Positions 1-64,000 of a DNA stretch of 64,000 bases are shown here, one piece after another (the first letter of the stretch is position 1; each line of letters begins with the position of its first letter). The position numbers and the translations under genes are program-made. Origin of the DNA: Diplonema japonicum. Taxonomy: Eukaryota; Protista; Euglenozoa: Diplonemea. The notes beneath the pieces were generated by a model. The model worked only from the letters and a program-made list of their open reading frames with translations, did no database searches and had not been told where the DNA came from. The stretch spans positions 1 through 64,000 of the forward strand of contig OZ025731.1 of the NCBI GenBank assembly GCA_964019335.1, given 5' to 3'.

Positions 1-1090
1 TGCGGGTTTGCGGGTTTGCGGGTTTTGCGGGTTTGCGGGTTTGCGGGTTTGCGGGTTTGCGGGTTTGCGGGTTTGCGGGTTTGCGGGTTTGCGGGTTTGC
101 GGGTTTGCGGGTTTGCGGGTTTGCGGGTTTGCGGGTTTGCGGGTTTGCGGGTTTGCGGGTTTGCGGGTTTGCGGGTTTGCGGGTTTGCGGGTTTGCGGGT
201 TTGCGGGTTTGCGGGTTTGCGGGTTTGCGGGTTTGCGGGTTTGCGGGTTTGCGGGTTTGCGGGTTTGCGGGTTTGCGGGTTTGCGGGTTTGCGGGTTTGC
301 GGGTTTGCGGGTTTTGCGGGTTTGCGGGTTTGCGGGTTTGCGGGTTTGCGGGTTTGCGGGTTTGCGGGTTTGCGGGTTTGCGGGTTTGGCGGGTTTGCGG
401 GTTTGCGGGTTTGCGGGTTTGCGGGTTTGCGGGTTTGCGGGTTTGCGGGTTTGCGGGTTTGCGGGTTTGCGGGTTTGCGGGTTTGCGGGTTTGCGGGTTT
501 GCGGGTTTGCGGGTTTGCGGGTTTGCGGGTTTGCGGGTTTGCGGGTTTGCGGGTTTGCGGGTTTGCGGGTTTGCGGGTTTGCGGGTTTGCGGGTTTGCGG
601 GTTTGCGGGTTTGCGGGTTTGCGGGTTTGCGGGTTTGCGGGTTTGCGGGTTTGCGGGTTTGCGGGTTTGCGGGTTTGCGGGTTTGCGGGTTTGCGGGTTT
701 GCGGGTTTGCGGGTTTGCGGGTTTGCGGGTTTGCGGGTTTGCGGGGTTTGCGGGTTTGCGGGTTTGCGGGGTTTGCGGGGTTTGCGGGGTTTGCGGGGTT
801 TGCGGGGTTTGCGGGTTTGCGGGGTTTGCGGGGTTTGCGGGGTTTGCGGGGTTTGCGGGGTTTGCGGGGTTTGCGGGGTTTGCGGGGTTTGCGGGTTTGC
901 GGGTTTGCGGGTTTGCGGGTTTGCGGGTTTGCGGGTTTGCGGGTTTGCGGGTTTGCGGGTTTGCGGGTTTGCGGGTTTGCGGGTTTGCGGGTTTGCGGGT
1001 TTGCGGGTTTGCGGGTTTGCGGGTTTGCGGGTTTGCGGGTTTGCGGGTTTGCGGGTTTGCGGGTTTGCGGGTTTGCGGGTTTGCGGGTTT
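1..1090. repeat. (GCGGGTTT)n 8-mer tandem array, telomere-like / G-quadruplex-prone satellite
   Basis: About 135 near-perfect copies, with a cluster of GCGGGGTTT variants near 740-890. The array runs off the window start. The ORFs over it are repeat artefacts. Confidence 0.95.
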
Positions 1091-1094
1091 TTTT

Positions 1095-1166
1095 AAAAAG
1101 GGGGACTTGAGAAAATAAATAAAAAGGGGGACTTGAGAAAATAAATAAAAAGGGGGACTTGAGAAT
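1095..1166. repeat. 26-bp tandem repeat (about 2.7 copies, AAAAAGGGGGACTTGAGAAAATAAAT) between the satellite and the retrotransposon poly(A) tail
   Basis: Copies start at 1095, 1121 and 1147. Confidence 0.9.
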
Positions 1167-1566
1167 GTTTTTTTTTTTTTTTTTTCTTCAAAAGACACAC
1201 AAGGCACGATAAATCTTAAGAGAAAATAAAAATATTCCAAAACAGACAATCAAGTTCCAACCTGGGAGGAAGGCATGGGTTTCTCTTTTTCTTATGGGAG
1301 GGAGAGGGGAAGAAGAAGAAGCAACTCCAAATGATAAAAATTCAAAAATAAAAATCTCAAAAAAGGCTTAAAAGAAGAAGAGGCAAATTCAAAAACATAC
1401 TAGGGAGGAATGAGTGGGGCAGGGGGTAAAATTTAGGAGGGGGAAAGAGGGAGAATCAAAAAAGGGGGGAAAGGGGCAGAGTGGCCAATGTCCATGCGAA
1501 AAAGCATAGAGCGGGGGAAGAAGAAAATCAAAAACAGGAAAAACACATCACCACAAAAGAAAAAAG

Positions 1567-1611
<45 letters not shown>

Positions 1612-1881
1612 GTCGACCGAGATGGTTCCACTTCAAAAAGAAAAAGAAAAAGAAAAACAGAAAAATAAAAAAAAAAAAAAAAAAAAAAGGAAAAACAAAA
1701 AGAAAAAAAAAAAAAAGGAAAAAAAAAAAAAATCTAAGTGGTTCTATCTAGCCTGGCCGTTGTAGCACCTGTTCCTATTCTTTTATTTTTCCCTTTTTTT
1801 TTTCTCAGAAAAAAAAAAAAAAAAGTTTCACATCTTCCTATGGCGGGGGGGGGGAGAACAGCCCCCCACACCCCCGCTGGC

Positions 1882-4800
1882 CTATCTGGCCAGCGAGCCT
1901 TTGGACCTCTTCTTGTGGGGTATGGGCCCCACCCGTGCCCTCCCCGACTCGAGCTGCAGCCAAGCCACCGCACTGTTCACCGGGGCCCAGTTCTCCTTGT
2001 TGCGCACCTTGACCGTGTCCCGCACCAGGTCGTCGCTCCCCAGCTCTTCCATCAACCTGTGCTCCGCCAAGAACTTGAACTGGGGCCCGGTCATCCCCTT
2101 GAGCTCACCCCTGCATATGTTGGCTTCGACCACGGTGCCATCCGCCCCCGTACCCTTCAGATAGATGTAGCCACCCTCCACACAATCCGAGTCAGTACTG
2201 GCCGATCGGGCCCGGGCCCGCTTCTTGTCCTTCTTGCTCCACTTCAGCTCTTCCAGGGTGGGGAGGTCCGTGGCAACCACCTCAGGCCGCCTCTCCCTGT
2301 CTTCCTCCTTCTTCCGGGCCAACAGCCCAAGGTACCTCTCAAAGGAGACGTCCTCGAACAACCCCGGGACCGTCACCACCGCTGACTGCAGGTCGACCTC
2401 TTCAACACCCATCTTCCGCAGATGGTCCTGGACAGTGCGCCTCGTCTCCTTCTCGCAGGGCCCCCTCCCCTCGTAGACGTCGAGGGTGACCTTCCTTCCA
2501 TCCCTCACCCACGCCTTCACTTTGATCAGGTCCTTGACCTTTCCCACTGGGGCCCTTATCCTTGCGTCGCACCTCTCCAAGAACTCACGTAGTGTCACCT
2601 TGGTAGCGCCGGCTCCCGCCGCAATGCCCACTACCCCTTCCTTCCCCGGTGTCGGGTGGTGTCTGCACCCCCGGGTCTGCAACTTGACCACCCTCCATGC
2701 CGTTTCCAGAGTCCCCTTGAGCACGCCACCCTTGAAACGAACAGGTTGCACCGCCGAACACCCACACGCGTACGTGATCTGGAAATCCTGGACCGTCCTC
2801 GGGAACTCGAACTCGCGGTATGTTTCCGACTTCTGCACCTCACAACCCACAATGCGGCTGCGGCGCTCTCCGTCCGACCCACCTTCCAAGCTTGCGAAGT
2901 ACTGCTTTACCATCATGTATCCAAGTCCAGCGATACCAATCTGGCCAGCCATAGCCACCTCCAGTGGAACACCCAGCGACTCGGCCTTCGCAAGAAGCAT
3001 CTCCTCAGTCCTCTCCCTTCCAGGGTCCGTTCCTTCTTCAAGGATGATCTCCACCCGGCCCTCGAACTGGATGATGAACTTGAGCAGTCGGTCCCCCGGC
3101 CTCGCCCTCAGTGGCACCATCGCTCTCGGAATTGGGATGCCCATCACCACATCAATCGGGTCAAGCTGAACGAAGTCTCCCCCTACTTCCACCTGCTGTT
3201 CCCTTTCCGGTGCCCCGACTCCCATCAGCTGATCTCCCTCCGGCGTCTGGATCCCACCCCTAGGTGTGTCAGGCCCCGACTGGCTGCCTCCGCTCGGTGC
3301 GTTCCCGCCCTCTTTGGTCCCTTCGGGGGCGTCATCCGCCTGCGGCTTCAGAGTCCTCCCACCGCCCTGTCTCTTCGCAGCTTGTTCCCTACAGAATTCG
3401 CTCACGGTCATCTTCCTCGTAGCAGTTGTCGCACTCTGGTCCCCCTTGTTCGAGTCCCTCTGGGCCTCCGTATCCCCCTTAGGACACTGGTCCAAGGTCT
3501 GGTTCACCGCAGCGTCAGTCGCCCCTTGTCTCTTCCCATCTTCCTGGGCCTTCGGGTCAAGCTCCCCTCCCTGCCCAGCCCTCTCGCTGGATCCTGTTCC
3601 GACCATCTCCGTGTCTTCTCCTCCCGGCGAGGCTGCTTCGAGTCCTGCTCCCGCTTTCCCTTGTGTTCCACCCTCCACCGGTTCCGCCTTTCGCTGCTGC
3701 TGCATTCGGGCGTCCAGGTCCTTCTTCGTCTGCTCCAGAAGGGCATCCAGCTGGTGGGCCACCGTGATTGGGGGTCCGCCTCCCTGTCCCTTCACTTCCC
3801 TCTCGGACGACTCCTCAGCTTCGGTGGTTTTTTCATTGCCGAAGGAGTCCTCTGTGAGGTCAGTGTTGGATTCAGTGTTGGGTTCGTTGTTCGCTTCCTC
3901 GTTGTCCTTTTTTTCCTCTTCGCCGTCCGGTACCGGGGGCCCTGGATCCAACTGTACAGGCCCTTTGACTAACAGCGCCCCTGCTATCGATCTCATCATG
4001 GCCGTTGACACCTCTTGGACCACACGCCTGTGTATCGAGACTCTGTCCCCGTGAGCCCGCGCAGCTATGCTCCTGGACAGTTTCTTCGTGAGGTAGACTG
4101 CTGCCTCCCCGAACCCCCCAAAGGTCTCCATCGCGAAAGGTACAAAGGCCACGCGTGTCTTGGCGAGCTCCGCCTCATACTTCTGGCGCTTGTAGTGTTC
4201 CGCCTTCGCCGCTGCGTATCCCGCAGTCTTCGCCGCCTGGTTGACACAAGACTCGTTCCTCGGGTGCACGATGACCACGTCCATAGCCATTGGGCGGGAA
4301 CCCCCCACCCCACCTGGGAAGAACACGTCCGCCGGGCGCTGGGACGACCCCGGGATCAGCCCCGTCTTCTCCATCGTTGCGCTCACCCCGGCCCACTGAC
4401 AGTGTCTGTGGATGGTCTCCTTCACCCGGTCGTGCCTCGCAATCCTGGCGTTGCCGCATCCCTGGGCATGGTCACCCCATACGTCCATCCCCTCAGTCTT
4501 GCACCTCGGGTCGTGGCAGCTCTCACCCTGCTTGTAGACCGGAGCCCCCAACCACCACTTGATCAGAGCCCCAAACTCGTTGTCCGACAGCTGGTTGTAG
4601 AAGTCAGGCGTCGCCGTCAACCACGCTCCCGCATAGTGCATTGACTCCGACATCAACCTCGCTCTCGAGCGTGCATCTGCTTTCGCCAAGAGGTCCTCCA
4701 GCGCCTTCTCATCAAGCACCCTAGAGAGCCACCTCTGGCTGCAGATGTGGGGGGCCTTGGCCACCATGTCGGGTGTAATCTGCATGCCGCCCTTCGTCCT

Positions 4801-7383
4801 GTTGAACCACTCGAGCCAGCTCCCCCATACACCCCCTTCCAGCCCATGTTCGTATTTGGGATCCAGCTCCTTGCACAGCTTCATCGTCGACGCCCTCGAA
4901 GCCATGTTGGCCGCGCGCAGGTGCTCCTGGCAGCTCCTCATCCCAAGCCCACCGACTTTTACGGACAGTTTCGCCTGCTGCCATTCTTTCGACCCGTTCT
5001 CGAACTGCATGCCGCACACCTTCGACATCGTCTTCCGCACCATCTCGTCGAACCTGTGCATGACCCCTCCCACATGCGAGTCTGGGACCACTCTCATGTA
5101 AAACACCAGTTTGCTGTATGAGCTGCAATACCGGAGAAGTGTGTACCCTGTCTGCCTCCCCACCTTGGTCAGCATGTCGAAGTTCTCTTCCAGCGCGTCC
5201 AAGCGTTTGTTCAGAAAGGCTTGCGTGTACTCCGGCGATCCTATCGGCGCCCCCAGGAGCATGAAGTTCCTCTCTTTGTGGAAATTCTCTTCTGTCAGGC
5301 CATCGAAGCCTGTGTCCTCCACTGTCTGGGGGAGGTCGCCACTAACCCATATGAGCTCGCACTTCTGGGGTTTCACTTTCAGCCCTATCATTCCGCTCAG
5401 CTCACACAAGATGTTGTACGCCTTTCTCACTTCATCCACATTCCCCACAAGGACGCCATCGTCCAGGTAGAACTGGAGGATGTCCAGGTTGCAGTCTTCA
5501 CTTATCTTGTTCACCAGGGGTTGGATGGCCAGAGAGAACAGCAGCGGTCCCATCGGGTCCCCCTGTTGCACCCCTTCCTGGGACTTAATCACCTTTCCGT
5601 TGTAGTATAATTGGGAGGGCACCCTGTAGCACCAATCGGCCCACGCATACAGCCCCGACGCTTGCTCATAGGCCTGTGAGCACAGCTGCCTCCGACAAAC
5701 ACTGTTGAAGGCGTTGGCGTAGTCGATCTTGAGGATCACCTTGTTTTCCTGCTTGTTGCCCCGTTCCCTGTCCACATACTGCCTGATGGTGTGTATAGCC
5801 GCCTCCATTCCAGCAGGGACCGATACCCCCACCTGGCCGCCTTTCTTCAGGTACGAAGAGGCCACTTCCGGAGCGATCTTCTTCACAAGGGATTTCCCCA
5901 CCAGCCGACGCAGCACATCCCCAACGGCTATGGGCCGCACGTCCCTGTCGTTCTTCTTGAGGGCCACAAGGTTCGCCCCTGCCATCAGCGGAGCCACCTC
6001 CCTAGGGGCCGTGCCTCTAGCTAATGCGTTGACTGCCCTCGTCACCGACATCAAACAGCCTTGAGACTCAAAAGCTCCGTCCACCGCGTCCTTGATGTGC
6101 TGGGCTCTCAGACCAGTCGGTCCCGCAGCAGTCCCCCTCGGGAAGTCCCTGATTGCGTCCAGCACTTCTTCTGGCAAGACTTCTACCGCTTCCTTCGTCT
6201 TCGCCGGGTTGTCCCATTGGGGGTGTAGTGGCTCTGGATGTTTGCTCTGCAGCGCTCTCCAGCAATCCTCATTGTCTTCCGCCAGCCCCTGGGCTACAAG
6301 CGCCGCGTTTCCTGCCGAGAACCTCCCTTTGCTGCACAGTTCCGTGGCCCTGGCGACCTTAGAGACCTCGTCGTTCTTAGGTTCCCCCTTCTCACCTGAT
6401 TCCAGCTTATTCCAGAGGGCCATGTAATTTCCCTTCTCCCACTCCTCCAATCTGGCCTGGACACTCAGCTCCGTCTCCTTGTCCCGCTTCTTCCCTCCCC
6501 TCTTCTTCCACAGGCAGGCTTTGGGGAGCATCGCCACCAGCAGCCAAGCCTCCTCTGTGTTGTCCTTCACCGCCCGGCCCAGAGTGTGCTTAAGGGTAAG
6601 CCCCCACAGTCTTTGAAGGCTCGTCGGGATCGACCCCATGGTCGTGACGTTCATGGCGGCTATGGCTTCCAGGCTGGGTAACTCGGTCCTCGTCGGGGCC
6701 GGCGGGGGGGTCGTGTATTCCCCTTCCCTTCGCACCGCCTTTTTGCACTCGTCGTGGCACCCCTGACCCTTCCACACACAGCCCCTGCACACCAGGCACC
6801 TCTCGAGGTCCAGTCTCCTCAGAACGCTCTCCGGGATCTCATCACTCTCCAGGTGCCCATCCAGGTGACACTTCCATACCCTTGTCGAGTTGAACGGGGT
6901 CGTGCTTTTGCACTTCGACCTAGCGCAGTTCGCCACCGGACAGTACAGGAATTGCTGGTTCCTTGCCCCCATCTGGTCCAACACCCCTGCCTTCCCGTAT
7001 CCAGGGATCGCACGGTCTATTATGTCCCACTCCCCGATGTCCTCACCCGGGGCCTCGGAGGGTTGCTTACCTGCCTTTTGTAGAGCTACCGATTGGGACT
7101 CATCAAGGAGCATCATCATCGACTCCTCCTCTCCGACTGCATACTCGTAGTGGTTGCCGTTGTACGCCAGCACCACCACCTTCTCGTGGTCGGAGTTGTA
7201 CTCCCCTATCATCAGGACTGGGTTGTTCCCCCCAGCAACCACGAGTATCGTGCGGCCAAACGCTTGTGCTGCGGCTGCCAGGCACAAGTGGTCTCCCCAC
7301 GTCGCTGCTGTGCCCATCCCTTCCAAGTACCGGTCCCAACCCTCACTGCAAAACGGGGCATAGTGCTCCTCCCGGTGTTTCAT
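1882..7383 (-). CDS. Retrotransposon polyprotein, main ORF: C-terminal half of OTU protease, zinc fingers, RT, RLE endonuclease and long C-terminal extension
   Basis: 1833-aa ORF. OTU motifs TWGDHLCLAAAAQAFGRTILV and YNGNHYE; CPVANC...HLDGH zinc finger; RT at about 5200-6150; RLE at about 3970-4530. Confidence 0.92.
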   Translation of the reverse strand: MKHREEHYAPFCSEGWDRYLEGMGTAATWGDHLCLAAAAQAFGRTILVVAGGNNPVLMIGEYNSDHEKVVVLAYNGNHYEYAVGEEESMMMLLDESQSVALQKAGKQPSEAPGEDIGEWDIIDRAIPGYGKAGVLDQMGARNQQFLYCPVANCARSKCKSTTPFNSTRVWKCHLDGHLESDEIPESVLRRLDLERCLVCRGCVWKGQGCHDECKKAVRREGEYTTPPPAPTRTELPSLEAIAAMNVTTMGSIPTSLQRLWGLTLKHTLGRAVKDNTEEAWLLVAMLPKACLWKKRGGKKRDKETELSVQARLEEWEKGNYMALWNKLESGEKGEPKNDEVSKVARATELCSKGRFSAGNAALVAQGLAEDNEDCWRALQSKHPEPLHPQWDNPAKTKEAVEVLPEEVLDAIRDFPRGTAAGPTGLRAQHIKDAVDGAFESQGCLMSVTRAVNALARGTAPREVAPLMAGANLVALKKNDRDVRPIAVGDVLRRLVGKSLVKKIAPEVASSYLKKGGQVGVSVPAGMEAAIHTIRQYVDRERGNKQENKVILKIDYANAFNSVCRRQLCSQAYEQASGLYAWADWCYRVPSQLYYNGKVIKSQEGVQQGDPMGPLLFSLAIQPLVNKISEDCNLDILQFYLDDGVLVGNVDEVRKAYNILCELSGMIGLKVKPQKCELIWVSGDLPQTVEDTGFDGLTEENFHKERNFMLLGAPIGSPEYTQAFLNKRLDALEENFDMLTKVGRQTGYTLLRYCSSYSKLVFYMRVVPDSHVGGVMHRFDEMVRKTMSKVCGMQFENGSKEWQQAKLSVKVGGLGMRSCQEHLRAANMASRASTMKLCKELDPKYEHGLEGGVWGSWLEWFNRTKGGMQITPDMVAKAPHICSQRWLSRVLDEKALEDLLAKADARSRARLMSESMHYAGAWLTATPDFYNQLSDNEFGALIKWWLGAPVYKQGESCHDPRCKTEGMDVWGDHAQGCGNARIARHDRVKETIHRHCQWAGVSATMEKTGLIPGSSQRPADVFFPGGVGGSRPMAMDVVIVHPRNESCVNQAAKTAGYAAAKAEHYKRQKYEAELAKTRVAFVPFAMETFGGFGEAAVYLTKKLSRSIAARAHGDRVSIHRRVVQEVSTAMMRSIAGALLVKGPVQLDPGPPVPDGEEEKKDNEEANNEPNTESNTDLTEDSFGNEKTTEAEESSEREVKGQGGGPPITVAHQLDALLEQTKKDLDARMQQQRKAEPVEGGTQGKAGAGLEAASPGGEDTEMVGTGSSERAGQGGELDPKAQEDGKRQGATDAAVNQTLDQCPKGDTEAQRDSNKGDQSATTATRKMTVSEFCREQAAKRQGGGRTLKPQADDAPEGTKEGGNAPSGGSQSGPDTPRGGIQTPEGDQLMGVGAPEREQQVEVGGDFVQLDPIDVVMGIPIPRAMVPLRARPGDRLLKFIIQFEGRVEIILEEGTDPGRERTEEMLLAKAESLGVPLEVAMAGQIGIAGLGYMMVKQYFASLEGGSDGERRSRIVGCEVQKSETYREFEFPRTVQDFQITYACGCSAVQPVRFKGGVLKGTLETAWRVVKLQTRGCRHHPTPGKEGVVGIAAGAGATKVTLREFLERCDARIRAPVGKVKDLIKVKAWVRDGRKVTLDVYEGRGPCEKETRRTVQDHLRKMGVEEVDLQSAVVTVPGLFEDVSFERYLGLLARKKEEDRERRPEVVATDLPTLEELKWSKKDKKRARARSASTDSDCVEGGYIYLKGTGADGTVVEANICRGELKGMTGPQFKFLAEHRLMEELGSDDLVRDTVKVRNKENWAPVNSAVAWLQLESGRARVGPIPHKKRSKGSLAR

Positions 7384-7454
7384 CCATTCTACAACCTCGC
7401 TCCTGATGTGGGTGTGGTCGCCGTAGGCCTCCCCGAGCGAACCGGCCAGGGCGT

Positions 7455-8071
7455 GGGAACATGCAGTTCCCGTCCTTCTCCGTCGATCTCCTCGTCAGCT
7501 TGAAGCTCTTCATGATCTCGTCCACTGACTTGCCGGCCCTGGGTTGTTTGTCGGGGTTCCACAGATTCCGCTGCCTGTGTAGTGCACAGTGCGTCTGGTT
7601 CGACGAGCACGCCGCAGCACACGTTCCACAGAGGTTCACCTTCATGCTCCTCGCCTGCTCTTGTTTCACAAAATGATGGTGGACCGCATTGAGGTGTTTA
7701 ACTAGACAGCTTGCCACACTGGTGCGGAAAGAGCAGTCTTCCATCCGGCATTGATGTTTGTCTGGAACACTACCCTCTCTCGGGAGTGCCACCTCTTCCC
7801 CTCTCTCTCTGTTTTCCTCCGAAGAGGGTCTGTTTTTTACCTCCGTGGAGGGTTCCTCTGGAGAGGGCTCTAAAAATGAAAAAGGGGGGGACAAATGGGG
7901 GGGAGGAGCACCACCCTCTCTCGGGAGTGCCACCTCTTCCCCTTTCTCTCTATTTTCCTCCGAAGAGGGTCTGTTTTCCTCCGAAGAGGGTTCTAAAAAA
8001 AAAAGGGGGGCGGGTGGGGCACTATCCTCTCTCGGGAGTGCCACCCCCCCTTGCCCACAAAAAAGGGATCT
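7455..8071 (-). CDS. Middle segment of the same polyprotein (shifted frame): VALPRE repeats, C2H2 zinc finger and OTU catalytic Cys motif DGNCMF
   Basis: Part of ORF 7343..8206. Removing one C from the CCC run at 7455-7457 gives DGNCMFHALAGSLGEAYGDHTHIRSEVVEWMKHREEHY, continuous with the 1882..7383 ORF. Confidence 0.85.
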
Positions 8072-9051
8072 AAAAAAGGGGGTTTGTCTGTTAACCCAGG
8101 GGATGGGTCTTCCTGGGGTGTGCGGGTGAGCTTGGGGCCTACCGCACGCAGGGTGATCGACACCCTGACACCAGTGGACATCCCGGACGGGATGTGGTGT
8201 GTCCACTGGTGTCTCGCTTCACCTTCCAACAGTGCCCATGAGAAGGGGGGCACCAGGTATCTCGCCACCCTGTCCCCCCTCCTCATGACCATTGTGGTCT
8301 CGGCTCCGTACGAGAGGACTAGGACAATCGGTCCCAGCCTCGCGTCATACTTGTGGGCGGCAATCCCACAACCAGACTTGTACTTGTTGACAAGTACCTG
8401 GTTGGGGACCACCTTGAGCCCTGCGGCGGCGGCCACCTCCCTCACCCACCCCTCCGCCCCCCCTGGGATCCCCGTGGTGGGGCGCACCTTGGCGTTCGTC
8501 CCCTCCCACCGGTACCCGTATTGGAGGGTCTCCCTCCCTGAGTTCCCAGACAGGGCCTCCCACTTTCCTGAAAGCAGGGCTTTCGGGAAGGCAGGGGCCG
8601 GGCCCGTCCTCAACCCGGGAGGGTGTTCACCATACACCAGTACCCACCCCTTTTTTTCTCCCTCTTTTCTTCCCTCTTCAACAATAGCAGGGTCGGCTGC
8701 AGGGGTCGTGGTCGCGGCGGTCGTGGCTGCGGCAGGGGCGGCTGCGGCGGTCTCAGTTGTGGCGATCAGGGCGGCAGGGTCGGCTGCGGCGTTCAGGGCG
8801 GCTGGGGCGGCCGTGGCTGTAGCAGCGGCGGTCAAAACCGCGGTCTCTGCTAGTGATTTTTTTATTTTATTATTTTTTTTTTCTAAAGGGGGGTGGGGGG
8901 ATCTAGGGGGTGGGGGTGGGGATTCATACTGCCCAACCAGATAGTCTGGTTGGGTCGGCCCTGGCGTCGTGTGCAGCCTGGCGGCCTGTCGGGGTTCCTT
9001 CTCCCTGTGGTTTGCGCGGTCACCTCCTCTTGCATTCCGTCTTGGATCCAT
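7993..9051 (-). CDS. AlkB-family 2OG-Fe(II) dioxygenase domain at the N-terminus of the retrotransposon
   Basis: QYGYRW, PNQVLVNKY, GIAAHKYD, IVLVLSYG, LLEGEARHQWTHHI and RVSITLR give the AlkB double-stranded beta-helix motif order. The ATG lies about 170 nt downstream of the SL exon. Confidence 0.88.
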   Translation of the reverse strand: MDPRRNARGGDRANHREKEPRQAARLHTTPGPTQPDYLVGQYESPPPPPRSPHPPLEKKNNKIKKSLAETAVLTAAATATAAPAALNAAADPAALIATTETAAAAPAAATTAATTTPAADPAIVEEGRKEGEKKGWVLVYGEHPPGLRTGPAPAFPKALLSGKWEALSGNSGRETLQYGYRWEGTNAKVRPTTGIPGGAEGWVREVAAAAGLKVVPNQVLVNKYKSGCGIAAHKYDARLGPIVLVLSYGAETTMVMRRGDRVARYLVPPFSWALLEGEARHQWTHHIPSGMSTGVRVSITLRAVGPKLTRTPQEDPSPGLTDKPPFLDPFFVGKGGWHSRERIVPHPPPFFF

Positions 9052-9220
9052 TTTTTATTTTTTTATTTTTTTTTAAAGTGTGTGTTGGGGGAGGGGATCC
9101 TTTCGGTAAGCGGCGGGCAGGCCGACAGGCAAAACAACCCCCCCGGACGACGGCGACGACGGACGACGGACGCAGCGGCAAACCCAGGCAGAGGCGGCAG
9201 GCACCAGCAGAACACGAACG

Positions 9221-9260
9221 ACCAATAAAGTACAGAAACTGTAGCTTTAGAATCGTTGGT
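9221..9260 (-). ncRNA. Spliced-leader (mini-exon) sequence plus GT donor; interrupted or orphan SL RNA gene
   Basis: The minus strand reads ACCAACGATTCTAAAGCTACAGTTTCTGTACTTTATTG|GT. The 3' part CAGTTTCTGTACTTTATTG is the conserved euglenozoan SL end, and the 5' part resembles diplonemid SLs. Confidence 0.92.
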
Positions 9261-9328
9261 GTAGTGAGAGACGCCTCCACGGCCCCGCCGTTACGGCACC
9301 GCGTTCCGCGGTCCCAGAGGGTCCTGAA

Positions 9329-9498
9329 GCGAACAACAAAGACATATAGTCATAAAGAATTATTTTTGTTACAAATATTTATCTTTCAAAAAATGATTTT
9401 ATAACTTTATGCAACTTGTGCCGAGCAAAAAACTTTCGCAGCTTTTTAAAAATCTTTTTTGCTCGTGCGAACAACAAAGACATATAGTCATAAAGAAT

Positions 9499-9505
<7 letters not shown>
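9329..9505. repeat. Dispersed AT-rich ~140-bp repeat with a 39-bp internal direct duplication; second copy at 59290-59434
   Basis: GCGAACAACAAAGACATATAGTCATAAAGAATTATTTTT occurs at 9329 and 9467. Segment 9362-9505 is near-identical to 59290-59434. Confidence 0.9.
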
Positions 9506-9538
<33 letters not shown>

Positions 9539-9589
9539 ATTCTATTTACTTCTACTGCTGGTCCTGTGCAATCATCTCTTCGATTGAAC

Positions 9590-12500
9590 CAGTGATGGGT
9601 GAATCCTAATTAGGACTAGACCAGACTGGACCGGACCAGACCGGATCCGGCGTGAATTTCGACCCAATTATGCCGGACTGACCGGACTGACCAGACTGAC
9701 CAGACTGGACCGGACCGGACTGGACTGGACTGGACTGAACCGGACCGGACAAGATACAACCACAACACCACATTCCCCCCTTTTTTTTTTGCTGCAGAGT
9801 TCAAACGTATAAACAGATGTCTACAAGAAAAGATGTTACACAGGTACTGAGAGACGACAACAACAACAACAATGAGAAACGAAGAAAAAAAAAAAAAAAA
9901 AAAAACTTTTATCTTCTTTTTCAGGTGGTGGGGATAACATGAAAATATAAGAAAAACATCAGATGTGTTCGCTGTTGACCTCCTCATCGGTCATCACCAA
10001 GCAAACCGCATGAGTGCAGAATCTTGGTTTCCTGGGGTGCCCCAGGACCAGACTGGACCAGACTGGACTGGATCCAGCGTGAATTTCGACCCAATTATGC
10101 CGGACTGACCGGACTGACCAGACTGACCAGACTGGACCGGACCGGACCGGACCGGACCAGACCGGACTGAACCAGACTGGACAAGATACAACCACAACAC
10201 CACATCCCCCCTTTTTTTTTGCTGTGGAGTTCAAACGTATAAACAGATGTCTACAAGAAAAGATGTTACACAGGTACTGAGAGACGACAACAACAACAAC
10301 AACAACGAGAAGAAGAAAAGAAAAAGGAGCAACAGTACTGGTTCCTGTTCATCTTCATCTTCCTCCTCAAAGCCATGTGCCGCTACTAACATTGAAGAAC
10401 TACTCAGTCAAAAACCCGAATGTGGCCCTACTTTAACCTGCACCCAGAAGAAAACTGGGCTTTCTCAGTCTGCGATGTTGCAGTTCATCAGTGGCAAAGG
10501 TAGGAGAAAGAAAAAAAAAGAAAAAAAAAAGGCATTGGCAGTACATTTAAAGCATTCTTTTGGGAAACCGGTGGTAAAAACACGATACCGACTGCAACTG
10601 ACGAGGCAGTGGCTTGGGATGGTACGATTGTTGGTGTCATTCCTGGGGTTGCAGCTGCTTGTGTATATGAGCAGGAGCCTGGAATCATTTTCCACTTCCC
10701 TCCCAAAACTGTGGACGAACGAGTGTACCGCCTTGTAGAAGTTACCTCAACCAACCCCAATCACCTTTCTGAGACGGAAGCAAAGCTGAGGCTTGCACAG
10801 CTTAAGGTGAAGGAGCTACAGGAAAAGCTGAAACACTTTCAGAGTTCCACGTCCGGAGACCTGCTTCACCCCCCACAGACCCTCCCTACACCTGACCAGC
10901 CTGCTGGTGCCAAAGAAGAAAGAGGGGCAGTTTCAATTTGGGAATTAAAAGACTGGAACTACGTCTATGCCTACCCTCGAGCGGTACCACACACACAAGA
11001 AAAAAAAAAAAAAAAAAAATAGGATAAAAAGGACTATGCACCAAACCAAAAATTTTTTTATTCTGCAATTGTGAGTGACAAAAAACGCAAGTGCGAAAAC
11101 CCAAGTTGTACCGTGCACATTGTTAACACAATGGGCAATTTGCAAGATCACTGGATGCGATTCCATAGCTGCCGGAAGAAAAAAGAGGGAAGAGAAAGCA
11201 AAGGCGAGTGCAGAAGCGCGGGAAAAGAAGATGCAGGCTAAGAAAAAGAAAATGGACGAACCCAAGGTGTCACAGCCACAGTCGCAATCGCAGTCACAGT
11301 CACAATCACAGTCACAGGTTCAGAGTTCACCATCTTCAGCTAAAGCCAAGGTAAAAGAAGAAGACGAAGTGGGGGGAAAAAAAAAAAAGAAAAACAAACA
11401 CTAGGTAAGCAATGTTATCAATGAAATGAGAGAACTTCCTGTTCTTGACAGGGTTTGCTTTTTGATCGGTCTGCATTGCCTACCTCTCATCCTGTGTGAA
11501 AGGAATTTTTTTCGTAGCCTGTTTACCCCTGGTAGCCTTGTGGGGATAGACAGGAAGAAAGTGCGGAGCCGCATTCTGGAATTGGGAGAGAGTGTCTTCC
11601 ATTCCATTTTGGAAGGCTTGAGAATGTGTTCTTGATGGTTGATGGTGCTACCTTCAACCGTCGAACCGTTCTTGGCTTCAGCCTTTCGGACGGTGAGCGC
11701 AGCTATTTTTGCAAGGTCTGTTTTTTCAAAAACCTGATACAGAGCGTCCGAACTAGTTTTCTTTTCCAACTGAGGGCAGTTTTCTAGGAGTGGGAAATCA
11801 TCTGAAGGACAAACACAACACAGATAATTGATCTCTCGAAGGTGAGAGTGACTGCTGCAGAGATCACAAAGCACATCACGGAGACGATCAATGAGCTTCG
11901 AACGGTTTGGGGGAGAAAGGGAAAGAAGGGGATAAAAAGGGAAGAAGCGGGAAAAAAAAGAAAAAAAAGAGGGGAATCCTTGTTTTTTCTGTCTGTGCAG
12001 ACAACGCCAGCGCCATGCAGTGTGCGCTTGAGAAGATCGCCGAGCAGTTTTGCTTGACCCAGATGCAAGACACTGTGGACACTGACACTGCAGCCACCGA
12101 CACTGACACCGACACTGATTCAGGTATTCTTTGTGTTTTTTGTGGCCAGGAACAGACTCTCCATGTAGAGTTTGTTTTCATGTTATATTGATCTTTTTTT
12201 TTTTTTAAAAGACACCGAATCTACAACCGGGTCGATCTATTCATTTTCCAAGACTGAAAGCACTGTATTAGATTCTGCACTTGACAGTGCTGCCGAAGAG
12301 CTGCAGTTGAGTGGAGTGTTGGCCTACCATTGTGTGGCCCACTCACTGCAGCTCTCACTGGGGGACGTTTTCAAAGTTCCTCGCTTTGAAAAGGTGCTAT
12401 GCAAGGTGAAGGTATAAAACGAAAAAAGGGAGGGGGAAAAGAAATAATATTGTTAAACTTGTCGTTTTGGTTTTTCGCAAAAAGAAAAAGAAGAAAAAAA

Positions 12501-13462
12501 AAAAAAAAAGAACTTGGTGAGGAAATGGACGACACAAAGTGGTACCCTTGGACTGAGAAACGTCCAGGAGGTTAATGGTGTTAGATCAAACGAAATCCGC
12601 TTCATCAAGGCTTATGCAGAGACGAGATGGAATTCAATTGTTGAAACTATGATTTCCATTTCGTCCCTGTACCAATTCCTTGGTGAAGATGACGTGGGTT
12701 TCCTGGCTGAATTGAACTTCACGATCTGTGTCTGTGCCCCTTTTGCAGACGCCACAGATGTGGTGCAGGCTGATTCCGCTGGCATGGCCTTGGTGGCCAG
12801 TGAGGTTCACCGGGTGCTGCACAGGCTGCAAGAGATGAAGTGTGCAGAATGGCTCAAGGAGTCTGATGTTTCCACATTAGACAAGCTCATTCTTTTGTTT
12901 GAAAAGAGAGTACGAACAAATATGTCGTTCATGGGAATACGATTGTTCATGTTCTTAAACCCCCAAAACATGACCAATGAACTCACAGACAGGAATGAGC
13001 TGTTTGAGTGCTTGGTCAGACACCTGAAACCGTTTGCAAATGCATGGAACTTGGAGTCGTCAGAAGAACAGCTCCATGTTCAAATTAATAAATATTGTGC
13101 AATGGGTAGGAGTGAGAATTTTAATTATTTTAGTGGAATGCTAAACTGTGCAAGATGGGCACCCTGGCAACTTTTGCCTTGGCCCTCAGCACCAGTTTAG
13201 CTTCTGAAGCCCCAACAGAGTGCCATTTCAAAGTGGTTGCTAAAACTCTGCACAAATCAAGATGTAGACTTGATACAAAGGTTGTTAATGCTTGCCTGCA
13301 AATTGTGGTGAATTACCGCTTTGTGAAGCCCCTGTTTTTTGAAGGGGAGCAAAAAGAGAAGCATAGCCGTGCAAAACGGGCAGAGCATTGTAGAGTTGAG
13401 GAAAGTGAGAGAGATCTGTTTACACAGACTTAGCTTCCTTTACACTACTTTTCCCATCACTC
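9590..13462 (+). mobile_element. hAT-superfamily DNA transposon with an intron-containing, decayed transposase
   Basis: Left end CAGTGATGGG followed by GGACC/GACTG pentamer subterminal arrays, duplicated at about 9610-9870 and 10045-10300. Transposase motifs: BED-like C..C..H..H, VFLMVDG, CADNAS, CVAHSLQL, TRWNS, SEAPTECHF. The right end (CCCATCACT at 13453) is uncertain and has no TSD. Confidence 0.75.
10609..13433 (+). pseudogene. hAT transposase, fragmented by introns and frameshifts
   Basis: ORF pieces 10609-11022, 11426-11635, 11842-12191, 12172-12417, 12514-13200 and 13155-13433 carry the ordered hAT motifs, separated by GT..AG A-rich spacers. Confidence 0.8.
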
Positions 13463-14799
13463 ACATTTCCCCTCCCCCTTTTTTTATTTCCTCGTTCCCT
13501 TGTATATCTTTAATTCTCGTTTACTAACTAAAAGAAGTTTCACAGGAGCTAGGAAGAAAAACAGGGAAGTACAAAAATGTGTCAAGGTACATGTTGTGGG
13601 CACTTGGGACACTCTGGCTGGGGTTGAGCTGTACACCACACACATTAAAGACATGACACAGAATGCAGAAGAAGCTACAACCTGGCCGCGGTGCACCCCT
13701 GTAAGTAGACAGTTCTTGTGCAGGGTGCCACCAACACTGGCCTCCTTTAACTCTTATCGTTCAGGTGGTGGGGATAACATGGAAATATAAGAAGTACATC
13801 AGATGTGTTGTTCACTGTTGACCTCCTCGTTGACAAACAGGCATTTCCTCTATCCACTTAGCCGGTCATCACCTGTAGCACAAATCGCAGATGCTCAGGG
13901 TGAGTAAACTACATAGGGCACCAGCTGGGGTTGAGCTGCTCCAAGAAGGGTGCCATGAAGAGAAAAATAAAAAGAAAGGAACAAGGAAAAAAAGAGAAAA
14001 GAAACAGTGAGCAGCAACCTTATTTAACAATACCCAAATATTACCCACGTTTTACCAACAACCCCACCCCCAGAAGGAAAAAAAAAAAAGAAAAAAAAAG
14101 AAGAAAAAAGAAAGGAAAAAAAAAAAAAAAAAGAAAAAATGTAACCCAAGGCAAAACTTGTAGATAAAGACCCTGCAAATGTGTGGTATGAGTTGCTCAC
14201 CCCCCTACCCAAAAGTGAGCAAAGCGTCCGTTAAAGAAAAGCAAGCCAGGATAGACTTGTGTACCCTTTTTTCACTCCTCTTCACTTTCACCCACCCAGG
14301 CCCCACCCACCCCTACCCCTACCCGAGGCCAGGGAGGGAGAAAAAGAAAGGAGAGGGCTTGGCCAGCCAAAAAAAAAAAGAAGTTTAAAGGGGGGGCCCA
14401 AATAATTCCCTCCCAAATAATGTGTTTTTTCCCAAATAATTCTTTTTTTTTCGGGGATTCTTCTGCTCCAAATTTCCCAAATAATTCCCAACCCCCTTTC
14501 TTTTTTTTTTGGGGGACCGGGGGGGTGGGGTCACATGGTAGTTGTACAACGGGTTTTTCTCAGTTACCTGTGCAGGGTACTAGCCTACCTAACCCATTAT
14601 GACACCCCTTTTTTGACCAAAAGTCGATTTTCACCTGGTTTTGGGCACTTACAAGCAGTAATTCCTTTGCATTTTGAACAGGGACCACGGGGTTTGGCAC
14701 CTGCTGTGTCGTAGCCCACTGGCGGTATTGTGAGGCTGCTTACACAAGTAAGAGTGCTGGCCCAGCAAGCTATGAGGGCAAAAACCCCATTTTCTTCTA

Positions 14800-16260
14800 G
14801 AAGATGAGAAATATATTATTGTGCAACATGATCAGACTGGAACGGCCACCCCAGGGCATCCTCTGCTCAACCCAGTGGACATGGGAGGCCCTTCTTATCA
14901 GTGGCATTATCAGCACAGACTGAAAACACTATCACATCCTGCTCTCTCAAGTTGGAGATTACCTCTTTCACTTGGTGGGTGATCTCAGCAGAGGTAGTGG
15001 AGACTAGCAAGCAGTCTACCAGTTTTAAAAAAAAGCTGCTGTTCCATCAGACACACTAATCCCCAGAAAACTTCTCCTATTAATCATTGCACCATCAATT
15101 AATATGAAAACATTTTCTCCTTGCATGCTTTTAAGCATGTGTGTTCTGGTCTCTGCACCCAATTCCAACACACATCCTTGCAATTTATTCCTATTGATGC
15201 CCCTTAAGGTATGTGGTTGAAACAGGCTGTGAAAAAACCAATGTTCACAGAGCATGAATGGGACAGTATAAGCAGGACATAATCATGATCCAATTGAGTA
15301 ATGGCAGACTTGCCTGTAACTCTGTGATCACAGAACTACTCGTTGGTGCAGTTGGGGCTTTCTCCAAATTCTGAGACAAAGATAGAGCTGGCTTACTCTT
15401 AAGCTCCTTTTCTCTTTCCTTCTGCTTGTCTGCTTTTTGGTTTGCTGCTTTTTCCTTTGCTGCAATTGCTGCTGGAGAGTGCACATGTAGCCAATGATCA
15501 GAGAGCTTTCCCATCCTGTTATGGATTTTCTTCAGGCAGAGACTACATTTTCTATCTCATCTGTTCAGTCATCTTTTTCAAGGATGGCATTACCATAGAA
15601 GTAAACATTCACCCTGTCCAAAGGGGTCTCACCATCCTTTGGAAATGCCAATGTGAAATTCCATTTTTTCTGCTTTTCAACAGGGGTTGGTTTTTTGCTG
15701 TTGCTCTTTTCTTCAGCCACGGTGTGAGAGGTGTGAGAACACCACTGCAAGTTGAATGTGGCTGTGAACAATGCAGCTCTTCCTGGAGATTCTTTATTTT
15801 CTCCTCTGCAAGACACAACTTTGCCTGTGTGTCATGCAGTAGATTTGGGCTGACATGGTTTGTTTCTTTGAGTGCAAACACCTTGTAACTCCCATCACAC
15901 ACTGGAGGGAAGAAGTGCATGTCACCAGGATCCTGTGCATACTCAACTGCTGCACCTGCCCCAGCAAGGTTACCAATAACAGTCCCATCCCATGCATTCA
16001 GGACATCATTGTTGTTGATTCAATGCCTGTTGTCCAGCTTTTTCCAGAACTGGACTTTAAAGGTGGACCCCACACCATTGTCAGCAATAAATGCTAGCAT
16101 CTCTGCACATGCAAAGCCATTCTTCTTGCTAGTCCACATAAACATAGCAGCCTTGCAGGGTGTTTGGCTATGCAGTTCACCAACTTTCTGGCTAAGCTGG
16201 GGTGAAGGGCTTCTTGATACTGATCCACTCCTTTTCCACTTTCGAATAGCCTGAGAATTC
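14800..16260 (-). pseudogene. Second, related hAT transposase relic (N-terminal half), heavily CpG-decayed
   Basis: Peptides KWNFTLAFPK, MGKLSDHWLHVHS, ENVFILIDGAMINRRSFLGISVSDG and SADNA are colinear with WNYVYAYPR, MGNLQDHWMRFHS, ENVFLMVDGATFNRRTVLGFSLSDG and CADNA of the first copy. Confidence 0.8.
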
Positions 16261-16864
16261 TTTGGTTTTGGTTTTGACAAGATGACTTGCAGGAGGTGAC
16301 CACAGCCACAGCCACAGCCCACAGGAGCAAGACCACAGCTTGTAGCACTTTGGTGGTATTCCACCCAGGGGGGCCCCCCATCCCCCTGAAACCCTGGGAA
16401 ATAAGGGGGGGGGGTTGGCAGCCAATCAGAAGAGAGGACACGGAGCACGTAACTTGTGATCACCACCCAGGGGCTAGCACCCTCGAGTCCATTGAAAACT
16501 CGGCAGTGAACTGATGAGCCACACCGAGTGAGAGGTGTCTTTGTTAAGTGGCAAAACCAGTGATCTCAAGCTACAGCTCTTAGGTATGAAGCGAAAAACA
16601 CGAACACACAGGACACACCAAGTGGGAGGGGGCGATGGCAGTGGATCTTGTTGTGGGTGCATCTGGACCCACTTCCCCATGACCTGTCTCAAAGCCAAAT
16701 TTCCCTATGGAAAAATTCCAAAAAAATGGCAAAATCAGCCTTGGTATGGGCTCTATGGGGGGGGGGGGGGAATTTCTTTTACGAAAAAATAAAAAAAGTC
16801 CATTTTGAGGGTGCCCAAGAGCCAGGTGACCCCAGAAAAAAAATTTTTTTTTCACCACTCAAGG

Positions 16865-17122
16865 CAGTGTTGGTCCAGACCCTTGAGGGACTCAGGGACT
16901 CCAAGGGACAGGACAGGAGTCCCCTGAAATTTTCAGGGGTCTGGAGGGGACTCAGGGGACTCTTGGGACCAAAAAATTTCTTTGTGTTTTTTGTGTCACA
17001 AAGACCCAACTTTAGGCTGGGGCTTGCATTTTTTTGGTACTTTTGGTTTCAAAAGTTCAAAAAAAGAGGTCCTAGGTTTGGGTGGGATCTTAGGCAAGGC
17101 TCATACTACCTTGTTGTGACTA

Positions 17123-17160
<38 letters not shown>

Positions 17161-17227
17161 TCTGGGGGTTTGGGGACCAGCTTTGAAAAAAAAAATATTA
17201 AAAAGAGGCTTGCAAGAAAAGTACAAT

Positions 17228-17264
<37 letters not shown>

Positions 17265-18437
17265 AAAAGGGATGGGCAGTGTTGGCCAGACTGGTGGGGT
17301 CTGAGGGGTCTGGCCCACAAACCACCCCAACACCACAAATTTTCGACAAAAAAAAAAAGAAAAAAAAAACAATAAAATTTCAGTGTGCATGGGGGTGCTG
17401 ACTGTTGGTAAAAAAAAAAAAAAAAAAAAGCTTTTATCTTCTTTTTCAGGTGGTGGGATAACATCAGATGTGTTGTTTGCTCCTCATGTCATCACTGAGC
17501 AACCACACAAGTGCAGAATCTTGGTTACCTGGGGTGCCCTGGCTGGGGTTGAGCTGAACACCACACACATTAAGGACACGACACAGATGCAGAAGAAGCT
17601 ACAACCCGGCCGTCCGGCATCGTGATTAAGGAAATGATGCGGAACACAAAAGCTACAACTCGGCCGCGGTGATTAAGGACACAACGCAGAACACAGAAGA
17701 AGCTACAACCCGGCCGTGGTGGTTAAGGAAATGACACGGAATGCAAGTTACAACCTGGCTGCAGTGATTAAGGGCACGACGTGGAACGCAGAAGAAGCTA
17801 CAACTCGGCTGCAGTGTGCCCCCTGTAATCAAGTAGACAGTTCTTGTGCAGGGTGCTGCCAACACCGGCCTCCTTTAACTCATATATTTATCTCCTATAT
17901 CAGGTGGGGGGGGGGGGGGTAACATGAAAATATGTGCAACAAACAGGCAGTGCGATGCAGGGGTTGAGCTGTACATTGCACATTAGGGGCACAGTGCTGA
18001 AAGTAAGGAACCAATCTGTTTACACAGGTTGTATAAACATACACCCTCCTCTTGCATATTATTTATTATTTCCCCCTTTTTCCATTACATCCAAATACAA
18101 CATTTGATGCGGAAAGCAGAAACAACAGCTTGGCTTAGGTGTGCGAAAAAATGTGAGAAGACAAGAAAAAAAGAAGGAAAAAAAAAAAAAAAAAAGGTAA
18201 ACACATCATGTATGTCAAAAAAAATCAAGGATTTTTTTCTCTTTTTTTTCCCCCATTTTTTTTTTTTTTTTTTTTCAAAGGGAAAAAAAAAAAAAAAAAA
18301 AAAGTTGCAAAACTATCAAAAATAATGTGTTGGGGAGAGTCCCGTGAGTCCCGTCGAGTCCCGTCCCGTGGAGTCCCGTGAGTCCCGTCCAGGCCCGTAT
18401 TCCGTTTTAGGGGACGGGACAGGACTGACCAACACTG
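16865..18437. mobile_element. Non-autonomous hAT-like element with 11-bp TIRs and a 7-8-bp TSD
   Basis: CAGTGTTGGTC (16865) ... GACCAACACTG (18427-18437). CTCAAGG(C) flanks both sides (16858-16865 and 18438-18445). GGGACTC/GAGTCCC subterminal repeats. Another related end, GACCCAACACTG at 18541-18552, suggests nesting. Confidence 0.8.
17565..17820. repeat. Degenerate ~50-bp tandem repeat (TTAAGGA...GCAGAAGAAGCTACAACCCGGCCG) inside the hAT element; related block at 13610-13830
   Basis: About five visible units. Confidence 0.7.
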
Positions 18438-19318
18438 CTCAAGGCCGTTCCCTTTCGTTCCCCCGTCCCCTGAATTCCCTCAAGGGAATCGTTCCCTTCC
18501 CTCCGTTCCCCTGGATTCCCTCAAATTCCCTTGAGGGAACGACCCAACACTGCATACATCTCCAGCCGAGCAATGGCAGCTTGCGCCAAGGCTCGCGGTA
18601 TACGCCCCCACCTGATGTGTCTCCTCCCATCAAGCATCAGCATGCAGCACGTGCCTGTCAAGCTGGCATCCATGTAGGCCTCAAGCCTTACTGTAGGTCG
18701 CTTGGCCCACCGTTTCCACTCGTTTTGTCTTAAATTCTGATTTTCCAGTTTAGTGTAGGCCACACCCTACGTGGCCAAAAGTATTGAATTGTTGCTGACC
18801 TCCTCATAGTCCGGGCAACGGATGAGTGGAAGTCCCTGCAGTACTGGCAACAGGGGGCATATGGAGCATCGGGAACAAGAAATCCCAGCGTAACAAACCC
18901 CTTTGTTAATCATATCGATGCTTAGGGAGCTTGGACTTCACCGCAACCGCGCTTTGAATTGGGCAGCAGGTCGGACCGCGAAGCGATCCAAGTGTTGGCA
19001 ACACCTCCCAAAGCGAGCTGGGGATGCATGTGCACTCTAGCTTACGGGCGAAAGATAAATGCCCCCCTCCCCTGTCGTGAGGCCTATGGGTGTGGCATGC
19101 CATGTCTAAAACGTTTAGCTCCCTTGAAGCTCACACCAGTGTGCGAGTTTAGCCCATTTTTTAGCACGTTGGCGATGGCTTTGGTCGTCGTTGCAAGAGC
19201 GCCTATAGGAAGTATTGCACGATCCAGTTAACAGAATAGTTTTCTTCTTCTTCTTCTTCCCCCCCCCCCCCCCCCTCTTTTTTCCCCATTGCAATAATAA
19301 GAATAGCATTCAGAACAA

Positions 19319-20518
19319 ATGCCAGCGGAGATCAAAGTTGTATGGGGCGAGACAGTAGTAGCTGTTGCTAGCCAGCTGCTGCAGATGAGTGAGAGAACGG
19401 AGATCAAGGCTAAAGCGGCAGGGGTGGTGAGGTGGTGTCCATGGGATCGGCTTGGTGAGTGTCCGCACAAGACGGAGTGCTCATATGCCCACGCCGCTGA
19501 AAAGAAGAAAGATGATCTGATGAATCTGCTGAAAGATTTATGTTCAGATGAAATAAAACTACTCTCAGAATATCGTGTTGTGCTTGTCGACCCTCAGGAT
19601 TCAAGGAACGTAGGGTCGGTGGCAAGGCTGTGTGCTAACTATGGTATCGACGATATATGGGTGGTGTCAAAAAGGCAGCTGGACTGGGAGGAAAAGCGTA
19701 ACAAAAGATGCAAGTTGCGTGATGGCGACAGTGCCCACCAAGGAGCCCCAACTGGAGAGGTTTACCCAATGCTCAACACAGCATTTTGGAGGTACTCCGA
19801 GATGCTTGCCACAGGAGAAGGTCTACCCCTGTTGAAGTCCTTCAATGTAGTGGCCGACCTTTCGGAAGCGCTAGTAGGTGTCGACAGGGCCATTGCCTTC
19901 ACTGGGAAACGAGGTGCTAATTACAGAGCACCCACTATTGATGTCCCGAGTATCCCAGCAGAAGTAGGCACAGGTAGAATGGCTTTAGTGTTTGGCAACG
20001 AGTCACAGGGTCTCAGCACAAATGACACCTTGCTGTGTTCTGGTGTCTGCACCTTACCAACTACTTCGTATTGCACATCGCTGAACCTATCTCACTCTGT
20101 CATAGTGGTTGCCTCGCGGTTGTGGGAAATGAAGAACGGCACGGCACCCTCCGACCAAGGCATGGAGCTGCCTGTCTTACAGCCCGCGACTGATGCTGAG
20201 GTCGGGGAGCTTTTCGAATTCTGCAGAAATACTCTAGAGAAGAAGAAATACCCCTGCTCAAAATCTGACTGGGGTGGTACAGGAAGACGGCGCAATTTAA
20301 TGGCAAATCTTTGTCACAAGCGTGCCACGACATTGCTGCACCTAGCACAGGTATTCTACTATTTTTACTTATCACCCACAATACAGAGAGCACGGGCCAC
20401 ACCTGAAGAGCTGCAGAACATGAAGCAATTGTTGAACTTGGTTGGTACCGAGTACACCCCGAAAGAGGACGCAGAGTGCTGCACGGAAGAAGCGCCCGCA
20501 GCAGAGACAAACAAGTAG
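19319..20518 (+). CDS. SpoU/TrmH-family (TrmJ-like) RNA 2'-O-methyltransferase with an N-terminal CCCH zinc finger
   Basis: VVLVDPQDSRNVGSVARLCANYG, LVFGNESQGLS, SLNLSHSV. Likely in-frame 36-nt intron at 20351-20386. Confidence 0.88.
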   Translation: MPAEIKVVWGETVVAVASQLLQMSERTEIKAKAAGVVRWCPWDRLGECPHKTECSYAHAAEKKKDDLMNLLKDLCSDEIKLLSEYRVVLVDPQDSRNVGSVARLCANYGIDDIWVVSKRQLDWEEKRNKRCKLRDGDSAHQGAPTGEVYPMLNTAFWRYSEMLATGEGLPLLKSFNVVADLSEALVGVDRAIAFTGKRGANYRAPTIDVPSIPAEVGTGRMALVFGNESQGLSTNDTLLCSGVCTLPTTSYCTSLNLSHSVIVVASRLWEMKNGTAPSDQGMELPVLQPATDAEVGELFEFCRNTLEKKKYPCSKSDWGGTGRRRNLMANLCHKRATTLLHLAQVFYYFYLSPTIQRARATPEELQNMKQLLNLVGTEYTPKEDAECCTEEAPAAETNK

Positions 20519-20571
20519 CTGATTTAGTTGGCATACTTTCTTTTGTATCACACTGCAGGCGACACAAAAAA

Positions 20572-21830
20572 ATGAGCACAATTACTGTGGGCGTGGCTAG
20601 AAAGCTTCACCTCGTAGATGATTGCAAAGACACGAAAAAGAGATGGTGCCCCAAAGGGTTCCCAGGGAGCATTGTAGAAATAAAGAGTTCGAGTGCTGTG
20701 GGCAACAATCTGAAGCACAAAACTACCAAAGTAGACAGCCCCAGGTGCGTGGCATTCAAAGAGACATTGGATGACGAGAAGGGGACGGTGGTAGGGGACA
20801 ATAGGGATTCCGGGTTAAGGGCGATGGCGTGGAATGGGGTGTCAGCTAAGCATCGTCCCACAGCTTGGAAGGTGTTGACAGGGTACTCACCTGCCGCGAA
20901 AGGGCGGAGGGAGAAAGAACTTAGTCGAAAAAGAAAGGAGTACCAAGAGTATGTGACACAGTACTACGAAACGGCAGGCATGATCCTTGAAGATGGGTCG
21001 CACATGGTTGGGGGGATGGGCGCCACGCTGCAAGAGCTTGAGATGAGAAAACAAATCCACATAGATGTGCCACGCACGCTGCATGAGTACAGTGCCTTCC
21101 AAACGCAGTTTGTTCAGTCGCGGATGGAGCGCTTGCTATACATTTGGTCCATACGGCATCCTGCGTCTGGCTACGTGCAAGGGATCAATGACCTCACCAC
21201 ACCCTTTTTCGCAGTGTTTCTAAGCGAGCATCTGAACATAGATAAATTAATGACAGCACCAATTCACGAATGCCAAGAGGTGATCGAAGCGCTCAGCGAT
21301 GAGGACAAAATGGGTGTTGAAGCCGATTCGTTCTGGTGCCTCAGCTACTTGCTGCGGCACGTGCAGGATAACTACACCTTTGCGCAACCTGGGATACAGC
21401 TCATGTTGAACAAGATGAAAGCTGTAGTTACAAAGACTGATCCAGCACTGGCTAAGCACCTTGAAGACCAAGGCATTGCTTTCATGCAGTTTGCCTTCCG
21501 ATGGATGAACTGTTTGCTTGTTAGGGAGCTCCCGCTTTTTTTAGTTATCAGATTGTGGGATACCTATATGGCAGAAGGGGAGAACTTTCCCGCTTTGCAC
21601 GTATACGTGTGCTCTGCATTCCTCATGCACTGGTCCCCGGAGCTGCTCAAGATGGACTTCGCTGAGATGCTGATGTTCCTGCAATCGCTGAATAAAAGAC
21701 ATGTCTACCTTAAAGTATGTTGACAACAACGAAACCATACCATCCACAGGATCTTGAGCAGTGGGTGAGCCATGCTTATGTCTTGCAACACATGTTTGAA
21801 GGCAGCACACACTTGGAAGCTGACTCATAA
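20572..21830 (+). CDS. TBC-domain Rab-GAP (GYP1/TBC1D22-like)
   Basis: IHIDVPRT, GYVQGINDL, QDNYTFAQPGIQ, FAFRWMNCLL. A 35-nt intron at 21715-21749 restores DLEQWVSHAYVLQHMF...*. Confidence 0.92.
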
Positions 21831-22022
21831 ACATGCTGGCTCTGTTAGAGTCTGAGGAACACCACAGCATGCTGAGGCAAACTGATCGATGAGTCACCAC
21901 CCCACGCCGTGTCCTTGCCCATTCGCGCCTTGCTAGCCCTTTTATTAGTTCGTTTTGGCGTAATCTATAGTCATACGTACTACATTTTCTTAATCCACAG
22001 CAGGTGGTGGTTTTTGTAAATA

Positions 22023-23539
22023 ATGTCACCTGAGAAGCTAGCGGCCTCTGTGCCGATCAGACTGACCTCGGAGGAAAGGGTGCTGCAGAAACTCTTGACA
22101 TCTGCATTGGATGTGTCAGAGTACACGAACAAGGTGGACGGAACGGGGTCCTATTACAGACAGAAGCTGATTGTAGAGAACCTGTACGACCTGTATCAGA
22201 TCATGCTGGGGCTGAACGTGAACAGCTCGAAGGATAAGGGCAGGAAGATGCTGCAAAAAGCTTACGAAGACGGGAGCCCCGCTAAGCAAGTTATGAAAAA
22301 GTGCGACAAGTGGATCGCAAGCATCTTCGAGATCGGCAGAAGATACAAGAGAATGAACCCCGACATGATGAGGTCGGAGTACGGGAAGCTTATCTCCTTG
22401 ATGCAAGATGCCGTGCAGTACAGAAACGATCTAGGAATGGATATCTGCAAGCCTGTGAAATCCGTGCGTGATGTACTTGAGCTCCATGGCCTGATGGATA
22501 TACTGCGTGATGAGGAGCTTGCCATGGCCTCCACGCCACTGTCGAAAATGGAACCCGAAGAGCTTGAAGCAGCAGGAAAGCAAAAAGAAGCCCTCATCCA
22601 AGCATTATCTCAAAAACACGCCAATGGCGACAGGGAGAAGGCCGACATCGCTGAGCTGTGCATACGGTCCCTCGACGACGGGAATTGCTTCCTGAAAGAC
22701 AACGCTGCTTCTCTGGGAAAAATGATCGACCTGCTGAAGCAGTATTTCCACCCTGAGACGGGCTTGAGCATCAACGAAAAATACGGCGACATTTCGATCG
22801 GCAGAGGAGGTGGCTCCATGCTGTCGCACAGCCATCATAGCCACTACTACTACGTGCTGGAATCGCTCACCTTGTGGAAGTGCATTATGAGTGACATCTT
22901 TAACCTCTGGTCGGTGGCGGAAGCCGATATGCTGGATCCCTCGCGACAATACAGAATGCGAAACACTGGGCAAGGCACCCACAGAATGAAGTCAGCACCC
23001 CTCACAGGTTCAGCAATGAGAAGCCATATCGCGGAGGCACAGCGACAGATGGGAGGCAAGTGGGTTGGATCCCAGATTGTACATTTAGGGGACGATGTAT
23101 GTCGTTGGAAATGCTCGCTACCACACAACAGGATGTTCCCAATGCACTGGTCTTCATCGACAAGTACACACAGGTCCCTCGCATCATCAACCCCATCATC
23201 AAGGTGGTTGAGGCCATCGATACTATCGCAGAGCTCCCCGGGCAAGGGGCCTACCTGGAGGTGTGTATTTTTGTTTTTACGTAATCGGCAAACAGAGAAA
23301 ATTTGGATCGCCTGAAGACTGCAAAGTTGCCATCCTTCAAGATTTCTTCCGCCACGCCTTCGACGGCAGCGGCGACGACGGTGGTATGCACAACAACACG
23401 CTACACCAACACCAATACAGGCAGCTGCATCGATGGCCGACTCACTTCAGCTTGGAACTGGTGTTCCCGTCTTCATAAAAAGCCGTACTACCATACTTTC
23501 CTTTTGGGTGGCTTCCAGGGCTTTGACGGTCAGTGGTGA
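22023..23539 (+). CDS. DUF2009/UPF0652-family protein
   Basis: PIRLT.EER, LDVSEYT.KVD, VHLGDD|[31 protein letters not shown]. Introns at 23097-23131, 23261-23295 and 23384-23420. Confidence 0.85.
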
Positions 23540-23619
23540 GCCTTCCTCTAGCCTTAACCCATCAATAGTGTTACTTCGCACCTATGTTCCAGCAGCTTGT
23601 AGCACAACTAGTAGGTACC

Positions 23620-24914
23620 ATGGGCAACATATGTGGTGTGAGTGCCCCGCAGTATGTGCAGGTGGTGGTGCTCGGCCTTGATGGCGCCGGTAAGACGAGT
23701 TTGGTGAGGAAGCTGGTGATGGACCACTCCAGCTACGCATCATGGCTGTGGAATTACAGGCAAACAGCGGAGCCTCCTGTGCCTACTGGGATTGAGTGGC
23801 CCTCTGATGACATACAAAGCTGCACATCTAAGAATGCGAGTGCCCAATACATTAACACAGACGTGGTATCTTATAGAGGCAAGGAGTTCGCCTTGCTGGA
23901 TCTCGGTGGGGCTCCTGAACATCGCGCCAAATGGAAAGACTACATCTCTAACAAAACCTTTGCCGTGATGCTAGTTATCGATAGCAGTGCCAGGCACAGG
24001 ATGCCTGAGGCATGCGAACTTTTACACACGACGCTCATACCTTTGCTCCCGATGCCGATGACGCCTTTACTGATTTTCTGCCACAAATGCGACAGGATTG
24101 GTGCCATGACTCGGAACGAAGTGTCTGCAGGTCTCAAGCTTGACACACTCCCGCTCAAGAATTGGCATATGCTCAGCACCACCGTTTACAGAAAAGTATG
24201 CTTACACAACACAACACAACACAACACAACACAACACAACACAACACAACACAACACAACACAACACAACACAACACAACACAACACAACACAACACAAC
24301 ACAACACAACACAACACAACACAACACAACACAACACAACACAACACAACACAACACAACACAACACAACACAACACAACACAACACAACACAACACAAC
24401 ACAACACAACACAACACAACACAACACAACACAACACAACACAACACAACACAACACAACACAACACAACACAACACAACACAACACAACACAACACAAC
24501 ACAACACAACACAACACAACACAACACAACACAACACAACACAACACAACACAACACAACACAACACAACACAACACAACACAACAGGGCGGCGTTTCGA
24601 ATGAGACATTTGATTTCCTTGCTGATACAAACCAACGGCTTTCGGAAATGAGTGCTCCGCAGGCATCTCCTGAACTTGAAAAACCCGCTAAGCAGCATCA
24701 ACACACACCCGTCCAACCGCGCGACATGCCTGACCCGCACAGCAGCACGGAGGGCACCATCCAAGCAGAGACCTCTGCAGACTCTGACACGCCACACGAG
24801 GCATCCCCTAATCGCGAAGGTGACACACATGTCGACGATGAGGAGCCAAAGCCTGAGAGGCAGAAGGGAGACAAAAAAAGAAGATCCCGCCACAGAAGAC
24901 GGAAGAAGACTTGA
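23620..24914 (+). CDS. Divergent ARF/ARL-family small GTPase with a charged C-terminal tail
   Basis: MGNICG start, GLDGAGKT, DLGGA, HKCD. Intron 24196-24587 is filled with (CACAA)n. Confidence 0.85.
24204..24586. repeat. (ACACA/CACAA)n pentamer microsatellite, intronic
   Basis: About 76 perfect units between the GTATG donor and the CAG acceptor. Confidence 0.95.
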
Positions 24915-25148
24915 AAAAAGAATAGAAAAAAGAAGTTCTGACCTACACTTTACACGAACGTTGCTCTTGCTGAAATCCTGTCGCAAACCTCTGTTGTTGT
25001 GCAAGGCAAGGTTGATACCCCTCGTGTCCTCATCCTTCTTGACGGCTAAGAGATTTGAGACGTTAGTTACGTTAATTATGTTGCATACCAACCCCATCAT
25101 TTTGGCACTGCCGCTTATTTACGACGCATAGCAGACAACAAAATAAAA

Positions 25149-26957
25149 ATGGACGAACTGACAGATGTTGAGAAGAAAGAGCTGTGCGGTACTTATGACA
25201 GAGTAAGAGACTTAGCCAGGAGTAGGTGCCACGTCGACCTGCTGAGGAAGTCGTTCAGCAACAGCATTGGGAACATGGAGGATATGAATATAGCTTCCAT
25301 GGTGGCAATTGTGGAAGAAGTCCTGAAGAGGAGCAAACTGCGTGCCGGGAACAGAAAGCAGTTGGAGCTGGACCTTCAGAGGCTGCAGGGGTGGAAGGAC
25401 GAACTGGAGGAGAGCATACGGGTCTTGCCTAGCGAGTTCCTGAGCGCTCTGACTGTGCACTTTATCAACGCTTGCGATTCTGCTGTCAGCGACATCGAAG
25501 AGGACCTCGTTAGCACCAACGCAGAACTCCAGAAGCAACTGGAGCGGATAAAGGACAAGCCGGAAAAGGTACTCGCTGACCACTTGCACACTTTCAAGAT
25601 GACGAGGGGTGACAAGCACAGCATAGTCATCCAAAGCCAGCCGCATTCCAGGGCAAATAGGCAACATCTCCTTGAGGCTTTCGAGCAGCAGAACACCCTT
25701 TGCGTGATTTCGATCACAGACTGCGCCTTGCGTGACTCCGACCTTGAATTCCTGCTGCCTGTCCTTAAAGGCATGCAGCACCTGCGTGTTTTGTCTCTCG
25801 CGTCGAACATCTTGTCCAAGGCCTCCAAAACTAGGCTCCTGGAGGTTCTTGGCGAAGAGCACGCGTTTCCCTCCATACAATTGATCGATCTCACGGGCAA
25901 TGAGCTCTCTGAGGATGATGTGCGTGACCTGCATCTCACTGTCGCCGAGCGCTGTACTAAGATGAAAACAGTCAAAGAAGACGGCTGGGTACTAGGCATC
26001 AACGAAAAGAAGATCAGAGTTCTGTCTTTGGATGGCGGTGGTGCCAAGTGCCTGGCGCAACTTGCTGTACTCGAAAAGCTTGAGAGTACGACTGGTAACA
26101 TCAACGAGACTTTCGATCTGATCGTTGGAAGCGGCACGGGAGGGATTGTGGCTGCCGCCTTGCGCTCAGGTAAATCGCTCAGTGATGTCAAGAAAACGCT
26201 TTGCCGACTCAGCACAGAGGTCTTAACGACACAGGACTGGAAGGTGTTCTGGGCCTTCGAGGCGGCGTATAGGGGTGTCAGATCCTTCGCAACAGGTGAC
26301 TGGTATTCGGGGAGTGCTTTTGAAGCGTTACTGAAGGAAGAGTTGTTCCCCGATGGTCAAAGCATGAAGGACATCAAGAAGCCCTGCAGCGTCGTGGCGT
26401 CCGACGAGAAGGGGCGCGAAGTGTGCTTCAGAACTTATAAAAGCTTTGTGAGACAGCCTTATGGAAACGTCCCTTCAGAAGGCGTAGCACAGCTGGGAAG
26501 GGCATGCTGTGCGACACCGAACTATCTGTACCCTGTGGAAGTGGGGGGCGTAAAGTGCAGGGATGGCGGTGTTGTTGCCACGAACCCTTCTGTGTTGGTG
26601 CTTGCTGAGCTGGTACAGCAGGTACCTTTGGACAGGATATGCATTGTATCTGTCGGGTGCGGAACGGCTGCAGGGGCTTACTCTCCATTAGCTGAGCAAC
26701 TGTCTCTCACTTCGCAGTCTTTGCAGTTGAAGTCTCCCTGCCCGCCACACGAAGCACTGCTGTCTCTAGCACGTGCCTCCCCTTTGGTTTACCATCGTTT
26801 GGATCCAGAGCCTTGCCGCCCCCACCTCATAGACTTCTCCCTTGTAGATCATTACGAGTGCCACGCCATCATGCTCGACACGGTCACAGCAGCTTCCGAA
26901 GACTGGGCTGCGGCCAACGGAGACCGCTTCGCTTCCATCAAGCATGACATTGTGTAA
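25149..26957 (+). CDS. LRR + patatin-like phospholipase domain protein
   Basis: LRR units (LRVLSLASN, IQLIDLTGN), LSLDGGG, FDLIVGSGTGG, DGGVVATNP. Confidence 0.85.
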   Translation: MDELTDVEKKELCGTYDRVRDLARSRCHVDLLRKSFSNSIGNMEDMNIASMVAIVEEVLKRSKLRAGNRKQLELDLQRLQGWKDELEESIRVLPSEFLSALTVHFINACDSAVSDIEEDLVSTNAELQKQLERIKDKPEKVLADHLHTFKMTRGDKHSIVIQSQPHSRANRQHLLEAFEQQNTLCVISITDCALRDSDLEFLLPVLKGMQHLRVLSLASNILSKASKTRLLEVLGEEHAFPSIQLIDLTGNELSEDDVRDLHLTVAERCTKMKTVKEDGWVLGINEKKIRVLSLDGGGAKCLAQLAVLEKLESTTGNINETFDLIVGSGTGGIVAAALRSGKSLSDVKKTLCRLSTEVLTTQDWKVFWAFEAAYRGVRSFATGDWYSGSAFEALLKEELFPDGQSMKDIKKPCSVVASDEKGREVCFRTYKSFVRQPYGNVPSEGVAQLGRACCATPNYLYPVEVGGVKCRDGGVVATNPSVLVLAELVQQVPLDRICIVSVGCGTAAGAYSPLAEQLSLTSQSLQLKSPCPPHEALLSLARASPLVYHRLDPEPCRPHLIDFSLVDHYECHAIMLDTVTAASEDWAAANGDRFASIKHDIV

Positions 26958-27210
26958 TATTACTTGTGCCATTCTAACCCCTTCTTTTTGTACATACTAA
27001 TGATGTGTGCATCTCACACAGACTGCGGCTTCGCTACATATTTGGTATTCTAGCCTTCTTGCCCGTTCCAATTATTAGACGCTTCAACAGTCTTTCCCTT
27101 CTATCCCTCCATCCCTCTGCCCTGCCTCCTTGCCCCCATATGCTATACTTTTGGGATATCTGTTCCACTAAACTTCACAACAGATAATTACACGGACGAT
27201 ACCACAATAA

Positions 27211-28260
27211 ATGAAATGTTCTATATGTGGTGCGGGGCTCAAATATGAAGCAGTTGTTGGGACTTACGAAAAGTCTGCGAACGATAGAAGCCAGGTGAAG
27301 ATAGATGTTAAGGGCGTGCGGTACTTGTGGATGACCAAGGAGTACCTGGAGGAAGGCACAGTGGTGGTGTGTGGTTATGACTGTATAGACAAATGGCAAG
27401 GTGGCACAGCGGTGAGGCCTGTTGTGAAGTTAAAGGAGTACAAATCAGCGATAGAACCTAGACAGCACTATGTGTCGATGACAACGAGGGACTACACTGT
27501 GGAGGAGATCGAAGAGGTGTACACGGAAGTACTTATAGGCAATATTCCTGCAAGGCTCCCTCACATGGGTATAAAGACACTTGCTGAGAAACATGGCGAC
27601 ATCACACGATTTGAGTACGATAGCACAAAGGGGTTGGCTTACATCAGGTTCGCTCTTGGCACAGAGGGAGAAGCCTTCTTCATGTCGTGCAATGGAGCAG
27701 GGATACCAGGGGAGAGAGAAGCAGGTCGTCTGGTAGTGGAGTTTGCACACTACCTGCCTGAGCTTAATGAGAATCTGTATGATGATATGTTCGGCGCGAA
27801 GTGCACGCGACAGCTCTTGAGGGCCATGCCCAGGAAGAAGCCTCCATCAAGCCTGCTGGACAGCAGATCGGTCCCTGAGCTGTTCTCCTTGTGGGAGCAG
27901 CATCTTGAGATGCTCCTAGCAGACCCAGACTTCCGCACCATTGCCCACACTTCACACACGACCACAGACATCATGACCCTGGCCATTACTCGCAATTGGC
28001 TTCTTTACAAGTACATCACACCCCATGCCACCTCCAAGGCAGCTGCCCTCCTCCGCATGAACAACAATGACCCAGAGCAGGCACTCAACCAGATCGAGTA
28101 CAATCACATCGACCGCGTGATCGGCTACAAGTGCAAGCCCCCACCGCCGCCCCTGTGGTTCCGTGCTCTCGTGGCGCTTCACGACACTTTCTGGAACATA
28201 CACACAGTGGCAATAACTGTCATGTGCGTTGTGATCATCTTTCTTGTTCTCAACCTCTAA
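27211..28260 (+). CDS. Hypothetical protein with an RRM-like domain and a C-terminal transmembrane anchor
   Basis: VLIGNIP...KGLAYIRF; hydrophobic tail AITVMCVVIIFLVLNL. Confidence 0.7.
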   Translation: MKCSICGAGLKYEAVVGTYEKSANDRSQVKIDVKGVRYLWMTKEYLEEGTVVVCGYDCIDKWQGGTAVRPVVKLKEYKSAIEPRQHYVSMTTRDYTVEEIEEVYTEVLIGNIPARLPHMGIKTLAEKHGDITRFEYDSTKGLAYIRFALGTEGEAFFMSCNGAGIPGEREAGRLVVEFAHYLPELNENLYDDMFGAKCTRQLLRAMPRKKPPSSLLDSRSVPELFSLWEQHLEMLLADPDFRTIAHTSHTTTDIMTLAITRNWLLYKYITPHATSKAAALLRMNNNDPEQALNQIEYNHIDRVIGYKCKPPPPPLWFRALVALHDTFWNIHTVAITVMCVVIIFLVLNL

Positions 28261-28354
28261 CTTTTATTTAATTTATAACAGTAATTTCTTTACAACATTT
28301 TTGCACCACATTCTTCCGTCTCAGCTTGCATAGGCTCGGGTGGGTTCAAGTGAA

Positions 28355-29807
28355 ATGGCGAGCCTGGCGATGAACCCCATGGGGATGGGGATGGGAATGG
28401 GCATGGGAGGCATGGGTAAGGGAGGCAACGCACCTAAGGAAGAAAGCCCAGCGGAGAGGTCAGACACGAACATCATGTTCAACGCATGTAAGGGAGAGGT
28501 GTACGGGCCTGGGAGGGGGTACAAGAACTTCAGCAGATTACTGAAGAAAAACTGGACAGTGTCCGTGAATAAAGAAGCAGTGACAGAAGAGAAGCTTGAC
28601 GGGGTGAGTTTAGTGGTCTTCTCCGGGTCAAGGGAGAAATTCGACTCGAGCGAGATCGACGTCTTGAAGAAGCACCTCGCGGCAGGCGGCTCAGTGCTGA
28701 TAATAACAGGAGAAGGTGGAGAGAAGGGCCCGTGGGCTACAATGAAGGACGCCAATCAGTGCAACTTACGGCACGTGGTAGATGCCCTGAGCCAGTCAAC
28801 CATCACGGTGAACCACGATTGTGTGGTACGCACAGTACACTACAAGTACTACCACCCCAAGGAGGCGCACATAGGGGACGGCATCGTCAACAGAGAGATC
28901 GACAACGCCGCACAGAAACTATCCAGCAACGAGAAGCAGAACGGCGGCAGCAACAATGACACACCCATCAAAAACGAGCAACTGTCATTTGTCTACCCTC
29001 AAGGCGGGACTTTAAGCATACAGAAGCCAGCAGCGCCGCTCTTGTCATCGGGGTACATCGCGTACCCGCTGAACAGGCCCATCTGCGCTGTGTACGAACA
29101 TGTGCAGAAAGTGCCTGGAAGGAGACCTGGGCGGTTGATGGTGGTGGCGTCACTGAATATGTTTGAAGACAAGTGGATAAGTGAGGAACAGAACACGAAG
29201 TTAGCGGAAGTATTGATATGGTGGCTGCTGTGGCACCCCGCGATGAAGCTGAACACCATCGACATGGAGGAGCCAGAGGTCGCGGACTACTTGCATCTCC
29301 CAGACATAGAGTCGTTGGCTGAGCGACTGCGTGTGTGTCTCGAGTCGCCTGAGGACCTCCCACGTGATGTCACTACCATGTTCGACCTCACCATGTTCAA
29401 ATTTGATACAGACTTGATCCCGGAGTCCGTCAAGGCGTATGAGCAGATCAATGTTAAGCATGAGCCGCTTACTTTGATCCAACCAGAGTTCCACACACCA
29501 CTCCCACCTTTCTATCCCGCAACAGTGCCCCCCATACATAGGGAGCCGCCACACCCCGTATGCTCTAGTAACCACCACACCACACCACACCACGACAGGC
29601 CCTTGATTTATTCGATCTTGACGAACACTTTGCGTCGGAACGCCAACGGTTGGCGACACTCACCAACAAGTGTGATGACAAGGTACATTTTATTCGTTCC
29701 TATTTGTTTTGTTAAGAGAAAAACACCGTTCATGGTAAGGAAAATATTTCCCCCCCGCCGTTTCCCTTGAAGCCTACAAGCTTTTATCTACCAGCCACGG
29801 TAACCAC

Positions 29808-29852
<45 letters not shown>

Positions 29853-32800
29853 ATGATCACGGCACTAACTCACGACGAGTACACATAAGGGTTGCAGTAG
29901 GGAAACGAGACTGGCTGCATGTCATTACCCTCTACTGTCAGGTGAACGACAACTCTAGGCACGCCAAGAGGAACAGGGAAGCATTAATAGCCGACACTCT
30001 ACTAAAATCGACACAGCTGGGAGACGTACCCGTCATCGTGACAGGGGATTGAAATACATCGGTACAAGACTCCCCGGTACTCTCGAACGCCCTTACGCAA
30101 AATTGGACTGACGCCTCGGACAAGGTTTCACGCCGACAGGGAACTCATACCCCTCCCTCCTTCGTAACAGCGGCAGCGAAGACCAGGCCGGATTACATTC
30201 TGATGAACGCGACAGCGGCAATGGCGCTAAAGGATTGCCAGACCGTCGACATCGGGGTCCCCTCACACCGAGCTCTCAAAGTCACGATAGACATACCAAA
30301 ATTCCATGAGCCATCGCTGCAATACCATCTGCCCAGGAAGATCACCCCTCACCTCGAATCCCGGGACCGGACTCCGGACTGTGACATTCTCCCTACATTG
30401 AGGGCTCTAAAAGACAACGGAGACCTGGATGCTGCATTCTTGGCACTCTCTACGGCCTGCGAGAAACACCTCCTGAGAGACACAGCACAATCAGGGATTT
30501 CTAGTTATAGTGGCAGAGGCGAAGTGAATAACCCCAGCTTGAGAAGATCCGCGGCCCCCTCCACGTCGACCGGATTCGGGGCGGTATCCAGGAGGTACCT
30601 GACACTTGAGAAAATCCGGCAAAGTGCATCCACCATTATACGAAGAGTACAGAAGTTGAAAGACCCAGCCCTGCCCTACGACCTGCGCAAGGGATGGGAC
30701 AAAATGAAGGCGAAAGCTATCAACTTCTTGAGAGTTCACCCCGAAACATTCTCTGACGGTAACATCACCAGAGAAGCAGACCTGATTTTGAATAAAGTGG
30801 TTGCACAACAACGAGACATGGACATCGCGTCGAAAATCCAGCGCAGCGTGAAAATGAGAAGAGAACTGAATTCGGGCTTCTCGGTGAATCGAAGTGCCAT
30901 CATGCAATTTGTGGCAGACAGGCCCGAGAGAGAACTGGTAGCGTCGAACTCGAATGGAACACTCTCATCCTCGGTCGCGGAGATCGACCAAGCTTTCAGG
31001 TCGGAATGGCGCCATATCTTCAGGAAATTTGAAGACCACCCCGAGCCGAGTTACGCGGCTTTTGAAGAGACGTTTGGGTCACAGGTCACCCACCACCCGA
31101 TGATGGACCACGCACTCACGCTGGAGGACCTGCGGAAAGTGCTGAAAAAGAAAGAGAAACAAGAATGCGCAGGGATCGACGGATGGAGATTGTGTGAACT
31201 CGCTCACTTACCAGATGCATTGTTGGAGGGGTTCGTCTTCCTATATGATTGGATAGAGGAGGGGGGGAGCTGGCCCAAGGCAGTCCTCACAGCTCTAGTA
31301 ACGATGATCCCGAAAGGGGAATCCGAAGAACCGCTAGAACACCGCCCTATTACGGTATCGAGCGCGTTCTACCGCCTATGGGCAGGTGCGAGGCTACCAG
31401 CAATCCTCGAGTGGCAGGAAGCGTGGATCACCCCTCTCCAGTTCGGTTTCAGACCGGAACACAGCACAGACGACCTCCTCGCCCGGGTCTGCACCAGTGT
31501 AGAAATTGCGAAGGAGTCGGGGAGGCACCTCTATGGCCTTTCTGTCGACTTCAAGAAATGCTTCGATTCAGTCCCCCATGCACTAACATTCGGACTAGTG
31601 GAACGTCTAGGCCTCAGCCGGCTCATTTTGAAACCGATTAGGTCCATTTACTCTGACCTGATCCGCCGTTTACGGTTCCCAATGGGAGTAGGCGCCCCAT
31701 TCCGGACCACAAATGGGATACTCCAGGGCTGCCCGATCTCACCGATCTTCATCAACGCGATCCTCGCCATCTTTACCAGGAAATGCACGGCGAACCCGAG
31801 GAACGCCCATCCTGTGTCGTATGCAGACGACCTCAACTTCACGTCAGCTACATCAGAAGCCGCGATACAACGCTCCGTCAACCTGCTTGGCAGCCTATGC
31901 AAGCTCACAGGGATGACCATACACCCGAAGAAAACCAGATCATTTGGGACGAAACCCAAGTACAAGGGCAAAGTACAGTTATTCAGGGAGATCTTCGACA
32001 CTTCCAACAGGCTACAAATACTGGGTGTACAGGTCTACTTCTAACCCTGCAGGAGAGAGAACTCAAGGGTCCGCAAGGCCCTTGCAGAGGTCGAACGACT
32101 CGCCGCGACCAAACTGTACCACAATCGCAAGATACAGATCATCTCTGAGAACATCCTACCGTCCGCCTTCTACGGCGTACTCTTCGACCCAATCCCTGAC
32201 TCCTGGCTGGAGAAACTGAAGAAACAGATCACGTTATGTATCTGGGGGGCCCGCAACCCGATGCGCTCCTCTAGTGCTCTGCTGGGGATTGCCCACAAAG
32301 GTCACACCCTAGACCCTTACTCTACGGTGGTCTACAAGGCCATTTCAACCCTAGGGCGTCTATGCACACGCCAGACGAACAAATCCCTCTTCGTTTCATG
32401 CTGGGAGACTTACAGGTACACGAAGGAACGGAACGGAACACCGTCGTTACCGAAAGGACCATTTGGCAATGCAGAGGTTTGGCTTCGAGACATTGGGACC
32501 AGATGGAAGGACCTTCAGACGAAAATGCTGCCGCAAGGCTTACAACACCTGAAGCATGAGATCAGAACGCTGTTGAAAGACAAGCTACGTGGCGGGCTCG
32601 CCGAAGAGCGAGAGACCTTTGGAGGGATCGAGACGGGCATCGACGAGGAGAGGACGAACCTCCTACACAACGAGATGGCGGTCGCCAACCCGCAGAAAGC
32701 GAGAAAGTTACTTTGTGCAATCACTGGCGCCATACTGCCCCTTCATCCCAGAGCCTACGGCGATTTGTCAGGCACACGTGCGAAATGCCTCGGGTGTGAC

Positions 32801-33683
32801 GCACTCTACGACGTTAGGAATGGAACCAGCAGCCTCCTGCAGCATACCATTTGGCACTGTCCAGCACACGCCGGCTATAGGACAGCCAACGCCGACCGCA
32901 AGTGGCTGGTGCAAGAACACAGGAGCTGGCCGAACTGCACCCAGATTCACGGAATCATTACAACGGACTCGGACATCAGCCTGCCAAGAGTCAAGGAACT
33001 CCACCTGATGCTTGCAGATATTGCAGGAAAACTCGATTGTCTGCACGCCGACAAGCAGGTCAGGTACGAAAACCAGCACTTCTGGAATAGACCTTTCCAG
33101 CCAGGGAACCTCTTAACCCCGAAACCTCTCACTTGGTACCACAAGAACGGGCTGGCGAAGAAGTACTTCCCAGGCCTAATCCCGTTTATCCTCAAATGGC
33201 TGAAAGCCCTCAAGTGGGGCAAGGACGGTGGGCAGGTGTCCAAGGCGGAACTTGCGGTCGACCTAATTGCAACAGAAAGGATCCACATGGAGGGTGAAGA
33301 CCTAGCGAGCTGGGCAAGAAAAATCGGCGGAATCCTAAGAGTTTTGGACAGGATTCACCAAAAAGGCACGGGGAGTCACCTGATTCCAGCAGAACCTAAG
33401 AAATCAGTACACTCTTTGCGTACCCTAGGGCTCCACAGCCAACCCATCACTGGGTACTCCACTCGTCCGGTCTTCGCAACCCCGAAGGTCACCCACCCTA
33501 TCCTAGAGGAACAGTTACGAACTCATTGCATCCTCAACAACTCGCTAGTTGGTTTCACGCCCAAGCTGCTGAAAAGATACTACGACGGGCCTAAGGCACT
33601 ACCACGACAGAAGGGATCAAACACTAGATGAGTTGATTGTCGTTAGGCGATCCTGTCACATACTGCAGGTTCCCTCAAAGACA

Positions 33684-33717
<34 letters not shown>

Positions 33718-34246
33718 ATCATTTACTGTAACCACCGAGAATTTCCCTTATTATTCCCGCATTTTTTTTTTCCCATGGGTACCGAACCTGCATCCAAGAC
33801 TCCAAAAAGCCCAAGAATCATTTTAAAAAAAACCGTTTGGTGGGGGGGAAAAACCGATAGAGGTACAAGCTCTACTTACAGACTTTCGTGGAAAAAGGTT
33901 TTGCTTACCGCGAACGGTGTTTTCTCAGTTATTATTATTTATTACTATTTTTTTTTTTTTTTTTAATCCACAGGACTTGGAATACTATATTACGGAAGCC
34001 GCGGATATTATGGGCCTGACAAAGAAGCTTACCCCCAACAATGAGATCGTATGCGCCCCACGTAGCACAATACCATTTTTGACACAGCTGGACGCCAAGA
34101 CTGTGATCGAGTACATCTTTAAGCAGATAGTGCAGTTCAAGAAGCTGAACCACGAAGAGCTGGAGAAGGGAAAGAAGAGCAAGCCATCTACTCCAGTCGG
34201 CGGTATCGCCGAGACAGCTACCCCCCTTGCGAATTTCTTAGAATAG
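28355..34246 (+). CDS. IFT52: Intraflagellar transport protein 52
   Basis: VVRTVHYKYYHPKEA, FVYPQGGTL, KHEPLTLIQPEF, ALDLFDLDEHFASE. Exons 28355-29557, 29599-29682, 33974-34048 and 34088-34246. Confidence 0.93.
29716..33926. mobile_element. TIR (MITE-like) element in IFT52 intron 2, host of the nested LINE
   Basis: GAGAAAAACACCGTTCATGGTAAG (29716-29739) is the inverse of CTTACCGCGAACGGTGTTTTCTC (33904-33926). Confidence 0.75.
29852..33685 (+). mobile_element. 5'-truncated APE-RT non-LTR retrotransposon; single frame with two nonsense codons
   Basis: APE remnants (VIVTGD*N, TRPDYIL); RT (RPITV, DFKKCFDSV, GILQGCPISP, YADD); C-terminal CxxC..H....C. In-frame stops at 30050-30052 and 32042-32044. 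ORFs 30203 and 32261 share one frame. Confidence 0.9.
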
Positions 34247-34855
34247 AGAAAATATATTAGATCCTCGATCTGCTATTGGTGGCTTTTTATTTTATTTTTA
34301 TTCTTAACCTAATGAACATCTTAGGACGGTGAAAAAACCGTTTTCCCGCCGATTGCAGAAAACCCGTTCCAAATACGGATTCAGTGGATCTACTTTATAA
34401 AGAAGGAAGAAAAAAAAAAAAAAAAGAAAAAGAAAAAAAAAAAAAAAAAAAAAAAACGGAAGGGTAAACATTCCTAGCATTTCCCCGAATAGGGGGGCGT
34501 TTGCCCTATTTTCGTGCGTTCACACTAGCAGGCCAATGAAAGAGAAAAGGAAGTAAGAAAGAACGGGAAAAAAAGAAAACAAAACAAAACTGAAGGGTCG
34601 TAGGGGGGCAAAGTAATAGATTTGAGGATGACCTCCCCACCCTTCCCCCTCCCCCTTTTTTTCATGACTGAATTAGTGGTATTCTTTTTTTCTTCTTTTT
34701 TTTTTCTCCTTCTTATGTTTGAATAGTCCACCCCTTCTGTCCCTCAGCCCATTAAAATAACCCAATTGTCCCCCCCCCCCCCCCCCCCCCCTTCTGATCT
34801 GGTAAAAGTGGGTGCAGCCCTTATTCATACCAATTATCACTATTACAAGGCAAAG

Positions 34856-37579
34856 ATGTTGAAGGATGAGGTGGAAAGGAAGAGATCTGTGCCGAAGAAG
34901 AGTCAGCAGCACCGGCCTGTGGGACAGACGCAGGGGATGTCGCTGCTGCCGTACTCGAGGATGTCGAACTTGAAGGCATCGTGGAGCAGCGGGGACTTTG
35001 GGTCGCCGTGTTCTCTGCAGGGCAGCATTGTGTTGAAGTTCGGTGGGAGCAGTGTGGGGAATAAGCTAAAACAGGTTCTTGCTCTCATTGAACGACACGC
35101 CAGGGAGGGTGCGGTGGCTGTGGTGGTGAGTGCCATGGGGAAGACCACCGACCACCTCATCGATGCTGCAGACAAAGCATGTCTCTCGTGCATCGAGGAG
35201 TCGCACGAGAAGGTCGCGCTGATCGAAGAGATAGCGGTTGCCAACATCGACAAGCACTGCACAGACGTGGGTGCCAAGTGTTCCATCATCGACAAGGTCC
35301 GGGCGCTCCTCCAAGACCTGCGCCAGCTGCTGCTCGGCATCAGCTTAGTTAGAGAGCTCTCCCCTGCAACACTCGACAGGCTGCTCTCCTTCGGCGAGAG
35401 GCTTTCTGCATTGGTAGTCGCATCTCTTCTTACCGTGAACGGAACACCCGCACACCCTGTCGACGGGAAGGACTGGGTGGTCACAGATGACGAACACGGC
35501 AAAGCACGTGTCGAGTGGGCAGAAACACAGGAAAAGCTCACAAAGGCCCTGCAGGCGTGGCCCGAAGCGTCCGTTCCTATTGTGACAGGGTTCTTGGGGT
35601 GCACAGTGGACGGCAGACGCACGACCCTGGGCAGGAACGGCTCTGATTACACAGCATCGCTGCTAGGATTGGGCATCGGTGCTTGCAAGGTGATCATCAA
35701 CACAGACGTCCCTGGGGTGTTCACTGCGGATCCCGGCATAGTTAAAGAGGCCTATCCTGTCTCGGAGCTCTCGTATGTGGAGGCAATGGAGTTGTCCATC
35801 TACGGGTCACGCATGTTCCACCCGCGCACGATCCTGCCTCTCGTGGACCAGAGGATACCCATGGTTATTAGAAACACAGACGACCCCGATGGCCCCGCCA
35901 CCGTCATCATGGACGCCGTGTCTGCGGACAGATCTGCCGTGCATGGTGCACAAGCCACATGTGTCACGCAGCTGGAGAACATGGCAGTGCTGAGCCTGAG
36001 GTCGCGGCTGGGGCAGCCAGGGAGCATCCCTGTGCAGCACATAGGGTTGCGTTTGACGTCGTGTCTGGGCACCGCTAATGTTAAGATCCATCACGCTAGT
36101 TTTGCCGCCAATGGGCAGGCAGTTCACGTTGTGATGAGCCAAGACCAGGCGGAGGAGGCCAAAGAGGCATTGCTCAGAGAGTTCGAGAGGGAGGTGCGGC
36201 TGCACGAGCTTGACGAAATGAACCTGTGGCAGCCTGTATCACTACTATCGCTGGTGAGGGCGCCTCAAACTGTCGTTCCAAAATTCTTCGCGGCACTGAC
36301 TGCTGCACGTGTGAAGGTGCGGTCCATCGGGCAGGGCTCGGACAGCTCGTCGGTGTCATGCGTCATCGACAGCCACGACACTGCTGTCGCTGTCAGGTGC
36401 GCACACACAGCCATTAATCTAGGACATCAGATTGTTAGCTTACTAGTGTTGGGGAACAACAGCAGCTCGCGGGGACTACTCCAAAGGATCAAAAGCAAGT
36501 ACGAATCGCTTTTGGCAAAATACAAAGTTGAGCTGCGTGTGGTGGCGGTATACCACACATGCGGGCAGGACCACAGCGCGGACCAGACAGAGAAGGATAC
36601 AACGGAGCTTCACGAGGAGGGCTTAGATCTCAACGGGAAGCTGAAGGAGATGGGGAGCTGCACATGCAACGATGACTCGCTACCGCGGGGGAAGAGGATG
36701 AGCAGCATCGTCCCTGTACGAGTGCTGCAGCGGTTGAGGCAGATGTCGTGCCCCATGGTTGTGGACTGCAACAGATTGGACATAGAGGTGTCGGACTTCT
36801 ACAGAACATGCCAACAGCTTGGGGTCAACGTGGTGGTGAGCAATGCATCGTCGATCGTGCGGCTGGGGCGCAACAAGCTACCGTGCAGCATGGACGGGGA
36901 GCTCATCACGTATGACACATCGGTGGGGGCTTCGGTGCCCATCTGCGACACGATCAGAATGCTGAACCAAATGGGCGACGAAGTGGTGCGCATAGAGGGC
37001 TCGCTATCAGGCACATGCGGCTTCATCGCTGTAGGCCTGACCAACGGTGGCAAGCTCTCGGAGGTGGTGGGTGATGCTATCGCCAAGCAGTACGCAGAGC
37101 CGCATGTTGCATCTGACCTATCGGGGCTGGACACAGCAAGGAAGCTGGTAGCGCTGGCAAGACACATGGGCAAAGTGCTGCGGCTGGAGGACATCGAACG
37201 CAAGCCGTTGGTTAGTGAGGAGATTCTGCAAGAGCTGCAAGAAGCGGACGGGGAGAGCATTGTCTCCGTTCTACAGAAGCACGATGCCGTCTTCGACAAC
37301 GGGATGGACACCGTGCGCCATGATGGGAAGAAGCTGGCCTACATCGCAGAGATGGACTTCAGCAATGACACAGTGAAGGCGTCTCTAGGACCACGCTTTG
37401 TCACTGTAGACCACCCTGCTTACCAACTCAAGGACACAGAGATCTACGCGCAGATAGAACGAGATGGCTTCCGGTCAGAGCACCCCCTCATTCTGCAGGG
37501 CCCTGGGTGCGGCTCCTCTTCTGCGGTCGGCATCGTCGGTGACATTTTGAAAACAGCGCTGAAGCTGCAAGGACTGTGA
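34856..37579 (+). CDS. Bifunctional aspartokinase / homoserine dehydrogenase-like protein (ThrA/MetL architecture)
   Basis: KFGGSSV, VVSAMGKTTD, TTLGRNGSDYTAS, TDVPGVFTADP, ACT region, and C-terminal YAEP..DLSGLDTARKL. Confidence 0.9.
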   Translation: MLKDEVERKRSVPKKSQQHRPVGQTQGMSLLPYSRMSNLKASWSSGDFGSPCSLQGSIVLKFGGSSVGNKLKQVLALIERHAREGAVAVVVSAMGKTTDHLIDAADKACLSCIEESHEKVALIEEIAVANIDKHCTDVGAKCSIIDKVRALLQDLRQLLLGISLVRELSPATLDRLLSFGERLSALVVASLLTVNGTPAHPVDGKDWVVTDDEHGKARVEWAETQEKLTKALQAWPEASVPIVTGFLGCTVDGRRTTLGRNGSDYTASLLGLGIGACKVIINTDVPGVFTADPGIVKEAYPVSELSYVEAMELSIYGSRMFHPRTILPLVDQRIPMVIRNTDDPDGPATVIMDAVSADRSAVHGAQATCVTQLENMAVLSLRSRLGQPGSIPVQHIGLRLTSCLGTANVKIHHASFAANGQAVHVVMSQDQAEEAKEALLREFEREVRLHELDEMNLWQPVSLLSLVRAPQTVVPKFFAALTAARVKVRSIGQGSDSSSVSCVIDSHDTAVAVRCAHTAINLGHQIVSLLVLGNNSSSRGLLQRIKSKYESLLAKYKVELRVVAVYHTCGQDHSADQTEKDTTELHEEGLDLNGKLKEMGSCTCNDDSLPRGKRMSSIVPVRVLQRLRQMSCPMVVDCNRLDIEVSDFYRTCQQLGVNVVVSNASSIVRLGRNKLPCSMDGELITYDTSVGASVPICDTIRMLNQMGDEVVRIEGSLSGTCGFIAVGLTNGGKLSEVVGDAIAKQYAEPHVASDLSGLDTARKLVALARHMGKVLRLEDIERKPLVSEEILQELQEADGESIVSVLQKHDAVFDNGMDTVRHDGKKLAYIAEMDFSNDTVKASLGPRFVTVDHPAYQLKDTEIYAQIERDGFRSEHPLILQGPGCGSSSAVGIVGDILKTALKLQGL

Positions 37580-38153
37580 GTACTATTTATGTTAGCGTGC
37601 GTGCGAACATTGCCGAGAAAAAAAAGAAAAAAAAAAAAGACACAAAACGGGTTTCAGAGAATCAGGAAAAAAAAAAAAAGAAAAAAAAAAAACAGAGAGA
37701 AATACAAACTCAATCCCCTTCACACCCATTCTCTTTGTTTGATGCGTTCTCCCCTTTTGTTGCCCTTTTCCGTGTCGCTTCCCCCCCCCTTCCCCCTTTC
37801 TTGAAGAAAGGTTCCCACTCTTCTCAAGTAAGGCTGACGCTTTTTTTTTTCTTCCCTTATGGTGTGTACTTGTTGTTGTTTTTTTTTTTTTTTTTTCTTT
37901 TTTTTTTTTTGCCTCTATGTTTTCAGACGCGAGGAAAGGGAAGCAGAAAAGAAAAAAAAAAAAAGGACGAGAAAGAAATATACCTTATTCTCTTTCTGCT
38001 ATTCCTCCACTGCTGCGTACGAAATACCCCCCCCCCCCCATCTCAATTTGCTGCTGTGTGTGTCGTTTCATATCTTTCCCCTCCTTATGTTTGACATAAA
38101 AAAAAAAGACACAAGAAGAAAGGGAAAAAAAAAAAAAAGAAAGAAAGAAAGCA

Positions 38154-39073
38154 ATGTACCGACGTGGGGCGGCGCTGGACACACAGGCGTACAGGAACGG
38201 GTATCCGGGGAAGAAGGACGACATGACAAAAAACAAAAACCTTGATTTCTACAGAGGGGACATAGTGTGTGTCCCTGACAGGGTGACCATAGAGGAGATA
38301 CACGAGGACTGGTGGGGGCAGTACAGGAAACTGGAATGGAACCACGGGTACATCCAGTGGCTGTTCCCCATCAGGGAGCAAGGCCTGAACTTCAGAGCCG
38401 ACGAGCTTCAGCTACACGAAGCAAGATCTATCGCAGAAGACCCTAAGCTACAGCGGAAAATATTGAAATCCTACGAAATGATGCTCGACTTCTATGGCAT
38501 GCAGCTTGACAGGAAGACAGGCGAAGTGTGCAAAAGCGACGGGTATGCAGAGAGGTACTACAACCTGTCAACAAGCGGGCATAATTTTTTGAGGATTACG
38601 AGAATTCTAAAATGCTTAGGCGAAGTAGGGCTCGAGAGTTACAAGCTTCCGTGGCTCAAGCACTTCTACAGGGAGGTGCTTGTTACCAAGGATTTGAAAG
38701 GTTTGCCTTTTTTTTTTCTTTTTTTTTTTTTTTTTTTTTTTCTTTTTCTTTTTTTTTTTTTTGTACACCCTTCTTTACAGCTGTCGAAAGTTCGCTACGA
38801 GGCTACTGGGCAGGCACCTTGCGGAACCCTTCAGATGTAGATGAGCTAGATGCCTACGTTGCTGAATTAACCACAGCGCGTAAAGGCAAAAAGCCCTGCA
38901 CGAAAAAATCTTCCCGCGTCGCAAGGCCCGTTAAACCATCTCTGTCTTTGGAGCCTGAGGACACCTTGGACACGGAGGTCACTGAGGACACCTTGGTTAC
39001 TGAGGTCGCTGAGGACACATTGGACACCCTGGACACGGAGGTCACTGAGAAAATCAGCTCTCTCGCCGACTGA
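38154..39073 (+). CDS. OGFr (opioid growth factor receptor) conserved-domain protein
   Basis: LEWNHGYIQWLFP, MLDFYG, HNFLRITRILKCL. Intron 38701-38780. C-terminal EDTLDTEVT repeats. Confidence 0.88.
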
Positions 39074-39421
39074 TTCTAGTAAATTTTCCATTTTTTTTCT
39101 TCTTCCTGTTGTGGTGGCGCAACTTAGAAAAAAAAAAAGAGGGAAACCCATAAAAAAGAAGGAAAAAAAAAAAATAAGCCACTACTATCCCATCTATATT
39201 TTTTTTTTCACCCCTTCGAATAAAAAAAAAAAGAGTAGCTCAGAAGAGCAAAGAGGGCGCCATAACCCCTTGTGCGGGTGGTAAAAATCTTGGAGGGAAA
39301 ACATAACCTTTTCTTTCCAAACAGTCACGACTCTCCCATTGCTTCCACTCCCTCTTCTTTTTCCCCCCCCCCTTTTTTTCTTACACGCACCCCCCCCACC
39401 AGGCGCCTTGCATACGGCGGG

Positions 39422-40096
39422 ATGCCGCTCTCCGACGGAGGTAGGGTCCAGTGCGAGGCTATCGGTGTGCTGCGAGACTTGAAGGAGTCGTTCTCGCAGC
39501 TGTACGACGACATCGAGCAGTACAAGACACAGAGCAAGGATGTGGAGGTGAAGATAAAAGGATGCAGAGAAGTGCTGCGGCAGATGCAGATAGGGAAAGG
39601 AACAGAAATCTTATCACCAGGAACGCTGTTTGAGAAGGATGTACGGGACACCTTGGAGGAGACAGAGAGGCTGCTACAGAAGACAGAAGATTTGACGAAG
39701 AAGAAAGTGGGCGAGGTGGAGGAGGTGGTCCATGATGAGGCCGCAGCACGCGACAATATTGTGTCTGAGGAACACGGCGAGACAGCAAAGCATGGAACCG
39801 ACTTGAAGGAGCTGCAGGATCTTGTTAAATGGCAGTCCCGTGACCACACCCGTGGCTCCAGTACCGTCACCCTCCCAGTCCTCCCTGCTTCCACTTCCAC
39901 CGCTGCGTCCACTCCAGCCACTTCTGACTCTGTGGACACAATAGATACACATGTGCAGCAGTTGCTCGACTCTGGTGTTTGGAAAGCCAAGCAGGACACC
40001 CGTGGGCATACCTATTACTACAAAGCAGATGACAAGAAGACACGAGTCTGGAACCTTAAGAAACATATTGCCGCTGAGTTGGAGAAGCAGAAATGA
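39422..40096 (+). CDS. Coiled-coil protein with a C-terminal WW domain
   Basis: WKAKQDTRGHTYYYKADDKKTRVW. Confidence 0.75.
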   Translation: MPLSDGGRVQCEAIGVLRDLKESFSQLYDDIEQYKTQSKDVEVKIKGCREVLRQMQIGKGTEILSPGTLFEKDVRDTLEETERLLQKTEDLTKKKVGEVEEVVHDEAAARDNIVSEEHGETAKHGTDLKELQDLVKWQSRDHTRGSSTVTLPVLPASTSTAASTPATSDSVDTIDTHVQQLLDSGVWKAKQDTRGHTYYYKADDKKTRVWNLKKHIAAELEKQK

Positions 40097-40172
40097 TAGG
40101 GAGTGGGAAAAAAAAAAGAAAAAAAAAAGAGGGAAGAAAAAAAAAAGAGAAAAAAAAAAAAAAATAGCTATT

Positions 40173-40234
40173 TACTGCCAACAAGTAATGACTTTACCGT
40201 TACCTCGAGGTCGGTAAAGCATTACTTGGCGGTA
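40173..40234. repeat. ~60-bp imperfect palindrome centred on ACCTCGAGGT
   Basis: TACTGCCAACAAGTAATGACTTTACCG / CGGTAAAGCATTACTTGGCGGTA. Confidence 0.85.
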
Positions 40235-41400
40235 GGTAAGTGGTTTTATTTCACGACACTCTGAAATTACTTACCACGAGGGGCACAACAGGGTGACAAG
40301 GGGTACAACAAGAGAGGGGTTACAAAGGTTACAATACAAGTTGTTTTTCCTCCTTTTGTTGACTAAGAGCTGCCGCTGTCGCTGGCATTGCCACTGTCAC
40401 CATCTCTAATCAGGCCTTCCCATACCTAGCGCGGCCGCTGGCTCCTTTTTTTCTGCTGCTTCGGTATTTTGAAGTCTTTTGGGGTGCTTGGGTAAGCTGA
40501 CTAAGTTACCCTTGCCCACAGAAGAGTTACCCACAGAAACTGGGAACAAGGCCTAGCCAAAAGTGGGCAAATTGGGAGGAAAAAGTAGTCCAACTTGGAA
40601 CTGAGCCGAGGCAAAAGTTGGCCAATTGAGCTGAACCTGGGGGGAAATAGCAAACTGAGAGAAAAAGTTGCCCCACTGGGAACCGAACCGAGGCAAAAAT
40701 TGGCCTACCGAGGCATATTATTTAACGGAAACCCCCTATTACTTCACGGAAAACAGGCCATTATTTCACCGTGAAGTAATGAGATTTAGCGTGAAGTAAT
40801 GGCCCCCCCAGTGCGTGAAGTAATTTCTGAAGAGTGAAATAAAAAAAAAAAAAAACACGCTCAGTTAGCTCTGGAGTGTTTTGGAACGAATGAGGGTTTT
40901 GATTTTTTTTTTCTCTTTTTTGGATGGAGTGAAATGAAAGTGGAAACCAAGAAGAAAAACAAAAAACTAAAATATGGGGTACCGTGAGAGGAACCCATGT
41001 GTAGGAGAGGTGCCTATTCATTTTCTCCCTCTCCTACTTCCAGTTCAGTTATGGTATATTCAATGAAATTAAATGGGGAAGAGCTTCAAGGCGAGGCTCT
41101 TTGAAAGCTAAACCAGACTGCAAATTACAAGTAACAATCAATTTCCTTCCCTCCCCCCCCTTTTTTTTGGGATGGACAGAACCACTTGTTATTGTGCTTG
41201 CATCCCACATCTCACCAATCATTGTAAAAAACAGCTTTCGGGGGGGGGGGGGGGGGGGAAGGGGGAAATAAATTGAAGGCCATTCTTTACACTCGTGGCA
41301 AGGTGCCCGGAGTGGTTCTTTGAAATTTCTTTACTTCGGAAAATACACAAAAAAAAATAATTTGAAAGCAAACGGATTTAGAGATATGAGATGTTATCAA

Positions 41401-41432
<32 letters not shown>

Positions 41433-42469
41433 AAAAAGGTTGTTGGTGCTCATGAAGCCCTTCGTGTCCTCGTTAGTGGGTCAACGCTAATAAGAAATAT
41501 GCCCAGCATACTGCTTGGCACACTCTAGATGATGTGAGATGATAACAAAGAGAAAAAAAGAAGAAGAAAAAGAGGGGGAAAAAAAAATACGTGTAGTAGG
41601 ACTGGGTGGAGTAGAAGGAACATCAAAGGCATAAGTCATAAATAATTTTATTTTTTCTCCCCCCCCCTTTTTATATTTCTCGAGCGGTGGTTAGATAAGA
41701 GTGTAGAACGGAAACCATTTCAAAAAATGTCCAGTTTTCTTTTTTTTTTTTTTTCTTCCTCTTCTCTTTTCTTCTTCTTTCGAGGGCCAATGTGTATTTC
41801 CTGTAAAACCGTACCAGTATCCCCCTTTATCCCTTCCCTTCACGAGCAGTGTATGGTGAGGGGCTGCTTGTTTGGTTTTTTTTTCTCTTTTTTTTTTTAT
41901 ATATAACTCCAGTCAGATTTTCAAGGGTGGGAGTGAATATAATATTTCACATTATTTCACGCTTCACTTTATTTTCATTGCAGATTTCAGGCTTGTTTTA
42001 GGAAGAAAACAGGGGCAGCAATGAAAATTACTTTATGAGTGAATATAAAGTACTTTATATTCACGCTTGCCTATTTTCACTGCACAGCAAGGGGTTGGGG
42101 GCGCAAACACGGAAAAGAAATCACCTAAGTGGTTACCACACAGGCCTCTTGTTTTGGAAACCCCGGTTCGAATCTGGGAATCTCACTTTTTACGTCACTC
42201 AAGGATCTGGTCGCCTCTCAACAGAAGGGGAGAGAGGTGGGCTTGGCAAGCCAGCAGCGGTGACAGCTGCTAGTGGGGCAACCTCAGCAACCCAGGCAGC
42301 AGCCTCACAGGTCCAGACCGAGGTCCTGTCAGCACTCATGGACGCACAGCCCGCACCACACAGGATATGCCTTGACAATCAATATCAACCCAGTAAAATT
42401 TTAACTTGTAACTTGTAACCTGTAATACCCCACCCTTTCAAATCTGACTGACGTTAAATAAAACAACGG

Positions 42470-42654
42470 ATTTAGTGAAAATAGATCCGATTTTCACTTG
42501 TGGTGGCATGTTTAACTCGTTGATGTTACTTCACTCGCTTCGCTCGTGAAGTAGACATTCATGACTGCACTCGCTTCGCTCGTGAAGTCATATACCCACT
42601 CGTTAAACCACTGCCACTACGCGTGAAAATCATACGATCTTATTTTCACTAAAT
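42470..42654. repeat. Y/T-shaped palindrome: long outer inverted repeat enclosing two hairpins with the loop TCGCTTCGCTC
   Basis: Outer arms 42470-42516 and 42602-42654; inner hairpins 42527-42553 and 42561-42591. Confidence 0.88.
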
Positions 42655-43135
42655 AAATAGTTATTTTTTTTTTTTTTTGTAACTAGTCCGTAGTGGGCTT
42701 ACTCCGTTTGTGTTATCTTTTAACAAAAAAAAAAGAAATTCCTAAGAACGTGTTTTTTCAAAGATAATTGCTGCTTCTTTTTATTTCTTTTTTTTTTTTT
42801 CCTCGTCTTCTTTTTCTCTATATATATATGAGGTCACATCCTTCTTATCCGCAGCAGTATGTGGCACCCCCCTTTTTTTATTTCACTTTCCTTTTCAACA
42901 AGAAGACTAACCAAAAAAGCAAAAAAAAAGGGCGGCCGTGAGAAGATGAATGAAAAAAAAAAAAAACAAAAAACAAAAAACCCACATTTTTTTTTTTTTT
43001 TTTTTTTTTTTTAGATTGCTCCTTAACGGTTTTTTTTTTCTTTTTTTTTTTCCAAACAAAATTACATTTTGCTCCCACCCTTACCTCCCCCCCCCCCCCC
43101 CCCCCCCCCATCCTACCCCTCTTTATCTCAGGGGA

Positions 43136-43949
43136 ATGGCGTTGGCAGGGCAGAACATATGCTTTACCGGCGCGCTGCCCATTGTGAGGGTCAAGGCGGT
43201 GGAATATGCCACAAAAATGGGGGCGGCAGTGCAGAACACAGTAACGGGATCCACGAATATTCTGGTGGTGGCAGGGGAGGGGATGAAGACGTCTAAGGTG
43301 GAGAAAGCGAAACAAAACAAGAACATTGAAATCTGGAAAGCGGAGGAGTTCATGGACATCATCGACGACTGGACACGCAGTAAGAAACGGAAAGCACAGG
43401 AGGAGGCATCAAAGGAGAAACAAAAAGCCACAAAAAAGAAACACGACGACACACCAGCAGGCTACTCAGACGTCACCCTCTACCACCACAAAGGGGGCTG
43501 CAAGAAGATCATCTCTATCTCCATCGGCTATGGCAACGGAGGGGACACTGTCCCTGTTGTCTATGACACCAACACGGCACGGCATATAAACCTTGCCCCA
43601 GCTACCCTTCAAAAGCCCTTAAATGCTGTTATTGAGGGAGACAACGCCTCTCCTGCCTGGTCGATTATCTCTGCTTTGGGTATAGATCGCCGATACCACT
43701 CCGGAGCCAGAGTTGATATTGTATGGATGAGGGAAAAAAAAAAAAAAAAAAAAAAAAATGCAGATGACTAAGCACACCCTCTCCCCTACTCACCCCGTCT
43801 GGGTCGGGCTTAAGGTTTACAAGGACCCATTTGTGTTCACTCTCACAGGCCCTGACGCGCCGCATATTCCTCCTATTTTCTACGGAGCTGTGTGTGAAGA
43901 GAATGCCTGCATTGTGGGGTGTCTGACAATACAAGAAGATATGGAATGA
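43136..43949 (+). CDS. BRCT-domain protein
   Basis: LAGQNICFTGAL..., VTGSTNILVVAGE...SKVEKAK (ligase/RFC1-type BRCT). Intron 43721-43763. Confidence 0.8.
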
Positions 43950-44197
43950 TGTTTAGTTCCCCCCTCCCCCACCTTTTTTTTGTCTCCCCCCCCCCCCTAT
44001 TTTAGCCTACTTCTTTTTATTCCCGGGTAGAGGGGCAAAAAAAAATGATTTGTCCTTTTTTTTTTCGAGCCATGTTTGATATGACAATCCGATCACAGGT
44101 GAGGGGGAGCGTAGGGGGTGTGTGGAAGAGGGTGATAGATAGAAAAAAAAGAAAAATAAAGGAAAGAGGAAAGAGAAGAAGAAAAAAAATAATAATA

Positions 44198-44929
44198 ATG
44201 TCTTCTCCAAAAATAGAGAAGAAGAAAACAGTGGCTGTGTCAAACGTGAACCCCGACCTCACGGAAAAGGAGGTATTCCTTACAATAATAATTTAAAAAA
44301 AAAAGAAAAAAAAAAAAAACCGAAACAGGTTATCGATTTCTTCAGTTATTGCGGGGAAGTGGAGAATGTGAGGTTCTTCCCCGACCCCCAAAACCCAGGG
44401 ACAAACAAGGCTGTGGTGATGTACGAACAGCACGAGTCTGCAGAGATGGCTCAGATGCTGTCAGGCTCGCTGTTAGGGGAGCATGAAATTTCTGTTGATG
44501 CTGTTAAGGTACCTGTTTAAAAAAAAGAAATTCTTATAACACTCTCAGGTCGATCCCTCACCCATCACCATGACTGAGGTATCTGAGGCTTTCCGCTCCT
44601 TCGTCGGGAGGCGGAGTCGTGCAGGGTCGAACGCAAGCACCCCACGAGCAACCCCCACCCATGCCGAGACGACACGCGCACGCCGACGAAAAAGATCCGG
44701 CACAGAAAAAAAGCTCGAAGAAAATATGCAAAAATACAAATCCTATTTCCAGCGGATGTCCAAAGACCAGAAGGTTGCCTCTGCTGGCGCTCTCTGCCTC
44801 GCAGCTGCGGGTGCCGTTTTCGTCGGCAAGCAGGTTTCTCAAAATAGAAGAATGCAGCGCGAACGCGAAACACGCGCACTTGTCGCAGCCTACGACCACC
44901 TCTTCAGAGAGGGACCCAAGGGGAACTGA
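44198..44929 (+). CDS. RRM-containing protein with a C-terminal hydrophobic segment
   Basis: TVAVSNVNPDLTEKE|VIDFFSYCGEV. Introns 44273-44328 and 44509-44548. Confidence 0.8.
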
Positions 44930-45143
44930 TCTTCTCAATGTAACCAAACGAGGAAAAAAGTCCCCCCCCCCACACCTTCCAAATAGACGTCCGTAGTACT
45001 GTTCGTTCCTTCTATTGTCCCCTCCCTCCTATCCCCCCCATGTTTTATTTATTTTTTGTCGCCTGGCCGAAAAAAAAAAAAACACGAATTGCAGACTGCA
45101 GAACATGAGGGGGCACTGTGTGCTGCCATAGACATGTGCTAAA

Positions 45144-46688
45144 ATGGAAGACATCGTGCAAGAAGCGCAGGGCCCGTCGGTGTGGGTCGCAAACCTGCCG
45201 CAGCACATCAATGCAGAGAAGGTGATGGCCGCCTTCGGACTGCGCAGCTGCCCAAAGATCATCAACACCCCAAAGACACAGTCCACAGCAGTGGCGCAGA
45301 TCACAACGCAAGACGAAGAAGCCGCATGGAGCTTCGCCACCGAGTGGAACGACACCTCGCACATAGGCCTCGACTCACGTGTGCTGTCCTGCAGCGTCAC
45401 CCTGGAGGGCCTTGCTGCCGTCGAGGGTGCTGTCCGCAAGCAACGGGAAGGCACGCAGGTGTATATCTGCCACATCCCGCACCTCACGCGTAGCCACAAC
45501 ATCAACGATTTCTTCGGCACCATGAAGGACCGCATCCTCGAGTCGCGCTACTTCACATACAAGGAAATCGGGGTCGGCTCAGCGTGGTTCTGCAGCAATG
45601 CCTCCGCCGAGGACGCAGCCAGTAGTTACGACGGGGCCACCTTCGAACATTTCAAGATGGCCGCTTCGGGGAAGGTACTGCGCATGGCGACGGTGGTGAT
45701 GTGCGACCTGGACCTGGACAACCTAGTGCAGCGACACATGAAAGCAACAGGGAAAAAAGAAGTGAAGACGCTCACAGTAGGTACTTCAGTGGTGTCGCTG
45801 AAGCAGCTGGGCGTTGCAGGGTTCGGGAAGTCGGATGCGAAGGGGAGTACAGGGGTCGTGACACAGGTGCTGAAGAACGGGAAGGTGGAAGTGGAGATGG
45901 AGTCAGGGTCGCTGTACGATGTGGGAGTGGAGTGGCTTGAGGTCGGAGAGGGGCAAGAGGAACAACAAGAAGACGCAGAGCAGAAAGAGCCTGAAGGCCA
46001 CCTGAGCACAGATGCCATGGAGGATGCCGGTAGTTACGCAGATGACGACGAGGACCCAGGGACACCCCCATTGGCTGTCACGATAGCTGCAGGTGCTCGC
46101 CCTCCAGGTGCATCTATGCTGCGAGCCGCAGGACTTCCCCCCATGTACCCGTACTCCATGGCAGACCCCCTGTGGTACACAGGCTTCACGGCAGGCCAGC
46201 CACACGTTGCCCAGGCAGCGTACCTGAAATATTTGCAGCACCACCACCAGCAGCATCTTAAGGCTACAAGCCCCTTCCCCCATCAATACCCCCCATTACC
46301 TGGTTATCAAAATGGGCTTCCTGCTGGCTCGCCCAACGTGTTTTCAGGGAACTCTGTTGTTGCAACAGGACTCCCGTTGCCCTGCGGCGAGAAAGACGTG
46401 GCGAGCTACTTCTCAAGAGCAGGGCCTGTGTGCAGTGTGGTCATCAGTAGGAACGGGGTATGGCACGGGGAAAATAAAAGAGGGAAGGAAAAAAAAAAAA
46501 AAAAAAAAAAGAAAAAAAGAAAAAAAAAAACACAACAGAAGAATTCTCAAAACACTAATACGAAGCAAGGACCGGGAAAGGCCGTCATCACGTACTTTGC
46601 GTACGAAAATGCACGCAGTGCTGTGCTCATGTTGAACGAGACAAGTTATAAAGTATGTGGGGATGGGGTGGGTGGGGGGAGGTCATAA
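45144..46688 (+). CDS. Multi-RRM-like protein (3' end uncertain; further spliced exon likely)
   Basis: VWVANLP, VYICHIP, VVATGLP...YFSRAGPV. Intron 46458-46538 and a donor at 46653. Confidence 0.7.
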   Translation: MEDIVQEAQGPSVWVANLPQHINAEKVMAAFGLRSCPKIINTPKTQSTAVAQITTQDEEAAWSFATEWNDTSHIGLDSRVLSCSVTLEGLAAVEGAVRKQREGTQVYICHIPHLTRSHNINDFFGTMKDRILESRYFTYKEIGVGSAWFCSNASAEDAASSYDGATFEHFKMAASGKVLRMATVVMCDLDLDNLVQRHMKATGKKEVKTLTVGTSVVSLKQLGVAGFGKSDAKGSTGVVTQVLKNGKVEVEMESGSLYDVGVEWLEVGEGQEEQQEDAEQKEPEGHLSTDAMEDAGSYADDDEDPGTPPLAVTIAAGARPPGASMLRAAGLPPMYPYSMADPLWYTGFTAGQPHVAQAAYLKYLQHHHQQHLKATSPFPHQYPPLPGYQNGLPAGSPNVFSGNSVVATGLPLPCGEKDVASYFSRAGPVCSVVISRNGVWHGENKRGKEKKKKKKKKKRKKKTQQKNSQNTNTKQGPGKAVITYFAYENARSAVLMLNETSYKVCGDGVGGGRS

Positions 46689-47165
46689 TGCTAAATCACA
46701 ACAGTCATGTTTGTTATCAGTCTACCCATACGCCCCCTTCGACCCCAGCGGGTGAGGCCCATAGTATCTTTTTTATTAGGGGGGACAACAAAATATAGTT
46801 CAATTTTTTATGTTTACTTGTACAGAAAAACGTAACGGGGGGGGGGGGGGGGGGGAGGGAGAGAGAGAGAGAGCAAAAAAAAAAAGAAAAAAAAAACGAA
46901 ATTAATTTCTTCACTCACTGCAAAAAAAGATAGGGGGGGGGGGGAACAAAGGAGGACAAAGGAAGAAAAAATCCCCCTCAGCCAGTTTGCCGTATCTTTT
47001 TTATGTTCAACCTCTGTTTTTGTTTTTACTTTCTCTTTTTTGTTTGCTTAGAACGCCAACTGAGCTGCAGCCAACAGCCCCCTTCCTTTCCCCCTTTTAT
47101 TTATTCTGGTTTCTCCTATTTCATCCCCTTTGTTAGGGTTCTCATGTGAAACATATTCTGTCCAG

Positions 47166-48099
47166 GATCATGAAGGACAGCACACGCCTTTTCTTCTCTC
47201 TTCCCTTTCTTCCCTTCCCTCCTGTTGTTTTGAGGTGATGATACCTGGACTCTACCGCCCTAGCCAATCTGAAGATCTTCAAACAATCGCTTGTTGAGCA
47301 ACGATTCCTATCAAATACCCTACCTGACTTCTGATCGCAGGGGTTCTGAGGGGTCCTTCTTTTCACGAGACGAAGAAAGAACTCCCAGCAGACAGTTGAG
47401 TCGCTTCCATTTCTCGTTGATACTTGTGAAGTGAATTATGCTTCTGCGAGAGGTGTCCTTCCCTACTATATGTTTAGCCCTTGAAGCCGTGCCAGCACAC
47501 ATGATGACAAACCCAAACCCATCGGTGTGTACGAATTCTGATCTTCTGAATTGAGGACAACTTCTTCTTTCGACGGGCGGACTGACCTACCAAAAGAAAC
47601 GAGCAAAGGAAAAGAACCCCGTGACACGATCCGCGGTTCAAGAATCAAGGCAGATGCTCTGTTCTGCTTTGTTTCCACCCCTGCTGTAGAAACCCTACCC
47701 CACACATCCTAACTAAATTCCCAACAACATGATGAGGACTATTCCTTCAAACGTTTCCTGTTAGCTTGATCGACCAAGATGACACATTTTAACACTCAGC
47801 TCACTCTGATATTTGTTTTCTTTTGGTTCATAGGGAAGGGGTGACCAAAACGGGGAAACATAAAAAAGAAATGATGACAGAAATCTGGATCCAACACGGA
47901 CGACCCCTCTTTTTTTAAAGGGGCCCGGCTGAAAGACAAACCCTTATTTCAAAACCGAGCTTTTTAACAGCCTGATTCACTTCTTTTTCTTTCGCTTCCC
48001 AGTTCTTTTCTCTGGAGCTCCTCACCAACACCCTTGCATCGCTCTGCTCTGTTCACGACCTTCACCCGTACAGATGACAGATGAACTACAGGGGGAGAT
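47166..48099 (+). repeat. 934-bp direct repeat, copy 1
   Basis: Appears identical to 52221-53154. Shuffled partial copies at 48127-48212 and 51530-52095. Confidence 0.92.
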
Positions 48100-48374
48100 A
48101 CCTTTACCCCCCAGTGCATAATAAAGACAACATGATGAGGACTATTCCTTCAAACGTTTCCTGTTAGCTTGATCGACCAAGATGACACATTTTAACACTC
48201 AGCTCACTCTGATTTTCTTTTTTTAAATTATGAGGGAGATACCTTTATCCCGCACATTCTCATTTGATTTATTTCCGTTCATGTGCCAGATACAGCCCAG
48301 TTTCCGAAGCTACCCATCACCAACACAGAGGGGGTCGCTTTTTTACCCTTGCACCTTAAGCTTGGGAAAAAAGA

Positions 48375-49748
48375 ATGCGAGAAGTGATCTCTTTATGCAT
48401 CGGTCAGGCTGGTTGCCAGGTTGGGAATGCCTGCTGGGAGCTGTTTTGCCTGGAGCAAGGGATCCAGCCTGATGGGCAACGTGCTACGGACGTGGAAGGC
48501 AGGGGGAAGAACCGTAGCGACAGCAACGACGCTGACAGCAGGCGCTTCTTCGGGGAGCACGGTGCTGGGAAGTTCGTTCCGCGAGCAGTATTCGTTGACC
48601 TGGAGCCCACAGTGGTGGACGAGGTGCGGACGGGGACCTACAGGCAGCTATTCCACCCCGAGCTGCTGCTCTCTGGGAATGAGGACGAAGCGAGCACATT
48701 CGCACGAGGGTACCACGCCTATGGGAGTGAGTTCGTGGACCTCTGCCTGGACAAAATCAGAAGGCTTGCTGACAGTTGCACCTCCCTGCAGGGCTTCATG
48801 GTCTTCAGCGCTGTCGGCGGCGGAACAGGATCAGGCCTTGGGTCCCTCCTCCTGGAGCGCCTCTCTGCTGACTACGGGAGGAAGTCAAGACTTGCCTTCA
48901 CGGTGTATCCCTCGCCCCAGAACTCAACGGCCGTGGTGGAGCCCTACAACAGTGTGCTGGCGACGCACTCCCTCTTGGAGCACACGGACGTTGCAGTGGT
49001 GCTGGACAACGATGCCGTCTACGACATCGTCAGGAGGAAGCTCGGCATCGAGATGCCCACCTACACCAACCTGAACCGTTTGATGGCACAGGTGGTGAGC
49101 TCAGCCACAGCCTCGCTTCGCTTCGGTGGTTCACTGAATGAAGACCTTGTGGAGCTTCAAACCAACTTGGTCCCCTACCCGAGGATACACTTCCTTCTCT
49201 CCTCGTACGCACCCATACTCTCGGTGGAAAAGGCTTACCACGAGAGTTTCTCTCCCCAAGAGATCACGACCACTGCCTTTGAACCCTCATCGATGATGGC
49301 AAAATGCGATCCCCGCCACGGGAAGTACATGGCGTGCTGCCTGATGTACCGTGGTGACGTGGTCCCGAAGGACGTAGGAGCTGCTGTATGCATGATCAAG
49401 ACCAACAGGACTATTGAGTTCGTGGACTGGTGCCCTGGTGGGTTCAAGTGTGGAATCAACTATCAGGCTCCCGCGGCAGTTCCTGGTGGGGACCTTGCGA
49501 GGGTGCAGAGGTCTGTGTGCATGCTCTCCAACAGCACTGCCGTTGCTGAGGTGTTCGCTAGAATCGATCACAAGTTCGATCTCCTGTACTCGAAGAAGGC
49601 CTTCGTGCACTGGTACATCCGTGAGGGTATGGAGGAGGGCATGTTCTCTGAGGCACGTGAGGACACAGCTTCTCTAGAGAAAGACTACGAGGAGTTAGGA
49701 GAAGACTACGACGAGGAAGAGGGAGAAGAAGACATAGAAGAGTACTAG
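48375..49748 (+). CDS. Divergent intronless alpha-tubulin paralog
   Basis: [54 protein letters not shown], and C-terminal EEY. Confidence 0.93.
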
Positions 49749-50055
49749 CTTGCTGACATGACCCTAACATACTACTAGCCTTTCGTTTGCATGTTCGGCG
49801 TTATCTTCTTATTTTTCCCTTTTTATTCCTTTTTGCTTATGTTGCTGTAGTCTGCGGAACGTATATCGCTATTTCGGAAAAGTATTTCCCCCGCGGTGAC
49901 TTTATTAAAATCTTCCCAACGACCAAACCCAACAACCAATTTTCTCGACGAATGGGCAGGCTTCTCTCAGGCTTCAATAAAACTTTAATTGCTAAAACAG
50001 ATACACATTGAGAAAAAAAAGAAGAAAAAAAAAAAGAGAGAAAAAGAAACCAACA

Positions 50056-51066
50056 ATGCAGATGCTGTACCTTGCTCTTTTCGCTGTGGGTGTGGCGGTA
50101 TCGGAAGGAACGGAGCAGAACGCGCAGGAGGACCGTGTCGGGGAGAAGGTGGCGGAGGATGTGTCGAAGGGGGCAGTGAGCGCGAACATGCTCGGGGGGA
50201 CCTTGTGGGATTGGGACCGATGCGTGGCGGAGCCGTGCAAGGAAGGGGAGGGGGACTGCGACTCGGATGCGGAGTGCAAGGCTGGGCTGACGTGCGGGCA
50301 CAACAACTGCAAGACGATGCACCCTGCGGAGGCGGACCTGTACATGACGTACGCGGACTGCTGCGAGGTGATGCAGCCCTTCCACCTGGACTACTGTCAG
50401 GAGAAGCCTGGCTGTGGGTTCGGGGTCGGGGACTGCGACGACGACGACCAATGCGGAGCAGGGCTGGTGTGCGGGTACAACAACTGCAGGGCGATGCACG
50501 CGAGGACGGACCCCGTGTTGATCCACCACAGAGCCGACTGCTGCACAACTTGCGCGGCTGTGACTGTGGTGCTGGACGGGATCCCCACCCCTCAACCCCC
50601 GATGTCCTTCGTCGGCGGGAAGCTCGTGACAGCTGAGAGGACGCTCGCGAACCCTCCGAGTGTGCTGGCGGGGTCCGTGGTCCACAGCCTCCCGTCCCTC
50701 TCGTCCGACGATGAGATCAAGCTGGAGTGCTGTGCGAAGAAGAACACCCCGTGCAACTTCTTCGTTGCGGTCTACCACTGTCCCCCTTGCTCCGCCACCG
50801 CCAACGGCGGCATCCCCAACTTCCTCGCTTCCCAAGGATGGAGCGGCTCCTCCTGCGCTCCGATCTTCACCCCCGCTGGTTCCTCGCAAGCCCAGACCAT
50901 GACGGTCTTCCAGAAGACCCTCCAGGCGGGCGAGGACCTCACCATCCCCCTCTCCACAGCTGCCCCTCATGTTGCCGTCTTCACCACTGGGGGTGTCGGG
51001 GATTGGTGCCCCAACAGGGTGGCCACCGGCACCAAGGGTCCCAACAGACCTTGCGTGTGCCTTTGA
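50056..51066 (+). CDS. Secreted cysteine-rich protein
   Basis: Signal peptide, two C..G.GDCD.D..C.AGL.CG.NNC repeats, and a Cys-rich C-terminal domain. Confidence 0.8.
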   Translation: MQMLYLALFAVGVAVSEGTEQNAQEDRVGEKVAEDVSKGAVSANMLGGTLWDWDRCVAEPCKEGEGDCDSDAECKAGLTCGHNNCKTMHPAEADLYMTYADCCEVMQPFHLDYCQEKPGCGFGVGDCDDDDQCGAGLVCGYNNCRAMHARTDPVLIHHRADCCTTCAAVTVVLDGIPTPQPPMSFVGGKLVTAERTLANPPSVLAGSVVHSLPSLSSDDEIKLECCAKKNTPCNFFVAVYHCPPCSATANGGIPNFLASQGWSGSSCAPIFTPAGSSQAQTMTVFQKTLQAGEDLTIPLSTAAPHVAVFTTGGVGDWCPNRVATGTKGPNRPCVCL

Positions 51067-52220
51067 GAGGGAGGGAAGGAGAGAGAGTGAGGCGTGCCAA
51101 ATAGAGTTTCTGAAAACCCTTTCTCCCCCGTTCGTCTTCTCTCAGCAGAAGGGCGGCGGTGGAGAAAACCTTTATTCTATGATCTATCATTCCTCTGGAA
51201 TGTCCCTTTTCTTTCTTTTTTTTGCTGTGTCACATACTGCATGGCACCACTAAAATCGAGACTACCTTTTTTTCGTTCTCATTTACTTACCTAAGTTAAC
51301 TTCCTCTCTTCCCCCCCCTTTTTTTTAGCTTGGCACCACTAAACGAGGGCCTCTGCTGAAGAAATGCGATGAACAGGGATCTGTTGATAGCTTCCAAAAA
51401 ATGCGAAAGTTATTGAGCCTTCCTCTTCTTCTTCTTCTTTCTTTTCTCATTTCTTATTACTTTTTGTTCGCTGTTGGGGGAGGGGGGGGGGCAAGGAGAG
51501 ACATCATCGTCTTGCTTTCATCATTGATAGAAGAAATCTGGATCCAACACAGACACCCTTTTTTACCCTTGAACCCAGGAGCTGATTCTGATTTCAGCCA
51601 TTCTATCATGCTTCTGCGAGAAGTGTCCCTTCTGTCTTCCTGCTATGTGTTTAGCCCTTGAAGCCGTGCCAGCACACATGATGACAAACCCAAACCCATC
51701 GGTGTGTACGAATTCTGATCTTCTGAATTGAGGACAACTTCTTCTTTCGACGGGCGGACTGACCTACCAAAAGCCGTGACACGATCCGCGGTTCAAGAAT
51801 CAAGGCAGATGCTCTGTTCTGCTTTGTTTCCACCCCTGCTGTAGAAACCCTTCCCCGCACGTCCTAACTAAATTTCTGGTAACATGATGAGGACTATTCC
51901 TTCAGACGTTTCCTGTTAGCTCTGTTCTGCTTTGTTTCCACCCCCGCTGTAGAACAGCTGTCTTGACATTTCTTTTTTGGACTAAATGATGACAGAAATC
52001 TGGATCCAACACGGACGGCCCCCTTTTTTTAAAAAAAAAAAGGGTACCGGCTGAAAGATAAACCCTTATTTCAAAATACGAGCTTTTTAACCCTGATATT
52101 ACAGCGAAGCATTTGTGGCTGTCTGTTTGCCCCATTTCCCCCCAGCTCCTTGTGATTACAACCTTACGTTCGTTATATTTTTTCATTGACACAAACCACG
52201 TGAAAACTTATTATGGTCGA

Positions 52221-53154
52221 GATCATGAAGGACAGCACACGCCTTTTCTTTTCTCTTCCCTTTCTTCCCTTCCCTCCTGTTGTTTTGAGGTGATGATACC
52301 TGGACTCTACCGCCCTAGCCAATCTGAAGATCTTCAAACAATCGCTTGTTGAGCAACGATTCCTATCAAATACCCTACCTGACTTCTGATCGCAGGGGTT
52401 CTGAGGGGTCCTTCTTTTCACGAGACGAAGAAAGAACTCCCAGCAGACAGTTGAGTCGCTTCCATTTCTCGTTGATACTTGTGAAGTGAATTATGCTTCT
52501 GCGAGAGGTGTCCTTCCCTACTATATGTTTAGCCCTTGAAGCCGTGCCAGCACACATGATGACAAACCCAAACCCATCGGTGTGTACGAATTCTGATCTT
52601 CTGAATTGAGGACAACTTCTTCTTTCGACGGGCGGACTGACCTACCAAAAGAAACGAGCAAAGGAAAAGAACCCCGTGACACGATCCGCGGTTCAAGAAT
52701 CAAGGCAGATGCTCTGTTCTGCTTTGTTTCCACCCCTGCTGTAGAAACCCTACCCCACACATCCTAACTAAATTCCCAACAACATGATGAGGACTATTCC
52801 TTCAAACGTTTCCTGTTAGCTTGATCGACCAAGATGACACATTTTAACACTCAGCTCACTCTGATATTTGTTTTCTTTTGGTTCATAGGGAAGGGGTGAC
52901 CAAAACGGGGAAACATAAAAAAGAAATGATGACAGAAATCTGGATCCAACACGGACGACCCCTCTTTTTTTAAAGGGGCCCGGCTGAAAGACAAACCCTT
53001 ATTTCAAAACCGAGCTTTTTAACAGCCTGATTCACTTCTTTTTCTTTCGCTTCCCAGTTCTTTTCTCTGGAGCTCCTCACCAACACCCTTGCATCGCTCT
53101 GCTCTGTTCACGACCTTCACCCGTACAGATGACAGATGAACTACAGGGGGAGAT
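52221..53154 (+). repeat. 934-bp direct repeat, copy 2
   Basis: Matches 47166-48099. Confidence 0.92.
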
Positions 53155-53312
53155 TTATTGCTTGGAAAAAAAAGAGAAAAAAAAAAGAAAGAAAAACCAA
53201 AAGAAAACCAAAAAAGAAAAAAAAAGAAAACAAAACCAATTAACCGGAAGAAAAAATCAGGAATATAAAAGAGAAAAAAGAAGATCTTTTAGAAGAAAAA
53301 AAAATAATAAAA

Positions 53313-54450
53313 ATGGATATGGAACTCGTGAAAAATGTTGGCTACGCGTTCATCAAGGAGTACTATGGCAAGTACAGCGGGCGGACAGCAGTGGAGCTGT
53401 CGCACATGTACTCCAAGGACAGCACCTACATGAGGATGGCGAAGGACGAGGCGGCTGTGACATCTGCTTACGGTGTGGACAACATTAGGGTGCACCTCTC
53501 GACCATCCCGAAGAGCAAGTTCGCTTTGACGTACGTGGACTGCGCGCCCAGTGTGCAGGGCTCGATACTGATATCGGTAGAGGGCACCGCCATGACGGAG
53601 AACAACTCGAAGGAATTCCACCAGACCTTCGTGATCTCGCCCAACGCGCACAGCAGCGACTGCTACTACATCCACAACGACATGATGAGGGTGTGCAGCG
53701 AGGAGATCAGCGCACAGCCGGAGGCACCCCCTGCGCCCCCTTCGCCGCCCGCGCCCCCCGCACCCGCACAGGTGGCGGCCTACACGCAGCCCACCCCCCC
53801 TCCCGTTGACGACATGGAGGTGGTCCTTGAGGGAGCACAGGTCGAGGACCTCATCGACGAGGTGATCGGCGAGCCTGAGGAGGACCACGACGTGGGGCTC
53901 ATCTCGCAGCCTGCGCAGCAGGATGTTGTCGAGGAAGAGGTTCCCGAGGTGGTTGAGGAGGTCGTTGAGGAAGAGCCCGTACAGGAGGACGACAAGGAAG
54001 AGGACAAGGCCCCCAAGTCCTACGCCTCAGTGCTTGGCCGCATCAAGGCCTCCAGCGATGTGAAGACACAGGTCATCACCGGCGGGTCCGTTCCCAACGC
54101 ACCCAAGAAGAAGAAGGAGGTTGAGAGGAAGAAGCCTGTCGGTGACATGGTGGCCATGAACCTGATCAGGGCCAACGGGAAGGGTGCCAAGGGGGCCAAG
54201 GGCGGGAAGGGGCCCAGGGACACCAACAACCGTGGCGAGGCGAAGAAGCCCGAGGAAAAGAAGGTGGCCCACGCCAACACCTTGTACGTGAGGAACCTGC
54301 CCAAGGACTTCTCCGACGAGGACTGCGAGAAGGTCTTCAGCGTGTTCGGTAAGCTCACTGGCAAGACCATCCGAGCTGGTGAGGGGTACGCCTTCATTGA
54401 CTTCGACACCAAGGCCTCTATGAATGATGCGCTTTCAAAGGTATAGGGAG

Positions 54451-54485
<35 letters not shown>

Positions 54486-54661
54486 AGCCCGTCGTCTTCA
54501 ACACTGTGACCCTCAGCGTGCAGGAAAAGAAGTCGCACGCCCAGCGCACCAAGGAGAAGGAGGGTATGTTTTCATGAGGGGAAAAAAAAAAGCAAAAAAA
54601 AAAAATAATAATAAATACAGAGCGTGTTCGTTCCAACACCAGGAGGGAGCCCCGCAACTAG
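53313..54661 (+). CDS. G3BP/Rasputin-like protein (NTF2 + acidic region + RRM)
   Basis: VGYAFIKEYY...FHQTFVI...YYIHNDMMR; LYVRNLP, GYAFIDF. Introns 54441-54487 and 54564-54620. Confidence 0.88.
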
Positions 54662-55013
54662 GTTGTAGGTGAACAAAAAAAAATTATTAAAAATTTGATC
54701 ATTTAGAGAGAAAAAAAGAAATGTCCCTCCTTTTTTTTTCTTCTTGAAACCTTAAATAAAGAAAACTAAGCTGGAAGGGAAAAAAAAAAAAAAAGGAAAA
54801 AAAAAAAAAGTCCAAAAGGAAAGAAAAGTGGTAAAGAAAAAAGAGAAAAAAAAAAAGAGCGTGAATTTAGAAGGCTTTATTTTTTAAACTTTTTTTTCCC
54901 CCTCTTCCTCTCCTCATTATGTTCCTCTTCTTCTTTTTTTTTCTCTTTATATTTTCTTTTTTATTTCTCCAGTTCTTTTCTTCGCCCACCACTAAGCCAG
55001 CACGCCTTTGTTG

Positions 55014-55057
<44 letters not shown>

Positions 55058-55999
55058 GTCATCATGGAAAGAGAAGGAACAGAAGGCCTTTTTTCCCTTC
55101 TGTTTCTTTTTTTTTTCTTTTTTTTTCCTCTTCTCCCTTTTCTCGTTTCTTGCATTTTCCCCTTTTTACCTTCCTCTTTTTTTTTCCCCCCCTCTCCCTC
55201 TTCTCCTTTTGTTTTAACTCCCTTCTCCTTGACTCTCCCCTTTAGAAATTAAATCATCCCCCCCTTCTTTTTTTTTTCTTTCTTTTTGAGTCAAATATGA
55301 GGGGTTTTTTTGCTTAAGGAATACACAAAATGAGGGTACTGATTACTACTGCCTGCACCATATTTCTTGAAGATTTCAAAAAAGGAAAAAAAAATGGGGA
55401 AAAAAAACTGAAACAGAAATTACAAAATCTAGAACAAGAGTGTTTCACCCCCACCCCTCTTTTTTTTTTGGCTCCATTTTTTATTTTTATAGCATTTGAC
55501 TTCGCCCTGAGTTATTTCCCCCCCCCCTTTATTTAATTTTGCATCATTCCCTCCCCCTCTTAAACCCCCTCCCCCAGCCAGCCCATTATTTTTATTTTCC
55601 TTAGTTCTGAGTTCTTTTTTTTTACTTTGCAGTCCCCCCCCCCCCCTTTCTTTATACTAATCATACCCCTTTTTTTTCTCTCTTTTTTTAATAGTTTCAC
55701 GCACTGGCCAAAAAAAAAGAAGAAAAAAAATGCCCCCTTTTATAATTTCAGACGCCAAGAGTTTCCCCTCCTTTTTTTTTAGTGCATTCCTTTCTTTTTT
55801 CGTTTCTTCTTCTTTTTTTATTTTACTAATAATTGCACACAATCCCCCCTCCCCCCCCCTTTTTTTTTACCCCCACTTTTTTTTTTGTTATTTCTTTTTT
55901 TTGTTTTATTTCATCTGTACATTGTTAAGTAAAGTATATAAAAAAAAGGAGGAGGAGGGGGGGGGAGAAGAAAAACAAAAAAGTGGAGACCACAACAAA

Positions 56000-58888
56000 A
56001 TGTCGAGTTTGTACACAAAGCAAGGTGCAATGCACCCTGACCGAAGGGGGTTTGCAGTGTTGACGTTGAAATACAAACTTCAAAAAACCTGGAATGAGTA
56101 CATGATCACACAATGGGACAGGGGTGTACTAATATTTAGCATCATCAGCGCTGGTGTATATGTGGTCGAGACGTATCAAGACACATCAACTACCCCAATG
56201 TGGTCAAAGGTGGTGGAAGTCCTTGTAGCCAGCTTCTTCACCCTCGATTACGCAATCCGATGGTACTTAGCTGAATCCCGGTGCAAATTCACACTATATT
56301 TTGCTAGCATCCTGGACCTATTGTGTATTCTCCCTGTAATATTCATATTCGTTTTAGAAGAGGGCGGCAAGGCACAACAATTCATCTTCTTCTTGCAATT
56401 CCTCCGTGTCGTCCGGTTGATCCGAATCTTACGAGGCTACAGAGCCGTCTCAGTATCGAAACGCGGCGATCCAGACAATCTCAAAAAGCAAATGAACATA
56501 CTCATCTACACGCTCATGACGCTGATCTTTATAACGGCGGCGCTGCTGCACCTTGTAGAGAAGTACGCCAAGGTACCGTGGATGGACAACGAGGAGGGCA
56601 ATGCAGAGCTGCAATCCTTCCACGACGCCGTCTACTTTGTAGTTATCACTCTCACCACTGTGGGGTACGGGGACATCACTCCCAAGACAGTTGTAGGCAA
56701 AGCCTTAGTTATGATCTTCGTGACGGCCTCCGTCATCATCATCCCGAGGGAGACCGGGAAACTGTCCGAGCTCATGGCCGTCACATCTCAGTACGCAGGT
56801 ACCTTCACCCAAGAGGACGCTGCTCATGTTGTTGTGTGCGGACATGTTGATTTTTTGAATTTACGATCCTTCCTGATGGAGTTTTTCCACGAAGCGCATG
56901 GGTCACACCGGATGGTGGTGCTTGTCATGTCGCCATCGCCACCGTCCAAAACAGTGAAGCTGCTCTTTGGAGCCAACGGGTTGTACGGGAACCGTGTGCA
57001 GTATTTTGAAGGCTCTGCTCTCGATGAGTACGACCTGACTCGCCTCAAGTACGGGACTGCCTGCGCGGCGTTTTTTCTAACCGATAAACTCTCCACCGAC
57101 CCCCACCTCTCGGACTGCGAGACCATTATGCGTGTTCTCTCCGCCAAGAACCATTCCCCCAACGTGCCTGTTCTCGTGCAGATTTTGCTCCCCGAGAGCA
57201 AGGAACAGGGTATTGCAGCGGGTGCCGACTACATCGTGTGCTTGAGGGAGCTCAAGATGCACATTCTCGCGCGGTCCGGCATGGTGCCTGGTTTCTCGAC
57301 ACTCTTTTGCAACCTCTTTCGAAACGAGGACTTCGTGTTCGGCGAGCCGGGGCACTGGCTCTCTGAGTACTGCCACGGCATATCGTACGAGATCTACACC
57401 CTCACCTTCCCGAGTGCCTTCATAGATAAGCCTTTCTCGGACGTCGCGTACTTCATCTTCAAGGAGTGGGCGACACTGCTGTTCGGCGTGCAGCGTGCTG
57501 ACGACACAGGCGGCGTGACGCTGCTGCTGAACCCCATCGGCGAGGTGCCGTACTTTCTCTCACGGAACGACAGGGGTTTCCTGTTCGCAACCGACGCAAG
57601 CGTGCCTGACAAGATACAAGCTTACGAGGGCGACCTGCTGACAACAACACCGAAATATTGCGACTACGCAGAAGGGACGGGGCGGGAGAACTTCCACGAC
57701 GTGGTGACGCGGCCCGAGGCTGCCGACGAGCGGTGCAGACCCCACAGCAGGAGACGGTCGCACCGACGGTCCATGACTGCCATGATAAACATCTCCATAG
57801 ACGACGGGGGCAGCACGGCAGAGAAAACTCGCGACAATGTAAAGTCCGTGCCGCACCTCCCAAAACTGGTCCCGCTGATCCCCACAGAGAGCGATTGGAA
57901 GCGGTGGGGGCACGAGAGGGTCTTCGACACCGTGCCCACAGACATGACGGATCATATAATCATTGTGCTGCACAACACGGCAAACGTGCTGCACTTTGTG
58001 GCCCCGCTGCGTGTCGATGTGAAGTCCCCAAGCGTGCCCATAGTGGCGATGGTGCCGAGCATGCCGAGCGGTGACATCCTCCGCGCGGCAAGCAAGTACA
58101 GGGACGTCTACTTCTTCATAGGCTGCGGGAAGGAGCGGTCAGATTTCATCAGATGCGGTGTATCGCGATGCAGGGCAACCCTCATACTATTCAGCGGCAC
58201 TATAGGCGACACGCGGATCAGGTACCCTAGCGACTACGACGTGGGGGAGGACATGATGGCGGACTACGATGCGATCTCAACGATGACCTGCTTGGGGCAG
58301 TGCATCAAGGAGATGCAAAACCCACCCTTCACGTTGGTGGAGCTTGTGCACAAACAGAACACACGGTTCTTCCCACCAAAACACGACGATGCGTTGGGGA
58401 AGATCACAGAGGTGAACGACTACATCGTGCCTAGCTACGCGGCGGGGCGGGTGTACTCCGACACAGTGATGGACTCGCTGCTTTGCCAAGTTTTCTACAA
58501 CAGCGACTTGCTACGTGTGCTGAAGCTGTTTCTCCTGCCCCCGCATTCGGTTGTGGTGCCCGAGTCAGGTGTCTTCACAAGCAGTGCCTTCTACACTATG
58601 CACGTGTGGGACTGTCTTGTGGGAAGCACTTTCGGTACAGTGCTCAAGACCCTGCTTCTCGGGAATGACAAGATGCTCCCAGTGGGGCTACTCCGCTCGC
58701 CCGACAGGCTGCGCCAGGGCATCGTCAGCCCCGGTCCAGGCGGTGCCGCGCCTTATGTGTTTCTCTGTGCGCCCCTCGAGACCATCATAAGGCGGGACGA
58801 TATGATTTACGTCCTTGCTGACAAGGAGCCTAGGAACCCTGTTAAGTGCAAAATTAAGAGAAACCAATCGACACCCTCGTTCTTGTAG
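56000..58888 (+). CDS. BK/Slo-type calcium-activated potassium channel
   Basis: Six TM segments, S4 FLRVVRLIRILR, pore TTVGYGD, RCK domains (HVVVCG, PSYAAGRVY). Confidence 0.93.
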   Translation: MSSLYTKQGAMHPDRRGFAVLTLKYKLQKTWNEYMITQWDRGVLIFSIISAGVYVVETYQDTSTTPMWSKVVEVLVASFFTLDYAIRWYLAESRCKFTLYFASILDLLCILPVIFIFVLEEGGKAQQFIFFLQFLRVVRLIRILRGYRAVSVSKRGDPDNLKKQMNILIYTLMTLIFITAALLHLVEKYAKVPWMDNEEGNAELQSFHDAVYFVVITLTTVGYGDITPKTVVGKALVMIFVTASVIIIPRETGKLSELMAVTSQYAGTFTQEDAAHVVVCGHVDFLNLRSFLMEFFHEAHGSHRMVVLVMSPSPPSKTVKLLFGANGLYGNRVQYFEGSALDEYDLTRLKYGTACAAFFLTDKLSTDPHLSDCETIMRVLSAKNHSPNVPVLVQILLPESKEQGIAAGADYIVCLRELKMHILARSGMVPGFSTLFCNLFRNEDFVFGEPGHWLSEYCHGISYEIYTLTFPSAFIDKPFSDVAYFIFKEWATLLFGVQRADDTGGVTLLLNPIGEVPYFLSRNDRGFLFATDASVPDKIQAYEGDLLTTTPKYCDYAEGTGRENFHDVVTRPEAADERCRPHSRRRSHRRSMTAMINISIDDGGSTAEKTRDNVKSVPHLPKLVPLIPTESDWKRWGHERVFDTVPTDMTDHIIIVLHNTANVLHFVAPLRVDVKSPSVPIVAMVPSMPSGDILRAASKYRDVYFFIGCGKERSDFIRCGVSRCRATLILFSGTIGDTRIRYPSDYDVGEDMMADYDAISTMTCLGQCIKEMQNPPFTLVELVHKQNTRFFPPKHDDALGKITEVNDYIVPSYAAGRVYSDTVMDSLLCQVFYNSDLLRVLKLFLLPPHSVVVPESGVFTSSAFYTMHVWDCLVGSTFGTVLKTLLLGNDKMLPVGLLRSPDRLRQGIVSPGPGGAAPYVFLCAPLETIIRRDDMIYVLADKEPRNPVKCKIKRNQSTPSFL

Positions 58889-59289
58889 GTCGTGACTCTA
58901 AGGGCGAGGGGGGGAAAAAGAACAACATTAGAAAATATCACTTAAGGGGGCCAAATAAATCAAAAAAAAAAAAAAATAAAATAAGGAGTCACATGAACAT
59001 GGCACGACAGAGCCTGTGCATGATGTAACCTTTCCCCATGTGCACAGCATCTACGAACACTTTTTTTTTCCCCCCTTCAACCTCGGTTGGTGGGGAATGC
59101 ACATGGCACAGGGGGTGGCAAGGAGGGCTGAATTGTTGGCGTAAATCCCGAACATGCTGCTTCGCATCTGTTGAAAACATTCATCATGGATATTTAGTTT
59201 CTCTTTGGTTTACAATGAAAGTTTTTAAGATTTTGCTTGTTCACGAAGTTGTGACAAAAATAGCGAATTCACCAATTCAATCCATTTTT

Positions 59290-59434
59290 TTTTTGTTACA
59301 AATATTTATCTTTCAAAAAAATGATTTTATAACTATATGCAACTTGTGCCGAGCAAAAAACTTTCGCAGCTTTTTAAAAATCTTTTTTTTGCTCGCGAAC
59401 AACAAAGACATATAGTCATAAAGAATTATTTTTT
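59290..59434. repeat. Dispersed ~140-bp repeat, copy of 9362-9505
   Basis: Direct sequence match. Confidence 0.9.
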
Positions 59435-59642
59435 TTGAGCAAACTTTTATTATTTCCACAAAACTAAAAATATGTCCCCCCCCCGGCTTATTTTCTTTTA
59501 CAAGAAAAAAACCCCCCGAAAGTTGCCCCCCCCCCCCCCCCCCCTCTCTCTCTCTTCAACAGTGACTTTAATTTTTCTTTGTTTATTTCATTGCGACTAT
59601 GTATGACCTACGAAAAGAGGGAGTGCACGAGGGAGGGGAGGG

Positions 59643-59823
59643 ATGGGGAGGATTTTCCGGGCGTTCTTAGAGGCCCCATCTGTGTATGTGTGTAACACGT
59701 GTTCGGCACACGTGGTGAGTGGTGATGATGTAGTTTCAAAACAGTTTCAGGGGAGACACGGAAAGGCTTACTTGTTTGACAATGTTGTGAATATTACTTT
59801 GGGACCGATTGAGGAACGGGTGT

Positions 59824-59856
<33 letters not shown>

Positions 59857-60077
59857 CAAATTTAAAACCCCCAGCTCCTCCTTACTGGCGTCCACCAAGT
59901 TGCCGATTTCTTTTGTAATGGATGCGACAGTACTCTCGGGTGGAAATATGTATGTGAGGATTTAAGAAAAAAAAAAAAAAAAAAAAAAAAAAGGAACTGG
60001 CCCAAGAACCTTCTCAAAAGTACAAAGAAGGTAAATATATCATAGAGAAAGCAATGATTAAGAAATGCCAGCAGTGA
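59643..60077 (+). CDS. Yippee-like (YPEL) zinc-binding protein
   Basis: [47 protein letters not shown]|[12 protein letters not shown]. Introns 59820-59874 and 59950-59993. Confidence 0.92.
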
Positions 60078-60250
60078 CAAAAGAAAAGAAAAAAGAGAGG
60101 AAGAAAAAAAAAAGAAGAAAAAAAAAAAAACCTTTTTCACGGTTTCAAACAAAACTCTAACTTTTTTTAAGAAAAAAAAAATACACACCTGTGCCATAAC
60201 AGAAACCCCTCGTTCCTATTCCTTTCTTCAACTTTTTGTTTTCCCTCCCT

Positions 60251-60294
<44 letters not shown>

Positions 60295-60542
60295 ACCATC
60301 TTTCCCCCTTTTATTGAAACATTACCTTCTCGGATCGAGTAACTCAAAAAAAAAAAGAAATATGGAAACCAGTTTTGCAGATGGAAACTCACACAACAAG
60401 GCTGCCCTCAAAATGGGATTCTCTTTTTTTTTTTTTTTTTATATTTCTACTGAGTTTGTCTATCTATTTCTCTTCCCCTCCTAAGAAAAAAAAAAAGGTG
60501 TGTATGGGTGGGGAAGAGAAAAAATAAAAGAAGAAAAATATA

Positions 60543-60977
60543 ATGGTGTTTCCTTGGTCAGCCGCCCCTGTTTCAAGTGATGAGGTTTACAACAATCAGA
60601 AGGTGAGCGTGGCGAAGTGCGAGGGGGATCTCAGTTCATTTGAACATTTCTTGAAAATTGTGGATAAGTGCACCGAAAAATGCGGAGCGGGTTACTCAGT
60701 AAGGTGCACTCGGGGCGTGCCACCCAACACCTCACCGGCCAACCCGCCAAAGGGTTACTCTGCTGCGTCCGATCGAGAATGTAAGGGGCAGCAGTGGCTG
60801 CTGTCTCAAGGTGCATTCAAAGACACCGGCAACAACGGTGTGTCCTGCAATGTGTACGCCTATGGCATGCGAGACTGCACCCGAGACTGCATGTCCTTTG
60901 AAGCAGGTGCACTCGTGAGGCAAGGCGTTGACGTGTTCGGTCGGTCTGGCAGTCAACAATCCCGATCATTAGATTAA
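60543..60977 (+). CDS. Hypothetical small Cys-rich protein
   Basis: 144-aa ORF with coding-like composition between A/T tracts; no family recognised. Confidence 0.55.
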   Translation: MVFPWSAAPVSSDEVYNNQKVSVAKCEGDLSSFEHFLKIVDKCTEKCGAGYSVRCTRGVPPNTSPANPPKGYSAASDRECKGQQWLLSQGAFKDTGNNGVSCNVYAYGMRDCTRDCMSFEAGALVRQGVDVFGRSGSQQSRSLD

Positions 60978-61056
60978 ATATTTTCTTTTTTTTTTCCCCC
61001 CTCAAAAAAAAAAAAAAAAAATCCCCCTCCCTAGGTAAGGGGGTAAGTAAGGGTAA

Positions 61057-61554
61057 ATGCTGCCAACCCGCTCCCTCTTCTGCGTCTCGCACTCCTCCTT
61101 CACCCACCTTTCCCCCACCGATGCGGGCAAGCCCTCAATGGTGGACATCACCCGCAAGACGCCCACGATGCGAACAGCGATTGCAGAAGCTACATTAAAT
61201 AACGTCCCCCGGAAAAACCTAAAATACCTCGACAGGGCGAGGGAACTCATCTTATCGGGAAGCACCGCAGCGGCAGTGGGGACGTACAAGCTGATCCCCT
61301 TTTGCCACCCTTTGGACCCACTGCAGGTTACTACCGAACTGCAAGCCACCGACTCCGACTTGCTCATCACAGCCACAGTATCCACCAACGGGAAGACAGG
61401 TGTCGAGATGGAGGCACTTGCTGCGGTGAGCTACGCGGCACTGACCGCAATGCACCTTTTGAAAGCAGACGGCGTAAGTGGTGTGAGGCTGCGCCACAAG
61501 AGCGGCGGGAAGTCCGGCAGTGTCAACTACGATGAGAACGGACACCCTGTTTGA
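61057..61554 (+). CDS. moaC: MoaC-family protein (cyclic pyranopterin monophosphate synthase-like), divergent
   Basis: FTHL...MVDIT.K..T.RTAIAE, LIPFCHPL, GKTGVEMEAL, KSGGKSG. Confidence 0.85.
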   Translation: MLPTRSLFCVSHSSFTHLSPTDAGKPSMVDITRKTPTMRTAIAEATLNNVPRKNLKYLDRARELILSGSTAAAVGTYKLIPFCHPLDPLQVTTELQATDSDLLITATVSTNGKTGVEMEALAAVSYAALTAMHLLKADGVSGVRLRHKSGGKSGSVNYDENGHPV

Positions 61555-61610
61555 AATGAGCTTTTTTTTTTGTTTTGTTTTTCCCACTTTAAGCCCTACC
61601 TAGGAATGCG

Positions 61611-62372
61611 ATGGAAGCCCTCACCGACGAGTGGGTGTACCTCATGGGGAGGGAGGACAAGCTGCGGAGGAGTGTTGAGGCAGAGGAACTGTTCGAGTCG
61701 CACGAGGCATACCGCAGCGAGATAAGAGCATGGCAGGTCATCAACGCGAAGCAGGCACGCTACAACATCGAACAGTACAAAGCAGAACAGAGCGAGATCA
61801 GCAAGGCACACTTCATAGAGCCTGGTAAAGTACCAGAGCTAGCAGAGTGGTTGGAGAGGAGTCAGATAGGAGAGTCCATCATCGCGAGGAACAAGGCGGA
61901 GCGGGCCATGCGGAAGGGTGCGGAGGAAAGGGGCCGCATAAGCAGGCTTGGCAGCTCTATTATCAACTCTGACCAGATCCTGCTCAGGGATATCGCAGAC
62001 AAAGAACGGGAGAAACAGGTCGCAGCAGAGCTACGGAATACTGAGAAGGACTATGTCTCTGCTGTTCAAAAGAAACTCCAGAATCACCTCTACCAGGCAC
62101 AGGAAACCTACCTCGCATCGCAGTCCAGCGCCTCACCCACACCAGACTTGGAAGACATTGCGCTCGCCAAGCTGAGGAATCACATCGACTACCCTCTTAA
62201 AGAGATGGAGTTCCTCCTCAAGCAGCGCAGGACCACCCTGCAAAGAAAGCTAGCACGAAGGAAATCCCCTCCCATCGTGAAGAGCCTGCACGAGATCGTA
62301 TCCCTTTCGTACAAGAAAAGGGCTGAAGTGGAGAACGAAGAGGTAACGGCCTGGAGAGGTCTGTTTGGTTGA
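61611..62372 (+). CDS. Hypothetical coiled-coil protein
   Basis: 253-aa charged helical ORF, co-oriented with the cluster. Confidence 0.65.
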   Translation: MEALTDEWVYLMGREDKLRRSVEAEELFESHEAYRSEIRAWQVINAKQARYNIEQYKAEQSEISKAHFIEPGKVPELAEWLERSQIGESIIARNKAERAMRKGAEERGRISRLGSSIINSDQILLRDIADKEREKQVAAELRNTEKDYVSAVQKKLQNHLYQAQETYLASQSSASPTPDLEDIALAKLRNHIDYPLKEMEFLLKQRRTTLQRKLARRKSPPIVKSLHEIVSLSYKKRAEVENEEVTAWRGLFG

Positions 62373-62487
62373 GAAATAAAAAAAAAAAAAACGAAAAGTG
62401 TTTTCCAACACTAACTCCCCCTTTTTTTTTGCTTCGTTGTATTTTTTTTTTTTCTTTGCAATGTTGAGAGGAAGGGAGATAACAAAC

Positions 62488-62520
<33 letters not shown>

Positions 62521-62534
62521 GAGAAAAAAAAAAA

Positions 62535-63866
62535 ATGAGCTCACGGAACCTCATAATAGTAGCCTTGCTGGCAATACTGTTCTTCATGTTTTACACCCAG
62601 TTCGCGGAGGAGCTGCCGAGGGAGGAGGTTTTGGAGGAGAAGGCCGTGGTGCAGGTATTCGAGAAGGAATCGCTGACGGAAGAGCAAGCCAACTACCCAG
62701 CAACCCCCGACGCCTTGACAGGAGAACACATGTGGCAAAAAGCCGGGGAACTGGGCTGGCCCACGAAATGGGACGCACGACAGCACGCAACACACTTCAT
62801 CCTGGGCACACCGAAAGGTGGAACAACCTTCGTGGAGCGATGCTACAGCAGCGGTGCCCTATCTGGGGATGACCACCACCACCCGTACCCCAAAGCAGCT
62901 ATGAGATGGCCTGTAAAGTTCACCCCAGACGGAGAGCCTATGTATAAAAACCAAGGTTTCATCGGTGGGTGGGCATGGAACCGAACAGGCTACCGACGAT
63001 GGGACCTTGCAAAGGAATGGAGGATATATATCTCGTCAGGCACGGACGAGACAGCACCTAAGTACAAAAAATTATTCTCCTCGCTCCCACCTGTCGAGGA
63101 AGATTCGGGGAAGTGGAGCGTTCTTGACGCTACACCAACATATTTAATGAACCCGTGGGCTGCCGACAACGTGCATGCAGATCATCAACACAATCCGGGA
63201 AAGCTGCGGTTTGTCGTAACATGGAGGGAAGCGATGGCAAGGTCGTTCAGCCACTTCGTGATGATTGTTGGGAAGAAGAATCAACACGTCAAACCAGGTG
63301 CGTTCATGGCACGAATGCACTCCGAGATCAACCATTGGAACAAAACCGAAGGCTGCCATGTTCTTTTCGATCCAGCTACGTTGCTGGAGAATGCCGACAG
63401 CGACATCACCGTTTTGCGTGACGTCCTCAGAAAATGTTTCAAACCCAAGAGTTTCCTCGGGCACAGCCTCCCAGTTCTCGGCCTTCGTTACTGGCTGCAC
63501 CATTTCAAACCCGAGCAGTTCACCGTAATCAAAACAGAGGCGTTGAAAAACAGCGACCCTTTCTTCCTCGTCGGCATTCTGGAGAAGGCCTTCGGCTACC
63601 GCAGGTTAAAGCCAAAATGTTCTACACCAGCTGAACTGAAATCAGGTACCTGCAGCGGAGAGCTGTTTTACACAAGCGCTTTAGACAGATGCCGTGATAC
63701 CGGGGAACGCGCTGCGTCATATACAAAGAAAGCAGGTGCCCTTCATCTCGAAAGGGGAACTTCAGTGGAGAAAGCGCCGATCCACGCGCTGTTCAGGCTG
63801 TATCGTAAGGCCATGAGTGACCTCATTAAGAAGTACGACCTTGCCTTCGTGAACATCTCGAGTTAG
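62535..63866 (+). CDS. Type II membrane (Golgi-type) sulfotransferase
   Basis: N-terminal TM segment, 5'-PSB GTPKGGTT, DATPTY, 3'-PB REAMARSFS. Confidence 0.85.
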   Translation: MSSRNLIIVALLAILFFMFYTQFAEELPREEVLEEKAVVQVFEKESLTEEQANYPATPDALTGEHMWQKAGELGWPTKWDARQHATHFILGTPKGGTTFVERCYSSGALSGDDHHHPYPKAAMRWPVKFTPDGEPMYKNQGFIGGWAWNRTGYRRWDLAKEWRIYISSGTDETAPKYKKLFSSLPPVEEDSGKWSVLDATPTYLMNPWAADNVHADHQHNPGKLRFVVTWREAMARSFSHFVMIVGKKNQHVKPGAFMARMHSEINHWNKTEGCHVLFDPATLLENADSDITVLRDVLRKCFKPKSFLGHSLPVLGLRYWLHHFKPEQFTVIKTEALKNSDPFFLVGILEKAFGYRRLKPKCSTPAELKSGTCSGELFYTSALDRCRDTGERAASYTKKAGALHLERGTSVEKAPIHALFRLYRKAMSDLIKKYDLAFVNISS

Positions 63867-64000
63867 TTGTATTTTAAAAAAGGGGTAAAAAAAAAAAAAG
63901 AAAGAAAAAAAAAAAGGAAGAAAAGTGTGTCCTCCCCCTTCCACCCCCTCTTCGTTTTCTTTTTTAGTTGTCTAGAAGGGGGTGGGTAAGGTAGGAGAAA

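What the first reader, a model, noticed from the sequence alone, without database searches (positions are those of the whole stretch)
1882..9051. SL-associated CRE retrotransposon encoding an AlkB dioxygenase + OTU protease + RT-RLE polyprotein
Seen: three ORFs on the - strand join through one -1 shift (about 8071-8044) and one +1 shift (7455-7457) into about 2390 aa. The order is AlkB (about 8530-8140), C2H2 zinc finger, OTU (Cys at 7463-7465, His at 7150-7152), zinc finger, RT, RLE, long tail. The first and last ORFs are in the same frame. Known: CRE/SLACS elements normally carry zinc finger-RT-RLE. Accessory cysteine proteases occur in some other non-LTR clades (Ulp1-like in NeSL, Josephin-like in Dualen). 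AlkB together with an OTU-like domain is known from some plant RNA-virus replicases (flexiviruses). I do not know this pairing from a CRE element. Inference: the element carries its own nucleic-acid demethylation/repair or modified-base-binding module, plus a deubiquitinase or polyprotein-processing module. That would be a virus-like counter-defence toolkit.
Basis: partly seen in the sequence, partly recalled or inferred. Interest (0 to 1): 0.93.

Follow-up and report, generated by a model that had tools for sequence, protein, structure and literature searches.

The report
Telomeric retrotransposon carrying AlkB and OTU
The window holds a damaged copy of a chromosome-end jumping gene of a diplonemid-like protist; every copy starts with the spliced-leader sequence, the first protein carries an AlkB demethylase domain and the second an OTU protease beside the reverse transcriptase, an accessory set I found described for no element of this class.

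Summary
The domains are real. Pfam finds AlkB (E 5e-12), OTU (3e-12 in an intact copy) and RT (2e-16). RLE motifs follow the RT.

AlkB belongs to the element. At least 61 copies exist. The unit always starts at spliced-leader (SL) nucleotide 2-3, upstream of the AlkB ORF, whatever lies beside it. A diverged subfamily keeps the ORF (dN/dS 0.23). Diplonema papillatum gene models combine AlkB, OTU and RT.

The polyprotein with programmed frameshifts is not supported. The window copy is defective:
- a 1256-bp deletion at 7764/7768;
- Asp to Tyr in the AlkB HxD motif (60 of 61 copies keep Asp).

Intact copies have two ORFs. ORF1 is AlkB plus a basic and a hydrophobic region. ORF2 is ZnF-OTU-ZnF-RT-RLE-tail.

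The element does not sit in an SL RNA gene. It lies at contig ends, with its poly(A) joined to (CCCGCAAA)n.

Other first readers of this scan noted the same family on other pieces of this genome.

I rate it a new variant of a known kind, interest about 0.7.

The parts
1..1090 (-). Telomere-type array. It reads (CCCGCAAA)n on the element's sense strand and (TTTGCGGG)n on the + strand, and runs to the contig start.
   Evidence: The same array follows the 3' end of copies at at least nine other contig ends (L002-L006, L010, L011, L017, L018).
1088..1094 (-). Short A tail (A7) at the element's 3' end, joined directly to the telomere-type repeat.
   Evidence: Other copies have A7 or up to about 60 A at this place.
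1095..1881 (-). 3' UTR, pyrimidine-rich on the sense strand. It ends in 2.8 units of a 26-nt repeat (1095-1166; CTCAAGTCCCCCTTTTTATTTATTTT).
   Evidence: The number of units ranges from 0 to 16 between copies.
1882..7764 (-). Remnant of ORF2. It contains ZnF1 7673-7756, OTU 7141-7474, ZnF2 6853-6945, RT 5347-5958 (YLDD at 5455-5472), CCHC 4456-4518 and RLE 4177-4338. An acidic low-complexity stretch starts at 3927, and the last ~430 aa (from 3177) are of unknown fold.
   Evidence: The copy in L004 has this ORF uninterrupted (2037 codons).
7455..7457 (-). Lesion: one extra C (CCC against CC) that splits the OTU domain.
   Evidence: 22 of 22 other copies lack it. table 4 (one letter left out at 7455 in X4 and X5).
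7764..7768 (-). Lesion: junction of a 1256-bp deletion. It removes the basic and hydrophobic end of ORF1, the ORF1 stop and the start of ORF2.
   Evidence: L004 7076-8322. table 7 (loose ends at 7764 in X4 and X5)..
7768..8030 (-). Two units of a repeat of about 138 nt. In intact copies this is a coding linker of ORF1 (..LEPSPEEPSTEVKNRPSSEENRE..).
7993..9051 (-). Remnant of ORF1. It has a low-complexity N-terminus and the AlkB domain (8146-8547), and is cut short here by the 1-nt deletion.
8065..8067 (-). Lesion: one C missing (CCC against CCCC). With CCCC the AlkB frame runs on into the linker and the basic region.
   Evidence: L013. table 4 (a G put in behind 8064 in X2, X4 and X5). frame 1.
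8347..8349 (-). Lesion: a TAT (Tyr) codon where the Asp of the HxD iron-binding motif should be.
   Evidence: 60 of 61 genomic copies read CAC AAG GAC GAC; only the window copy reads AAG TAT GAC.
9052..9222 (-). 5' UTR (GTCGTTCGTG...). It is shared at about 80% identity with subfamily B.
9223..9259 (-). Spliced-leader sequence (CCAACGATTCTAAAGCTACAGTTTCTGTACTTTATTG). This is the first base of the repeated unit.

Best explanation
Window 1095-9259 (minus strand) is a degenerate copy of a roughly 9.4-kb non-LTR retrotransposon of the restriction-like-endonuclease (RLE) type. Its 3' end joins the telomere-type array at 1-1090. The family sits at chromosome ends of a diplonemid-like euglenozoan. 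SHOWN: (1) Intact copies run in this order: SL sequence, 5' UTR, ORF1, ORF2, 3' UTR with 26-nt repeats, A tail. (2) ORF1 is about 750-800 aa and holds a low-complexity N-terminus, an AlkB dioxygenase domain with the full HxD...H and RxSxTxR motifs, a repeat linker, a very basic stretch and hydrophobic segments. (3) ORF2 lies in the -1 frame and holds C2H2 finger, OTU, C2H2-like finger, RT, CCHC plus PD-(D/E)xK endonuclease, and a long tail. (4) The DNA copies start at SL nucleotide 2-3 whatever lies upstream. (5) The 3' ends point to the contig end and join (CCCGCAAA)n. Tandem copies are separated by a few telomere units or nothing. 5'-truncated and internally deleted copies occur. INFERRED: (a) The transposition intermediate is an mRNA that carries the SL, most simply acquired by trans-splicing. 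It is copied by target-primed reverse transcription from a nick in the G-rich strand of the telomere repeat. (b) ORF1p binds the element's RNA through its basic part and brings an AlkB oxygenase to the single-stranded RNA or cDNA, where it removes base methylation that would block or mark the template. (c) The OTU domain acts as a deubiquitinase or as a processing protease of the 2000-aa ORF2 product. The window copy cannot make any of these proteins whole.
For: Copies and boundaries: searches show at least 24 copies at 98-100% identity. One search shows 40 AlkB segments at 93-99%. In 13 loci the AlkB segment lies 1529-1693 nt upstream of the ORF2 5' part, against 296 nt in the window. One search finds 61 copies. 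The 5' end is the SL in five different contexts. Lesions. Domains: Pfam. AlkB matches ALKBH8 at 4.5e-9. The AlphaFold model has pLDDT 89.9 and its best folds are ALKBH6, ALKBH8, NMAD-1 and ALKBH2. OTU matches OTUD5 and OTUD3 at about 3e-6, with Cys and His aligned. The RT matches R2 proteins at about 1e-7. Selection: the AlkB domains of subfamilies A and B are 69% identical, with dN/dS 0.23 at dS about 1. Conservation: D. papillatum models P0214, P0215 and P0213 carry AlkB and OTU, and the first two also RVT_1. P0214 is 34% identical to ORF2 over 1356 aa and 37% to the AlkB domain. Telomere link: 27 of 31 minus-strand copies lie within 16 kb of a contig start, and none of the 30 plus-strand copies lies within 100 kb of one; junctions are. 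SL recycling: 194 exact SL copies are followed by many unrelated sequences, and some have a second SL cut after its internal CAG or AAG. Basic and hydrophobic ORF1 end.
Against: No single locus on hand spans an intact ORF1. Its continuity rests on overlapping natural copies (window, L013, L004) and on run contigs. How ORF2 is translated is unknown: there is no slippery heptamer in the ~10-nt overlap with ORF1. No enzymatic activity is shown. The RNA evidence comes from contigs of runs only guessed to be RNA, from related organisms. Most SL-headed families have G or GT right after the SL, which also fits an origin at the exon-intron border of SL RNA genes. The proximal copy at a chromosome end (window, L017, L018) has unique DNA rather than telomere repeats at its 5' side. 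The strand polarity of the terminal repeat is the reverse of canonical telomeres, so the insertion model rests on an end structure that is not understood.
Confidence: 0.75

Rival explanations
1. One 2390-aa polyprotein, AlkB-ZnF-OTU-ZnF-RT-RLE, is made through a programmed -1 and a programmed +1 ribosomal frameshift.
For: The frames can be joined at the stated places. T-rich and C-rich runs lie near the first break. D. papillatum gene models put everything in one protein.
Against: Both breaks are absent from the other copies. The in-frame join of the linker to the zinc finger exists only because of a 1256-bp deletion in this copy. In intact copies ORF1 ends with TAA and ORF2 lies in the -1 frame with no slippery site. 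A weaker form, in which ORF1 and ORF2 of intact copies are fused by some recoding event, stays open at perhaps 0.2.
Confidence: 0.04
2. AlkB is a host gene of the subtelomere. It merely lies beside the retrotransposon and was multiplied with it by recombination between chromosome ends.
For: All copies are subtelomeric and nearly identical, as gene conversion between ends would also give.
Against: The repeated unit begins at the SL upstream of AlkB. That SL is directly preceded by the poly(A) of another element (L008, L034), by 4 telomere units (L015) or by unrelated unique DNA (window, L017, L018). The diverged subfamily B has the same SL-UTR-AlkB head. D. papillatum models join AlkB with OTU-RT. 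In natural copies AlkB is in the same ORF as the basic region just upstream of ORF2.
Confidence: 0.04
3. The SL head comes not from trans-splicing but from an ancestral insertion just behind the SL exon of an SL RNA gene, CRE/SLACS-like. Transcripts then start at the SL RNA promoter and carry the exon along. Alternatively, the RT switched template onto SL-bearing RNA.
For: Nearly all SL-headed families continue with G, mostly GT, as an SL RNA intron would. Internal SL joints show 1-3 nt of microhomology with the SL end rather than clear AG acceptors. The RT relatives in D. papillatum are auto-named SLACS.
Against: The flanks upstream of the SL are unrelated, and the window's flank-SL junction is unique in 62.5 Mb. 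Copies start at SL nucleotide 2-3, as expected for cDNA of a capped RNA. Doubled SLs with the inner one cut after its own CAG or AAG (C8, C12, C20, C58, C60) are what trans-splicing onto a genomic SL copy followed by retroposition gives, as described for dinoflagellate retrogenes (PMC12014239, PMC5585692; abstracts listed).
Confidence: 0.15
4. The AlkB domain is a catalytically dead RNA- or DNA-binding module, or a relic, and has no enzymatic role in the element's cycle.
For: The window copy has Tyr in place of the iron-binding Asp. No close AlkB relative exists outside diplonemids: the best hit among 1.84 billion representatives has E 5.5e-15 at 34% identity.
Against: 60 of 61 copies, subfamily B and D. 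papillatum all keep H-x-D, the second His and RxSxTxR. dN/dS is 0.23. The model is a confident AlkB fold.
Confidence: 0.12

Closest known systems
CRE-group elements of trypanosomatids (SLACS, CRE1/CRE2, CZAR)
   Same: They are RLE-type non-LTR elements with N-terminal C2H2 fingers, RT, and a C-terminal CCHC plus PD-(D/E)xK nuclease. They occur in Euglenozoa and have a link with the SL sequence. The D. papillatum homologues are auto-annotated 'SLACS 132 kDa protein'. The clade list is in PMC4640811.
   Different: Those elements interrupt SL RNA genes at a fixed site inside the exon (my knowledge). Here the nearly whole SL is the element's own 5' end in any context, and the elements lie at telomeres. 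ORF1 carries AlkB and ORF2 carries OTU. The RT phylogeny against CRE references could not be run.
Telomere-repeat-specific non-LTR elements: MoTeR of Magnaporthe (RLE type; Starnes 2012, cited in PMC4640811) and TRAS/SART of Bombyx (APE type)
   Same: Fixed orientation in the telomere repeat, a poly(A) or 3' end joined to the repeat, head-to-tail arrays with short telomere tracts between copies, and truncated copies.
   Different: Those elements have no AlkB, no OTU and no SL head. Details of MoTeR are from memory, because the paper is not held.
Phalaenopsis Ty3/Gypsy elements with an extra ORF encoding an active ALKBH5-like m6A demethylase (PMC9289625)
   Same: A retrotransposon lineage that fixed an AlkB-family oxygenase as an extra coding part. 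Its proposed target is the element's own RNA.
   Different: That is an LTR element of plants, and its AlkB was taken from the host ALKBH5/9/10 clade. Here the element is a non-LTR of a protist, AlkB is part of ORF1, and the nearest solved relatives are ALKBH8 and ALKBH6.
Replicases of Flexiviridae (carla-, fovea-, trichoviruses and others) with AlkB followed by OTU and a peptidase (PMC544882)
   Same: The same two accessory domains in the same order, in a selfish element that replicates through single-stranded RNA.
   Different: Those are RNA viruses of plants with one replicase polyprotein. There is no sequence closeness beyond the family level. Here the two domains are in two ORFs.
[quoted passage not shown]
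   Same: An RLE-type non-LTR with a papain-fold cysteine protease or isopeptidase upstream of the RT. Relatives of the present RT in other eukaryotes carry OTU at the C-terminus or UCH domains.
   Different: The protease family differs (C48 Ulp1 against OTU), and so does the target (SL or U2 genes against telomere repeats).
SL-tagged retrogenes of dinoflagellates, 'mRNA recycling' (PMC5585692, PMC12014239)
   Same: DNA copies that begin with the SL, and relic SLs cut at an AG inside the SL.
   Different: There it concerns host genes copied by unknown RTs. Here an autonomous retrotransposon itself, and at least ten other repeat families, carry the SL.

Membership tests
AlkB family of Fe(II)/2-oxoglutarate oxygenases (Pfam PF13532) | Profile match above the curated cut-off | tested here: met
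   46.8 bits against a cut-off of 31.2, E 5.3e-12. ALKBH8 is the best solved relative at 4.5e-9.
AlkB family of Fe(II)/2-oxoglutarate oxygenases (Pfam PF13532) | Iron-binding H-x-D...H triad | tested here: not met
   This verdict is for the window copy, which has H-K-Y (TAT at 8347-8349). For the family the feature is met: 60 of 61 copies read H-K-D, subfamily B and D. papillatum read H-T-D, and the second His (WTH) is present in all.
AlkB family of Fe(II)/2-oxoglutarate oxygenases (Pfam PF13532) | 2OG-binding R-x-S-x-T-x-R strand and double-stranded beta-helix fold | tested here: met
   RVSITLR lies at 8146-8166. R172, S174 and T176 are invariant in 61 sequences. The model has pLDDT 89.9 and hits ALKBH6, ALKBH8, NMAD-1 and ALKBH2 at E 1e-9 to 6e-11.
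AlkB family of Fe(II)/2-oxoglutarate oxygenases (Pfam PF13532) | Oxidative demethylation or hydroxylation of nucleic acid bases | not testable with these tools
   This needs an enzyme assay.
OTU cysteine proteases / deubiquitinases (PF02338) | Profile match and the catalytic Asp/Cys box and His box | tested here: met
   In an intact copy the score is 47.4 bits against a cut-off of 23.3, E 3.3e-12. DGNCMF and GNHYEY align to the catalytic boxes of OTUD5 and OTUD3. In the window copy the domain is split by the extra C at 7455-7457.
Non-LTR retrotransposon of the RLE type | RT followed by CCHC and a PD-(D/E)xK nuclease; A tail; 5' truncations; no LTRs | tested here: met
   RVT_1 at 1.6e-16, and the best solved relatives are R2 proteins. 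The motifs CHDPRC..H..C, RPADV, MDVVIV and KRQKY are present, and the whole block aligns with D. papillatum P0214. A tails run from 7 to about 60 nt and truncated copies exist. The nuclease was judged by motif only; no profile was available.
CRE clade (SLACS/CRE/CZAR) | RT groups with CRE references in a phylogeny | not tested
   No reference sequences could be obtained by reference. The only support is the indirect auto-annotation 'SLACS' on D. papillatum homologues.
CRE clade (SLACS/CRE/CZAR) | Site-specific insertion inside SL RNA genes | tested here: not met
   The SL is at the element's 5' end with unrelated upstream flanks. The window's flank-SL junction is unique in the genome. The 3' ends join telomere-type repeats.
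Telomere-repeat-targeting retrotransposons (functional class: MoTeR, TRAS, SART) | Fixed orientation and a direct 3' junction with the terminal repeat, with arrays interspersed with repeat tracts | tested here: met
   Whether the nuclease cuts the repeat was not testable.
SL-tagged retrocopies (mRNA recycling) | A genomic SL at the 5' end, an A tail, and relic SLs truncated at an internal AG | tested here: met

The most novel reading that the evidence does not exclude
The AlkB domain of ORF1p is a template-conditioning enzyme. It rides on the element's own SL-capped RNA and erases Watson-Crick-face methylations, so that the element's RT can copy the RNA to its end. Candidate targets are cap-4-type m6,6A or m3U of the spliced leader, or m1A, m3C or m6A elsewhere. 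This would be a natural counterpart of the AlkB pre-treatment used in the laboratory before reverse transcription of modified RNAs. The OTU domain would in parallel strip ubiquitin-like marks from the RNP. Together they would form a self-carried anti-restriction and template-repair kit that evolved convergently with that of flexiviruses.
Probability: 0.15. Interest if true: 0.9.

Novelty: new variant of a known kind. Interest (0 to 1): 0.72.

Why it matters
Non-LTR retrotransposons are thought to carry a very small tool set: an RNA chaperone, an RT and a nuclease.

Here a young family of at least 61 copies, with relatives in Diplonema papillatum, has fixed a nucleic-acid oxygenase in ORF1p and a deubiquitinase-type protease in ORF2p. 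That is the same pair plant flexiviruses carry. It makes the question of what base methylation and ubiquitin do to retroelement RNPs directly testable in a protist.

The family also gives a clean case of an autonomous element whose intermediate is an SL-bearing mRNA. It builds the ends of most chromosomes of this genome.

A practical point follows. The 'dozen AlkB-type genes' read as epigenetic regulators in the D. papillatum genome paper (PMC10161547) include retroelement ORFs, among them models auto-named ALKBH8-like tRNA methyltransferase.

Tried and rejected
- Word-indexed homologue search with the AlkB region gave no hit. The exhaustive phmmer search then showed only distant relatives.
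- A metagenome scan with an AlkB alignment gave 504 pattern matches, none confirmed.
- The ORF2 tail (last 478 aa) gave no Pfam hit and no Atlas hit. The single-sequence AlphaFold model has pLDDT 41 and is unusable, so no fold search was run on it.
- The basic and hydrophobic part of ORF1 gave no Pfam hit and only a weak match of the hydrophobic segment to P0214 (E 0.068).
- An Atlas search with the RT gave only unnamed RVT_1 clusters and no clade name.
I used coordinate and pattern searches instead.
- The MoTeR paper is not held.
- I considered that the window's upstream flank is an SL RNA gene promoter, because depth at 9313-9500 is very high in run X5. I rejected this because the flank-SL junction is unique.
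- I considered that Asp to Tyr marks the whole subfamily, and rejected it.
- I made no joined or read-through protein. Broken ORFs were searched as separate pieces, or as natural uninterrupted copies by reference.

Full report
WHAT IS IN THE WINDOW

On the minus strand there are three ORFs: 7993-9051, 7343-8206 and 1882-7383.
- Pfam places 2OG-FeII_Oxy_2 (AlkB type) in the first, at E 5.3e-12, above the curated cut-off.
- Pfam places RVT_1 (1.6e-16) and the C-terminal half of an OTU domain (2.9e-5) in the last.
- The OTU Cys box DGNCMF lies in the middle ORF.
- Behind the RT come CHDPRC..H..C, RPADV, MDVVIV and KRQKY. This is the CCHC plus PD-(D/E)xK layout of restriction-like-endonuclease (RLE) non-LTR elements.
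- R2 proteins are the best solved relatives of the RT, at about 1e-7.

Upstream of the first ORF lie a 171-nt leader and the sequence CCAACGATTCTAAAGCTACAGTTTCTGTACTTTATTG (9259-9223). By my knowledge of the Diplonema and kinetoplastid leader, this is a diplonemid-type spliced leader (SL) lacking its first 2-3 bases. Downstream of the last ORF come about 790 nt of pyrimidine-rich UTR, 26-nt repeats, A7, and then 1090 bp of (CCCGCAAA)n running to the contig start.

THE REPEATED UNIT

The genome (62.5 Mb in 132 contigs) holds at least 24 copies of the ORF2 part at 98-100% identity. It holds at least 40 scored copies of the AlkB segment at 93-99%, and 61 copies by an active-site pattern.

In 13 loci the AlkB segment lies 1529-1693 nt upstream of the point equivalent to window 7764 (searches compared). 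In the window the distance is 296 nt.

The homology between copies starts exactly at the SL, whatever lies upstream:
- unique DNA (window, L017, L018);
- the A tail of a preceding element (L008, L034);
- four telomere units behind a poly(A) (L015).

A second subfamily, B, is about 80% identical in DNA and has the same head of SL, UTR and ATGGAYCC.. AlkB ORF. AlkB is part of the element.

THE WINDOW COPY IS DEFECTIVE

1. One extra C at 7455-7457. All 22 other copies on hand read ..DGNCMFHALAGSLGEAYGDH.. in one frame, and contigs of runs X4 and X5 lack the letter.
2. One missing C at 8065-8067. The C13 copy and contigs of X2, X4 and X5 have CCCC. With it, the AlkB frame of the natural C13 copy runs on without a stop through the repeat linker into a basic region (frame 1). 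That overlaps the frame that ends GADPDR* in L004.
3. 1256 bp are missing between 7768 and 7764 (loose ends).
4. The Asp of the HxD motif is Tyr. 60 of 61 copies read CAC AAG GAC GAC, and only this one reads AAG TAT GAC.

The apparent single reading frame results from lesion 3. The two 1-nt changes lie in short C runs and could be assembly errors at this copy. In neither case are they programmed.

INTACT ARCHITECTURE

- **ORF1**, about 750-800 aa: a low-complexity N-terminus, AlkB, 2-3 repeat units, a stretch with 32 Lys/Arg in 75 residues, and hydrophobic segments.
- **ORF2**, in the -1 frame. It is open for 2037 codons in L004, with the first ATG at MDLDDEH. Pfam finds OTU at 3.3e-12 and RVT_1 at 1.6e-16.
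- Only about 10 nt lie between the ORF2-frame stop and the ORF1 stop, and I see no slippery heptamer there. How ORF2 is translated is open.

DOMAIN CHECKS
- **AlkB.** The best solved relative is the oxygenase domain of ALKBH8. A model built on 61 sequences has pLDDT 89.9. It matches ALKBH6, ALKBH8, NMAD-1, Ofd2, ALKBH2, ALKBH5, ALKBH3 and E. coli AlkB. His, the second His and RxSxTxR are invariant columns, and Asp is nearly invariant.
- **Selection on AlkB.** Between subfamilies A and B the domain is 69% identical, with dN/dS 0.23 at dS about 1. That indicates purifying selection.
- **OTU.** The Cys and His boxes align with those of OTUD5 and OTUD3.
- **Distant AlkB relatives.** Among 1.84 billion representatives the best hit has E 5.5e-15 at 34% identity.

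RELATIVES

Among those distant AlkB hits are D. papillatum models. Their cluster mates are P0214 (2635 aa, KAJ9442719.1), P0215 and P0213.
- All three carry AlkB and OTU in one gene model. P0214 and P0215 also carry RVT_1.
- They are named 'SLACS 132 kDa protein' or, for the cluster representative P0074, 'tRNA (carboxymethyluridine(34)-5-O)-methyltransferase'.
- P0214 aligns with ORF2 over 1356 aa at 34% identity, covering finger, OTU, finger, RT and RLE. It aligns with the AlkB domain at 37%.
- It has a basic and a hydrophobic stretch in between.

The architecture is therefore old within diplonemids.

RT relatives at 30-36% identity occur in Ephydatia, Symbiodinium, Closterium and many unnamed eukaryotic contigs. 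Some have OTU at the C-terminus or a UCH domain instead. None of the four that I scanned has AlkB.

THE SL HEAD

There are 194 exact SL copies, 219 when two mismatches are allowed, scattered over the contigs. They are followed by at least ten unrelated sequence families.

Several copies have a second, inner SL that starts right after its own CAG or AAG (C8, C12, C20, C58, C60). That is what results when a genomic SL copy is transcribed, trans-spliced at an AG inside it and copied back into DNA. The same pattern is described for dinoflagellate retrogenes (PMC12014239, PMC5585692).

I therefore read the SL as the 5' end of the RNA intermediate. Two facts keep an SL-gene origin or template switching alive as a rival at about 0.15. 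First, G or GT follows the SL in most families. Second, the variant joints show 1-3 nt of microhomology with the SL end.

CHROMOSOME ENDS
- 27 of 31 minus-strand copies lie within 16 kb of a contig start, and none of the 30 plus-strand copies lies within 100 kb of one.
- Where a fetched locus was cut by the contig's end, plus-strand copies lie 6-9 kb from that end.
- The 3' end always faces the end and joins (CCCGCAAA)n.
- Tails vary from A7 to about 60 A. Tandem copies, 5'-truncated copies and a bare poly(A) between telomere units occur.
- In L017 and L018 the repeat is joined to eroded 3' UTRs, which looks like end healing.

This fits target-primed reverse transcription from a nick in the G-rich strand of the repeat, as for other telomere-specific elements. 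That the nuclease makes this nick is an inference.

READS

Four runs were laid, all as contigs.
- X4 and X5 behave like DNA of this or a near organism and show the majority form.
- X1 and X2 are only guessed to be RNA. They come from other organisms and carry about 6% differences. Their depth on the SL is about 200 times that on the element.
- X1 and X2 cover parts of ORF2, and X2 also covers 8022-8419. They join the SL to internal places near 8017, 6508 (the deepest), 5742 and 4125.
- These joints may be internal trans-splice sites or SL-headed truncated copies. Contigs cannot tell which.

WHAT IS KNOWN
- RLE clades and the Ulp1 protease of NeSL and Utopia: PMC4640811.
- AlkB followed by OTU in flexivirus replicases: PMC544882.
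- An active AlkB in orchid Ty3/Gypsy elements: PMC9289625.
- The D. papillatum genome paper mentions SLACS-like RT models and 'a dozen AlkB-type genes' separately and does not connect them (PMC10161547).
- Seven full-text searches found no description of an AlkB- or OTU-bearing non-LTR element, nor of this telomeric family.

MECHANISM

Shown: the structure, copy history, selection and positions described above.

Inferred:
1. ORF1p binds the element's RNA through its basic part and brings AlkB to single-stranded RNA or cDNA.
2. OTU acts as a deubiquitinase or as a processing protease.
3. Insertion is by target-primed reverse transcription into the terminal repeat.

LIMITS
- No reference TE sequences were available for a tree.
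- No raw RNA reads were available.

Noticed in passing
window 1-1090; ends of L002-L006, L010, L011, L017, L018: The terminal 8-mer repeat has reversed polarity for a telomere. The strand that runs 5'->3' towards the contig end is the C-rich CCCGCAAA. Eroded element 3' UTRs are joined directly to it (..TTTTAAG|CAAACCCGCAAA.. in L017; CATTCT|GCAAACCCG in L018), as if this strand were the one extended. A TERT-like ORF exists: a Telomerase_RBD match of 28.4 bits in a 1086-aa open frame at G000:C41:533974-534300.
   Followed up: partly
genome-wide; L031-L033: There are 194 exact SL copies dispersed over the contigs, heading at least ten unrelated repeat families (for example SL+GTGTCCGACCGTGCC, SL+GTATCGACCGTGCCA, SL+GTACCCAATCTGATC, SL+GTGGTGGGGATAACA). 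Some have doubled SLs with the inner one cut after CAG or AAG. This is large-scale retroposition of SL-bearing RNAs, as known from dinoflagellates.
   Followed up: partly
window about 9790-9870 (plus-strand sense): A relic of another SL-headed family (GTGGTGGGGATAACATG.., the family of L031) lies in the opposite orientation just upstream of the element, without its SL.
   Followed up: no
window 9313-9500: Depth is very high in the DNA-like run X5: 111,835 against about 2,500 on the element. Within the window the motif AATAATTCTTTATGACTATATGTCTTTGTTGTTCGC occurs twice. This is a very high-copy repeat of unknown kind and is not an SL RNA gene flank.
   Followed up: partly
L008 1-912, L034 1501-1861; G000:C24:7178-39113: Subfamily B of the element has 69% aa identity in AlkB and its own 5' UTR, GTCGTCTGTG... 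It often lies directly behind the A tail of a subfamily-A copy. SL+B heads recur every 10,659 bp on C24, which suggests a tandem array.
   Followed up: partly
L004 7352-8485 (minus); P0214 residues 640-720: The C-terminal part of ORF1 has hydrophobic, membrane-helix-like segments after the basic stretch (clearest at ORF residues ~267-299; a weaker one, 337-358). The D. papillatum homologue has the same. This is unusual for a LINE ORF1 protein.
   Followed up: partly
P0006, P0007, P0030, P0060 (relatives from unnamed eukaryotic contigs): RT relatives outside diplonemids carry a weak OTU match in the C-terminal tail, or UCH (PF00443) domains. Deubiquitinase-type domains may therefore have been gained repeatedly in this RT lineage.
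   Followed up: no
P0068, P0074 (D. papillatum KAJ9439924.1, KAJ9446222.1): GenBank names these proteins tRNA (carboxymethyluridine(34)-5-O)-methyltransferase. P0074 carries the AlkB and OTU domains of the element and clusters with the AlkB+OTU+RT models, so it is a retroelement ORF. P0068 shares only the AlkB domain. The names come from the AlkB domain's likeness to ALKBH8.
   Followed up: partly
L003 about 420-500, L015 8150-8340, L020/L025/L026: Complex local rearrangements occur inside telomeric arrays: a bare A48 tract between telomere units, an SL-UTR piece fused to an 84-nt RT fragment, and nested duplicated ORF2 pieces on C115.
   Followed up: no
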